Positions 1 to 64,000 of a DNA stretch of 64,000 bases are shown piece after piece. This DNA is from Callorhinchus milii (taxonomy: Eukaryota). Each line of letters starts with the position of its first letter. Within the stretch, counting starts at the first letter, position 1. The stretch lies in the NCBI RefSeq assembly GCF_018977255.1, contig NW_024704742.1, positions 74,712,001-74,776,000 of the forward strand, in the 5' to 3' direction. The notes beneath the pieces were generated by a model, which searched no databases, had not been told where the DNA came from, and was given only the letters and a program-made list of their open reading frames with translations. The position numbers and the translations under genes were made by a program.

Positions 1-884
1 CAGGAAGAATAAGCTCTTGTATTGAGAACTTTTGTATTGCTTTTGTATAAGCTTTTGTATTGAGAGTCAGTAGGAGAGACGCCGTGACCTGAGATACTGA
101 CTAACAAATCTAGTCTCTTAGAGGATGTAAATCTAAATGTAATGTAAATCTATGAAGATGTCTGCAATCAGGACTGACTTGAAAGAGAGAGAGAGCACAA
201 CCTGACTGACTGGAGACACTGCGAGATCCAGTGACATAATAGTCCAGACCCTGCCATATAGACAAAGCTGAATTGTGGCATGTGATCAGCCTCACGAAAA
301 GAAATGGGTGTTTGTGTGTGGTTGCCTACACATGCAAAATATTTTTTTGTTCAGTAATGTATCTCCATTTCCATGAAGCTGAAATGATGTTTTGATCTTG
401 GGCTACACAGAATATCTCACTGATATGATGCTAACAAGTTCTGTAATAAGAAGGTGCGAAACATAATTCCGAGAAAGAACAAAAGGAAAAGAGTGATTAG
501 GATGAGAAATTATAAAACGAGCTAAAGATAAATCAAATGGCAGGGAATAGGGGAAGGCAAAAGCACTCTCTGAGGCAGAACTGAGAAAAGAGATTACTGA
601 AAATAATCGAAATGGCAAAATAGATTTAGGTATAAGCAGTATTTGTGCAAATACAGTAGTTGACAGTAGAGTGAGTAGGTTATAGATATGGTTTCTAGGT
701 GGGGACTTAACAACAATTTGCATTTATATAGTGCCCTTCACACAGGGTAGGTAGCAGCTCAGAGCTTAACTGGGGACTGACTATCACTAATAAAACTACT
801 TAGTGATTTGGATACTCTTGGTAATGTGCTGGGCTCCTGCATGTCTCAGACATCCAGCTGACAAAATATAATAACCCTTGTGGT

Positions 885-1266
885 TGATATCGTGCCTTTT
901 AAATTGGGAGGACAGTTCAAAGCACAGAATTTACTGTAAAGTGTGATCACTGTGTATTTTGTAGCCCTAACATATCAGATAGATTGCTTGTAGAAATGTT
1001 CCCTAAACAATCATGAAGTGAATGACCAATCTTATTTGGGGATTTGTTGGCCAGGACATCAGGAGAAACTCCTTTTTCTTTTTGAATAGTGCCATTAGAT
1101 CTATAACATCCTCCGGAACAGGTAGATGTTTCAACCAAAGGACAACACTTTCAACAATGAGGCAGATGCCCAGAAATTTATTGGAGTGTCAGCCTGGACT
1201 TTTTAAGAGTTCAAAGTCTTGACTTGCAATCTGTGACTCAGAGGCACGAGTGCTACTAATTGAGCC
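885..1266 (-). mobile_element. Old Deu-domain SINE (decayed)
   Basis: Reverse-complement similarity to 6711-7130 (ttggccaggaca..ggagaaactcc..gaatagtgcca..gatct; ends gactcagaggc..tgagcc). Confidence 0.6.
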
Positions 1267-3524
1267 GGGTTCCCAGAATTTCTGAAAACTCTTCCACTTT
1301 GGACAGGCTACATGAAGCAGGCCGATGTTTGCTCAACAGGGCAGAGGGGTCACAAGGTCATAGATATCAGGTGGAGTGAGGCCATAGAGGCATTTGAAAG
1401 AATAAGAATTTTGAATTGAGGTGTGGGCTGCAGGGTTCTGGTTGGCCTACAGCTTACGTGGAAGGAGTTGGGGAGTCTGGCAACTTCTGTATTTGAGAAG
1501 GCGATCCTAGTGATTGTCTCCATAGCCTGTGGAGAGAAAGAAGTGTTAGAGACGTGAGATGTTGTGGAGGTGAGGGAAAGCAGAAACAAAATGTAATTAA
1601 GTTTTGCCAAATGTAACACTACTTTATAGTATGCCTTGAATTCTTTGAAATCAGTCTCGAGTTCAACAGTATTGTTGGAGTTGCTGTTCTTTGGATGATG
1701 CGTCAAAGATCCTATGACACCTCACCTCTTGAAAAGAAAAGTTTTTTTTCTCTGATGCTGGCCAACGGAGAGTGCATCAGAATGTTAGTTATTTACCTCA
1801 TGCCTGTTTGTGGGACCTTGTTTGTAGGACTCAGCTATTGCATTTGCCTACAGCCGCTACACTTAGAAACAATTACATGTGAAGCATTCAGAAGTGTTTT
1901 GACAAAGTATTACAAAGATCCAAGTGCTCCTTGTCCTATGTTGCCCCCTTGACTGAGGTCTTTTACTTCTATGTCAAATTAGTATTGGGTGGCATAAGTG
2001 AATACATTACAGTGAAGGGACTAGCATTTATTAAACTAGACCTGGCAATATTATTGTTTGGTGATGTAAATCGATTATCAGAATTAAATAATTTGATTTA
2101 GCTATGTTTGTACATATATAATTTCACATATTCATTGTTCTAAGTTGTAAAATATGGATGAAACCAATTCCCGGCCAGTAAAGCTTTAGTAATCAATTAT
2201 ATAGACTTTTGAGAAATTGGATAATAACAGATAAGATAGACTTGATTCCCAAACTGCTGGGATGGGGAAGTGTTATGTATGGAATGCAGCAGACCTGCGG
2301 TGAAGAGTTGAAATGAGAAGGCACATAATTAATCTGCAATTTTTATTACTTTGGAGGTCAGGGAATATTTATTCATCATTTCCCCCATGAGATAAATGAT
2401 TTGCATAGGTTCTATGAATGGATAGATTGTGCAAATCTTGAGGAATAAGCTATCTTGGTGGATTAGAGCAATAGACTTCCCTTTCTTTGCTTTTTTACAT
2501 TATTGCATACAGCAGCCTTTTGTAGTTTTAATATGTGGACAATATATATATTCCTTAGAAACCTGTACAGCTGTTTTAGGTTAATATGGACACTTAAATC
2601 AATATAATTCTCTAGAAGATTTGCGAAATAGAACAACTCACGATGTAATAAAGTAAAAAAAAGGAGGGTTTAAAAAATTATGTGGAGTTCAATCTTAAAC
2701 TAAGTCTTTTAAAAATTACTTAATTTAATATTTTCAGGACCTATGTACATTTTTCTTTATATGGAATCACGATTTATAGTTCCTGCTATAGAACAGATTG
2801 AAATGGCGGAAACTTGGCTATATCGCTACTTTCATGACTAATTTAGTTTCATGGCATTAAAGAACACAGTACAAAGTTCCTATGCTGTGATATGAAACCT
2901 AAGAGCTTTTAGCAGAGACTGCAGAATGAGCCCTGTGCAATTTGCCTAGGCACACTTATATTTGGGTGTAAATTGCACTCCACAAGAGCAGGACTCCCAA
3001 TATGATTCATTTTGTCTGAGCCACCAGTTCTGTTGCTGGATTTGCAAATTGTTGACATAACTGTGACAATTCACTGAAAATGGTGCAGTATACATAATTC
3101 CATACAGTGTATACTGCATAAACCCTATGTCATAAAATAGAATTCAAGAACTAAACAGAGGCTTGGCAATATATTTTATATATAATTTTGATAAATTATG
3201 CACTAGCTGAAAGGGTGTATTTTTTAAAGTAAAACAAAGCCTATTATTGGGATAAAAGATAAAAAATTAAGATTAATTTTCAGTAGAATACATTTATATG
3301 GTGCCTTTCACATCGTGAGGATATCCCAATGTGCTTAATTTCATTATTGCAAGCTTTTAATTATTTGCTTTTGAGTTGTTTGAGATTTTTCAATAATTAG
3401 TGTTATATTCAGAGTATAGGGCAGATTTATTTTTGGTTGCACAGTGTCTGACTTGGGGAAAATCCATCACCGTGCTAAAAAGTGTCCAAACCAGTCTGAG
3501 GTCCACATATGTATAGAACAGCAA

Positions 3525-3655
3525 CCAATAAATTACACTTATATAGCGCCCTTCATGTCGGAAAGACGTTGGACAATCAGGTTTTGGACCAGAGCTGGGA
3601 GTTGGTGTCAGAAGGGGAGGAGGGCGTTGGGAGTGGGAAGGTGGCTGAAGGTACA
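3525..3655 (-). mobile_element. L2 LINE 3' end fragment
   Basis: Reverse complement of the L2 3' UTR/tail seen at 5280-5410. Confidence 0.7.
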
Positions 3656-3659
3656 TTAG

Positions 3660-5410
3660 AACAAGTTGTTGCTTCTCAACTTCGCTCCTTCCTCTCCCGC
3701 CACTTCCTTCATGAACCCCCTCTAGTCGGGTTTCCGTGCCGCCCTCAGCATAGAAACAGCCCTGGTCAAAGTGACAAATGACATTCTGTCCATCTGTGAC
3801 CAGGGCTCCCTCTGCCTCCTGGTTCTCCTTCACTGTTCTGCTGCCTTCGACACCGTCGATCACTCTATCCTCATCCACGGCCTCTCCTCTCACCTCAAGC
3901 TTCACGGCTCTGTCCTTGACTGGTTCAGATCATACCTCTCACATCGCCTCCACTTCATCTCCACAAATGGTTTCTCCTCTAGCTCACGCAGCGTCTCATG
4001 CTGCGTTCCTCAGGGCTCTGTCCTTGGTCCCCTCCTCTTCAATATCTATATGCTCTCTCTTGGTGACATCATCCGCAGACATGGGGTCAACTTCCACATA
4101 TATGCAGATGACGCCCAACTGTACCTCTCTGTCTCCACCCTTGGCTCCAGGACCACTGACAGAATGTCTGTCAGGCATCAAGACCTGGTTGAGAGCTAAT
4201 TTTCTTCGGTTGAACGTCAACAAGACCGAGGCCCTCCTAATTGGCTCCACACCTCAGGCACTGACAGCATCACCATCCATAATAATAATAATAATCCTTG
4301 CATTTGATATAGCGCTTTTCACGTCGGGAGGACGTCCCAAAGCGCTTCACAGAACACACTGTAAAGTGAATTGACTGTATATTTGTGGGCGAACGCGGCA
4401 GCCAATTGCGCTCAGCAATGTCCCACAAACAGTCGTAGATTGAAAATGACCAATTTAATTATTGTTTTTGGTTTTTGGAGGGATTATTATTAGGCTCTGT
4501 GTGGAGTAAGGAAACTTGCCCAAGGTTTCGCGCTGACCTGCCTGGAATTGAACTCGGGTCTCTCGCTTGCAAAGCGAGTGCTCTAACCACTGAGCTACAG
4601 GACTCCACATGGTTGCACCCTCCACTTTACTAAGCCAATCCGTAACCTTGGGGTCTTGTTTGACCCACAACTATCCTTTCCAATCCACAGCTGTGCCATG
4701 ATCCGCTCTGCCTTCCCCCACCTCTGCAACATCGCCCGGCTCTGCCACTGTCTCACTCCGCAGGCCACCAAAACCCTCCTACCTGCTTTCATTACATCAA
4801 CAAGAACAACAACAACTTGGATTTATATAATGCCCTCCACGCCGGAAGGCGTCTCAGAGCTCAAGGCGTGACTATGCAAACTCTCTGCATGTCGGCCTCC
4901 CCAACTCCTCCCTCCATAGACTGCAGATCATCCAGAACTCTACAGCCTGTGTCCTCTCCCGCACCAGGCTCTGTGATCCTATTACCCCCATCCTCGCCCG
5001 ACTCCACTGGCTTCCCATCACACAGAGGATACAGTGCAAGTTCCTGGTCCTCATCTTCAAAGCCCTCCATGGTCTTGCTACCTCTGCGACCCTAACACCC
5101 TATCATCCTGCTCGCTCCCTCCGCTCAGCGGGCTCCAGCCTGCTTTACGTTCCCCTCCTCGCTCGCCCCACTATTGGCGAGCGGGCCTTCTGCCACTCTG
5201 CCCCCACCCTCTGGAACTCTACCCCGGAGTCCCTCCGCCTCACACCCTCCCTTGCCTCCTTCAATCTCAAGACCCACCTCTTTGACCGTGCTTTTGGTCT
5301 CCCTGCTTCCCCCCACACTTCACCCTCCCCGATCCCGTCTCCCAGCTCGGGTCGAAACTCTGTCCAGCACCTTGGGACGTCCTGCCAACGTGAAAGGCGC
5401 TATACAAATG
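3660..5410 (+). mobile_element. 5'-truncated L2 LINE (RT domain to 3' tail), interrupted by a SINE (4281-4608) and a tail fragment (~4798-4862)
   Basis: Translation gives [35 protein letters not shown]; frameshifted; ends in gggacgtcctgccaacgtgaaaggcgctatacaaatg. Confidence 0.92.
4281..4608 (-). mobile_element. Young tRNA-Ala-derived SINE (short form) nested in L2
   Basis: Head ggagtcctgtagctcagtggttagagc (A box), TGC anticodon-like arm, gagttcaattcc (B box), L2-type tail and (TTA)n; host L2 resumes seamlessly. Confidence 0.9.
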
Positions 5411-6710
5411 CGCATTCCATTAAATATCTGGGAAATTTCCATGTATAGATGGGATGCATTGAAATCAGTTTGATTTGCATACATGCATGGTGATGGGTTT
5501 CAATGTATGTCAAGATACCTGGCTAACCCCCAAAAATACCAGTTAGTATCCAAAATGTTGAATATCCAGTATGAAAACTAAACATTAGACATTCTGCGCT
5601 CCATGCAGAAAATTCCAGTCAATTTATTCTGCCTAACTGCAAGTAATGGTAATTAACTGCAAGATCTGAGCAATTTGTAATTTGGAGGTGTTAAGGTTAC
5701 CAACTTACTGGCAAATTGTGTCTGTGTATTTTTTGGGGGGGGGTGTGGGGGGCAATATATAGAATAGGAGAAAGGTTTACTTTTGCCAAAATTTGTTTTG
5801 CTCTATTAATGAACATGATAATCTCAAAGTAGCTATAATACAAAATTCTGTTTTAAAACTATTTGTTTTACTACTCTGAAGGTGATCAGTTGAAAACAAT
5901 AAAAATGAAGGGTGGAGAAGAATTGTACTGAATTTAAAAATAAAAATTAGAAAATTGTCAGGAGTATGTCTTCAGATCTCAACCCCAGCTGTTTTTTTAA
6001 AAGGCCTATTTCCTCCAGAGAAGTTTCATGCTAAATTTGCAACCACTGCACAACTGGGGGAAAAAAAGCTTTGCTTCTGTTTCTAGAACTTTTTTTTCCA
6101 TTCAATCACTGTACAATGGCCAATTGCAGTCACTGAACTATCAATATGAAGGCCTGGGAACCAACATTTTGGGCTATATTTGAGGGGCCTAGTAAGGGTT
6201 GCTGTTACAATTCAAAAATTTGTTCAGAACTTTCATCATATTAAGGCATATAATTTAAATAAGCAGGATCTCATGCTAGCGGTAGCGTAAATATCTTTTA
6301 GAAGATGGACCATGGTATTTGTAAAATGGTATTACAAGCTGCTGTCACTGGACTTTTCTAATCAAATAGGTTTATTTGTACAATGGAGCAATTAAATAAA
6401 CCCAGATGTAGTACACAGAGAATAATGAACTATGGACGAGGAAAGAAAGATTCAAAATTAAAAGCTTCAGCTTATTCAAAGCATGGAATTTTAAGTGTAC
6501 AGTTTCTTGAAAGTGGATCAAAATGCAGGACTCATTCTATTTATGTCTCAAGTTTAGGAGCCACGTGAATTTTTTCCTAAAGATACAAACTGATGAATGG
6601 TTCTTTTACATCAGGCATTTGCTTGTGGAGTGCTATCCACTGAGCCTGGCTAGTTTAATCATGCTGTAAATTTTGCATTGCTGTGGCAGGAGTTGGTTTG
6701 ATGGGGAGAA

Positions 6711-7130
6711 TGTCTCAGTTGGTAGAAATCCAGTCACTGAGTCAGAACCTTGTGGGTTCAAGCCCCACGTTTGGACTTTGAATTCACGATCTAGGCTGTC
6801 ACTCCAATGCAATGCTTGGGAAGTATTACATTGTTGGAGGAGCTGTCTTTTGGGTGAAACATTAAACCGAGGTCCTGTCTTCCTGTTCAGGTGGTTGTTA
6901 AAGATCCTATGGTACTATTTGAAAAGAGGAGAGAGTTTCTCCTATTGTTTGGTCAACAGTCCCACAGATAAAGTTGGTCATTCACTTCAAAGCTTTCGGG
7001 ATATTACCGCATACAAATTGGCTGCATGTTCCCCTACAAAATACAGTCACTACACTTTACAATATATCTTGTGATGAGCTTTGAGATGTCATCCTAACTT
7101 GAAAGGTGCTTCAGAGGATGATTATTATTA
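6711..7130 (+). mobile_element. Old tRNA-headed Deu-domain SINE, near full length
   Basis: tRNA-like head (gggttcaagccc), Deu-like core ttaaaccgaggtcctgtct..caggtgg..aaagatcctatgg.actattt, L2-like tail. Confidence 0.75.
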
Positions 7131-7980
7131 TATAAGTAAGCAAATATAAGAAGCAAATGTTGGCCTTTTCAATACAATACAGTAAAGTACACTCTTGGCA
7201 GTTGACCTGCTGATTATATTGGTTTGGCAACCACCAAATGATGAGACTGCATTATTGTGGATTCTAGGCTTTCTCCAGTTGCTCCCTGGAAGCAGTATTC
7301 AAAATGAATTAATTCCTGGTTTCAGAAGTACCCAGCTTGACTGATTAGGAATAATTGGAGGCTACAATTCCAGTTTTGTTGGAGGTAATGAATTCAGTTT
7401 AATGGTCCACTGGAGGGATATCATTACTTAGTTGGGAGACTGAAAAGCATTGCTACCATTAGCATTTTTAAGATGGGCAAATTGTGGTGACCATCCAATT
7501 GTTTCATCCAGGAAACACCATTCTTAGCTATTTTAGCAACTGAAGGGAACAATTTGTTTGTTTGGGAACCGAAGAGTAGGCTCTGGTCTAACAGACCAGG
7601 GCGTGATTTTATTTAGTATTATCTCTCCCCAAATCAGTGCTTTACAATTTCTTACTCTTAATCCTACTGATTTATAAATTTACAGTACAATGCAAATTCA
7701 CATTTCTGCTTGTCAAGACAACAGACCAAGAAAATCTCAAAGGAGTTCAAAATATCACTTCAAGTCAAGCAATAAAACTACAGCTTAAAGAATTTTCAAC
7801 AACATTAAAATGACTACTTCCAATTACCTTCAGAAGGTGCTGATATTTTATTACATAGTAAAGATTGTCCCCTAAATAGCTGTAGTTTGGTCTTATACAA
7901 TTTTTGTTCACAAAATGTTTCAGTAATTGGTGCATCAATGCCTTATCTATTATTGGGGGGATTGTTTGTCACTGTCTGCT

Positions 7981-8200
7981 GCGGCAGGAGCTGGTGGTTG
8001 TTTGCTAAAGACGTGGTAGGTAAGAGCCGCGCTCGCCTTCCTGACAGACTGCAATAAAGGGTCTGGGTGCTGAGCCTCCCAACCACCAGCTCCTGCTGCT
8101 ACCCTGGGAAAACATTCACCAGGGAGGGAGGGAAGTTAGAATGATGGAAATGATCGCGGGCCGCATAAAATCACCCGCCCGGCTGTCACCTGGACCACGC
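7981..8200. mobile_element. GC-rich hairpin-containing element, possible hAT/MITE remnant
   Basis: 20-bp inverted repeat 7981-8000 / 8080-8099 plus a gcgggccgcataaaat motif typical of hAT-Charlie subterminal regions. Confidence 0.4.
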
Positions 8201-9600
8201 TTATGTATACATTTGAATTCCCTTTTTAAATAGATTTCAAAACATCCATTAATTAACTCCTTTGATACTCAGTTTGTGAGCTTTGCTGATCTTTCTGATT
8301 CTTTGAGGGTCAGTTGCATCTTTGCTTAGTTTCATTCATTTTTATGTGTTCTTTGATATTTGAGATACAAGGACACCTTGTTTTTATTAATGCTCTGCCT
8401 CATTCTAATGATATTTGCTGTAGATAGTCTGTATAGAGAGTTTGTGTTAAAATTAATCGCTTTGCTTTTAAGCGGTCCAGGGACTAAAAGTATAATTCCA
8501 AGTGTACTGCCCTGAAATACAGTCTGACATGGGTGAATGTTGCAACAAAATTATTGGGAGGAGGTATAGAGAGATGCATTGAAAAGGGTTACATGGGCCC
8601 TAGAGCGGAAACCCAGTGATACATTGGAAGGGGAGGAGTTTAAAAAATGCGTAAAAGGAGGGCTCATTAAACTCTGGGTCGCTCTTCATCTTTAGTGTCA
8701 TCAAGGAGGTACATGCCTGACCTGGGAGGTTACCACCAGGTCAAGATTGTTTTTCTTTGTCTACTAACTTTAGATAACGCTGCTAGTGTCATAGTTATGG
8801 TGTCAGGGTTTTTCTATTTCTTAACCTTGCAACTGTTTATTGTATTATTGGACAGTATATATGAGGCATAGGTTTGTTAGGTCCAACAAAATACTGTTAT
8901 GTTTTCTAAAAAGTGCTTCTCGAGTCTCTTAAATTCTGGAGAACAAGCAGATTAATGCGGAAGTCAGTTGTCTGGCAATGCGAAGGACACTGATTGATGC
9001 ATCTCATTGTTACGCTGTAAGGCATTGATTGGGACGTTGTGTTGATTCTCGTATAGTGAAATTTCACATAGAGAGGGAACTTGCATGTCACAGAGAAGCC
9101 ACTTAGTACGCCGTGCGCTTTACAACTGTGAAATTGTAATGAAATTGTAGTGAAATTGTAGAAAAATCTTTTATACCCAGAAATAATTTTATGTCTTTTT
9201 AAATCAAACATTAGCTGAAACATTAAAAAAAACAAGTTTGGGAAAACTCAGACTTGGCAATGCCAACTGCATCCTTATCTGGCTGGACATTCCATAGAAG
9301 CAGAGAAGCAGTAACAAGCAGTAACTTCTGCAACTTTGAAATGAATAAGACATTGTCTGACACAAACACCATCTGGAGATAAGCTTATGCCTCTAACGTC
9401 CCTGAATCCTCCCCTAACCTGAGCTCCCTTCCCTCATTATTTCTTACTCTGTGCAAGAGTTCATTCTTTTGACTGTCTTAGAGACTGTTGACTGCTCTTG
9501 AATCACCTCTTGCAATTGCAATAAATCTTACTTTGGATATATCCACGGTGTATGGTCTGTTTGTAAGACGATGGTTGGGACGAACGGGGAAAAAGTTACA

Positions 9601-9775
9601 ACTCAACACAACAACAACAAGATTTCATTTATAGAGCGCCTTTCACGTCGGGAGGACGTCCCAAGGCGCTGGTCAGTTGGGTCTGGACCCGAGCAGTGGG
9701 GAAATGGTCAGGGTGAGGGGAGGGAAGGGAGGGAGCGAGGAGGGGTAGAGAGTCGAGAGGGGAGCTGAAGGTACA
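9601..9775 (-). mobile_element. Young L2 3' end fragment
   Basis: (CAA)n tail, stem-loop and purine-rich 3' UTR; nearly identical to 63222-63418. Confidence 0.88.
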
Positions 9776-10136
9776 CATTTAGGGGTGAGAACCTTTGCAG
9801 AACCAAATTAATCATTTATAAGATTAAAAGTAGCAGTTTTTCAATTCATGGATCTGAATTGAAATAGTCTGAATTTATTATCTGAGCAAGCTGACTGAAT
9901 ACATTTCCTTATTTTAGTACTAATAATCTATTTAAACTTGGAAGCTGCTTCTGGACTTTAGAGAAAAATGTACTTGTATATTTTAAATGTTTATTGAATA
10001 CCCCATTCAGTGTACCATTGTTAACTGTATTACATATAACCCAAGACCCTTAAAATAGCTGAAAGTTAATTGTCTAACAATTGAGATTGAATTTAAGAAC
10101 TTGACTTTTAAAGTAAAAAATTGTTTTATTTTGCAG

Positions 10137-10361
10137 GCTTTGGCCGAAAGGATGTTGTGGAACATCTCTTACAAAATGGTGCAAATGTTCATGCACGTGA
10201 TGATGGAGGATTAATTCCACTGCACAATGCTTGCTCATTTGGACACGCCGAGGTGGTCAGTTTGTTGCTGTGTCATGGGGCAGATTCAAATGCCAGGGAT
10301 AATTGGAATTATACTCCTCTCCACGAGGCAGCAATCAAAGGAAAGATTGATGTTTGCATTG
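10137..10361 (+). CDS. TNKS: TNKS exon 2 (225 nt): [18 protein letters not shown]...[11 protein letters not shown] (ARC1)
   Basis: ttgcag| acceptor, |gtaagt donor, phase 1-1, ankyrin TPLH motifs. Confidence 0.97.
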
Positions 10362-11866
10362 GTAAGTAACTTACATTGTTTGAAAAATTCCTAACAAGAA
10401 TTCAGACCGAAGATATTTTTGAGCAGTAGTCAAGCAGAGTGATATTTCAGAATTCAGAGATTGAAACTTTAGGGAAAATATCTTAGAGAAACCATGTTCT
10501 CCCATTATAAATATTCTTACTTGGTAGCAGATCTCTAAATCAGATGTCTGCCTGCCTAAAGAGCAAGTGAATTTGATGGTCAAGCTGTACTAGCTGGGTG
10601 CACAGCACTGTTAAACTTTTTATGCCTTTGGTTTGGGCTTCAGGATGGCACAAAATGCTGTCTCCTATGCAGATAAAATTAAACCACTATGACACAGCTC
10701 GCATTGAGTGTTGTGAATAGACAGACACCCAATCTCCTGGTGTACTTGGTACTTTCTAGCTGGGCCCAATGGATTAAGAGTGTGAGCAAGGACTCTACTG
10801 CGTTGCTTGTAATGCCTAATTAAGATAACCATAGTTTAGTGTGAACTTTTTATAATTGCAACTGGATACAGTTCATGCTATTTGGGACCAGCATGGATAA
10901 ATAGTGTGGATAATTGGCCATCACACACTACAAATTGGCTTTTAAAAAAAGTTTAATCATTACTAGTATCCCACACTGTGCCAGGCCTTATTTTGCTCTG
11001 TCTCTTTCTTTCCCTTTTTCTCTTTTGGATCATCTGTCTTTATGACTATGTGTGCATGTGCATGCATCTGTGCATCTACCTGCTTGTTTCTTGAGTCACT
11101 CTTTGTGTCTCAGTCTCTGAGAGTCTTTCGAAATTCCTATCTCGTTATCTCCACAATATCTCTATCTCTAACCCAAAACAACACTATTAAAAATTCTGAA
11201 GCCTCATCTTCTTGACTGGTAAGAAAACCACGTTTGCTGGTTATATGTAAAGTTGGGTACAAGTTTGTGATTTTGTTGAGAGTAATGTTGAGTTTGAGCC
11301 GGCAATCTTACAACACTTTACAATCCTACAATACTTTTGCTGGATATGCAGACCACAACTTATGGAAGCCTGGTGTTCTGTTCACTCTGGTTTATCACAT
11401 TCCTGTTGGTTCACAGCATATTGCAACATGTTATGTTGAAGCTCCTACCCCAAAATTTTAAAACGTTGCTTCTTGCTTTATCATAGCTACCTATATGCAT
11501 GCCGACTTTCTATATCAGGCTGTGATGAGGAGTAAAGTCAAACTCAATGTAAAAAAATATATAGTTTAGTTGCGCTCGCTCCATCAAAATCACATCATTG
11601 GAATTTAATGGCGTGGAAACCAACAGCACAAGGTTGAGAGGTCTGATCAGGCAGATAAGTACAAGAGATAAGTACACACACACTTGTTTTTTTTTCTGTA
11701 CTGGCTTATGTTATTCACAGCAAATGAGGAACAATATTACCTAATTTTTTTTGGTTTCCATTTTTAATTATTGGGTTTAATTTAACCGTAAAACATAAAA
11801 GCCACCCACAACTATGTTCTTTGCACTCTTTGAAACTACTTGGAGCATCCTGGTTTTATTTGTTGC

Positions 11867-12174
11867 ATAATAATAATCCTTGCATTTCATATAGCGTTTT
11901 TCACGTCTTCTAGACGTCTCAAAGCGCTTCACAGAATATGCTGTAAGTGAATTGACCGTATATTTGTGAGTGAAACGCCGCAGCCAATTGCACACAGCAG
12001 TGTCCCACAAACAGTCGTGGATCGAAAATGACCAATTTATTATTGTTTTGGAGGGATTATTATCAGGCGTGTGGAGTAAGGAAACTTGCCCAAGGTTTTG
12101 CCCTGCCTGGAATTGAATCCAGGTGTCTCGCTTGCAAGGCGAGTGCTCTAACCACTGAGCCACAGGACTCCACA
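11867..12174 (-). mobile_element. tRNA-Ala SINE (short form)
   Basis: Full-length match to 4281-4608. Confidence 0.9.
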
Positions 12175-12870
12175 TCAACTATTGTGGACTTCCAAAATAA
12201 TTGAGTGGAATAATGGAGAGAACATTATTCTAGGTGGTAAGGTAGCACTGATGCTGATTTTATTTTACCACTTTCAATTTGGAAACTGTATCTGGAGGCA
12301 AATGCTAATATAAAAATGATGAATTTCCAGACTCCAAATTGGGCTCTGAGTCAGATCAGCTGTTGAACTTCAAAGGGTCTGGAAGATATGCTGTTGACTT
12401 TTGCAGGCTTTTTTTTGTAACCCTCAATCTGATCTCTGGTTTTAAAAAAAAGTAATCTGTATCTTGTTTGCTTGAAGAAAGTGGACAACTTGGTCATTTG
12501 ATGCTCATCTGATTTGTCATATTTTTCTCCCAGGTGTTCTCAGTCTGTTAGAGTGATGATGAATAGAGGTTGGACATGTATGTGCTAAATGTATTGAAAT
12601 GTTTGTAGGAGCAACTTGATGGTGAAGTATATTTGGAGGAGATACAGGACAACCTCATAATGTGGTTCCCTGGGTACATTTTCTCAGAGCTGCATTATGA
12701 GTGAAGTGCGACAGTATGTCTGACTTCCAGGACATCAGGTGGTTGCTAATATCACTTCCTGCATACTGGAAAAATGGTGCCACTGATCACTTCCTTTGTG
12801 ACATGATACCAATGACAAGGAGATGGTGTCAGCCAAGCTTTAGTGCGTGAAGGTGGCTTGTCAGCGCAGA

Positions 12871-12936
12871 AACAATAACAACAAAATTACGTTTATAGAG
12901 CGCCTTTCACATCGGGAGGACGTCGCAAAGCGCTGG
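12871..12936 (-). mobile_element. L2 tail-only insertion
   Basis: Stem-loop plus CAA tail only. Confidence 0.75.
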
Positions 12937-13485
12937 GTGCACTTGTCTACAGTATGCCAAGCAGCGCTTTAAAAGATGCTTGTTAGTTTCAAAATCTATG
13001 TTTGACACTATTGAGCTCCACATTTAGCCTTTAAACACTGGATCTGCTAGCAATTTAAATCTATTGTCTATTTGCACAGCTGCACAGTGATTCATTGTTG
13101 TCACCTAAAGGTTCAATGATTTGATATGTTTGTTGGACCTAAATAAAACTGAATTACTAAACCTTTGGAAATTCAAGATGCCGTATGTGATTGACTGAAC
13201 GTTCAATGGCTTTACATGAAGCACTAATTTAAATCCCTCGAGTGCTTTGTAACTAATTCACTCATGACTGAAAATCGTTTCTTGGGGGAAGACATTTACT
13301 GGCTTGTTTTTTAGAGTGCTTTGCTTGCTGAGAAGATTATGTAGTGCAGCTTATGCTTTGGGGGAAACTGGTAGGAGTCTTGCTATTTAAAAAAATATTG
13401 TTAAAAAGGTTTAAATGAACATCCTTCTAGATACTAACAAAAATATATCACAATAGTGTTTGTTCAGAACAAGGGGAGTAGTTTG

Positions 13486-13554
13486 AAACTTTCAGCGCCT
13501 TGGGACGTCCTCCCGACGTGAAAGGCGCTCTATAAATTTAATTTTGTTGTTGTT
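13486..13554 (+). mobile_element. L2 tail-only insertion with probable TSD gtagtttg
   Basis: cagcgccttgggacgtcctcccgacgtgaaaggcgctctataaat(ttg)n flanked by gtagtttg at 13478-13485 and 13555-13562. Confidence 0.8.
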
Positions 13555-13740
13555 GTAGTTTGTAATTGAGCCCATCAATGTGAGGGTTTACAGTAGTTTG
13601 AATTCACTATATGCACAGCACAACCATTCTGAGTTAACGATAGTGTGGACTGGTATTGGTTTCAACTCCTTTACATTTCTATAGTCTAACCAATCCAAAT
13701 GAATACTGCCTACCATTAAGATTCACTTTTAATAGATTTG

Positions 13741-14180
13741 CATCATAGAGTCATAGAATTATACAGCACTGAAGGAGGCCATTCAGCCCATCGTGTCTGT
13801 GCCAGCTCTTTGAAAAGAGCTATCCAAATCAATCTCATTCCCAGCTTTCTCCCCATAGCCCTGCAAACCCAAATAATTATCAACTCTCTTAAAAGTTGTT
13901 ATCGAATCGGTTTCCACCACCCTTTCAGGCAATGCATTCCAGATCCGAACAACTCGCTGTGTGAAACAATTTCTCCTCACTGTTTCTTTTAACAACTATT
14001 TTAAATCGGTGTCCTCGGGTTACCGACCCACCCACCAGAGGAAATAGTTTCTCCTTGTTCACCCTATTGAATCCCCTCATAATTTTAAAAAGTTCTATTA
14101 AGTCTCCTCTTAACCTTCTCTACTCCAAGGAGAATAATCCCACCTTCTGTAGCCTCTCCTGATAACTGAAGTCCTTCCCC
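13741..14180 (-). mobile_element. CR1 LINE 3' fragment
   Basis: Minus-strand RRNCFTQRVVRIWNALPERVVETDSITTFKR is the CR1 ORF2 C-terminus; tctatga-type tail. Confidence 0.9.
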
Positions 14181-14920
14181 ATCACATCATTAAACCACCT
14201 AAAGCTGTTGTGCAACATTACCTCAGGGTTATGGAATCTGTTTTAGTTTATGTTGCAGAGAACATTCATTGGTAAACAGTAATGAAGGAAGTATGATTAT
14301 GCAGGTTTTTATAAGTGCATGCTTGAAATTGCCATTTGTGTCTTTTTTGCTTGTGGATACCATATGTTTCCCACTAGCCGGATAAGATAAGATTTTGACC
14401 TTTACAAGTGTGCTGTCTGCTTGCTTAACATACTGGTGGCCAAAAGTGTTTGATGCTGAAACTCAATGTTACTTTTTAGCTCTTAGACATCCAAGCATCT
14501 CCTCTGAGCCAAATGATCACACTTAGATTGGACTGTTACATTAAAATTTAGGCACATGGGAATGTGTAAGTCCAGAAACAATAATTGTGGTCCTGTCCTA
14601 AAATGTGAAATATACAGTATGATAGTCTTACTATTCCCCATCTTTATTAACTCATCTGTTATGTATTAAATCCAAACTGTCTGGTTTGGGTAGATAAATT
14701 GTTTGAGATACTTGATATGTATACCTTTTCTACATTCTATTTTTATGAACAGAGCAAAGAATAGACGAGACATTCATATAAAATACAGCTCTCCTTAAAT
14801 CTAGCTTGAAGAACTGATTTTCCTCTACTATTGGTCAAACATTTGGGCAAATGAATAGTGAGAATATCAGTTTGCTGATTTAAGTGGCTCTGGCAAAAAA
14901 ATAGTAGTAGTACTTTGAGT

Positions 14921-15207
14921 TAATACAATAATAATCCTTGTATTTGATATAGCGCCTTATCATGTCTTCTAGATGTCTCAATGCGCTTCACAGAATATAC
15001 TGTGAAGTGAATTGACTGCATATGTTGTGGGTGAAACATGGCAGTCAATTGCACACAGCAGAGTCCCCCAAACAGTCGTGGAATGAGTGACCAAATTATT
15101 ATTTTTTTTGAAGGGATTATTATCCCCGGAAAAGCGATCCGCCAATTGACTAACAACTGGGCTCCTACTTACTGCTGGGTAAACAGGCGTGTGGAGTAAG
15201 GAAACTT
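14921..15207 (-). mobile_element. tRNA-Ala SINE (long form, head missing)
   Basis: Matches the 50042-50368 / 55803-56176 body including the internal segment. Confidence 0.85.
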
Positions 15208-15439
15208 ACAAAGAGACAAAGGAAGGAGCGTCAGTCTGCTGCGACTGCATCACAAACTGGGTCATCTTCATCTGTCCCACTTGTAGTAAAACTTGTCTCT
15301 TTAGGATTGGTCTGCAAAGCCACCTAATTGCCCACCAAAGACTATGCCAATCATAAAACTCAAATTCCCTTTTTTAAAAAGCGGAGGAACAATCTTATTA
15401 GATTTTCGAGGGATTGCCTATTATTGCTCCAAAGTAAAG

Positions 15440-15975
15440 AGTTACTTTTCTCTTTCTCCGTTTTTTCTCGGAATGTCAGAATTGAGCCAACCCTCTGTGG
15501 CGGTCTCAGTAATCCGGTTCCTGAGCCAACCGGATCGGCAGTACTTCATGGCACTGCTGATAACAGCGCAGCCAGCCTGGCTCATCAGCAGGACTTGGAA
15601 GGGCAGACCAGTCACTGGGAGCAGGGAGTCCTTTTAACTCTGCAAGCCAAAGCCCTAATGGTTTGGGTGGTCCTAGCTGGACAAGCAATGGAAAAGCTTG
15701 CCAGACAGCAAGATCAGCAGCAAGTTATATTGGTTTAGCTGCTTAGACTCCCAACAGCACCTCAACGCACACTCTGGAGACCCCAAGCCTTGGCTCTTGC
15801 CAGCTTGTGCCTAATACTTTGCAGAATTATGTAAGCAGGATGCGTCCCTCCAAGGAGAGAGTGCACATTCCATTCCAACAATCTTATCTCTGGGATTTCC
15901 AGGCATAGGTGGAATGCATGGAAATCTCAGGCTTGGTTTGACCCGGCTGACCAAAATAAATAAAATAAATTAAAG
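15440..15975 (+). mobile_element. Decayed poly(A)-tailed non-LTR retrotransposon 3' part (RTE/RTEX-like)
   Basis: Homologous to the minus-strand copy at 17900-18125; ends ..ggctgacc + A-rich tail; 5' boundary uncertain. Confidence 0.55.
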
Positions 15976-16172
15976 AAAATATATATATAAAACCTGTTAT
16001 CTTCATTAATTGAGGCCATTGTGCATATAAAGTCATCAAGTAATATTCACTAACCAAAATTTTCATTAGGAATTATTGTTACGATAGTACCTCTCTCTCT
16101 CCCAAAACAAAAAACAATAATAAATTGGTCATTATTATATTATATATCACTCCCTCTCTGCACCTCTGACTA

Positions 16173-16174
<2 letters not shown>

Positions 16175-16222
<48 letters not shown>
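16175..16222. repeat. (CT)n(CA)n microsatellite
   Basis: Direct reading. Confidence 0.9.
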
Positions 16223-17227
16223 TTGCTGACCCCTCTTGCTGACTTTCTAACTCGCTACCCCTAGATTCACTGACTCACTCCTTGATGAATATCTTTGACT
16301 CTCTCCCTTCCCATATTTATAACCCTATCAATGTACTTGTAAAAAATTGCTCAGTGAACACTTACTTCACATTGCTTGCTAACAGTTCTACTGGTCTGCT
16401 TAAGTCATGTGCCTGTTAATCATGGAACGGTTTTGCTGCCATTGCACTTTGAATCAGAGCTGAATTTGATTAAATTAACACACAGATGCATGATGTTTTA
16501 CTTTTTTCATTTGAGGAAAAGTTTGTAAGATTAGAAAACCTACACATCAGTTATTGATGCCATCAACATTCAATATAATGTTTGAGATCCTATAGGGTTT
16601 GATTTGCTGAACTGTTAATTCAATTTTCATACAAAACCTTGCTTCCAAAACAGTATTTCTCTCTGTGTTTCTCTCACTCGCCCTGAATACCTCTTTTTTC
16701 TCATTTGGACTAGTCCTGACTTTCTTTCTCACTCACCCCCTGATTCACTTGATTGAGTGCTTACTCTTCTTTTTCATTTGCACTTATTCATTCTCAATCA
16801 ATTATCAACATGTATATCAATTATACAAATAATGCGATACAGCCAATGTGCTTGGATGTTTGTTTAAATGTATAAATATGTTGAATGAAATGGAAGATTT
16901 GAGCCTTTTGGAATGTTGTTGTGAAGATGGAACATTTTTTCAGTACAAGGTAGCATAACGAAGGTATAATGAACATAGCAAAAATGAGGCCGTTTCACAT
17001 GACTGTCTCTTGGTGGTTCTGGTATTGCTACCTCTCAATATCACAGTGTGTCCATGGATTTTTTTTTATTTCATCAAGGTCATATCCTGTATGATTGTTG
17101 CTTGATTCAGCTTCATAGGCTCTTGCTGTGATGTATTATTATTCATTCACAATACCTAGAAGATTCTCACCATTTAACAGCGTTTGCGACCCTGAAATGA
17201 TGCACTGCTTCTGTTTTCCATGCACAG

Positions 17228-17323
17228 TTCTTCTGCAGCATGGAGCTGATCCCAACATTCGGAATACAGATGGGAAGACTGCTCAAGACTTAGCTGATCC
17301 TTCTGCAAAAGCTGTGCTTACAG
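17228..17323 (+). CDS. TNKS: TNKS exon 3 (96 nt): [32 protein letters not shown]
   Basis: cacag| acceptor, |gtaaaa donor, phase 1-1. Confidence 0.96.
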
Positions 17324-17899
17324 GTAAAACTGGTTTGATGTTAACTATCTTTTTTGCTGAATTATTTATTCTTCTGTCTTTCTCCCTCACAGAAACAACA
17401 ATTATACTGCTTGATTATATTACTGAATGAAATGTGCAACTATATATCCAATTGGTTATTAATTGCTATGCTGCATTTACATTTCCTTTCCAATTACTAG
17501 AGGTAGGCCAGCTTTTCCCACTAGCTGATGACTTGGTAAATTCTAAAGCATTTGTGGTGATGGTTTTAGCAATTGCTGTGACAGGAATCTGCTGCTACTG
17601 GATGCAAAATAACTTGCTTTGAGCACTCAGTACCACCTGCTTCCCTGTGCTTTGGAATAAACTGTGAAATGTCATTATAGTTGTTTCAAAAATGGATTAT
17701 GGATTAGTGATCTCATCAATCATAGAACTGTTGTTAAGGTTGGTTCAATTGACCATGTCAAACAGTACTTTTGAAAACTTTTTGTTATTGTGTTAAACAT
17801 TGACCTCTGTATAATGTAATTTTCAATGTACAAGCAATTAATGATCTTTGATGGTTTGTAGTGTACAGATTACTAGACATTTACAGCACAGAAGGAGAC

Positions 17900-18712
17900 T
17901 TTTTTTTTTGGTCAGCTGGGTGTCCATCACCATGCTTAAGAGTATCCAGACAAACAGAGTTCCATGCATCCCGCCTGTGCATAGAAATTTCAGAGTTTTT
18001 TTGGAATGGAATGCACACTCTTTTGTTGGAGGGACGCATCCTGCTTACCTAAATGCAGAAAGTATTAGCTACAGGTTGGCAAGAGCCAAGGCTTGGGAAC
18101 CCCAGGGTGGACGTTGGGTACTGGATGTACGAAGGTTTGTTCATTAACTTGGTCTCCAGGTAAAGCCTTCCAGCAGCTGTCGCCTTAAACCCGAATTTCC
18201 TCATCAGCTATCTGGCGGACATCGGCCTTCAGCGTGGTGGGGGGAATGTTTACACTACAGCTTGTGACATGCCAGCCACCTTGATGTTCTCAATGCTACG
18301 TTCTTGGCTTACTCAGCACGAGCTGATTAATCCAGGTCCTCATGTGAGGGGCCTTTGGCGAATAGACGTGTCCACTGTGAAGCTGACTCTGCCTCCAGGA
18401 TGCTTAGTGACAGGTCAGTGTTGGCCGGAGCCCTCCCTCCCTGCAGTTGCTTCCTATGTTTCCTACAAATTCACCTCACTGCTTGATCCTGAACTTTGCA
18501 AATGGACCAGAGGAAACCCCAGGAGCTCAGAACCATAAAGGAGGACTGTTTGCACACTGGTCTTATGTGCCACAAGTATTGAGATCTTGCTGTCCTTGAA
18601 GTGCGATGAGTGCCCCTCCCTTCCACAACTTATCATCGTGGTCCTTCAGAATAGTGACCTGGCAAAGGTTGGTGTCTTCCACAACCTTGAGGTGCCGATA
18701 AGAATCAACAAG
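17900..18712 (-). mobile_element. Decayed poly(A)-tailed non-LTR retrotransposon (RTE/RTEX-like) nested in a CR1 3' end
   Basis: Minus-strand remnants LVDSYRHLKVVEDTNL (cf. V..YKYLGV.LD..L) and HKTSVQTVLLYGSELLG (cf. YK..V...LLYGSE.WG); poly(A) after gctgacc; CR1 tail pieces on both sides (~17874-17899, 18713-18900). Confidence 0.6.
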
Positions 18713-19165
18713 TGGACATTCGACCCATCATTTCTGCAGTTCAAGGTATTAATTCAATCCCACTATCTTAGCCTTATCCCCATACCCCTTCAAGCCTCTA
18801 TCGTTCACATACATAATGTTATACTTTTTCAGCTGCTTAGAACTTCCATGTTAGTGAGTAACAGTTTCAGGGCACTATTTTCCAAAATAAACTGCTGAGG
18901 TTTTGCTCCTCCTGATGGTATCATTGGAGGTCTTGGGACCTGCTGATGTAGGTGGGCATCACAGGCAAGCAGGGCTGGCTCCTTCTGTGGTGAGAATTAT
19001 TTGAATGGAAGCATACGCTGCCAGGTTAGCATTTCCATCTACTTGAATGGGCCTGTGAAATGGCGAAATACCAGTGTTTGTATTTGAGATTGGGCACGTG
19101 CAGGTTTTCTGTTCTAGCTGCTGTGCAATTTACCACATTGTACAAACAGCAATTTCCAGAGCACT

Positions 19166-19230
19166 AACAACAACAACAAGATTCCATTTATTGAGCGCCT
19201 TTCATGTCGGGAGGACGTCCCAAGGCGCTG
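19166..19230 (-). mobile_element. L2 tail-only insertion
   Basis: (CAA)n plus stem-loop ending at aaggcgctg. Confidence 0.8.
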
Positions 19231-19344
19231 TAAGCCTTACTAAGTAAGCCTTGAGCATTTCAATGTAATTCTGAGCCATTACACATTTTTTTTGCTGATC
19301 TACATATACAAATATATACTCAAATTTTTAATGTACAAGCAATT

Positions 19345-20180
19345 ACAGTTGAATGTGAACAAGACAGGCCCTCCTGATTGGCTCGCGCCAGTGCCTCTGC
19401 ACCTCAAGCTCTGGCAGCATCAACCTCCATGGTTACACACTACAACTCACCGCCAGTCAGGAACCCAGGTGTCTTGTTTGACCCTCAACTGTCTTTTCTT
19501 CCCCACATCCAAGCCATGACCCACTCTGCCTTCCCTCACCTCCGTAACATCGACCGACTCCGCCACTACTTCACCCTCAGGACGCTGAAATTCTTGTTCA
19601 TGCCTTCATCACTTCCAGGCTTGACTGCGAACATCCTGCTTGTCGGCCTTCCCAACTCCTCCCTCCACAGGCTGCAGATGATCCAGAACTCTGCAGCCCG
19701 TGTCCTCTCCCGCACCAAACTCCGTGACCCCATTTCCCCCATTCTCGCCCGACTCCATTGGCTCCCTATCCTTCAGAGGATCCAGTTCAAGATCCTGGTC
19801 CTCACCTACAAAGCCCTCCGTGGCCTCTGCGACCTCCTAACCCCCTACCAACCCATCCGTTTCCTCCTTTCAGCCGGCTATGCCTGCTCCACGTCCCCTG
19901 ATTCATCCGCCTCACCATTGGCAGGAGAGCCTTCAGCCACTCTGCCCCCAAACTCTGGAATTCCATCCCCCATTCACTCCGCCTCGCCCCTTCCTTAGCC
20001 TCTTTCAAGTCCCACCTCAAGACCCTCCTCTTCGACCATGCCATCGACCACCCTCCTTCCCTTTCCCTCTCTTCTCCCCCCACCTGACCCCAGCTCGGGT
20101 CTGAAATGAGGCACCCTGTCCAGCACTTTGGAACGTTCTCCCGACGTGAAAGATGCTATGCAAATGTAATCTTGTTGTTG
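19345..20180 (+). mobile_element. 5'-truncated L2 LINE
   Basis: LQMIQNSAARVLSRTKLRDPISPILARLHWLPILQRIQFKIL; intact 3' tail. Confidence 0.92.
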
Positions 20181-22029
20181 TAGGCACGAATATTAATTCA
20201 AGCATAATTCTACATTACATTTTTATTTCTAATTTTATTAGTCTGTGACCATTGTTCATCTGGCAGCTTAGGTAGGAAATGTTGGCTGACCACTTGACTG
20301 TAGAGGGTGTTGCAGCTGAGTCTGACTTCTTCACACAAACACAGACATGCACATGGCGTGGGCGGGCGTGAGCTGGCAGTCGTGGGTGGGCGCATGCTGG
20401 CGGGCATGGGCGGGTGTGCGCTAACACAGACAGACACACACGGAACCAGCTACAGAGCCTCACACCTAGATTAATGCTGCTTTTAACACCTGGCTGGTTT
20501 TCCCATTTCAAACCCAAAGCCAATTTAGCCTCCCCATGCACCTCTGGCTGAACCCTCTGGCTGCCTTCATTTCATTTATAATGTGATGCTTTTTGTCTGG
20601 AATAGCAACTTAATCTAGTAATAAACATCTGTTAAGTAACTAAATTGATGTCAGTTTGGCTCTATTAGTAGCAATTTTCCCTCTGGATCAAAGAAGATTG
20701 ATTTCCAACTTCACCAAGATTATACTACAGCTGTTGCATATTGCTTTGAGGCTAAATTGGCAATTGGATATTGACAATGAGAAGCGAGCAGGAAGCATTG
20801 AAAGGATTGTGGGAAAGTGACTGGGGGACAGAGTGTTGGAGAGAGTGGAAGTGTAAGGATGAAATGAAGTATTGAACCTAAACTGAGTTGTGGATTGATA
20901 AGCTCCACAGGCTTGATATATGGGGCAAAACGTGAAGCGTTGCCTCTGCTGCTTTTCCACAACCTCCAAAATTCTAGAGACACCTTTAAAAAAATATTTT
21001 TGTCTCAATTTTTTTCTTGCATTCTCTGCTGCTCAAATAATGGAGGCCCAGAGATGTGCCTGAAGATCTGGTACTTTTCTTCCTGGTGTTTTTCACACTT
21101 CTCTCATTAGCAGAGGTAACAAAGAATTCCCAAATTGCGAACCCTGCGCAGGTGGTCATCAAGACATCTGCGCATGTGCATGCCAGTCCATCCTGGTAGA
21201 TTTTCACAACTCAGGTTTCCTTTGTGTGGAGACAACAGATGAGCTGGCTCCAAGTCAAGGAAAAGTCTATTTTGGTACTACTAGTTGCTTCCTAAGTCGT
21301 GGGACAAATTCATAATCTTAAATGTGAATGTAAAAAAGATTATGGAGAGTGAAAGAATGAATGAAAAGATAATGATAGGAGACTAAGGGATAGGTGTGTG
21401 TAATTGAATAAGGGGCAAGACCGTGACAAAAATGTGAATGGGTGAGTATGAGAGACAAAACACAAAGTTTGTGAGATTCAATCAGACATACGGAAGTAAA
21501 AGGCAGACAAAGGGAAATTAACTCAGTTCTAGGGAAAGGGGGAAATAAGTGCCATTGAATGTGACCGCGCACTTCCATACTCCCTGCTTAGTGTCCAGCA
21601 CTCTCTTTACAAAACTCTGTGCCACTGTACGTGAAGGGAGTTTCAGAAATTGCAGTTGTTCAGATGGAAAAGACCAAGTAAATATGACAAATCGTGAGGG
21701 AAAACATTCAGAGACTGACAGACAAGAAAGAGGCTGTCAGTTACGCTCACCAAGCCAGTGACAGAACAAACCCACAGGTAGAGTGGATCGGGTTGGAGAG
21801 GAAGTCAGAAATGGGTAATGATGGAGAGTAAACCACAAAGGAAGTTGGTGACGATCGGAGACTCATTCCTGAAGTATACCTATGATTGCAATCAACAGAT
21901 TGTTAATGGATAGGGCCTCCTCCCTACTGTCCATCCTGGGTGGGGCCAATTTACTGTTTAAACAATATTTGTCACGTGACAGCCCAGCTTCTCTCTGGAT
22001 CTCACCCCAAGGCCCCACTGTTGAGATTG

Positions 22030-22320
22030 TTTGTGTGTGTCTCTCCTGTGTGTGTGTGTATATGTGTCTTCTCTGTCTGTGAGTGTGTCGCTGAGTCTGC
22101 GTTTCTCTCTGTCTGAGTGTCTCTGTGCCTGTGAGTATCTCTCGTGTGTCAGTGATTGTGTGTGTCTCTCTCTGTGTCCGTGAGTGTGTCTCTCTGTGAG
22201 TGTGTTTCTCTGTGAATGTGTCTCTCTGTGTCTGAATGTTTGTGTCTCTCTCTGAATCTGAGTATGCCTAGCTTTGTGTGTGTGTGTCAGAGTGTATCTC
22301 TCTCTGTGTCTGTGTGCGAT
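22030..22320. repeat. (TG/TC)-rich low-complexity tract
   Basis: Direct reading. Confidence 0.85.
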
Positions 22321-22424
22321 GGCGGTCCCGAGAGGCAGGAGATGGTGACCTTGGGTGTTTGGCAGATCGCCAGGCTTTCAAATATAGTGCAGAGTGGAAA
22401 CGGACCATTTGGTTCTTTGGGCCT

Positions 22425-22610
22425 GGTCTCTTTTCGAATAGTGCCCTAAGATTTTTAACATTCATCACAACTTGTAGTTCATTTGATTGTCTTATCTGAA
22501 GGATAGCACTTCTGGCAACACAGGACTTTGTCAGGCTACACTGACTATAAACCGAGTCCTGACTTGGGACCTTCTGACTCGGAATTGAGAGCGCTACGAA
22601 CTGAGCCAGG
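22425..22610 (-). mobile_element. Old Deu-domain SINE 5' half
   Basis: ttttcgaatagtgcc..gatttttaacat..ccttctgactc..actgagcca. Confidence 0.6.
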
Positions 22611-22689
22611 TTGAACCATAGGCCCCTTCTTGCACTCCACAGTTTCAATGGTGGTTTGACTGTGTAAATAGAGCACTGCTGCTCCGACT

Positions 22690-23243
22690 GGTTGCCTGTC
22701 CTGGATAAGCTCTAACCTTCTCTGGTTGAATGTCAACAGAAGACTCTTCTCATCTTGGGCAATGACAGCATCAGTCCACATGGATGCACGCCCCACCTCA
22801 CGGAGCGAGTTCGACTCTGGACCGTTATTTAAATCCCACATCCGTGCTCTGACCCACTCAGCTTTTCTGCATCTCCGTAATATTGCCCGCCTTTACCACA
22901 ACGTTTTCTCTCATGCCACTGAGGCCAAAATCCGAGTTTATCGCCTACACATAAAGTCGGTTAATTTCATAGTAAATCCTGTGAAGTGCTTTGAGACCAC
23001 CTTCCGACACGATAAGGCATTATACCAAATACAAGGATGAGGATTATTATTGTTACGTTCAAACATTTCCTCAAATAAAATTGGTCACTCACTTAATGAT
23101 ATTGCCATGTGTAAATTGGCTGCCAGGTTCGTCAACAAAAACACCAAGTTCCTCCACTTTATAGTGTATCTTGTGAAACATTTTGTGAAGTCCTCCAAAT
23201 GGTGAAAGGCGCTATGCCAAATGTAAGGATTATTATTATTATT
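22690..23243 (+). mobile_element. Decayed L2 fragment followed by two SINE 3' fragments
   Basis: HIRALTHSAFLHLRNIARL remnant; two gtgaa..ttt..aggattattatt tails. Confidence 0.65.
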
Positions 23244-23383
23244 GAACCAAAACATTAATGTTACTTCTCTCTTCAGGTGTTAAAATGTTTCATTACCCAA
23301 TAGGGTGTAACTTTTCAGTATTTTTTCTCTTCCTGTTTTTTTTCAATCAACACTAACATGATTTTTTTTTTGCAATCATGCAG

Positions 23384-23420
23384 GTGAATACAAGAAAGAT
23401 GAACTCCTTGAAGCAGCTAG
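23384..23420 (+). CDS. TNKS: TNKS exon 4 (37 nt): GEYKKDELLEAAR
   Basis: T-tract + tgcag| acceptor, |gtatgt donor; not in frame in the ORF track, read manually. Confidence 0.95.
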
Positions 23421-23622
23421 GTATGTGGTACATTTCTGCACAATGTATGATAAAAACTATGGCAGAATTGGATTTTAATGTTTGTGATGCTTGGTTTCAC
23501 TGGTTATATCTGTTTTTTCAGTCCAATAGAAAAATGAACGAAGGCAATAATATGTTCTCTTTTTTCCCCATTTTTTAGTTCTAGCCTGAAAAGTGATGAT
23601 CTGTAAATTACATGTGTGAGTA

Positions 23623-24435
23623 CAGTAGAACCTCACTAATCCGATCACTCAAGGAACTGGGTAAAAGTGACCTTGGTGAGGTGACCTGATTACTGAACAG
23701 GTCGGGTGATTCAGGTCACTGATGTAATGTTAATGGCATTGGTAATGAGAAAAAGGTGATGAACATTCAACAATCATACTTTGCAATCTCATTAAAATAA
23801 AGGCATTGTCGCATTTAAAACAAAAGCTGTCATGTATTCAGTTTACCTTTTGAGAATGCATCCAAATTGTGTTCTGGCAATGCCATAGATCACAGCTAAC
23901 TGTGACTGTTGCGCTTGCTGTTTTTGATTAAGTCCATTCTCTCACACAAGGACAGCTCCTTCCATGGTGGCGTGTCTACAACACTTGTCAACAGTCACTT
24001 AATCAAAACAAACAATGTTCACACAAACCATGTGCTCTGAATACAGCACTTACCAAGAATTGGCCGCAGGAGCTCAGGTTAGGCCGCGGGCGCCGGGTAA
24101 AGTAGATTTTCAGCTCGCGCCGCTTCCGCAATCCCAACACTCCCCGCGCCATGTATCCACGACCAGAGCCCAATCCATCCACAGTACCAGCGTCGAGGAT
24201 ACAGCGTGAGAAGCCCGAGGCCTAACGCACTCTGTACAGATTAGTAGCGGAGGAGGGTGTTTGTACTGTGTTTGAAGCAGAAGAGGGAGCTGTAGTGGCC
24301 ACAATCAATGACCGTTGTCCTGAATAGTGAGATCTCTGGTTTACTGAAGCAGACAGACTATCTTTTAATATTGACAATGAAAGAGACTGAAAATGTGCGC
24401 ACAATTGTGAGGTGGCTGGACTACTGAGGTGACTG
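23623..24435 (-). mobile_element. Internally deleted pogo/Tigger-family DNA transposon with transposase N-terminal (CENP-B/psq HTH) pseudo-ORF
   Basis: TA|CAGTAGAACCTCACTAATCCG left end, degenerate right end ggactactgaggtgactg; minus strand ~23973-23822 reads TPPWKELSLCERMDLIKNS / QLAVIYGIARTQFGCILKR*TEYMTAF (one frameshift, one stop). Confidence 0.75.
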
Positions 24436-25409
24436 CAAACCGGCTGTAGTTATGGTCACATGTTTCAGCTGTATTTGTTTTTCTGTTCATAATGCATTAC
24501 TTTCACATTTCCTGATGTTTAATATACCAGCTGAGCACTAATTAGAACATTTACCATGCGATGCATGATCCTTTGTGAGACGGCTGAAGGGTTTAATGGT
24601 GATTATTTATGTGGGGGGAGAGAGAAGATTTTGAAAAGTTCCAAGACTCAGGTGTATATGGCAGTGCTCAAATTGTGTCCGGTGTTTAGAACTTTAGAAC
24701 TATTGTAAGTGGAGTAGATTTGCCGATAACCCAATTTTTATACTTTATCTTCTTGCTCGCCAAATGCAAATGCAAGGAAGACGGACTGTTTTAGTATAAC
24801 ACAAGACTCCATGTGAAATGTGTGAAATATGAAATGAGAGGAGGTGGAAGAGAGGAGATGTAAAGCTTGGAGTAAATGCTATTTCCCCCTGTCATGCGCT
24901 TTCTGGTTTTTCTCCCCCCCCCCCCACCCTTTTTCTGGTATAAATCTTCCTAGTATTGTTTTTCACTAAGAAAACTGGCTGAAAATCTGCTTGTGGGGGA
25001 AACCACCAGTGCTGTCTGTCTTGTCAGCTTTTCAGATGCATATGGTAATAATCCAGAGGGTTTCCAACAGGGTGTGAAGGGTGCAAAATGCCACTGATGA
25101 CTCGTTCCAGTACTCATATTTCTTACCCGGTGTCTCTCCAAAGTGCTGCAAGATGTTATCCTATGTGAAAGGTGCTATATGAGTGCATGATGTTAATAGT
25201 TAAGATACAAAAGCTAGGAGCTAAGGTCCATCGTACAATTCACCTTCTAGATTGAAACTCAAAATGAGCAAAAGCTAACCATCACTTCCAGAAACAGAAC
25301 TGTTTCCCAAAAGCTGTGGGAAATCTGTGACCTGCTGAGTAACCCCATTGCATTTTTGTGCTTCACTGTGTAATGTGAGCATACATGGGAAAAGGGAAAA
25401 AAGGAGAGA

Positions 25410-25957
25410 AGTTAGTAGCTTAGTGGTTAGCGGGCTTGTCTCGCAACCGAGAGGACCCATGTTCGAATCCTAGATAGGTGAACCTTAGGCAAATTTCCTT
25501 ACTCCACATGCCTCTGGTTAACTAGCAGTAAGTAGGATCCAGATTGTTAATTGATTGGCAGATTGTTTTCCGGTAGCAATAATCCCTCAAAAAATAAGGC
25601 TTAGTGATTAGGGCACCTTGTAAGCGAGAGGACCTGGGTTTGATTCTTGGGCAGGGCAAAACATTGGGCAAATTTTCCTACTCTACACAACTCTGGTTAC
25701 CCACCAGTAATTAGGAGCCCGGTTGTCAGCCGATTGGCGGATCGCTTTTACAGAGGGAATAATCGCTTCAAAAATAAATAAATAATAATTTGGTCATTCA
25801 ATACATGGCTGTTTTGCACAGTTGTTGTGCACAATTGGCTGCTGCTTTTAGCCCACAAATTACAAGGTCAATTTACATTACAATATATTCTGTGAAGTGC
25901 TTTGAGACATCGCAACAAAATAATAAAGTGCTATATCAAATGCATGGATTATTATTA
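25410..25957 (+). mobile_element. Tandem pair of long-form tRNA-Ala SINEs (first truncated at its A-rich linker ~25596, second near full length)
   Basis: Two successive head + CORE-like + internal segments but only one 3' half and tail. Confidence 0.8.
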
Positions 25958-26175
25958 TCATAACAGCAAAAAAAACTACCAAGCCAGAAAATAAGATGCT
26001 ATTTTTCCCTTAGCAGTTGTTGCTACTGTTTTGCTGTGGGTAGTTCTGGTGGAAATATTCCCTGCTAACTATTGCATTTTTCTTTGGGGGTGCAGACATC
26101 TAAATTAAAATGTTACTTTTCACTCAATTGATGTATTTGGCTGCATGTGAAGTTTGTTAACAGGTATAACTAACC

Positions 26176-26295
26176 AAATGGCTGCCGTGGTTTGCCCACA
26201 AAATACAGTCAATCCACTTTACAATATATTCTGTGAAGCGCTTTGAGTTATCTCAATGACGTGATCAGGCGCCACATCAAATGCAACTTATTATT
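26176..26295 (+). mobile_element. SINE 3' fragment
   Basis: tggctgccgtggtttgcccacaaaatacagtcaat..gtgaagcgctttgag. Confidence 0.75.
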
Positions 26296-26334
26296 AATAT
26301 GTTATGATTCTGGAAGGGAAACGCAAAAATGTGG

Positions 26335-26396
26335 CTTATGCAGCCCGCGAACGTTTCTCAAATGGGGCATCCAGCCAAAAGGTTGGACCACCCTGA
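26335..26396 (+). mobile_element. Possible hAT-Charlie-like terminal fragment
   Basis: atgcagcccgcg...aaaaggttggaccaccctg resembles hAT right ends. Confidence 0.35.
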
Positions 26397-27665
26397 CATA
26401 ATTGATCTGATAATGCAATACATTTTGAGCACGTACATGTAGGACTTTTTGGATAGTTTTATCTTGAATCAACTGTTGCCAAATACCAGGAGTTGAGGCC
26501 AGGAGTTGTGCCTGTATATAAGGCAACTTTCTTCACAGTTTTGTTTTTCTTTCTGTTCTGGTACCTTTATTTAAATAGTGACATTTGATATTTAGATAAT
26601 GGCAATCACAGAATCTCTGTGCATGCAGGAACTGTGCTACGTCATCCTGTTGCTTAGCAATGACATTATGTGGAAAGGAAAGTTGAGACTGACGAATATA
26701 CAACTGATCCTTCAAACAAAGAGGTTCAACTGTAGTGATTCAAGCAAACGTGAAAAGCGCTATATCAAATGCAAGGATTATTATTATTAAGTTGGTACTT
26801 TTCCTTGCCATCAACCCACAACAGTTGCAGATCTGTTGTAGAAAAATGGTATTCATACCATAGAGAAATCAGTAAACTGGCACTATTAGTACAGTGCTAT
26901 AGACAATTATTTGAGACAGTGAAGGTAACTGGTGCATTGATTGTAGAGCTCACATTTATGCGATAAGTGGTGTTCTGAGCTTAAGGTATATGTTGGATTA
27001 GGACAAATAGGGCTTTGTTCTCCATCGGGCATGTTTTATACATATAACAGTGAGAGATTGATTTTAACCCTGAGTGCCCAAAAAAGAATAATATTAATTT
27101 TTAAGCCCTCACCAAACGAAATGGTCAGGAATTGAATAGACACTATAGCCAGTTAAGGTCAAGGCCTCAAATTTTTCATTCTTAATTGGGAGCTGTGACT
27201 TGTGTTCTTGTGGAAGCACTGGGAGCAATATTTGGATTCTGGAAAAAATAACAGTATCATTGGCATTATTTTCCTCTTCATTCTACTTGGGTTTGTGCCT
27301 GCAACTTTCTGTTCCCACACTCACTTCTGAGTCTCCCTATTGCATTGTTTATTGGCTACGGTAAGTAGGAGCGGAGGCTCTCACAGTTCTCAGCAGCATT
27401 TTTCTGTGAGAGCTGGAATGAGCAATAGTTACAAATTTTGAGGGAAGACTATAATGGACATCAAACATGAAAGGGGAATTCTGAATCAGAAATGCAATGT
27501 GGTTAGGACTTGAATGCTGATTGGGTCAGAAGAAGGTGCTAAGATCTGATTCAAGCTGGGTGTAATATTGAATAAATCATCACAGTTAAAGAAACAAAAG
27601 CTAACAAGGAAAAAATGGCTTGCTGTCCTGACTGCTTTGCCACCGTCCTTTAAATTTCACAAAAC

Positions 27666-27905
27666 TTGACTGTATATTTTGTGGCGAAACACGGCAGACA
27701 ATTGCGCACAGCAGTGTAATAATTCCTTCAAAAAAAAATTGGTCACTCAATCCACAACTGTTTGTCGGACCCTGCTGTGCTCAATTGGCTGTTGCGTTTC
27801 GCCCACAAAATATAGTCAATTCACTTTACAGTACATTCTGTGAAGGCCTTTGAGACGTTTTGAAGTCTTGATAAGGCGTTATATCAAATTCAAGGATTAT
27901 TATTT
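27666..27905 (+). mobile_element. SINE 3' half preceded by an inverted copy of its own internal ~52 bp
   Basis: 27666-27717 is the imperfect reverse complement of 27769-27819. Confidence 0.8.
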
Positions 27906-28014
27906 TAAACCTTAACAGATGGCTTATCAGTCTCATTTCTTTAAAATAGCTTTAAAAACTAAATTTTGTATTGCTGTTTCCGTAGTCTTTACTATCAATT
28001 TGTTTTATCTCCAG

Positions 28015-28090
28015 GAGTGGTAATGAAGAAAAACTCATGGCATTGCTTACTCCACTAAACGTGAACTGTCATGCAAGTGATGGAAGAAAG
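28015..28090 (+). CDS. TNKS: TNKS exon 5 (76 nt): [25 protein letters not shown]
   Basis: ctccag| acceptor, AAG|gtaaga donor (phase 0). Confidence 0.96.
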
Positions 28091-28769
28091 GTAAGAATAT
28101 GCATGTTTTTCAGCTATAATTACTTAAAACTGAAATGCAAGGGAAGAAAGCAAATGCAAATCTTAATTAATGGTTGACTCGTTATTTAAATTAAAAGTTT
28201 GTTCTGCTATTTGATCAGGCTTTTAACAACATGTAGATCTATTGTAGAAAAATAGCATTCATGCCCTGGAGAAATCAGTAAACTGGCACTGTTAGTACTG
28301 TGCTTTAGGCAATTATTTGAGTAAATTGTCAAAAATGCTTTTCCTTTCTCCCTCAAAAAGAGGGATGGACTATTTCAATTTAGTAATGATTCGCTATCCT
28401 TACAATAAACATCTCTGCTACTTACAGTAAGAAGATTTACATCAAACAACATAATCCATTCTGAGCATTTTGAAAATTGATTTATCACATGACATACAAA
28501 AGTCTAAATGTCACTTCTTGAAAAAATGATGATTTGCATGAGGTTCATTTAGAGTAGTGCATTATTGACATGTCAATTTCTAAGATGAATATCCTAACCA
28601 CCATTCATTGTTAGAAAAAGCTCCATCTATGATAGATGAAGATTAGGAATACAAATGAAGATCCAATCCCACTAAGTTCCATTATTGATAGTAGCATTGA
28701 TGTTGGCTGTGGATACAGTACCCCAGATTGCCCTGTCTGAGGAATATGAAAAAGCAAGGGGAGAGAGAA

Positions 28770-29560
28770 AAGACTATTTAGCCTATCACCCTTGCTCTTT
28801 CCACAGACTGACCATTATCGGGGCCTAGCTAGGTCATGTGAGACAGTGTCCTGCAGAAATACTCCCAGATCCTAAAGCAAAACTGCAGAATGTTTAGCCA
28901 TATGAATACCTTCCTACCCTTTGACCATTTATTTCACTAATCTCTATCATTACGTCCAATGATGTATTTGAGCATCTTAGTTTATACTATTCATTTAACT
29001 TCTTATTTTTTAAATTGTTGATTAAAACTACATTTTTCAAGTAAAGTCTAGGGTGAAAGGAGAGTATTGATTAATTTCTAATCTCAAGAATCTTTTCATT
29101 TTTAATTTATCCTCTGGTTCTGTGGTGACTGTCCAGTTAAATAGCCTACTTACATCTACATCATCTATGCCTACAAACCCCTCAATCATTTCTCCAATGA
29201 CTAGTTGATCTCTGCTAGTTTCTAATCAGGAATTAGTACCCTCATTACTATGATCATCCTTGTCTCTTTTCCAATGCATTAAGGTCCCTTCCAACGGTTT
29301 ACATGCATTATTCCAAATATAACCTGACCAGTAATCTATAAAACATTGGATTTGCATATTAATGCCCTTGAGATATACTCTCATTGATTTTGTTGGTGAT
29401 GACTTCATGATGACTCAACATTTTGAGTGATTGATCAATAACTACATCCATAGTTTCCTTTTTCTTCTCCTTTTACCTAAAGCACTTAATTATAGCACAT
29501 ATTTGATGATTACTGTTTCAAAATAATATGTATTACTTTACAGTTATAACAAGCTTTTAC
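28770..29560 (-). mobile_element. Highly decayed CR1 fragment
   Basis: tatcctctggttc, tttccaatgcattaagg..ttattccaaatataacctgacca resemble CR1 ORF2 antisense. Confidence 0.5.
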
Positions 29561-30497
29561 ACCTGAGCATATCTACTTCATTTTTCTAGTGCCCTTTGAA
29601 TACATTTATTGTCATTGCATTTGGCAGATCGATAACATCAGTAAATTTTGTAACATTTGATGTAGACTCTTTCAAATTGTTAGTGATTTGTGTGAATAGC
29701 AGGGGAACCAGAACAGAAATCCGTAGAGGTCTCCTGGTGTCTTCCCTTTTTCCCTGCAGAACTTGTGAAATGAGGAGACAAAAACAAATTAAAGGTTTTT
29801 AAAAAAATGTAAATACTACTTTTTTAAAAATGTAGTTGTTCCCCTAAAATTGAAGATGTTTGCAGCAAATGTTACTACTTTTGACTGGAACTTTCTATAA
29901 CGTAAGCAGATTTGAAGTTAATATTACTGCAGTTTCATTTCAAGATTACAATACATAAATTTCAGAAAATCAATCATTCATTGTGTTAGAATCTACCTGT
30001 TCTGATAACTATGGGTCAGCTTGGCTGACGTATATTTCATTTATAAAGTGCTTGCTGAATATGTTGTGTTGCTGTAATATTTTCAGTTGTATTTCATGCA
30101 CATAACAAAAATTGTGCTGTGTAAGCTTGTCCGCTTTGGAGAAATAATACAAGAATTTAAACATAGTGTAATAAACAGTACAAAGTTAAATCAAACTACT
30201 TTGCACAATTTCTTTCTGCTTTGATCGATGCTGCCATTTATCTGATGAATAAACCTGGTAATATGGTTCTGAAGCTTGTATTTTCTGTCAAGTCTTTCAC
30301 CATAAGTTTCGGCAGGTGGTTGCATGCCACATATTACACGATTACTTAGAGAAGATGTTTTTATTTTGTGCTAATTACTGATGTTATACATCTTTTATTT
30401 TACTATCGCGAATGTTTTTGGCAAAACCTAAGCTCAAATTTGCATATAGTCGTTCCTTTTACTAAATAAGCATTTTTTTTCATTTTTAACATTGCAG

Positions 30498-30545
30498 ACT
30501 GCAGAACCTCACCCCATCAGTCTACGATGTAGAAATGGAAATATG
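30498..30545 (+). CDS. TNKS: Candidate alternative 48-nt cassette exon (TAEPHPISLRCRNGNM) between exons 5 and 6
   Basis: Branch-like actaaat/ttttaac, T-rich tract and ttgcag| acceptor; 16 stop-free phase-0 codons; ATG|gtacac donor; lies in the phase-0 intron 5 in sequence without recognisable repeats. No transcript evidence available. Confidence 0.45.
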
Positions 30546-32269
30546 GTACACTTCTTATGCATTACGGTTGTTTACTGGTATTGCAGTGTCAAATCTATCG
30601 TCTGTGACTTGTTTAATTTTATATCGAAACGTAATGGATGTGGCTACAAGAGTAAATGGCTGTTTGCATAGTTTAAGAATTGCAACTTGCCATGTTGCCA
30701 GTCCGTTTCTTCCCTTCGTTCTTTCCTTTCTACTCTTGTCTCTTTCCTCTTGCAAAATTTCTCCTGATTTCTGCCAGCAATGCTAAATTTGCAGGGAATA
30801 TTGACCAATATGTTTGTAAATCAGGCTGCTACTTTAAAAAACAGTATGTTGCTGATATTGCACTGAAGTAACATGATTTCCTAACAAAATATCTTTAGAT
30901 TTCTGTTATGTATAAAACATTGAATTTCAAGATTCAGGTGACTAAAGCAAAGCTATCTATGAATTCAGTAAAAATGTAAATGGATGCTCAAATAATAGTC
31001 AAACTAATACAATTCCAAATACTAAGAGAGGTAATTACTAATTGAGGCTAATTTAATGAGGCTAATTTAACAATAAGCACGTCTTTGTCTTCTGACTCCA
31101 TGCTGGTGTTTGGTGAAGAGAGATGGCACAGAATCATCAAGGAGTACAGTTTTTAAAACTATCTTTCCCTGTCCACTTCCACTTTCTTTCTCTTTATATC
31201 TTTTAAATACAAATTAATAAAGAATCCTTAATAGATTGAAGTTACTAGTAATATTGTGGCCTTTCAGACTACATTGCTTTTTTTCTTTTGGTGCACTTTG
31301 CAGGTGCTTCTATAGCTTTAGGTTATCAAATAGAAGTTTAGAAATTGGGATCTAGAAGTAGCAAGGCCTCTATTTTTGTGTGCAGCACAATGTACAGTGC
31401 TGAATGGAGAACATAAAACGGTTTTCAATAAAAGTTCTCTATCTTCAATGGCAACCACTAATTGCTTTCAAAAGAGCAAACAACTTCCAGTCATAGAAAT
31501 ATAATTGTTAAAGCATTGGTAGTTTAGCTTTAGAAATCTTAGTGTTTGTGAATCTCTTTGTTTCTCTGTGAGAGAAACAAAGTTCAACTTTTCAATGTGT
31601 TTCAATTACCAACAATGCTCCAACCAAAAGAATGAATAAGCCATAGCCAAACCAATTAGTACTTATAGTACAAAATACTGATCTAGTATGTGAAGCATGA
31701 AGTATTCACATCTTTATTTGCTGCTTATAAATCTCCTGTGACAAAGAATCAAAAGATAGATGTGCTGTTGAAAATCAAAGGCTTATTATCTGGGTCAGAA
31801 TGGTGGACTCGGTTTCCTTTATAGCCATAACCACTGCTTGCTTTTTTNCTAATCTTTGGCAACTAATCAGAATTACTGCATGGAGCCTCATTTGAGTATT
31901 GATAAAGGAATTTTAAAGGAGAGAAAAAAANGCCATATAAAATACATTGCTAAATTTGCATTTTGTTGGCTGATCTGGAACAAAATTGATAGAAGCTATG
32001 AAAAACTCCATGGGTGAGAACATATTTCCCTTGAAGAGGTGCATAAGACATATTTTCCTTGAAGAGGTGCACTCCCTGCTCCTGCAGAACATCGAGCCAG
32101 TACCAGGAATGTCTCTCGAACAGTTTAGTGAACAACTTAGCTACATTGGTGCAAATAGGTTGTCACCATCATCCAGTCTAAAGCTGTCAAATTGAGACTC
32201 TTCTTGGAGCTGTAAAGCTTTGTGAATAGTTGCTTGGAGTCTACATGCCAACCATAACTGCCAGATGTT

Positions 32270-33050
32270 GGAATTATAGCAAAGGAGGAAGCTAATTGGT
32301 CCTTTGAGCCTAAACTGATGCTGACTGCTCTTAATCCTAATTCCCTGCTCTGTTCCCTTAATCTTTTATATTCTTCCTAGTAAAATGTTTACGTAATACC
32401 TTTTTAAATGTGGTTTTGGTCCATGTTTCAATGGCCACTTGGGCTAATGTGTTCCATAACCTTCTGCATGGAAAAAAAAGTTTTCTTCTAACCTCCCCCT
32501 TTTAGTAACAATCTTGACCTTATGCCACCTTGCTGATTTACCAAGCAGCAGGAATAATAACTTATGATCTACCTTCACAATACCCTTCTGAATTTTGAAG
32601 CCCTCTTAATTTTCTTTGTTCAGCTGTCCTCGTAACTGCAAGTTCTTATCATTGGTAACAACAGAGTGAACCTAAGTCGTACCCTTTCCATGCCTTTCTG
32701 TAATGGGACGTCATAGTGGTTCTGCCCCCCATACCATGTACCACACTTAAGCTTGTTAATTTCTGAGCTATGTTTTCTGAATTTGCTTCAACCCCAATTA
32801 CTGCATTGATCACCTGTCTGCGCACTGAACAGCAGGTACATCTTTGGAAGTTCCTGAATTACTCAGTTTGTTTTCATTTGGTACGAGACAACTATGTCCG
32901 TTTCCAAATGATTAATAAAAATGGCAAGTGATGGAAGTCCCAGTATTTTATCCAATAAATACCACCAACGAAATTTAAGAAATCCATTTGCCCTTGCTCT
33001 CTCTACCTTCTACCTTTCAACTATTCCATCAATTTACCTATATTATTAAG
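32270..33050 (-). mobile_element. Decayed CR1 fragment
   Basis: gttccataacc..aaaagttttcttctaacctcccc..aattttgaag..ctcttaat antisense CR1 pattern. Confidence 0.6.
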
Positions 33051-33091
33051 TATCTTTTTTGTCAACTACTTACAATAAATATGGAGTAGTT

Positions 33092-33382
33092 TGGAGTCCT
33101 GTAGCTCAGCGGTTAGAGCACTCACCTCGCAAGTGAGAGACCTGGATTTGATTCCCGGCAGGGCGAAACCTTGGGCAAGTTTCCTTACTCCATATGCCTG
33201 ATAATAATCCTTCAAGAAAAAATAAATAAAAATAATAATTTGGTCACTCAATCCACGACTGTTTGTGGGACACTGCTGTGTGCAATTGGCTGTCAATTCA
33301 CTTCACAGTATATTCTGTGGAGCGCTTTGAAATGTCTAGAAGACATGAAAAGTACTATATTAAATGTAAGGATTATTATTAT
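33092..33382 (+). mobile_element. tRNA-Ala SINE (short form)
   Basis: Full head to (TTA)n tail. Confidence 0.9.
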
Positions 33383-35386
33383 ATTTTATAATGTTTGTCT
33401 TTGTTATAGTTTCTGTATTCATTGTATTGTTACTTTTTCTTTGTGTTTGATCAGCCCTCTTTTTGTTTCATATTAACATCGCCCACGATTTTAACTGCCA
33501 ATTTCTCCTGATGTGGATACCTTATAAAATGCTTTCTGAAGAAAATACAAACATGCAACTTCAATTACATCTCTTCCCATCAACACATCTTTGATGCCCT
33601 GAAAAATAAATGAGTAAAACTGATCCTCTTGGATCAATTCCTGATCCATTTTAAGGATTTACAAATTCCATCCCCAATTATGGTCTTGAAGTTCACCACA
33701 ATTGAGATAAGACTAATTGAACTGTAATTCCATGTTTAATCCCTTTTTGAACATTTATCACCCTCTAGTCCTTTGATACAATAATCTTTTCATCTTCATT
33801 TTTTTTAAAAAAAGGATAGTGGCCAATCTCCTCAATTGTCTTTCAGTATCCTGGGCCGCTTACTATCTCTTGGTTTTACTTTTAAGCTCTTTGGCTACTT
33901 TTTTGTAGTTTGCATTGCAATCTTTAGCTGCAGTTTGTTAACTTTCATGACTTGCTCTGATTGTCCTACACCAGATTTCACCTTCCTGTGTATCAAGCAA
34001 CTCTTAAGAGAAGGGAGTTTCTCTTTGTGCCCTGGCCAACAATCCCCCAAATAAAATTAATCATTCTCTTCAAGGCTGCTTTTGGGATATTGCTGTGCAC
34101 AAATTAGTTGTTGAGTTCGCCAACAAAACACAGTCACCGCACTCTACATTATTATCCCGTGAAGCACTTTAGGATGTCCTCTGGGAGGTATACCAAATTG
34201 ACGGAATATTATTATCTCCCATTCTTTATTATTTTAGATTGATTGCTTTGGCTCTCAAATGATCCCATCTAATTTATAATAACCGCTTACTTTATAAGTG
34301 TTTGTAACATTATAACAACCTGTGCTATTTTTAATGTTGATTACCAATCTTTTTTCATTCCATTTAGGCTTTCTAACTTCCTATTTGCTTCTCTAAATGT
34401 TTTACATTTTTCATTATTTTCTTATGTATAATCAACTATCTCTCAAATGTTACCTTTGTAAACTAATTTTTTTCTGTTTTCCCCATTTAATAATTAGACC
34501 TTTAATGTACCCATTTAGTCTTAGTAGCATACATTTAACTCGTCCCTTACCCATCTCATTTAAATATCTCCAATTTCAAGTATGCAGTTTCATTCGGTAT
34601 CTTTCTAACCAGGTTATGTAGGCTAAGTCTCCTTCATCCCTTTGAAATCTGCTTTCTTGATCTATGTTTTTATCTTATCTCACCATGAATGTTGTAGGTT
34701 ATGATCATTATTTTTATTCTATCCTTTTCAAGCAAACCAATGTAGTTGGTTTGATTGTTCAGCAGTAGATTAAGAATTGAGACTTTGCTTGTGAAAATAA
34801 TATTTGTGCTAGATGTTGGAGGTAAGCAGGGGTAGCTAATATGAACACACAATTGCTTTGCGTAAATAGAACGCTCTAATTTTTCCAATTTACTGATGAC
34901 TGTGGTGTGGTTTGCACATTATGGGTATAATTTCACGGATTCATAAATCATGCAGCTTCAACTTTGCTTTTAATCAATTACCTTTAAAATTTGCTTAATC
35001 ATTGGCTAAAAGCACTGGAATGTTATGCAAGTCCTGAGACTTTAAAATGAATATTGAGCAATCCCTTCAGTAATTTGAAGAAATCAATTTCAAGCAGATC
35101 AGTTCAGCAACAGTAACTTGTATTCTTAATAAGTATTAACAAAACACGATGTGGAAGATATCACATGAAAACGACATGATATCTTCATGAATTGCTGATT
35201 ATGCGTTTTTTAAGAACTTGAGTTGAATGATTTCCTTTCTGGATTTAAAAATGGTGAGGTCGAAGTTCATCAATGCATCCAATTTTCTTTAGATACTTTC
35301 CAAGCTAGTACTTCAAATACACTCTTCATTCAACTAAGAGAATGGAAACTTTTTAAAACAATTGTTGGAATATAGAAACAGGAGTC

Positions 35387-35704
35387 ATAATAATAATAAT
35401 CCTTGCATTTGATATAGCGCTTTTCACGTCTTCTAGACGTCCCAAAGCGCTTCACAGAATATACTGTAAAGTGAATTGACTGTATATTTGTGGGCGAACG
35501 CGGCAGCCAATTGCGCATAGCAATGTCGCACAAACAGTCATGGATTGAAAATGACCAATTTATTATTGTTTTGTTTTGGAGGGATTATTATTAGGCGTGT
35601 GGAGTAAGAAAACTTGCCCAAGGTTTCGCCCTCTGCCTAGAATTGAACTCAGGTCTCTCGCTTGCAAAGCGAGTGCTCTAACCACTGAGCTACAGGACTC
35701 CACA
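35387..35704 (-). mobile_element. tRNA-Ala SINE (short form) inserted into a CR1 3' end, probable TSD ggagt
   Basis: Full-length copy; flanks gaaacaggagt / ggagtaggccattcag. Confidence 0.9.
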
Positions 35705-35708
35705 AAAT

Positions 35709-36005
35709 GGAGTAGGCCATTCAGCCGCTTGAATGTTCCCTTGAAAGCTCTGAGACACTAACCCGCGTGGAGGGTGCTATATAAGTGTAAGTTGTTGTTG
35801 TTGTCCCGCCATTCTATAAGATCATGGCTGATCTGTACCTCAACTCTAATTACCCGCCCTTGTCTCATATCCATTGGTGCCCTGACCAAACAAATATCTA
35901 TCCACCTCAGTCTTAAAAATTTGAGTGAATCCGGAATCAACAGCCTTTTGGGGAAGAGAGTTCCAGATTTTCACTACCCATTGGGGGAAAATCTGCCTCC
36001 TGTTT
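35709..36005 (-). mobile_element. CR1 3' fragment (host of the SINE above), itself interrupted by a + strand retro-tail at ~35735-35803
   Basis: gtaggccattcagcc..ccgccattc..aagatcatggctgatctg..gagagttccagattttcactacc. Confidence 0.8.
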
Positions 36006-36589
36006 TCACTCCTAAATTACACTTTTGTTTGCATGAAAATTAGCCATTTCTCACTGAGATTGGTCATGCATGCTTACCCATGTTTACACACTAGATTGAA
36101 GATTCACGTAAGACCTCCACACAATGCATTAGGCTTTTATGCTCAGCCTTTATTTTTGTCCATCCCCTCTTTTATGGTCACCCTGGCTGTGAAATATTGC
36201 AAATTTGTAGTCTTTTCTTTCCTCTTCCTTGCTCCCCATTCCTTTTCCCCTACCCAACAGGAACCGTCTATCATCTAAGCCACTTTGGAGACGAGAAGAG
36301 GTCACGAGTGAGTCTACTGTACCATTCTATGCAGCTTCCTGAACGTGGTCCTTTTGTGTTATTGGTGCCAACACTTTAACATTGATGTCCGATATTCATT
36401 TTATGGGGCAGGATCACTGTTGCTATGATGTCCAGTGATTGTGTATTCCAATTGTTCATAGCAATTAACTTAAGTTTGGTTCAGATCTGTACAGTGTTTC
36501 TATCAAGAGTAGGACTATTAATGCTATCGTGCTCAATTATAAGATTAGGTATAAGACAACCAATCTTGTGCTTAATTCCTATATCCACT

Positions 36590-39072
36590 CCTCTCAATGC
36601 CCTTGCTTCCCTCACTTCCTGAACCATCTCCTACTCACGAAAGTCACCACGGTATATCAGTCACCTCTGCTCCCGTAAGGCACAGGTGTGTGACCCTGAA
36701 TGTACCTACTTTAAATCCAACCTAACGGTCCATTGGCAGATCTGGCTGGACCTTATCAAATCTTACTGCTCCGCCCTCGCCTCATTAAACCCAGGTTCCT
36801 CTTCTCCATCACGAACCGGCTCCTCTGCCCACCCGCTCACGCCTTGCCCATCCTCACCTCCAATGCCAACTGGGAGGCAATGCTGGACTTTCTCAAAACC
36901 AAAGTTGAGGGGATCCACTCAGCGGTCTCTGCCCTTCCATCTACTACCCTCTCCATTTCTCCCCCTCACACCCTGGCCCCTACAAATCCCTCTTTCCATA
37001 CCTTCGATCCTGTCTCCCACTACTCTCTCAGCATCACTATAATCTGCATGAAACCAACCACCTGCTCCCTCAACCCCATCCCTGAATGGCCTATTCCTGT
37101 TTCTATGTACCAACAATTAGTTTCTAAAAAGTTTCCATTCTCTTAGTTGAATGAAGAGTGAATTTGAAGTACTAGCTTGGAAAGTATCTAAAGAAAGTTG
37201 GATGCATTCTGTGCTACCCGCAGCACTGAAACAGCTCTGGTCAAAGTAGCAAATGACATTCTGCCCATCTGCGACCAGGGCTCCCTCTGCCTCCTTGTCC
37301 TCGTTGACCTCTCTGCTGCCTTTGATACTGTTGACCACTTTATCCTCCTCCATCGCCTCTCCTCTCACCTCACCTTCATGGTTCTGTTCTTGAATGGTTC
37401 AGATCGTACCTCTCACACCGCCTCCACTTCATCTCTACACAGTTTCTCTCTAGCCCCCGCACCATATCGTGCGGCATTCTTCAGGGCTTTGTCCTTGATT
37501 CCCTCCTCTTCAATGTCTATATTCACAAACAACAACAACAACAAAATTACATTTATAGAGCACCTTTCATGTCGGGAGTAAGTCCCAAAGCGCTGAACAG
37601 TCTAGTATTGGGGCCCGAGCATGGGGGAGGGGTGGTGTAGGGGTCAGGGAAGGCAGAGAGGTGGGAGGGAGACCAAAGGCATGGTTGAAGAGAAGGGTCT
37701 TGAGACTGGCCTTGAAGGAGGCAAGGGAGGGAGCGAGGCGAAGGGACCGTGGGATGGAGTTCCAGAGTGTGGGGGCAGAGAGGCTGAAATCCCGGCCACC
37801 GGTGGTAGAGCGGCTAGGGAGGGAGACATGGAGCAGGCCGGAGCCCGATGAACGGAGTGAGCAGGCAGGTTGGTAGGGAGTCAGCAGGTCAGAGAGGTAG
37901 GAGGGGGCAAGGCCATGGATGGCCTTAAAGGTGAGGATGAGGATCTTGAACTCGATTCTCTGAGGGATGGGGAGCCAGTGGAGTCGGGCGTGGGTGGGAG
38001 TCATGGAGTCACGGAGCCTGGTGCGTGAGAGTACACGAGCTGCAGAGTTTTGGATGATCTGCAGCTTGTGAAGGGAAGAGTTGGGAAGGCCGATGAGGAG
38101 GGAGTTCCCGTAATCGAGCCTTGATGTGACGAATGAGTGGGAGGTTGTTTCGGCAGCCTGAGGGGTGAGGCAGTGGCGGAGTCTGGCAATGTTGCGGACA
38201 TCAAGTCCTAGATGAGAGCTAACTTTCTTCAGCGGGACGTCAATCTGCAAGCCCGAGGCCCTCTTGATTGGCTTCCTTCAGCGCTGCCACACCTCAGGAG
38301 CTGACAGCATCGCAATCCGTGGATGCACATTCCACCTTACTAAGCCAGTCTGGAACTTGGCATCTTGTTTGACCCTCACTTATCCTTTCCAACCCACATC
38401 TGTGCCATGACCTGCTTTGCCTTCCCCCATCTCCACAACATTGCCCGGCTGCTTCACTGTCTCACACCACAGGCCGCCAAGACCCTCATACACGCATTCA
38501 TAACATCCAGGCTTGACTACGCAAACTCCCTGCTTGTCGGCCACCCCATCTCCTCCCTCTGTAGGCTGCAGAACATCCAGAACTCTGCAGCCCGTATCCT
38601 TTCCCGCATCAGGCTCCGTGACCCTATCACCCCCATCCTCGCACGACTCCACTGGCTTCCCATCACTCAAAAAATACAGTTCAAGATCCTGGTCCTCATC
38701 TTCAAAGACCTCCGGGACCTTGCTATCCCCTACTTCTGCGACTTCCTAACCCCCTACCATCCTGCTCGCTCCGCTCAGCGTGCTCCAGCCTGCTTAATGT
38801 CCCCCGCTCCACCATCAGCCACTCTGCCCCCATCATCTGGAGCTCCATCCCGCAGTCCCTCCGCTTCGCCCCCTCCCTTGTGTCCTTCAAGACCCGTCTC
38901 AAGACCCTCCTCTTCGATCGTGCTCTCGATCACCCTTCTTCCCCACCCCCCCCACCCCCACCCTCCATCATCTCCAATTCCGACCCCCAGCTCGGGTCTG
39001 AAACACTGACGGTCCAGCGCCTCGGGACGTCCTCCCGACGTGAAAGGCACGATACAAATGTAATTTTGTTAT
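36590..39072 (+). mobile_element. Long rearranged L2 LINE (host) with internal deletions, an inverted templated insert (37082-37208) and a nested antisense L2 (37526-38200)
   Basis: MKPTTCSLNPIP / [25 protein letters not shown] / SRLDYANSLL..QNSAARILS..LHWLP; 3' tail at ~39015-39072. Confidence 0.9.
37526..38200 (-). mobile_element. Nested antisense 5'-truncated L2
   Basis: Minus-strand ORF RNIARLRHCLT..SRLDYGNSLL..LHWLPIPQRIEFKIL..APTLWNSIP..FKASLKT; CAA tail at 37526. Confidence 0.93.
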
Positions 39073-39702
39073 AAATGTTTGCAAGATAGTTTGGGAAAGG
39101 TTTTAGAAATATCTTCAGGGGAAATTTATCTCAACACAGAAATACCTTGTCAAAGGCATTTAAAATGTTCCCTCGAGTTCAGAACTGTGTTAAATGAGGT
39201 TTATTTTTCACAAGCATCCTGTTTGATCTATCACAACAAGCTGCATTCACTGAAAATATTTTGTGGAACAAGGAAGTCCTGAAGTTTAGTGGTTTGATGT
39301 ATAATTTCAGCAGTTCTCTATGACTTCAGAATAACTGCAGAATTGACTATTTCCAGGCAGTGACTGCTTATGCAAAGGCAACAAGATGTTCCGTTTTGAA
39401 TTAGTTTTACCCATTGCAATTCCTGTGGAAATCTCAAGACAGGATTATTCTCTATTTTTAGGAGGTTGTCGTTTGTAGCCAAAAAGTTTCACTGTTCTTG
39501 ATGGGGAAGAGGAATTTAATTGAGCTTCTGTGAATCGTTCCTCTGATGTATATTTTTAAGATGCTTTATACAGTAAAATATCCACAACCTTAAAAGATAG
39601 GTAATCCTTAGGCAACAAAAGAGTCAAGTATTATGAAGTTTAAGGACAGTGCAGGAAATATTTTTCACATAGAATATATTCAACATCTGGAAGGAGTTAA
39701 AA

Positions 39703-39810
39703 TAATAGTAAGCCTTGTATTTGATATCGCGCTTATCACATTGGGAGAATGTCTGAAGCGCTTCAAAAGATTTACTGTAAAGTGTAGTGACAGTGTATTT
39801 TGTAAGCAAA
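39703..39810 (-). mobile_element. SINE 3' fragment
   Basis: ccttgtatttgatatcgcgcttatcac..aagcgcttca. Confidence 0.65.
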
Positions 39811-40404
39811 CTAACTATTTTGGAAGATTGCTCAAGCCGTAGACATTGGACTTGAGAAACATTGTGATGCTTTAATTGAAAGCAAGAGTTGATATTCTGG
39901 AAGGATGATATCAAATGGATTGGAAAGTTATATAATAGTATCTGATGTATATCTTATAATAGTTGCCTCTATTTATTCATCTGAACTCGTGAAATGGGGA
40001 AATGTGCTAACCTAGTTGTGCTACTTTACAAAGATTTTTAATTTTGCAAAGAAGAATACTTGCTCTCGTGGTGCAGGAAGTTGACATGTTTTGTCACTTC
40101 CAGCTCGCTGCTCATGTTTTGTGATGCATAGGTAGTGCTGCTGAGATCACTTTGTAAACAAAGCTTTTTTTTGCATTGGCAGTGAGCAGGAAGTGACGTT
40201 AATTGTAACCTGATGAGCCAGAACTCTCTTTAAAGTGGGGGTTGGACTCGGAGCAGTGTTTTATATCGGGGTTGTCCGATACCAATTTCTTATATGATTG
40301 AACTCAAAAAAACTGCATGTGTTCCTTCTACTAGAAATTAGTGTTAGAGGGGGAGAAGGGGTCCTTTCCTTTCAATCTTCGACTATTATTTTCTTAGTAA
40401 AAAA

Positions 40405-40820
40405 ACCCGCTGAGAGGAGGGAGCGGGCAGGTTGGTAGGGGGTTAGAAGGTTGCAGAGGTAGTGGGGGAGCAAGGCCGTGGAGGGCTTTGACGGTGAGGA
40501 CCAGGATCTTGAACTGTATCCTCTGTGTGATGGGAAGCAGTGGAGTTGGGCAAGGATGGGGGTGATGGGGTCGCAGAACCTGGTGTGGGAGAGGACACAG
40601 GCTGCAGAGTTCTGGATGATCTGCAGCCTAAGGAGGGAGGAGTTGGGGAGGCCGATAAGCAGTGAGTTGTCGTAGTCAAGCCTAGATGTTATGAACGTGT
40701 ATGAGCGTTTCGGCGACCTGCGGTGTGAGTCAGTGGAGGAGCCGGGCGATGTTGCGGAGGCGGGGGAAGGCAGAGCAAGACATGGAAAGATATGGGGTAG
40801 AAAGGATAGTTGAGAGTTAA
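40405..40820 (-). mobile_element. L2 fragment
   Basis: FITSRLDYDNSLLIGLPNSSLLRLQIIQNSAA. Confidence 0.88.
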
Positions 40821-40984
40821 TGTACTTTACTGAAAAATGATGTGTGCAAAATTGCCCCGTTATTACTTTAGCAATTGGGTACACACGCAATTTAGCATAC
40901 CGCCATACAAAAAAGTCTATAACCCGGTCCATCATCTCTTCACTGGTAAAGGGAAAGTGCTAAAATGTGAAAAGAATTTTAGGC

Positions 40985-41640
40985 TTTATAAATTGGGCCA
41001 TTACAAGAGCAAAGGAGTGATGTTAATTTGTGGGAAAAAAAGTCAGGAGTATTGAATTCATTTTTGGAAAAGAATCCTTTTATGGAGTCATAATCACAGA
41101 GTGAATAATGGGGATTCATGATGAATCAACTAAGGCTAAGAAGTTTCAGTGAGAAGAGATTTGAAAAAATGGATTGTTTTTGCTTGAACAGATAAAATAC
41201 TAGACAATCGAGTGGAGGCTTTTAAAATTGTGAATAATTTTGGTGGGTTAAATGGAGAAACTATCCCCAATCATTAATGAATCAATAGCAGGTTTATTAG
41301 AATCATACAGCACAGAAGGAGGTCACTCGGCCTATCGTGCCGACTCTTTGAAAGAGTTATCCAACTAGTCCGACTCCCCCACTCTTTCTCCATAGCCATG
41401 CAAAACATTTTTTATGAAAAGGGATTTTTTTTAACACAAAGAATTATTAAGAATATGGAAACAGAGATAAATGGCTAGTCAAGCTGGATCCACAAAAGCA
41501 TCAATACGAGAATTGGATAAATGAAGAAAAAATAACTACTACCTACGTAGAAAGAGCAAGGGAATGAGGTTATAGCTTCATTCATGGAGCTGGCATTAAT
41601 ACAGATACAATTTGAATGGTCGCCTTCTGGCTGTAAACAT
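40985..41640 (+). mobile_element. Decayed CR1 3' region with a nested antisense CR1 tail (~41297-41405)
   Basis: gaggcttttaaaatt..ttttaacacaaaga..; nested agaatcatacagcacagaaggagg..gaaagagttatccaa. Confidence 0.65.
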
Positions 41641-43502
41641 TTGGTTTGATGGTGGTCATATGCAGTGAGAGGAGGCATTTAAAATATATCGTGAAACATT
41701 TCAGAATTTTATTGCTACAGTAAAATATTTGATCAATTTTAAGTTTATTTTTAAAGGTATGTTTTGTTTCAGTTCCATTTACCCCAAACCATATTACTGT
41801 GCAGATTTTCATTTTATAAGGTAGATCAATAATTTCAGCAATCCTTGGGATAAGCAGATCTTGAAAGTAAAATCTAGTTTAGGATTTATACTGTGGAGAT
41901 ATTACAAGTTGATGCTCTTGAGTGTGCAACATTTCAAACCCTTAGCTTTATAATTCAAAACATCAAAGGTACTGTAATATTCACCACTTAATTGTGTACT
42001 GTCTTTCTTTCCAAAGTACATTCAGCTGTATTAAACTCTTATAAAAGATAAAATTAAAGCTCAAGGTACTTTAAAAGGAGTTGACAAAGTAGCTTTACCA
42101 TTTTAAATCAAGACAACTCCTACGGTACTTTGATGCTGCAACCATTGTTTGTCTGACATTCTGAGATGTGTCCTTCTTTCTCAAAATGTGCATTTTCGGG
42201 CCACAAACTGGCAAGTGTTGCTATTCTGCAGTAAGAACCACTGGTCTGTTGATATAATAGAAATAAATTGTTTACTGGATCTTCCACATTATTGAGGTTT
42301 GTAAAACATCGTAGACAAAAGGTACTTCTGCAGTTACCTTTCCATTGGTCTGGTTGCAAGCTCATTATTAAATGTGCAGATATTGGTAGTTTTGACCAGG
42401 CTTTATTTGCATGTGCATGCACTTATACTTGGCCAAGTTAATTGGAAAAAACCTTAATCTTCTGATTAAGGCATGACATCTAATTCTTGCATAAAATATT
42501 ATTGAATATTTTATCCTTCAGTGACTGTAAGTAAAATGTTAGAACAAGCAATTATATAAATTTAGGCAAAGTGCACTGCAACAAATTTACCACTTGTTAA
42601 CTTTCCATTTTCATACTTTCATTTCATACCATTCATTCATATCAATGAAACTAACTGCAGGTGATTTTATAAAGCTAAATGCAGGAATGCAGCACCGGAA
42701 TTTAAATAATAGAATTATCCAGCATTTCAGGACATTCATGATCATTTAAAATCCTCTAAAATCCTTAATTCTAATATTCAAAACTTGAACTCTTGGAAGA
42801 AATGGCAGGGACAAATGTTGATTTATATTTTGGGTTGGTGGAAATCACTAAAATTGGCAAACATCAATATTTTTTTCCAATGTTCTCAAAAATAAATTTT
42901 CATTGCCAAACTTTTTTAAATCACTTTTTAATGATAACAACGACCAACTTCAGGAAGTCAGATTGCCACACATGTCACTTCCTATGTGTTGCGCTTGTGT
43001 CTGTACATAAGTAGGCCAGCTGCATCCATTGGCCTTTCTTGCTCTTAGTGCTCCTGCGCAGTATGTAGGAATTGATGTCTCTGATGACCTGACAACGTGG
43101 AAGGCATCCATTGTGGTCAAAATTTATAATTGAAAAATTAATTTAAAGTAATTGTTAATATCATTGTGAAAATCAGAAAAAATAATCGATTTTTATTAGG
43201 CTGATCTCTAACTTAATGGTCTAGATGCTGTTGGCGACATTCTGATGTGTTATCAAACTTTTGTAACTATCCATCATTCATATTTGACTGCTAATTAAAG
43301 TTAAATTGGAAGAGAACATCGGAATTGAGCTTACAAGAATTCAAGATTGTGCACAATTTTATGATCACGCTGTGACTAGCTGTTAGGAATTATTTCTTAC
43401 TGAAAGCATGATTCTCTCTTTAAAATCAACAATGTTCCCTTTGGTCAAATATAGCTTTATTGTTGCACTCATTTGTTTTTATTTTTCGTTGTTTACCTCC
43501 AG

Positions 43503-43597
43503 TCTACTCCTCTTCACCTGGCAGCTGGGTATAACCGTGTCCGGATTGTTCAGCTTCTTCTCCAGCATGGTGCTGATGTACACGCTAAGGACAAAGG
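43503..43597 (+). CDS. TNKS: TNKS exon 6 (95 nt): [32 protein letters not shown] (ARC2)
   Basis: ctccag| acceptor, |gtgagt donor. Confidence 0.96.
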
Positions 43598-44599
43598 GTG
43601 AGTAAAGGACATTTTAACCAGTAGTGTACTTGACAACCTCCTTAGTAGTTTTATAGTTGTGATTCAAAACGGTCAAATTAAATGCAATTAATTTGCATTT
43701 ACAAAGATGTTAACTTGAAGAGTATTTGGATGTGAAAATTGAGTATTTGTTACAACTATTTTATTGGTGATTGGAATGAAGGATCGAGAGAAGTAGTGTA
43801 AGTGGAATCGCTTATAAAATAAATTGTAGAAATCAATCTTGATATCTCTTGCGGTATGCTTTGCTTATTCATACCACTCGCTCCTGGATAAATGCTTCTC
43901 CAGTAAATGATATTCACCATACATCTTCCCCCAACAGCTCACTTGCAAAAGCTAATGTTCACTATGAAACTGAGCCGCACAGAATGGATCCCACTCTGTG
44001 TTTAGTTTAGTAATCTTAGATGGAGTTGCAATCACCTAAACAAAGCGCACAGTTACTATAAAGTAAATCCTTTGAGACTTTTTCCCAATATATAAAACTA
44101 GCAAATAAAGGGTTATTATTATTATTATTAGCAAATGCACATTTTAGTCAGAGTGTTCAACCAGTTCACTACAGACAAAAGGGCTTGGTACTGTGTGGGA
44201 TGGAGGAGAGAATAAGGATTGGCATTGTGTGTATGGAAGAAGTTGTTGTTGTTAGCACTGTTAGCATAAGGAGAAGGGAAAGATGGAAACTGGTTATGAT
44301 CTGGGAAGAGAAATTAATCCATAATGATCACAATACATGTTTTTGGTCAGTACTCAGATTGTGTTTTTTGGAGAGTTATCCTTGTTTTTATATCCTCATT
44401 AATATGATATTAAGTCTCTACTGTATTGACATCTTGCCACAAACCAATCTGTGTATGGGTTGGGTTTCTTTGAACTGATTTTATGCTGTATGCAATAAAG
44501 TGTTTGAAATTTGAGATGAAGAACATATCCTATAACCAGTGTTAATACAATAGTAAGCTTAGAAATATTATAAAGGTTAAAATGAGAAAAAGCATTTGG

Positions 44600-45380
44600 A
44601 CCATCAACCCCACTGCTTTATTTATGAACCCTTCCAGTTTGACCTTCACCCTATCCCTAGCGCCAAGACCACCTTGGTCAAAGCTACCAATGACATTCTC
44701 TCTGTGTGACGAGGGCTCTCTATGCCTTGTTCACCTTGATTCATTCATATCACTTGCAAATTCATTCAAACCATTATTGTTATATATGAATTGATTGATT
44801 CCCCCCAAAAAAATTCACTAACCAGCGCCTTGGGACGTCTTTCCAACGTGAAAGGCGCTCTATAAATGTACTTTGTTGTTGTTGATCTTTCTACTGTCTT
44901 TGATACCGATTACCATTTCATTCTTTTCACTGCCTCTTCTCTCTGATCCACCTCCAAAGATCTGTCTTGAACTAACTCCTACCTATCCCAGCGTCTCCTT
45001 TTTATCTCTTCTAACAGTTTCTCCTCCTGCCTCCACATTGTCACTTGTGGTGTTCCTCAGGACTATATCCTTGGTCCTCTTCTTTTCACGATCTACATAC
45101 TTTCACTCAGTGACAGCATCTGCAGTCAGTCACGAGGTTCAAATTCACATATATGAGAAGACTCATCTCTCTCTCTCTGCCTTTGCCTCTACCCTCGACC
45201 TCAGAACCACTGCTGTTTTGACCGATTGTTTGGCAGACATCAAGTCCTGGATGAACTCAAACTTTCTCCAGTTGAATGTCGACAAGACCAAGGCTCTCTG
45301 TGGTTCTCAGCTCAGGCGCTGACTGCATCCACCTTGCAGAGTCGGTGCAGAAACGTGGTGTCTTGTTTAACTGCTCACAT
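44600..45380 (+). mobile_element. Decayed L2 RT fragment with a nested chimeric tail insertion (44741-44881)
   Basis: LTDCLADIKSWMNSNFLQLNVDKT; ggtgttcctcagg motif. Confidence 0.8.
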
Positions 45381-45890
45381 CGTGTCTGTGCCGGCTCTTT
45401 GCAAAGAGCTATCCAAATCAATCCCACTCTCCCGCGCTCTCCCCATAACCCTGCAAACGTATCCTCCCCAAATAATTATCTATTTCTCTTAAAAGTTGCT
45501 ATCGAATGCATTCCAGATCCAGACAACTCGCTCTGAAAAAATTTCTCCTCGCCTCCCCTCTGTTTCCTTTAACAACTATTTTAAAACTGTGTCCTCAGGT
45601 TACCGACCCACCCGCCAGTGGAAATAGTTTCTCCTTGTTCACTCTGTCGAATCCCCCATAATTTTGAAAACTTCATTAAGTCTCCTCTTAACCTTCTCTG
45701 CTCCAAGGAGAATAATCCTTCATCATAAGGTTCATCATAATTTTCTGACTTTTGTATTCTATACTCCTATTCTATACTCCTATTTATAGCATCCCATATA
45801 CTTTTTTAACAGCTTTAACTACCTGTTCTGCCACCTTCAAAGATTTACTTATATGAACCCCCAGGTCTCCCTGTTCCTTCACCTCCTTTA
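45376..45890 (-). mobile_element. CR1 3' fragment (same subfamily as 13741-14180)
   Basis: catcgtgtctgtgccggctctttgcaaagagctatccaaatcaatc... highly similar to 13788-14140. Confidence 0.88.
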
Positions 45891-46147
45891 TGATTGAGTC
45901 TTGAGGTTCTCAAAGCAAACTGTCCAGTGAATCCCATTGCCCCACTCTTATCCTCATACTCCATCAAGCCTTTATCTTTCATGTACCTGTTTACTTCCAT
46001 CTTGAAATCCACAATGGAAAAAAGTTCTAATTGTTCACTGTCGCAGATCTATGAGAAAAAATATTTTGTTACATGGTCCTGCTTGAAATTTTATACTTTT
46101 ACCCTCTAGATTTGTTTTTGTGGTCTTAATTCCACCTCATCCACACC

Positions 46148-46322
46148 TTCAAAACTGAGGTTGATAGATTTTTGGTAGGTCAGGGTATTAAGGGATATGG
46201 GGCAAAAGTGGGAAATTGGAATTGAAAGGATTAGTTGGGGTACAGATCAGCCATGATTTAATTAAATGGCGGAACAGGCTCGAAAGGCTGAGGGGCCTAA
46301 TCCTATTCCTATGTTCCTATGC
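46148..46322 (+). mobile_element. CR1 3' end
   Basis: ttcaaaactgaggttgatagatttttg..gatcagccatgat..aatggcggaacaggctcgaa..cctatgttcctatg. Confidence 0.85.
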
Positions 46323-47772
46323 CTCATAATTTTGAAGAAATAAATCATACTCTTTCTCCTCAGCTTTGACCTTCATCCGGGATCATTTTATATTCAAACA
46401 AATTCCTCCTCAGAGGTTGACCAGTTTATTTGCTCTGTCATCTTCATGGCTTTCTGAATTAAATATTTATTATTTTTGGCTCCTTGCGATGAAGCTCTGC
46501 TGCTCTACAAAAGCAATAAACAAAGTACTGCTGTTTGCCAAACATTTTCCCACAGAAGCATTAAGATCACTCTTGACTGCATTTTCTTTTTACCCTTAGA
46601 ATAATCCAAGAAAAGTGACATACTTAAGGGTCTGTGTGTTATTACAGTAATCTCCTGCTACATGTCATCAAGAACATAAAGGTTATTTATATGGAAGGCT
46701 AAGATATTAATGGTCCACTTCTGTCACCTTACTCAGAGATGCATAGCTCTTGTCTTTATGATCTGTATCAGGTGCTAAGAATTGTCATCTGGTTAATTTA
46801 CAATATGAGGACAGTTCAAGTTACCAACAATAATGCTTGAAGGAGATGTGTGAAAGATCCTAACTATGCTTTAAGCATTTGAGATCTTTATACAACAAAA
46901 TGTTAAATGTTTTGGTAGACTTCATAGTACATCTGCTTTTTCTAAACGTAGTAAAAATTAAGATTTGCGTCTACATTTGGAATGTTTTTACAATTATAGT
47001 CTAAATAGCTTTGAAGTGCTCCTTCAGTGGTACATTCGACTACTTGGTGTAGACCAGATTTGTGGAGTTCCAGACTTGGGCTTAATTAAAAATCCAAATC
47101 AAGTCAGAATCGTCTACTTTGCATTACACCAGTCTGATTTTCCACATTTGAGCGAGCTGATTAAGACTTTTCACAACTGGCAGGAAGATGAAAGGCGAAT
47201 TAGATGGACCTTGGTCTTTTTTTCATCTAGTATTTCTTATGTTATGTTCACAAACCTATTGTGCTTCATCTTGGTTTAGAAGGTAATTGGTGTAAATTAT
47301 CACTTTGACTGGTGTGATACCAGACTGTGTGTGTGAGGGTGGGAGGGGAAGGGTCGGGATGAATTGATGGTTTCAATTTCTATCTTTGTGCCTAAGATCC
47401 CGTTTGGTGGTGATGTACAGTTTGAGGGGGTAATATGCTGATAGGAATTCTCAGATCTTTGCAACAAAGTCCATATGTTTTCAATACCTTTAGGGCACTT
47501 GCCCTTCCTTACTTTTCACCATAACCTGGGGTTGGAGGTAATAGGTGGCCTAGTATCTCCACCCCCAGGTTATAGTGAGAAGTAAGGAGAGAAAATTGGA
47601 GAAGGAAAAACACTGAAGTATCTTTGGGAAAATCAGCAAACCTATAAGAACTATGTATTTTTTCTTAGATATGAAAAGTACTTACAAATTAACCTTTTTT
47701 AATGAATATAGAGTTTGTAGGTTTTGTCATGTAATGTCCTTTAGCTAACTTCACCTTTCTGTTTTTAACTAG

Positions 47773-47839
47773 TGGTCTTGTGCCTCTTCATAATGCTTGC
47801 TCATATGGTCATTACGAGGTCACCGAATTGTTGCTTAAG
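47773..47839 (+). CDS. TNKS: TNKS exon 7 (67 nt): [22 protein letters not shown]
   Basis: actag| acceptor, |gtaagc donor. Confidence 0.96.
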
Positions 47840-48059
47840 GTAAGCTCAGTTTGCACTTACTGCTACACCTTCAATCTTGTTCCTCATTGTTTATGAAATG
47901 ATTTGCTTGCTGAGATGCTGTTATGTTCAAAATATTAATATCCGGATAATATTTGCACTCCGATAAATCGGTTTTACATTATTTATTTGCCAATTATGTC
48001 AATATATTTCTGATTTCATTGTAAAAGCACACACTTAGATTGAAAAAAACACAAACTAG

Positions 48060-48232
48060 TTGACTCAATGTGGGTAAAAGCAATCCTTGCTTGGAGCACA
48101 TGTCAATACAGTCAAGATAGTCACGGTTCAAATCCTGGTGTCCGCTAAATTCTCAGCCAGGGCTGTATTTGAGACACTATAATTTGCCTCTCTGGGTTTG
48201 GATACTAGGGTTCCTGCACCTAATCACTATCA
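48060..48232 (+). mobile_element. Old tRNA-headed SINE-like remnant of another family
   Basis: tgactcaatgtgggtaaa (A-box-like), ggttcaaatcc (B box), ctcagccagggctg, agggttcctgcacctaatcactatc. Confidence 0.45.
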
Positions 48233-48578
48233 AGAGAGCAATTCAGATTCATTCAAATTAGATTTGAAGAGACAAAAGGGATTGCTTCAGGAGATGAGAA
48301 TTAATTAAGGTCTGTTCGACTACAAGCACTTGCATTTTTATAGCCCTCTTCACGCTTTATAAATGGGGGGCATCCCAGAGCGCTTGTTCAAAGTTAGAAG
48401 AAGAGAAAAGTTGAAGAAGTTCAAAGTAAATAAAAAACAGAATAGGCCAAGAAAAAGGAAAATGTAAAATAATAGCAAGAAGATCTCAGAAAGCCCAATA
48501 TAGCAAGCCCAGACAATCAGGCAGGTAAGATCGATGTCAGACAGGATATCCAAACTAAAATTATTTAAATATATCATA

Positions 48579-49241
48579 CTAGCTATACCCACCGGTTGCA
48601 GCTTTGCTTGCAACCAAAGGATCCAATATGGAATGTAGATTTACAGACAGATAAACACCCAGACAGACATTTCATCTTTATTAGTATAGATAGTTAGATG
48701 GATTATAAAATAAAATTATATACATAAGGGGTTAAACTCCAGCGGGGTTGGGGGCTAAACCCCAGCCCCAGGTGAGGCCGCAACTCGAGCCCCAGGCTTC
48801 ACCTTTCTCTTTCCGAGCCAACCATCACATGCCACTGGCCTAACTCTGACATGGCGCTGCCCAGGAACAACAGGAAAACCAGACAAATGGCTGCCGTCAA
48901 TGCCACTTGAAGTAACTTTCACCTCACTACCTGGCTTCATCTAAAGTGCGTGCTCGCGTACTGCATTCGTACGTGATCTGTGACGCACGATACCACAGTG
49001 TCACTGGAAGTCAGCAAGGCCACCAGGTGTAACTGCAACGTACATGTAGCTGCCATACATGTGTGATGAGATTTTTTAAAATATAGCTCATCAACGATAG
49101 GAGATCCCCCCAAAAAAATGCCCATGACACTCCCCGTGCAAAATCTTTCCGATGAAGTAAAATCATGTTTCTACGTCAATTGGTTATTGAGTTCTTAGCG
49201 GACACACAGATGCACAGACATTATGTCTTTATTCGTATAGA
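48579..49241 (-). mobile_element. Non-autonomous Helitron (compound: two 5' ends, one 3' end)
   Basis: Minus strand: A|TCTATACGAATAAAG at 49241 and A|TCTATACTAATAAAG at 48690, each followed by (TCTG/TGTC)-rich sequence; 3' hairpin (48594-48615) then ggtgggtatagCTAG|T at 48579. Confidence 0.78.
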
Positions 49242-49606
49242 TAACATTTGCTAGAGTGCTCTATTTTTTCGTAGGATGAGTAAAGTCCATAAACACTTTG
49301 GGAAGAATGGAAGATTGAAAGAAAAAATTTACAGAAAAAGGAAATGCAAACAGAAATTATATTTTAGATTAGAAACGTTTACTGCTGCAACTCATATTCT
49401 TGGATACGTTTATAAAAATTCCATTATAAATTGCAGCTAGCATCCACTTTGTTATTGTACAATTCTCCTAATGTTTTGTTGTTTTTGATTACGGAACAAA
49501 AGTAGTCAGTGTTTCAGTCGGCACTGTGTTGTATTAACAATCTTTGTTCATCGTAGCAGCAAAATGTCTAGGATACTATTATATTGTAATGTTTCTCCTT
49601 ACTTAG

Positions 49607-49793
49607 CATGGAGCCTGTGTAAATGCAATGGATCTTTGGCAATTCACACCACTTCATGAGGCTGCATCTAAGAATAGAGTCGAAGTCTGTTCACTTTTAT
49701 TGAGCCATGGTGCAGATCCAACTCTAGTCAACTGCCATGGTAAGAGTGCTGTGGATATGGCACCCACCCCAGAACTAAAAGAAAGACTTGCTT
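49607..49793 (+). CDS. TNKS: TNKS exon 8 (187 nt): [24 protein letters not shown]...[11 protein letters not shown]
   Basis: cttag| acceptor, |gtaagt donor. Confidence 0.96.
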
Positions 49794-50041
49794 GTAAGTA
49801 TTGAGAATATCCATGGATATTTAATCTTCAAGAATACGTAACCGAATATTTAAAATTGTAAATGAACAGAGCTGCAAGTTGTTAATGTAATGGTAGGAAG
49901 TAGGTTTATGTTCCTGATTCATTAGATTGAATTGAATCCTCTGGAGGCGGTGGGAAGTGCAGTGGCCCACAAAATCCAATCACATTGACAAATAAACATA
50001 ATGGCCTACAGAACGTCATCACACCAGGATAAGTAAACTAT

Positions 50042-50368
50042 TGTGGAGTCCTGTAACTCAGTGGTTAGAGCACTCACTTCGCAAGCAAGAGACTTGGGTT
50101 CGATTCCTGGCAGGGCGAAATGTTGTGCAAGTTTCCTTACTCCACATGCCTCCATTTACCTAGAGGCAAGTAGGTAATCGGTTGTTAGTCGATTGGCGGA
50201 TTGCTTTTCTGGGGGAAATAATTCCTTCAAAAAAAATAATAAACTAGTCACTTCAATCCGTGACAGTTTGTGGGACACTGCTGTGTGTAATTGGCTGCCG
50301 CGTTTTGCCCACAAAATATACAGTCAATTCACATGATAAGGCTCAATATCAAATGGACGGATTATTAT
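50042..50368 (+). mobile_element. tRNA-Ala SINE (long form, deletion in tail)
   Basis: Head with A/B boxes (gggttcgattcc), internal segment present. Confidence 0.88.
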
Positions 50369-51260
50369 CCTATCACATTCACACAAGATTAAAATTATTT
50401 AGATTTATTTAAAAAACACGTGATTCAAGAATTTTAGACAAAGGTTAAAAAAAAAGTAACCTTATATTCTGCTTCATTGGTTATTACATCAGGCTATGAT
50501 ACACGAATGGCCACTATAGAAACCTTCACTGCAACAAATGTACAGCCTGTTTGTCATAAATCTGGAGGACACTTTTTATGACCTTCTAAAAATGAAATTA
50601 TACATCGCAAAGCTATATGTTTTGTTACTGATTTCACGGTTTTTATGTGGGCACTTTTTCTACTCCTTACGTTGGATTAGTTTTTGTTCTTCTTTTGGCA
50701 TCATTTTAAAGCGTAATCGCTTTATCTACCGTGGGCAAGGTTAGAAGTGTGTTCGGTATTCCATCCTGCAATAGTTCGATTTCACATATGGGGAATTCCC
50801 GTATGGGAACTTTTCACACAACATCACATGAATGCAAAATGTCATCAGTATGCTCTTCTGCAGTTGACAGAAGTTGGAGATTTACTCAACTTGATGCTGA
50901 CACAGGATACACACTGGAAAATCACTAATGTAGTTCTAACTCATTAGTCGTATCAATAATAGGAAAGTAATAGTTAATAATCAAAGCAAAGTGAAATGCA
51001 TCTGTATGAAATAATTAATGACATCCGATACAGCTTCAAGGAGCAGATCTAGTCTGATTAGCCCTATACGTTTTTTGATTGTCTGTAGAAGGCTAAACGA
51101 CATAATGTGTCCAGTTTTCTTAAATCCTTTGATGTTCAAAAGTGATTTTAAAAAGCCCGCTTATTCTAAGGGAATGCCAAAATTGGAATCTTGATTGATG
51201 TCTTCACAATTTGGCAATGTTAACGTTTAGTAAATGCTGTGCTTTTTTTTAAAAAAACAG

Positions 51261-51382
51261 ATGAGTATAAAGGTCATACTTTACTACAAGCAGCCAGAGA
51301 AGCAGATGTGGCAAAAGTGAAGAAGAGCCTTGCTTTAGAGATAATAAATTTCAAGCATCCACAAACGCATGAAACCCCACTG
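51261..51382 (+). CDS. TNKS: TNKS exon 9 (122 nt): [41 protein letters not shown] (ARC3)
   Basis: aaacag| acceptor, |gtaaca donor. Confidence 0.95.
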
Positions 51383-51973
51383 GTAACAAAACTGAATTCC
51401 TATGCTTATTCATTGTATGAAATACTTATTTTAAGATATAGTGCATGATTTCAGGAAAATGTAATTATAGCCATTTTTAGCTACTTCTTACAGGACAGAG
51501 TAACATTTGAAACTGTAAATGTCAGTACCCCATCCAAAAATTATTTCTCTGGTTCTGATCATAAGCTACCAGATGTGCTAGAGAGCGCACAGAGTATTTA
51601 GTTGTAATGGAAGGAACGTTCAATAATTGGGTTAGTTTTATTACCTTTTGGACGGGTATCAAAAATAAGACAGCTTTCGGGGACATCAAAAAAAACCATT
51701 TTTATCAATGTCAATATCCGTTTACAAACAGTGTACAGAAAAGAAATTAACTGCACTGTTTATTTTGTAAGTGTAAAAGGGAAATGTTTGAAAAACATTG
51801 AGGAAATATAAGGTGAGGGAATTGCATCCCATCACTTCAAAGTTCAACAAAGTATTGGTGCGAATACACTATGGTTATGGTGACTTTGTGCCATCATTAA
51901 TAATATTGTACTAGTTGGTGAAAGAATACATTTTTCATTAATATCTGGGATTTATATGTGAATTCCTTTACAG

Positions 51974-52065
51974 CACTGTGCTGTGGCTTCTCAGCACCCT
52001 AAACGTAAACAGGTGACAGAACTGCTTTTGAGAAAAGGAGCAAATGTCAATGAAAAGAACAAAGA
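51974..52065 (+). CDS. TNKS: TNKS exon 10 (92 nt): [31 protein letters not shown]
   Basis: tacag| acceptor, |gtaagt donor. Confidence 0.96.
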
Positions 52066-52640
52066 GTAAGTCTTTCATTTAACAATAAAATGATTTAGTA
52101 ATTTAAACTATAAAATTATTTATTAGATATACAGAACAAGTCTAGTTTTATAATGTGAAAAAAAGATCAATTATTAAGTGAAGTACCATTGGGAAGGAGG
52201 GTTCAATTTATTTTCATGTGAATATGAAGTAAATGGTTATAACTTCTTGCAGTAAACATTCAAATGTCGTTCTAACAGCATCAGTTTACCTAAAGGAAGT
52301 ATGGGCTAACACTAAATTTCCATTGTAAGTAAATCTTTTACCATAACCTATTGTTTTCTTGGATTCCCATGACATATTCAAGCACAAAAAAACAGAGCAG
52401 CATATGATGAATTAAAGTTCATATTGATGTATTGGTTTTGTTGATGAATAACCAATTCAGCGCCCTTCACATGACTACCCCATGTAAAGGGCGCTATATA
52501 AATGTAAGTTGTATTAATACGAATGTTGGTAAATATGCTGCAAGTGGTTTTGGTAGCAGATTTCTTGATGTTCACAAACATCACTTAAAAGAAAATTTGT
52601 ATTCATTTTCAAATATTGTAATGTCTAATTTATGTTACAG

Positions 52641-52719
52641 TTTTCTCACACCTCTACACACAGCAGCAGAAAGAGCACACAATGATGTTGTAGAAGTTCT
52701 TCACAAACATGCAGCTAAG
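52641..52719 (+). CDS. TNKS: TNKS exon 11 (79 nt): [26 protein letters not shown]
   Basis: tacag| acceptor, |gtaatg donor. Confidence 0.96.
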
Positions 52720-52771
52720 GTAATGTAATTTTTTTTCAAGATGTAAAATAATAGATGAACCAGCTATCTGA

Positions 52772-53104
52772 TCTGTCATGACCAGTGCCTTGGGAGTAGT
52801 GTATACCCGCCTGGCTTAGGAACCGGACCACCAAAGGTGGGCTCGATTCTGACATTCTGTTGTCAAGCACGTGACCTTGGAGCCAGTTCAATTCCAAGGA
52901 GACCCTGCTTACCTTCCCTCCCCTGTCCCCAAAGTAGCCTGAGAGAAGCCGGCGCTGACTCTAGTCGAGGAGTACAGCCTTGGCCTAGTTTGCATTTAAC
53001 TGCAGTAAGTTTTCAAATGTATCTGATGCATTAACGCCCCAAATGGTGCATCAATTCCTGAATGAGCCATAACTAGTTATTCCAAGGGCACTGGTAATGA
53101 TAGA
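52772..53104. mobile_element. ~333-bp element bounded by ~28-bp imperfect inverted repeats (MITE-like), intron 11
   Basis: tctgtcatgaccagtgccttgggagta (from 52772) vs reverse complement of tattccaagggcactggtaatgataga (to 53104). Confidence 0.6.
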
Positions 53105-53267
53105 CCTTGTGGGTAGGACTGGGAGAGGCAAACCAGTCCAGGATTCTTTTTGGATTTGATCTTTACATTTTGGTGTTAATCCCTAATATGGGACCTTATC
53201 AAAGGCTTTCTGGAAGTTCATGTGTACATTAACGACTGCAATATCAGTGATGTTCTCTCTTCCACAG

Positions 53268-53439
53268 ATGAATGCTTTGGACACCCTTGGCCAAACGGCT
53301 CTGCACAGAGCATCACATGGTGGTCATCTACAGACATGTCGCCTCTTGTTAAGTTATGGAAGTGACCCCTCCATTGTCTCGCTTCAAGGTTTTACAGCAG
53401 CACAAATGGGAAATGAATCTGTTCAGCAGATACTGAATG
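53268..53439 (+). CDS. TNKS: TNKS exon 12 (172 nt): [28 protein letters not shown]...ESVQQILN
   Basis: ccacag| acceptor, |gtaggt donor. Confidence 0.96.
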
Positions 53440-54165
53440 GTAGGTGTAATGGAAGTACACACATTTCCTTATGTTACTATAATAATTAATTGAAAAGGGA
53501 AGATATTTTGGCAGTTTGCTGTAATCTTACGTTGGGACATATATTCATAAAACATAACACAGCTTACAATCAGATAATACCACCCATGAAGATGACAAGA
53601 TACAGCTGAATAATTGAAGCAGACATGGAAAATGGAGGAACTGCACATCAGGTTATAATCAGGATATGAAAGAGAAAGATTAATATTTCAAAATGAACTA
53701 TTTTTTATTTGATTCAGAATTACTTGCACTACAATCGAAGTAGAATTAAACAATTTTCTTTAGCATTGTTTTTGTGGATGTAGTGATGTTGAGCAGTCAA
53801 ATATTGAGTTATGCTGAGCCACATAACTCAGAAACCATGACTAACATTTGTAGTCCAGGCTCAGCATCTATAGCTACAAGAAAGAAGAACCAGCAGTAGT
53901 TTTTAAAATCTTTAGGAATCAACAGATTGAAAGAAATTTAACACCATAGGTTTCTTTCTAGTTCTCTACTAGGTAATGTGTGATTTCTGTTGGATTCTAC
54001 AATTATATAGATGATGACCATCTGACAACACTTATAATGCAATTTATGTTCTCCAGAAGATTGATAACCAGTCTTTAGAAAACAAATTAGAAGGGATGTT
54101 GTTATAAAGAAGAAAATATAAACTGACCAGGCCACTAATTTATCCTGTTGAATATTTTTGTTTAG

Positions 54166-54245
54166 AAAACGTTCCTTTACGCAACTCGGATATTGATTAT
54201 CGACTTCTGGAGGCAGCAAAAGCTGGTGATCTGGAAACTGTAAAG
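54166..54245 (+). CDS. TNKS: TNKS exon 13 (80 nt): [27 protein letters not shown]
   Basis: tttag| acceptor, |gtatgc donor; read manually. Confidence 0.95.
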
Positions 54246-54344
54246 GTATGCATTTTGTACAATTCTGAAAGTATAATCTCAATGAGATTCAGCCCAACAC
54301 TGAAATGTTCATATTCAATCCAAATAAAAATTAAACATGAAATA

Positions 54345-54582
54345 CAAACAAAGAATATTAACTGCGTAATTGGCTGCTGTGTTTTGCCCGCAAGATATAT
54401 CATCAGTTCACTTCACAGTATATTCTGTGAAGCGCTTTGAGAGGTATCAACAATGTGATAAGCCGCTATATCAAATGCATGGATTATTATTATAACATTA
54501 ACTTTAGTCACTGGCAGGTCATTACAATACAAAATTACATTTGTATAGCGCCTTTCACGTCTGGCAGACATCCCAAGGTGCT
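54345..54582. mobile_element. SINE 3' half (+, 54345-54495) and L2 tail-only insertion (-, 54525-54582)
   Basis: Similarity to other copies in the window. Confidence 0.75.
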
Positions 54583-55489
54583 ACTAACTTAGCACCTAAT
54601 TCTCAATACTTATGTTAATAATAACCCATCAAATTTTAAATTAGTAGGAATCGTTGATTGTTAACACATCTGAATTTTTCTTTCTGTGGAAAATTAAATG
54701 GAATCCATCTTTTATTGCATCAGAATTTAATGTGAAGCAAAAATAATAATCTTTACATTTCGTATAATGCCTTTCATGTCGGGAGGACGCCTTTAAGCAC
54801 TTCATGTGATATATTGTATATTTTGTGATCAATGTAAGCCATTGAAATACTCATAGAAATATTTCTGACCTTCCAAATTATAATTAGCAAAGCAATTTAG
54901 ATGCGGTTTAATTACCAGGCTTGAGGATTTTTCCAGTTTATCTAGTCTAGCATATAGCTTAGGAATCGGAAAGCCCATTTCTGCACAGTTTCATCTTTAA
55001 GTATTTAATGTCCGCTGATTAGTATACAATATTTTTTCCATTGTAAGGCTCAAAATTGCAAATGATAAAATCAGTATGTTCTGGTGGCCTCTTTATCTTG
55101 CTGATGTGAAAGTAATGCTGGCATTATCTTGAGATAATGTGTGAAACACGTTTAGAAAATTATAGTGAAATGAAGCCCATCAAAATAACAGTGGGTATTG
55201 AAGATTTTAGACAAACACACTTTTAGAGCTATGGATTTATTATTAATAATAATAATCATTGCATTTGATATAACGACATTCATGTTGGCAGGATATCTTA
55301 AAACATATAAGGCGTAAGTGTTCTGATCTTGACTGGCTGGCATATAATATTTATATGGGTCTCCTTACTGACCAACAGCTCCTGTCACTGCCAGATAGTG
55401 AGTCACACTGTATGGCTGGAGGAGCCATGCCTACTGCCAGATAATGAGCCGCACGGCTGATTAATGGTAGAGGGAAGAGTGATTGATGG

Positions 55490-55590
55490 CGTGGGGGGAG
55501 AGAGAGAGTAGGATGGGGTGGGGGGAGAGAGAGAGAATATGATGGGGTGGGGGGAGAGAGAGAGTATGATGGGGTGGGGGGAGAGAGAGA
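55490..55590. repeat. Purine-rich ~27-30-bp tandem repeat (gagagagagtatgatggggtggggg) x3, G-quadruplex-prone
   Basis: Direct reading. Confidence 0.8.
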
Positions 55591-55802
55591 GTAATTGAGA
55601 GGAGAGTGTGGGTGAGAGAGTGCGTAAGAGAGTGATTGAGGGAGAGCTCGTGGTTCACTGTCTCCCTTGGCCGTCGCAGAGGGGATCGAGGACAGATACC
55701 GAATGCCATGCAAGCTCACTCTTTACCTTGTGAGAAACTCCTCTACGACCTTCGTCCCCTCTCTCCACCCTACTTCTGCACCCCATGTCCCTCCACCCCA
55801 TC

Positions 55803-56176
55803 GTGGAGTCCTGTAGCTTAATGGTTAGAGCATTTGTCTCACAAGCGAGAGGATCTGGGTTCAAATCCCAGCAGGGTGAAATGTTCGGCAAGTTTCCTTA
55901 CTCCATACGCCTCTGTTTATCTAGCAGTAAGTAGGAACCTCGTTATTATTCGATTGATCAATCGCTCTTCTATAGATAATAATTCCTTTATTAAAAAAAA
56001 GAATAATTTAGTCACTCAATTTTAACTGTTTGTGGAACACTGATGTGCACAATTGGCTGCTGTGTTTTGCCCACAAAATATACAATGAATTGAGTTTACA
56101 GTGCATTCTGTGAAGCGCTTTGAGACATTTGGAAGACGTGATCAGGCACTATATCAAATGCAAGGATTATTATTAT
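55803..56176 (+). mobile_element. tRNA-Ala SINE (long form, full length)
   Basis: Head, CORE-like box, internal segment, L2-type tail. Confidence 0.88.
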
Positions 56177-56415
56177 CTGCCCCACCATCACTATTTTGTC
56201 CCCACTTTCTGGAGCTCCAATCCTGGAGTCCCTCCAACCTGGTCCTCCCCTCTTTCAAGGCACATCAAGACTTAATTTTTGACTGTGCTCTCAATCACTT
56301 TTCCCTTCCCCACCCCACCTCTCAGCTCCCACCCCCAGCTCATGTGCCCAGCCAGCAGTATCAAGCTCTTTGAGGCTTCCTTCATATGTGAAAAGGTACT
56401 GTGTAAATGCTTTAT
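56177..56415 (+). mobile_element. Decayed L2 3' end
   Basis: tctggagctcc..tttcaagg..tttgactgtgct..gtgaaaagg..taaatg. Confidence 0.6.
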
Positions 56416-56419
56416 TTCT

Positions 56420-56501
56420 GGAATGGAAACTTCTTAGTTTGGTTTGGATAGCATGGTGATGGGTTTCCGCATGTGTTAGACACCTGGCTGACCAAAAAAA
56501 A
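56420..56501 (+). mobile_element. 3' terminal fragment of the poly(A)-tailed RTE/RTEX-like family
   Basis: gtttggatagcatggtgatgg..acacctggctgacc(A)8 matches the 3' ends at ~15952 and ~17910. Confidence 0.6.
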
Positions 56502-56576
56502 TTCAGATCCAATGTAATAAGCTTTGGGAAAATAATAGTGACCTTTGTTAATTTAATTATACATTTTTCTTTCAAG

Positions 56577-56722
56577 CAATTGTGCACAACACAAAATGTG
56601 AATTGCAGAGACTTGGAAGGACGTCACTCTACCCCACTGCACTTTGCTGCAGGTTACAATCGAGTGGCTGTGGTAGAGTATCTACTCCATCATGGAGCTG
56701 ATGTGCATGCCAAAGACAAGGG
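56577..56722 (+). CDS. TNKS: TNKS exon 14 (146 nt): [49 protein letters not shown] (ARC4)
   Basis: ttcaag| acceptor (AAG), |gtatgt donor. Confidence 0.96.
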
Positions 56723-57504
56723 GTATGTATACATCTGCAAGTGTGGCAACTTGTACTTTCAATATTTTTACTCCTTGCTACCCATTTCCAGAGGGCAAAA
56801 TAGCACCATTCTACAATCTGTTCTAAGTAACTACAGGGGATTCCACTCTTTTTGATCATCCCCATCCCCCACACTTATGAGAAAAATGATTATTTGAAAG
56901 GGCTTATTTACTAAAATGTAGAACAGTCATCCAGTTTAATTCAGATGCTTAACCAGTTTCCAGCTAAGACTAATCTTTCAATTTTTTTTAATACCCAATT
57001 TTGCTCGTAACATGTAAGGTGGTAAATAACTATCAATTGTTGTTCTTGGAGAACATTGAATTTGTATTACAATCCCCTCTGACTTGCATGTTGATATGCA
57101 TCAAGACTGACACCTGTTTCAGATCCCCCTCCAAATTTGACCACAGACTGGATTGTGAACGTCTTTCAGAATACTTACCTTTTGCAGGTTTTGAATGTAG
57201 AATTTGCTAATGTGATGATTGTAATATAAAACAAGTCAATATAGTTCTTTATTTTTTTTCACTTCAAGCAGTACTAATCCTGACTTTTAGTCAGCTTGTA
57301 GATAAGTAAACAAGTACCTTCTTTAGGGATCGACCCCCTATGCTTTTTTCAAGCTCAATTTGAACTGAATTATGTGATTGTTGCACAGACCCCCTTCTCA
57401 CTGAAATATTCCTCGCCTATGACATTCTCCTCGCAGTGTTTCTTTAATGCACTCCATTGGCACCTCTTTGTCAATACACTTTATCCTCCCAACTGCGAAG
57501 CTTT

Positions 57505-57595
57505 ATATATACATAATCTATATATACACACACATCTATATATATATATACTGAGGAAGGTCTTAAAATATATATATATATATGTATAATATATG
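57505..57595. repeat. (TA)n/(CA)n microsatellite cluster
   Basis: Direct reading. Confidence 0.85.
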
Positions 57596-58187
57596 TAACA
57601 AAAGCAGAGTGTTGGAATTGATTCTGCTGAAAGTTGGAGCTTGAAACAGGTGCTTAATAGTTGAGTTTAGAAGTTAAGTTTGTATGGAGAGCAAGAGCGA
57701 ATGAATAGTTGTGAGGAGAGCCAGGGTGCCTGATGTATCTTGTGCTTGTGGAGGTGAGTCTAATCGGCTGGTTTGAATCAGGTGGTAATTGAGGTGTTCC
57801 ACTTTGAAACACCTCATTGGTGACTGAGCTTTCATCTAATATACCCCTAAGCTTTGAACTCCCTTCTTGTACCCTTCCATCTCCCCCTCCTTTAAATGCC
57901 ACCTTAAAATGTATCTTGTCAGTGAACCTACTCCTTCCCACCTCATCCTCTTCCCTGCTCGATATTCACCCTGGCCTTGTAAACACTCCCAAGATGTTAT
58001 CTTACACAAAGGACAGTATATAAATGCATGTCACTGTATTAAAAAATGTTTTTGTTTTAAACAAAACGCAGTCAAATTCATGATCATTCAAAAATGAGGA
58101 AGGCCATAAAATACTTTTTTTTTAATTCATGGAAATCTTTGTCTGAGCTTTACATCCAACAACATTGCAGTTACTGTATTTTGAGTT

Positions 58188-58410
58188 GGCTAGGAAACCG
58201 GAAGAAACTCCCATCTCTTTTCAAATAGTGCCATGGGATCTTTAACATCCACCTCAACAGGCAGATGGGACTTCGGATAATGTTTCATCTAAAGGACGAC
58301 ATCTCCAGCAATGAAACACATCCTTAGCAGTGTCAGCTTAAACTCTCTGATTCCAGGTCCCGACATGGGTTTGAACCCACAACCTTCAACTCTGGGGCAA
58401 CAGTGCTGTT
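58188..58410 (-). mobile_element. Old Deu-domain SINE 5' half
   Basis: ttttcaaatagtgccatgggatctttaacatccacct..gggtttgaacccacaaccttc. Confidence 0.75.
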
Positions 58411-58635
58411 TTAAGATAACCAAAACCCTTTTTTTGTTTTTGTTTTAAACAAAGCAAATTAACAGAATTACCCATGGAATACGTCAGAGGGTACAATAGG
58501 GGACCACAGGCAAGTACATGATCATTCAAAATTGAGGAAGGCCTTATACAACTTTTTTATTCCATGGAAATTATTTGAGCTTTGCATCTTAGCAATTTAG
58601 CTACTGTATTTTGAATTTTAATGGTAATAGAGTAG

Positions 58636-58881
<246 letters not shown>

Positions 58882-59983
58882 TAAGTATCCAGTGCATTAC
58901 ATCTAAGGCTTCTGTTTTTTGGGGGTTAAACATTTAATTTTCGGGATTGAATTTTTAGCAGTTTTTGAGTTCTAAAAATTTTGAGGTTTTCGGGGCTTTC
59001 ACTTTGTTGTAATGAGAAGATTCAGAATCGCTTGCGCACAGGGAGGGGAGAGAGGCATCCTCACTCACGTGCAGTGCCTCCCTCCTCTCACAAACACATC
59101 ACGATTCACTTGCGCACATGGAAGGGAGAGGGGGAAGCAGACAGCAAGAGTAACACATGTGCAGCTGGTGTTACGACAGGTAAGCAATTATGGTGGTTTA
59201 TTGGATAAACATCAATTTTGTTTTGTTGCATCGGGGTGTTTAATTTTTTTTATCTGTTAAAATCAAAAATCAGAAGCCAAAATTATATATTGCATCATAT
59301 TGCTTCTATTGATAGTTAGCATCGGATAAATGATGCTGCTTCCAGTCAGAAATACCAATCGACTATCTCCACTACCGAGGAAAGTAATCAATATACTGAA
59401 CTTTCTATGAGAACCAACTGATTCAGCATAGATGTGTCTATGCAGTTTGTATCGAGACTTGCATTTACACTCCTTTTCACTTGAAACCTGTACTATTTTA
59501 TATAATCTGGACAGTACAAAGAAAATGAGCAGAATTTAGCTTTTTTTAAAAAAAGACAATCATTTGCACATAACAACAATGTCATTGGTACCTAAAGTAT
59601 GACTATCAATGCACTAAACAACTAAAGATTTTTATTTAAAGAAAGATAAAATAAAGGCAAATGTTTTTATGCTGCCGTTACAATACAGACTTGGTCACGT
59701 CATGCTCACTAAGTAGATTCCTTAGACTGGCATGAAATTATACCATAAAATATATTTGCTTAAAACATAAGTCAACAAAATTTCAGCTTTCAGTTCATTT
59801 ATGAGATTTACTCGTCAAACATAATTTTATGTTTTTTTGTTTTGCAATATGCATTTCGTAATTTGAGAGACTAGTGTAAATTATTAGTGCAGTGTTATGT
59901 AAAACAAAGTTGTTCTACATGAATAATATGCTTTTATTATAGTCTTAAATAAGAAACTAAATAATAGTCTTCACCTACCATAG

Positions 59984-60830
<847 letters not shown>

Positions 60831-61064
60831 GAACATGGCAGGGTTAAATAGTTGCTTAACTGGTTAGAAACTAATTTTAGCAAAAGTGGTAGTCTACCAT
60901 CAACACATATGTTTCTAAGTCAGGAATTTAAAACTCAATAGAAACATTTCTAGAAGTTTAGGAAATAAAATTCTGTGAAATGCATAAAAATGGTAAAGAT
61001 GCCAAAACTAGCTGAAAAATGTACATACTGTATCTTTTTGAATTAAAATATTTTGCTCAAATAG

Positions 61065-61174
61065 CTGGCTATAATAACCTTGAAGTGGCTGACTATCTTC
61101 TGGAGCATGGTGCAGATGTTAATGCACAGGACAAAGGAGGCCTTATTCCTCTTCATAATGCAGCTTCCTATGGG
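61065..61174 (+). CDS. TNKS: TNKS exon 17 (110 nt): [37 protein letters not shown] (ARC5)
   Basis: aatag| acceptor, |gtaaga donor. Confidence 0.96.
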
Positions 61175-61483
61175 GTAAGATGAAACATTTGACCAACTTT
61201 CAGTGTGGGATTATAATTAGCGACTTAACTGAAGTGGGATTGTACTGAAATATAAATGCGAAAAATCTGCATTCTGGGTTGTCAGATGTGTTAGATCATC
61301 TTAGGACAACCTTTTTATTGTTTGCTGGGCCAAATTCAGTTCTCTTATTCAGTTCTCGCACCATTGATATCATCGTTCCTTGTTTTTGCAGAACTGGTAG
61401 AAATATAATGAATCTTTGATATTGATTTGATCATTACCATCACTAATGTAACTGTATTTAACGTGGCTTTTCTGTTTTTTCAG

Positions 61484-61672
61484 CATGTGGATATCGCAGC
61501 ACTTCTTATTAAGTATAACACTTGTGTGAATGCTACTGATAAATGGGCCTTCACTCCATTGCATGAAGCAGCACAAAAGGGAAGGACCCAGCTCTGTGCA
61601 CTGCTGCTGGCCCATGGAGCAGATCCTACTATGAAGAATCAGGAAGCCCAAACTCCTTTAGATTTGGCTACT
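61484..61672 (+). CDS. TNKS: TNKS exon 18 (189 nt): [27 protein letters not shown]...[12 protein letters not shown]
   Basis: tttcag| acceptor, |gtaaga donor. Confidence 0.96.
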
Positions 61673-61901
61673 GTAAGATTCACTTTCTAAAATTTTAATC
61701 CAATTTCTGAGAAAAATCCCATTCTACAGTTAAAATTTGTTTGAATATATTATTGATAATGTGTAACTGAAGCGAAATAAATGTAAGCATTTAACGATGT
61801 TTGTAGAAATTTACAATGCTTCATAAAAATTGATTTAATGAAAATAGCACAAAACTTAATTGTATAATTTTATAAGTGATTCGTTTTTTTCTTGATTTCA
61901 G

Positions 61902-62139
61902 GCTGATGATATCAGGGCCTTGTTAATTGATGCTATGCCACCAGAAGCTCTTCCTACTTGCTATAAACCCCAGGCAACTGTTGTTAGCGCAGCTGTGATC
62001 TCTCCTGCTTCAACACCATCCTGTTTGTCAGCTGCGAGCAGTATAGATAACCTGACGGGGCCACTCACAGAGTTAGCTGTTGGTGGTGCCTCAAGTGCAG
62101 CTGATGGGGCAACTGGCACTGAGAGAAAAGAAGGGGAAG
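61902..62139 (+). CDS. TNKS: TNKS exon 19 (238 nt): [18 protein letters not shown]...GTERKEGE (Ser-rich linker)
   Basis: ttcag| acceptor, |gtaggc donor. Confidence 0.96.
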
Positions 62140-62765
62140 GTAGGCTAATCGAAACAAGCATGATAAGTTATGTGGAAGGTCTCTTAAAATAGTCTTGTGA
62201 TTGATTCCAAGAGTGCGCTTGATGATCTTGACCTTGTGCAACATGTTTTGGTGAAGTACATCAACAGGCTACTTTATAGCTTACTATAAGGTAATATTCT
62301 TTCAACAATCAACTTCCCTTTGTCAATTTAAGATTTGAATTTTGTTTGTCCCCAGTTGGAATCTCAGAAATTGTGGTTTGGTTACGCTGAATATAGTTGG
62401 TTTAAATAGCATAGACAGGTTTGGGGTGTTGGCAGATAAAAGTGTGAGATCAGAAACATTAGGATGTGAAATACATTACAATTCTGTATTGAGGTTTCTG
62501 TTATTCTAAGAACATACTTAATAAGGGGAAACCTCATTGTAGTTAACATTGGCTGGATCCAATGTTTCAGCAGCCGTGTTGCATGAAAGGGGTGAAAAAA
62601 TTGTAACTTTTGGACCATCGAAATGTTACCAAATTCACTTCCTACGTGCATAGGAAGTGAACTTTGAATGCATCACATTGTGGAATATGTAGAGTACAAT
62701 GTGGAGTACATTTTATGTTTATATATTGATATTGGAAAAATATGAAAAAATATGTTTCCTTCTAG

Positions 62766-62848
62766 TAACCACACTTGACATGAACATTAATCAATTCCTT
62801 AAAAGTCTGGGCTTGGAACACCTGCGAGATATCTTTGAAAGGGAGCAG
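62766..62848 (+). CDS. TNKS: TNKS exon 20 (83 nt): [28 protein letters not shown] (SAM domain, first half)
   Basis: tctag| acceptor, |gtgagt donor. Confidence 0.96.
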
Positions 62849-62941
62849 GTGAGTGAAAATTAAAATTCTCTGATTATAGATTTTAAGAAACTGGATATGT
62901 TTTGGCTTTCTTGAATTTACCGACTTTGATAACATTTACAG

Positions 62942-63062
62942 ATTACTTTGGATGTGCTGGCAGACATGGGTCATGAAGAGTTGAAAGAAATTGGAATAAA
63001 TGCTTATGGGCATCGTCATAAATTAATCAAGGGTGTTGAACGACTACTAGGAGGACAGCAAG
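62942..63062 (+). CDS. TNKS: TNKS exon 21 (121 nt): [40 protein letters not shown] (SAM domain, second half)
   Basis: tacag| acceptor after a 93-nt intron, |gtaatc donor. Confidence 0.96.
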
Positions 63063-63119
63063 GTAATCACTCTTCCTGCCAGTTATTCTGTATTTAAATA
63101 TGTATCCTGAGGGTAACAA

Positions 63120-63550
63120 CATGGCTCAGATTGCGGGACTCCCACTTCTTAGTCAGAATGCTTTGAGTTCATGCTCCACATTGGAACTTTGAACACAAAG
63201 CCTCAGTTGATATTCCAGTTCACTCAACAACAAGACAACAAGATTTCATTTATAGAGCGCCTTTCACGTCGGGAGGACGTCCCAAGGCGCTGGACAGTTG
63301 GGTCGGGACCCGAGCAGGAGGGAAATGGTCAGGGTGAGGGGAGGGAGGGGAAGGAAGGGAGGAAGCGAGGAGGGGGTAGAGAGTCGAGAGGGAAGCTGAA
63401 GGCACAGTCGAAGAGAGCAGTATATTGTCAGAGATGCCATCCTTTGGATGAGATTAAGTTAAGGTTAGGTGGATGTTGAAGATTTCTTGGCACTATTTGC
63501 CAAGGGAAGAAAGTTTCTCTCAGTATCCTGACCAAAAATCTCCCAGTTTA
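63120..63550 (+). mobile_element. Old Deu-domain SINE interrupted by a young antisense L2 3' end (63222-63418)
   Basis: Head atggctcag..gagttcatgctcc before the insert; gatgccatcctttggatgag..ggcactattt after it. Confidence 0.7.
63222..63418 (-). mobile_element. Young L2 3' end fragment
   Basis: Near identical to 9601-9775. Confidence 0.88.
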
Positions 63551-63579
63551 ATCAATCAATTTATGGGACAACCGCAAGA

Positions 63580-64000
63580 TCACAATTTTGGTTTGGATGA
63601 AGCAGGCCCTTTGGCCCATCTGAACTCGTCACTCGAGAATACCTATCCTAACGTTCTCCCATTACAACATCAAACTGCTTTTTAAAAGTATTCCAATGTC
63701 CTGATCTCGACCACCTTTCCTGGCAACATCTTCCAAGTCATGAATTGCCCTCAGAGTAAAGAAAAACTTCCTAGTATCTATCCTGAAATTTCTCTTTACA
63801 GCTCTAAACCTTTTCTTTTAGTGTCATGTTACATCCTAAAGTATTGATCGGGATTTACTTTTTCAATCCCATTGAACAAATATACAACGAGGTTTCTTAT
63901 GGTCCTCTCTGAGTCATCTTCTCTTAAGACTGGCTTGTCTAAAAATTGCTAATAGCTCATTCCTCTAACACTGGGGATCATCCTCGTTGCTGTACTTGGC
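63580..64000 (-). mobile_element. Decayed CR1 3' fragment
   Basis: ctcgaccacctttcctggcaac..ttccaa..agagtaaagaaaaacttcc..ggggatcatcctcgttgct. Confidence 0.7.

Follow-up and report, generated by a model that had tools for sequence, protein, structure and literature searches.

Structure of the locus

The window, as the whole stretch of DNA analysed here is called, comprises 64,000 nt of Callorhinchus milii and carries exons of the gene for tankyrase-1 (TNKS1). Among 10 proteins tested, the C. milii protein XP_042200715.1 (P0128) is the best covered, with 883 residues in exact matches, and over the part present in the window it differs from the exons at junction residues only. Intron 5 contains a cassette exon of 48 nt (Table 1). 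The initial annotation had proposed this exon from a set of sequence features, and all of them (ACTAAAT, TTTTAAC, the T tract, the acceptor, the 48 nt, the donor, the second AG and TGCATG) lie where they had been placed. The TTGCAG acceptor ends at 30497 and is followed by 48 nt without a stop in phase 0. The donor, ATG/GTACAC, agrees with the consensus CAG/GTAAGT at 4 of 9 positions, against 7 of 9 for the donor of exon 5. Use of the second AG would start the exon at 30505, shorten it to 41 nt and shift the frame.

Table 1. Coordinates of the cassette exon and neighbouring features in the window
Feature	Position	Strand	Remarks
TNKS1 exon 5	28015..28090	+	Ends in ...ASDGRK; donor AAG/GTAAGA; phase 0; exact match to P0128 residues 213-237
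Longest self-repeat-free block, with the cassette exon inside	28322..33091		Self-BLAST, E 1e-4
TGCATG (RBFOX-type motif) upstream of the cassette exon	30321..30326	+	Not above background
Acceptor region of the cassette exon: branch-like ACTAAAT, T-rich tract, TTTTAAC, TTGCAG	30461..30497	+	Exon contig starts at the shared AG, 30496
48-nt in-frame cassette exon, TAEPHPISLRCRNGNM	30498..30545	+	Splits the ARC2 motif DGRK/STPLH after K
Donor of the cassette exon, GTACAC	30546..30551	+	Weak but used; junction contig to exon 6
TNKS1 exon 6	43503..43597	+	Start matches the junction contig

The surroundings of the exon had been described as poor in repeats, and this holds: the block around it, 4770 nt long, is the longest in the window without a self-BLAST match, a check that detects only repeats with a second copy inside the window. 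Such matches cover 25% of intron 5. No Rfam family overlaps the cassette exon, and the only Rfam matches elsewhere in the window are tRNA-like. There are six of these, all intronic (4533-4604, 12098-12169, 33095-33166, 35633-35695, 50047-50118 and 55807-55879), and they are likely to be the heads of tRNA-derived SINEs. Two tRNA-like elements, at 33092-33382 and 35390-35702, form an inverted pair. The downstream half of intron 5 also holds, at 37500-41000, a GC-rich repeat with nested inverted and direct copies that are 76-85% alike.

Transcripts and gene models

Contigs from 4 of 13 listed public runs, which are presumed to be RNA although none of the 13 is recorded as such, were compared with positions 27950-33000. 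In one putative RNA run (X1), a contig corresponds exactly to 30496-30545 at a depth of 173.7. Another contig of this run, at a depth of 152.6, covers 30516-30545 and then runs on for 29 letters that match 43503-43531 exactly. This is the junction from 30545 to 43503 that the initial annotation had predicted, found in 1 of the 4 runs. Intron contigs flanking the exon in the same run have depths of 6.6 and 22.7; contig depths give no inclusion level. The exon contig starts at the AG that is shared by the acceptor and the end of exon 5, as is expected if exon 5 joins there. Exon 5 itself has no contig cover in any of the 4 runs, and for this reason the upstream and the skipping junctions are unlisted; such blanks may come from the contig filter and are no evidence against these junctions. 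In a second run (X2), intron pieces are covered and the exon is not, and the remaining two (X9 and X10) gave no contig over these positions; here again the filter may remove pieces. Two earlier reservations about the exon are eased by run X1: the weak donor is in use, and the exon contig runs unbroken across 30505. On the continuity of this contig, the acceptor leading to 30505 was rejected as a main form; rare forms would be dropped from contigs.

The exon had been taken to be unannotated. This was wrong because NCBI models contain it: RefSeq models in 22 species have the exon, and among them XP_042200715.1, which matches the window, includes the 16 exon-encoded residues. It is the single NCBI model found for C. 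milii and represents the inclusion form, so that skipping in this species rests on the UniRef models P0047 and P0122, which are the skipping form. The chondrichthyan TNKS1 models called isoform X1 at NCBI (for example XP_042200715.1, XP_048382758.1 and XP_055488656.1) carry the same 16-residue insert at the same site and do not differ from the exon in sequence; they are automated and come without a tissue, regulatory or functional account. Skipping, too, is annotated in models. The exon-sized contig, the junction to exon 6, models with and without the exon and its conservation in chondrichthyans all bear out the proposal of a real in-frame cassette exon, whose sequence, frame, downstream junction, conservation and position are established.

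While the exon is already in automated catalogues, it is undescribed in the literature searched: no paper discussing it was found, most subscription papers being outside the search. The combination of tankyrase and microexon gave no paper, and among the matches listed for tankyrase and splicing none concerns the exon by title or opening of the abstract. The available parts of an evolutionary tankyrase paper hold no mention of an isoform or insertion (PMC9688111), and splicing is not mentioned in those of PMC5727255. The main text of one preprint has no tankyrase (10.64898/2026.09.05.749416); its supplements cover C. milii and may list the exon. The gene name tnks is absent from supplementary files of PMC12626420 (12 of 13 files), PMC9303857 (12 of 18 files) and PMC13281805 (2 of 2 files).

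Conservation in cartilaginous fishes

Conservation was compared at the level of peptides, in 470 proteins. The 16-residue peptide stands unchanged between DGRK and STPLH in 29 of the 470. It is present in every one of the 22 named chondrichthyan species whose TNKS1 was collected, which include sharks, rays, skates and a chimaera; one unnamed Logan record also carries it, and one of the 29 insert-bearing proteins has an extra 9-residue extension. Frame and length of the exon are kept in all 22 species. Thus, the conserved insertion frame that had been looked for in related species is there, with an identical peptide in 22 of 22. For 20 of these species there is a skipping model as well; the other two, Mobula birostris and Rhinoraja longicauda, have an inclusion model only. 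The exon is beyond chance, because its peptide recurs at one and the same site in 29 of the 470 proteins and the junction contig exists. TNKS1 as a whole is 97.4-97.9% identical among these fishes (5 pairs, 780 aa), so that the insert matches the constitutive ankyrin exons in conservation and does not exceed them. A protein search with the exon reading frame alone gave no candidate, which is a false negative, the peptide-bearing proteins appearing in another search.

The same site in other vertebrates

The same position of TNKS1 is also used for an insert in ray-finned fishes. STSQKML, or a close variant of it, is found there in phase 0 in 67 ray-finned proteins (P0050, P0076, P0166, P0174 and 63 others). 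It ranges over bichir, sturgeon, paddlefish, gar, bowfin and both teleost paralogues, and it is nearly invariant. In 17 of 18 species groups STSQKML is optional, showing as an indel of exactly 7 residues; indels of this length were not seen elsewhere. Like the shark exon, it is optional at the phase-0 TNKS1 site and begins with a residue carrying a hydroxyl (S in most ray-finned fishes, T in sharks). The two differ in length, 21 nt against 48 nt, and the shark and ray-finned inserts are not alike (protein shuffle p 0.41): intron and phase are the same, and sequence homology was not found. Intron 5 of this window has no in-frame STSQKML exon. The cassette exon was also considered as a frameshifted homologue of STSQKML and rejected, since the best DNA fit has 7 mismatches in 21 nt and 14 of 880 intron AG sites fit as well or better.

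In zebrafish, a 21-nt event of TNKS, DreEX0008971, is classed as a neural microexon (supplement of PMC12626424). Its PSI is 92.5 in neural tissue, 75.7 in muscle, 30.7 in ovary, 6.2 in liver and 1.9 in exocrine pancreas; in development it rises from below 5 at 8-16 hours to about 72 at 7 days (PMC12626424). The event is srrm3/4-sensitive, with a change of -24.9 in eMIC mutants, and its conservation label is NO_EV_ORTH, which we read as being without a human event (PMC12626424). STSQKML is probably encoded by DreEX0008971, to judge from the length; the proteins collected include no insert-bearing zebrafish tankyrase. Since the inserts of sharks and ray-finned fishes have no sequence likeness, the zebrafish tissue pattern serves as an analogy only.

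Of 145 tetrapod TNKS1 proteins, 138 are readable at the site. Neither fish insert occurs in any of these 138 models: 134 have no insert, and four, from three lizards and one frog, have unrelated ones, 13-57 aa long. From each of the large tetrapod clusters, which have up to 379 members, 15 were sampled, so rare tetrapod forms may be missed. The one lungfish and 11 lamprey models have no insert at the site. The unrelated inserts are 56-57 aa long in two lacertid lizards, 49 aa in Pogona and 13 aa in the frog, and others at the same site measure 22 aa in bowfin and 39 aa in Pseudorasbora (records P0334, P0344, P0341, P0349, P0163 and P0409). New exons may arise preferentially in intron 5.

One gar model may connect the two fish inserts. 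In Atractosteus spatula (MBN3319285.1, P0095), the 12 residues before STSQKML are similar to the final 12 of the shark insert, with a shuffle p of 0.0003-0.0007, the best of the 10 inserts compared; the frog 13-mer gives 0.03, a medaka 13-mer 0.05, and seven others more than 0.2. The 12-mer is in one GenBank model only, and Lepisosteus models are without it. This single model gives a hint that the gar 12-mer could be a relic of a shark-type exon, from an older two-exon state.

Regulatory motifs and the microexon class

The initial annotation had pointed to a UGC before the AG and to TGCATG as SRRM4 and RBFOX elements. Both motifs are present, but as evidence for these regulators they are near background, because TGCAG is also the acceptor of the constitutive exons 2 and 4, and TGCATG has 35 copies in the window, which gives a 15% chance of one within any 300 nt. 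The UGC at -5 shares letters with the CAG, which is also the case in constitutive exons 2 and 4, and the next UGC lies at -57. In the SRRM3/4 microexon context, the UGC stands between the pyrimidine tract and the AG, and neural microexons have a strong 5' splice site (preprint 10.1101/2024.09.17.613571). The microexon class is set at 3-27 nt, exons of 28-51 nt being kept as a separate class (PMC12626424). The shark exon resembles SRRM3/4-dependent neural microexons in being short, in-frame, deeply conserved and placed on a binding surface. However, its 48 nt are above the 3-27 nt of the class, its donor is weak (4 of 9) where a strong one is expected, and its near UGC overlaps the CAG. Neural regulation of the exon in C. 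milii, suggested by analogy with the zebrafish 21-nt exon, is unproven; the published case of SRRM3/4-dependent neural inclusion is the zebrafish event alone. Tissue-regulated inclusion of this optional exon is likely.

Position of the insert on ARC2

Four ARC pockets, similar to one another, select the substrates of tankyrase. ARC1, ARC2, ARC4 and ARC5 each contain the motif G-R-x-S-T-P-L-H once. In ARC2, the insertion point separates the residues equivalent to Q526 and S527 in TNKS2 numbering, so that R525 and S527 flank it; in the 1327-residue primate TNKS1 it falls between K369 and S370. The arginine equivalent to R525, which flanks the insertion point, presumably contacts tankyrase-binding-motif peptides. 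D521 and S527 belong to the central patch, where S527 bonds the Asp at motif position 5, and R525 is named in the same source for a docked fragment only (PMC6911004). The proposed location in the ARC2 hairpin at the binding surface is supported and can be given more exactly, as one residue before the central-patch serine (S527 equivalent). For AXIN, ARC2 is the strongest binder, and other ARCs bind it too (PMC5727255). The human and mouse structures of ARC2 with peptides, 3UTM (AXIN1), 5JHQ (IRAP), 5HKP (TRF1), 6CF6 (RNF146) and 6URQ (PAGE4), all represent the skipping form. Their sequence flanking the insertion point is identical to that of the shark protein, which has the same ARC1-3 fold in the model described below.

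A structure prediction of ARC2 with the insert, as the initial annotation had suggested, was run with AlphaFold2 on the skate isoform that has the insert, whose ARC2 differs from that of P0128 at 1 position, with 84 aligned sequences; a single-sequence fold (mean pLDDT 45) was discarded. All ARC2 helices are kept, at pLDDT of about 85-96 per block, and ARC1-3 superposes on 5JHQ with an rmsd of 1.6-2.7 A. Residues 149-167, which are DGRK and the insert, have pLDDT below 50; in an insert without alignment variation such a value is a mark of ignorance and not a sign of disorder or displacement. From the helices and the superposition, ARC2 is therefore predicted to fold with the insert, the hairpin and insert forming a loop of low confidence at the pocket rim.

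Two other roles of the peptide were considered and rejected. The insert and its flanks contain no R....G, which excludes a tankyrase-binding motif (consensus R-x-x-small-x-G; PMC5727255) that could act as a self-inhibiting decoy. A half ankyrin repeat is excluded by the T-P-L-H helix profile, which scores -16.8 against at least 7.4 in real repeats (shuffle p 0.19).

Possible function of the insert

On balance, we lean towards an effect of the exon on the ARC2 pocket. The insert would loop out between the equivalents of R525 and S527 and draw the hairpin off the central patch. The affinity of ARC2 for tankyrase-binding motifs would thereby be lowered or retuned, and ARC1, ARC4 and ARC5 would be unaffected. 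As AXIN binds most strongly to ARC2, inclusion of the exon would change which partners are favoured in the tissues concerned; these would most likely be nerve and muscle, as with the ray-finned 7-residue microexon. The exon is predicted to loosen or reshape the ARC2 pocket and not to unfold it. Changed or lost binding of AXIN is a putative consequence and is unproven; the fold is intact in the model.

A second explanation, to which we give a rather low probability, is that the insert is a tolerated surface loop. Motif binding would then stay intact, and the loop, for example through its Cys, Ser/Thr or basic residues, would present a fish-specific partner with a new site of contact or modification. 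The unchanged ARC1-3 fold in the model is consistent with this, as are the unrelated inserts of 13-57 aa that 4 of 138 tetrapod proteins have at the site, and a plain steric blocker would seem not to need all 16 residues to be invariant. A hydroxyl after RK is also kept, since the insert opens with T in sharks and, in most ray-finned fishes, with S; beginning with S or T, both inserts could stand in for the displaced serine and keep the pocket at least partly working. However, the insertion lies one residue before the central-patch serine, model confidence drops at DGRK itself, and the insert is without a tankyrase-binding motif. Moreover, two lineages with unrelated sequences at one site fit a positional effect better than a shared new ligand.

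It is improbable that the exon is near-constitutive in chimaeras, a fixed lineage-specific feature of ARC2 with no switch. The sole NCBI models found for C. milii and Rhinoraja do include the exon, and the skipping junction was not seen, though exon 5 is without contig cover. Against this, 19 elasmobranchs have paired models that differ by the 16 residues only, UniRef models of C. milii skip the exon, and its donor is weak. Similarly unlikely is a constraint on RNA or DNA, such as splicing signals or a conserved regulatory block with an incidental and merely tolerated peptide. In its favour are the location of the exon within the longest repeat-free block found in the window and the slow protein evolution of these genomes; against it, all 22 species preserve frame and length, the exon in run X1 is abundant compared with the intron, and no Rfam family overlaps the exon.

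Returning to the effect on the pocket that we prefer, the near-invariant optional inserts at one ARC2 residue in two fish lineages are natural variants for ARC2-specific tests. One splice position is under strong selection with unrelated sequences and is apparently missing in tetrapods. The reviews searched do not describe cellular biasing of one ARC pocket. The reach of the finding is limited, as automated catalogues already list the exon and it seems to be missing in humans.

All of this could be joined in a single scenario, which we put forward tentatively and hold to be doubtful. An early jawed-vertebrate splice switch of nerve and muscle would have tuned the strongest AXIN-binding site of tankyrase. 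It would have been kept as the 48-nt exon in cartilaginous fishes and as an unrelated 21-nt srrm3/4-sensitive microexon in ray-finned fishes, gar maybe having a relic in tandem, and both would have been lost in tetrapods. Such a switch might be a natural means of turning off ARC2 selectively, uncoupling tankyrase from Wnt control in differentiated cells.

Other optional segments of TNKS1

The protein comparison also brought up variable segments elsewhere in TNKS1. A 40-residue optional insert after DLETVK, at the start of ARC4, is common to Carcharodon and Cetorhinus (P0138, P0148 and P0029) and has no match within the window. In cyprinids, the models P0399, P0400, P0433, P0439 and P0442 omit the 32 residues of exon 3, at the end of ARC1, and this skipping of exon 3 is independent of the 7-residue insert.
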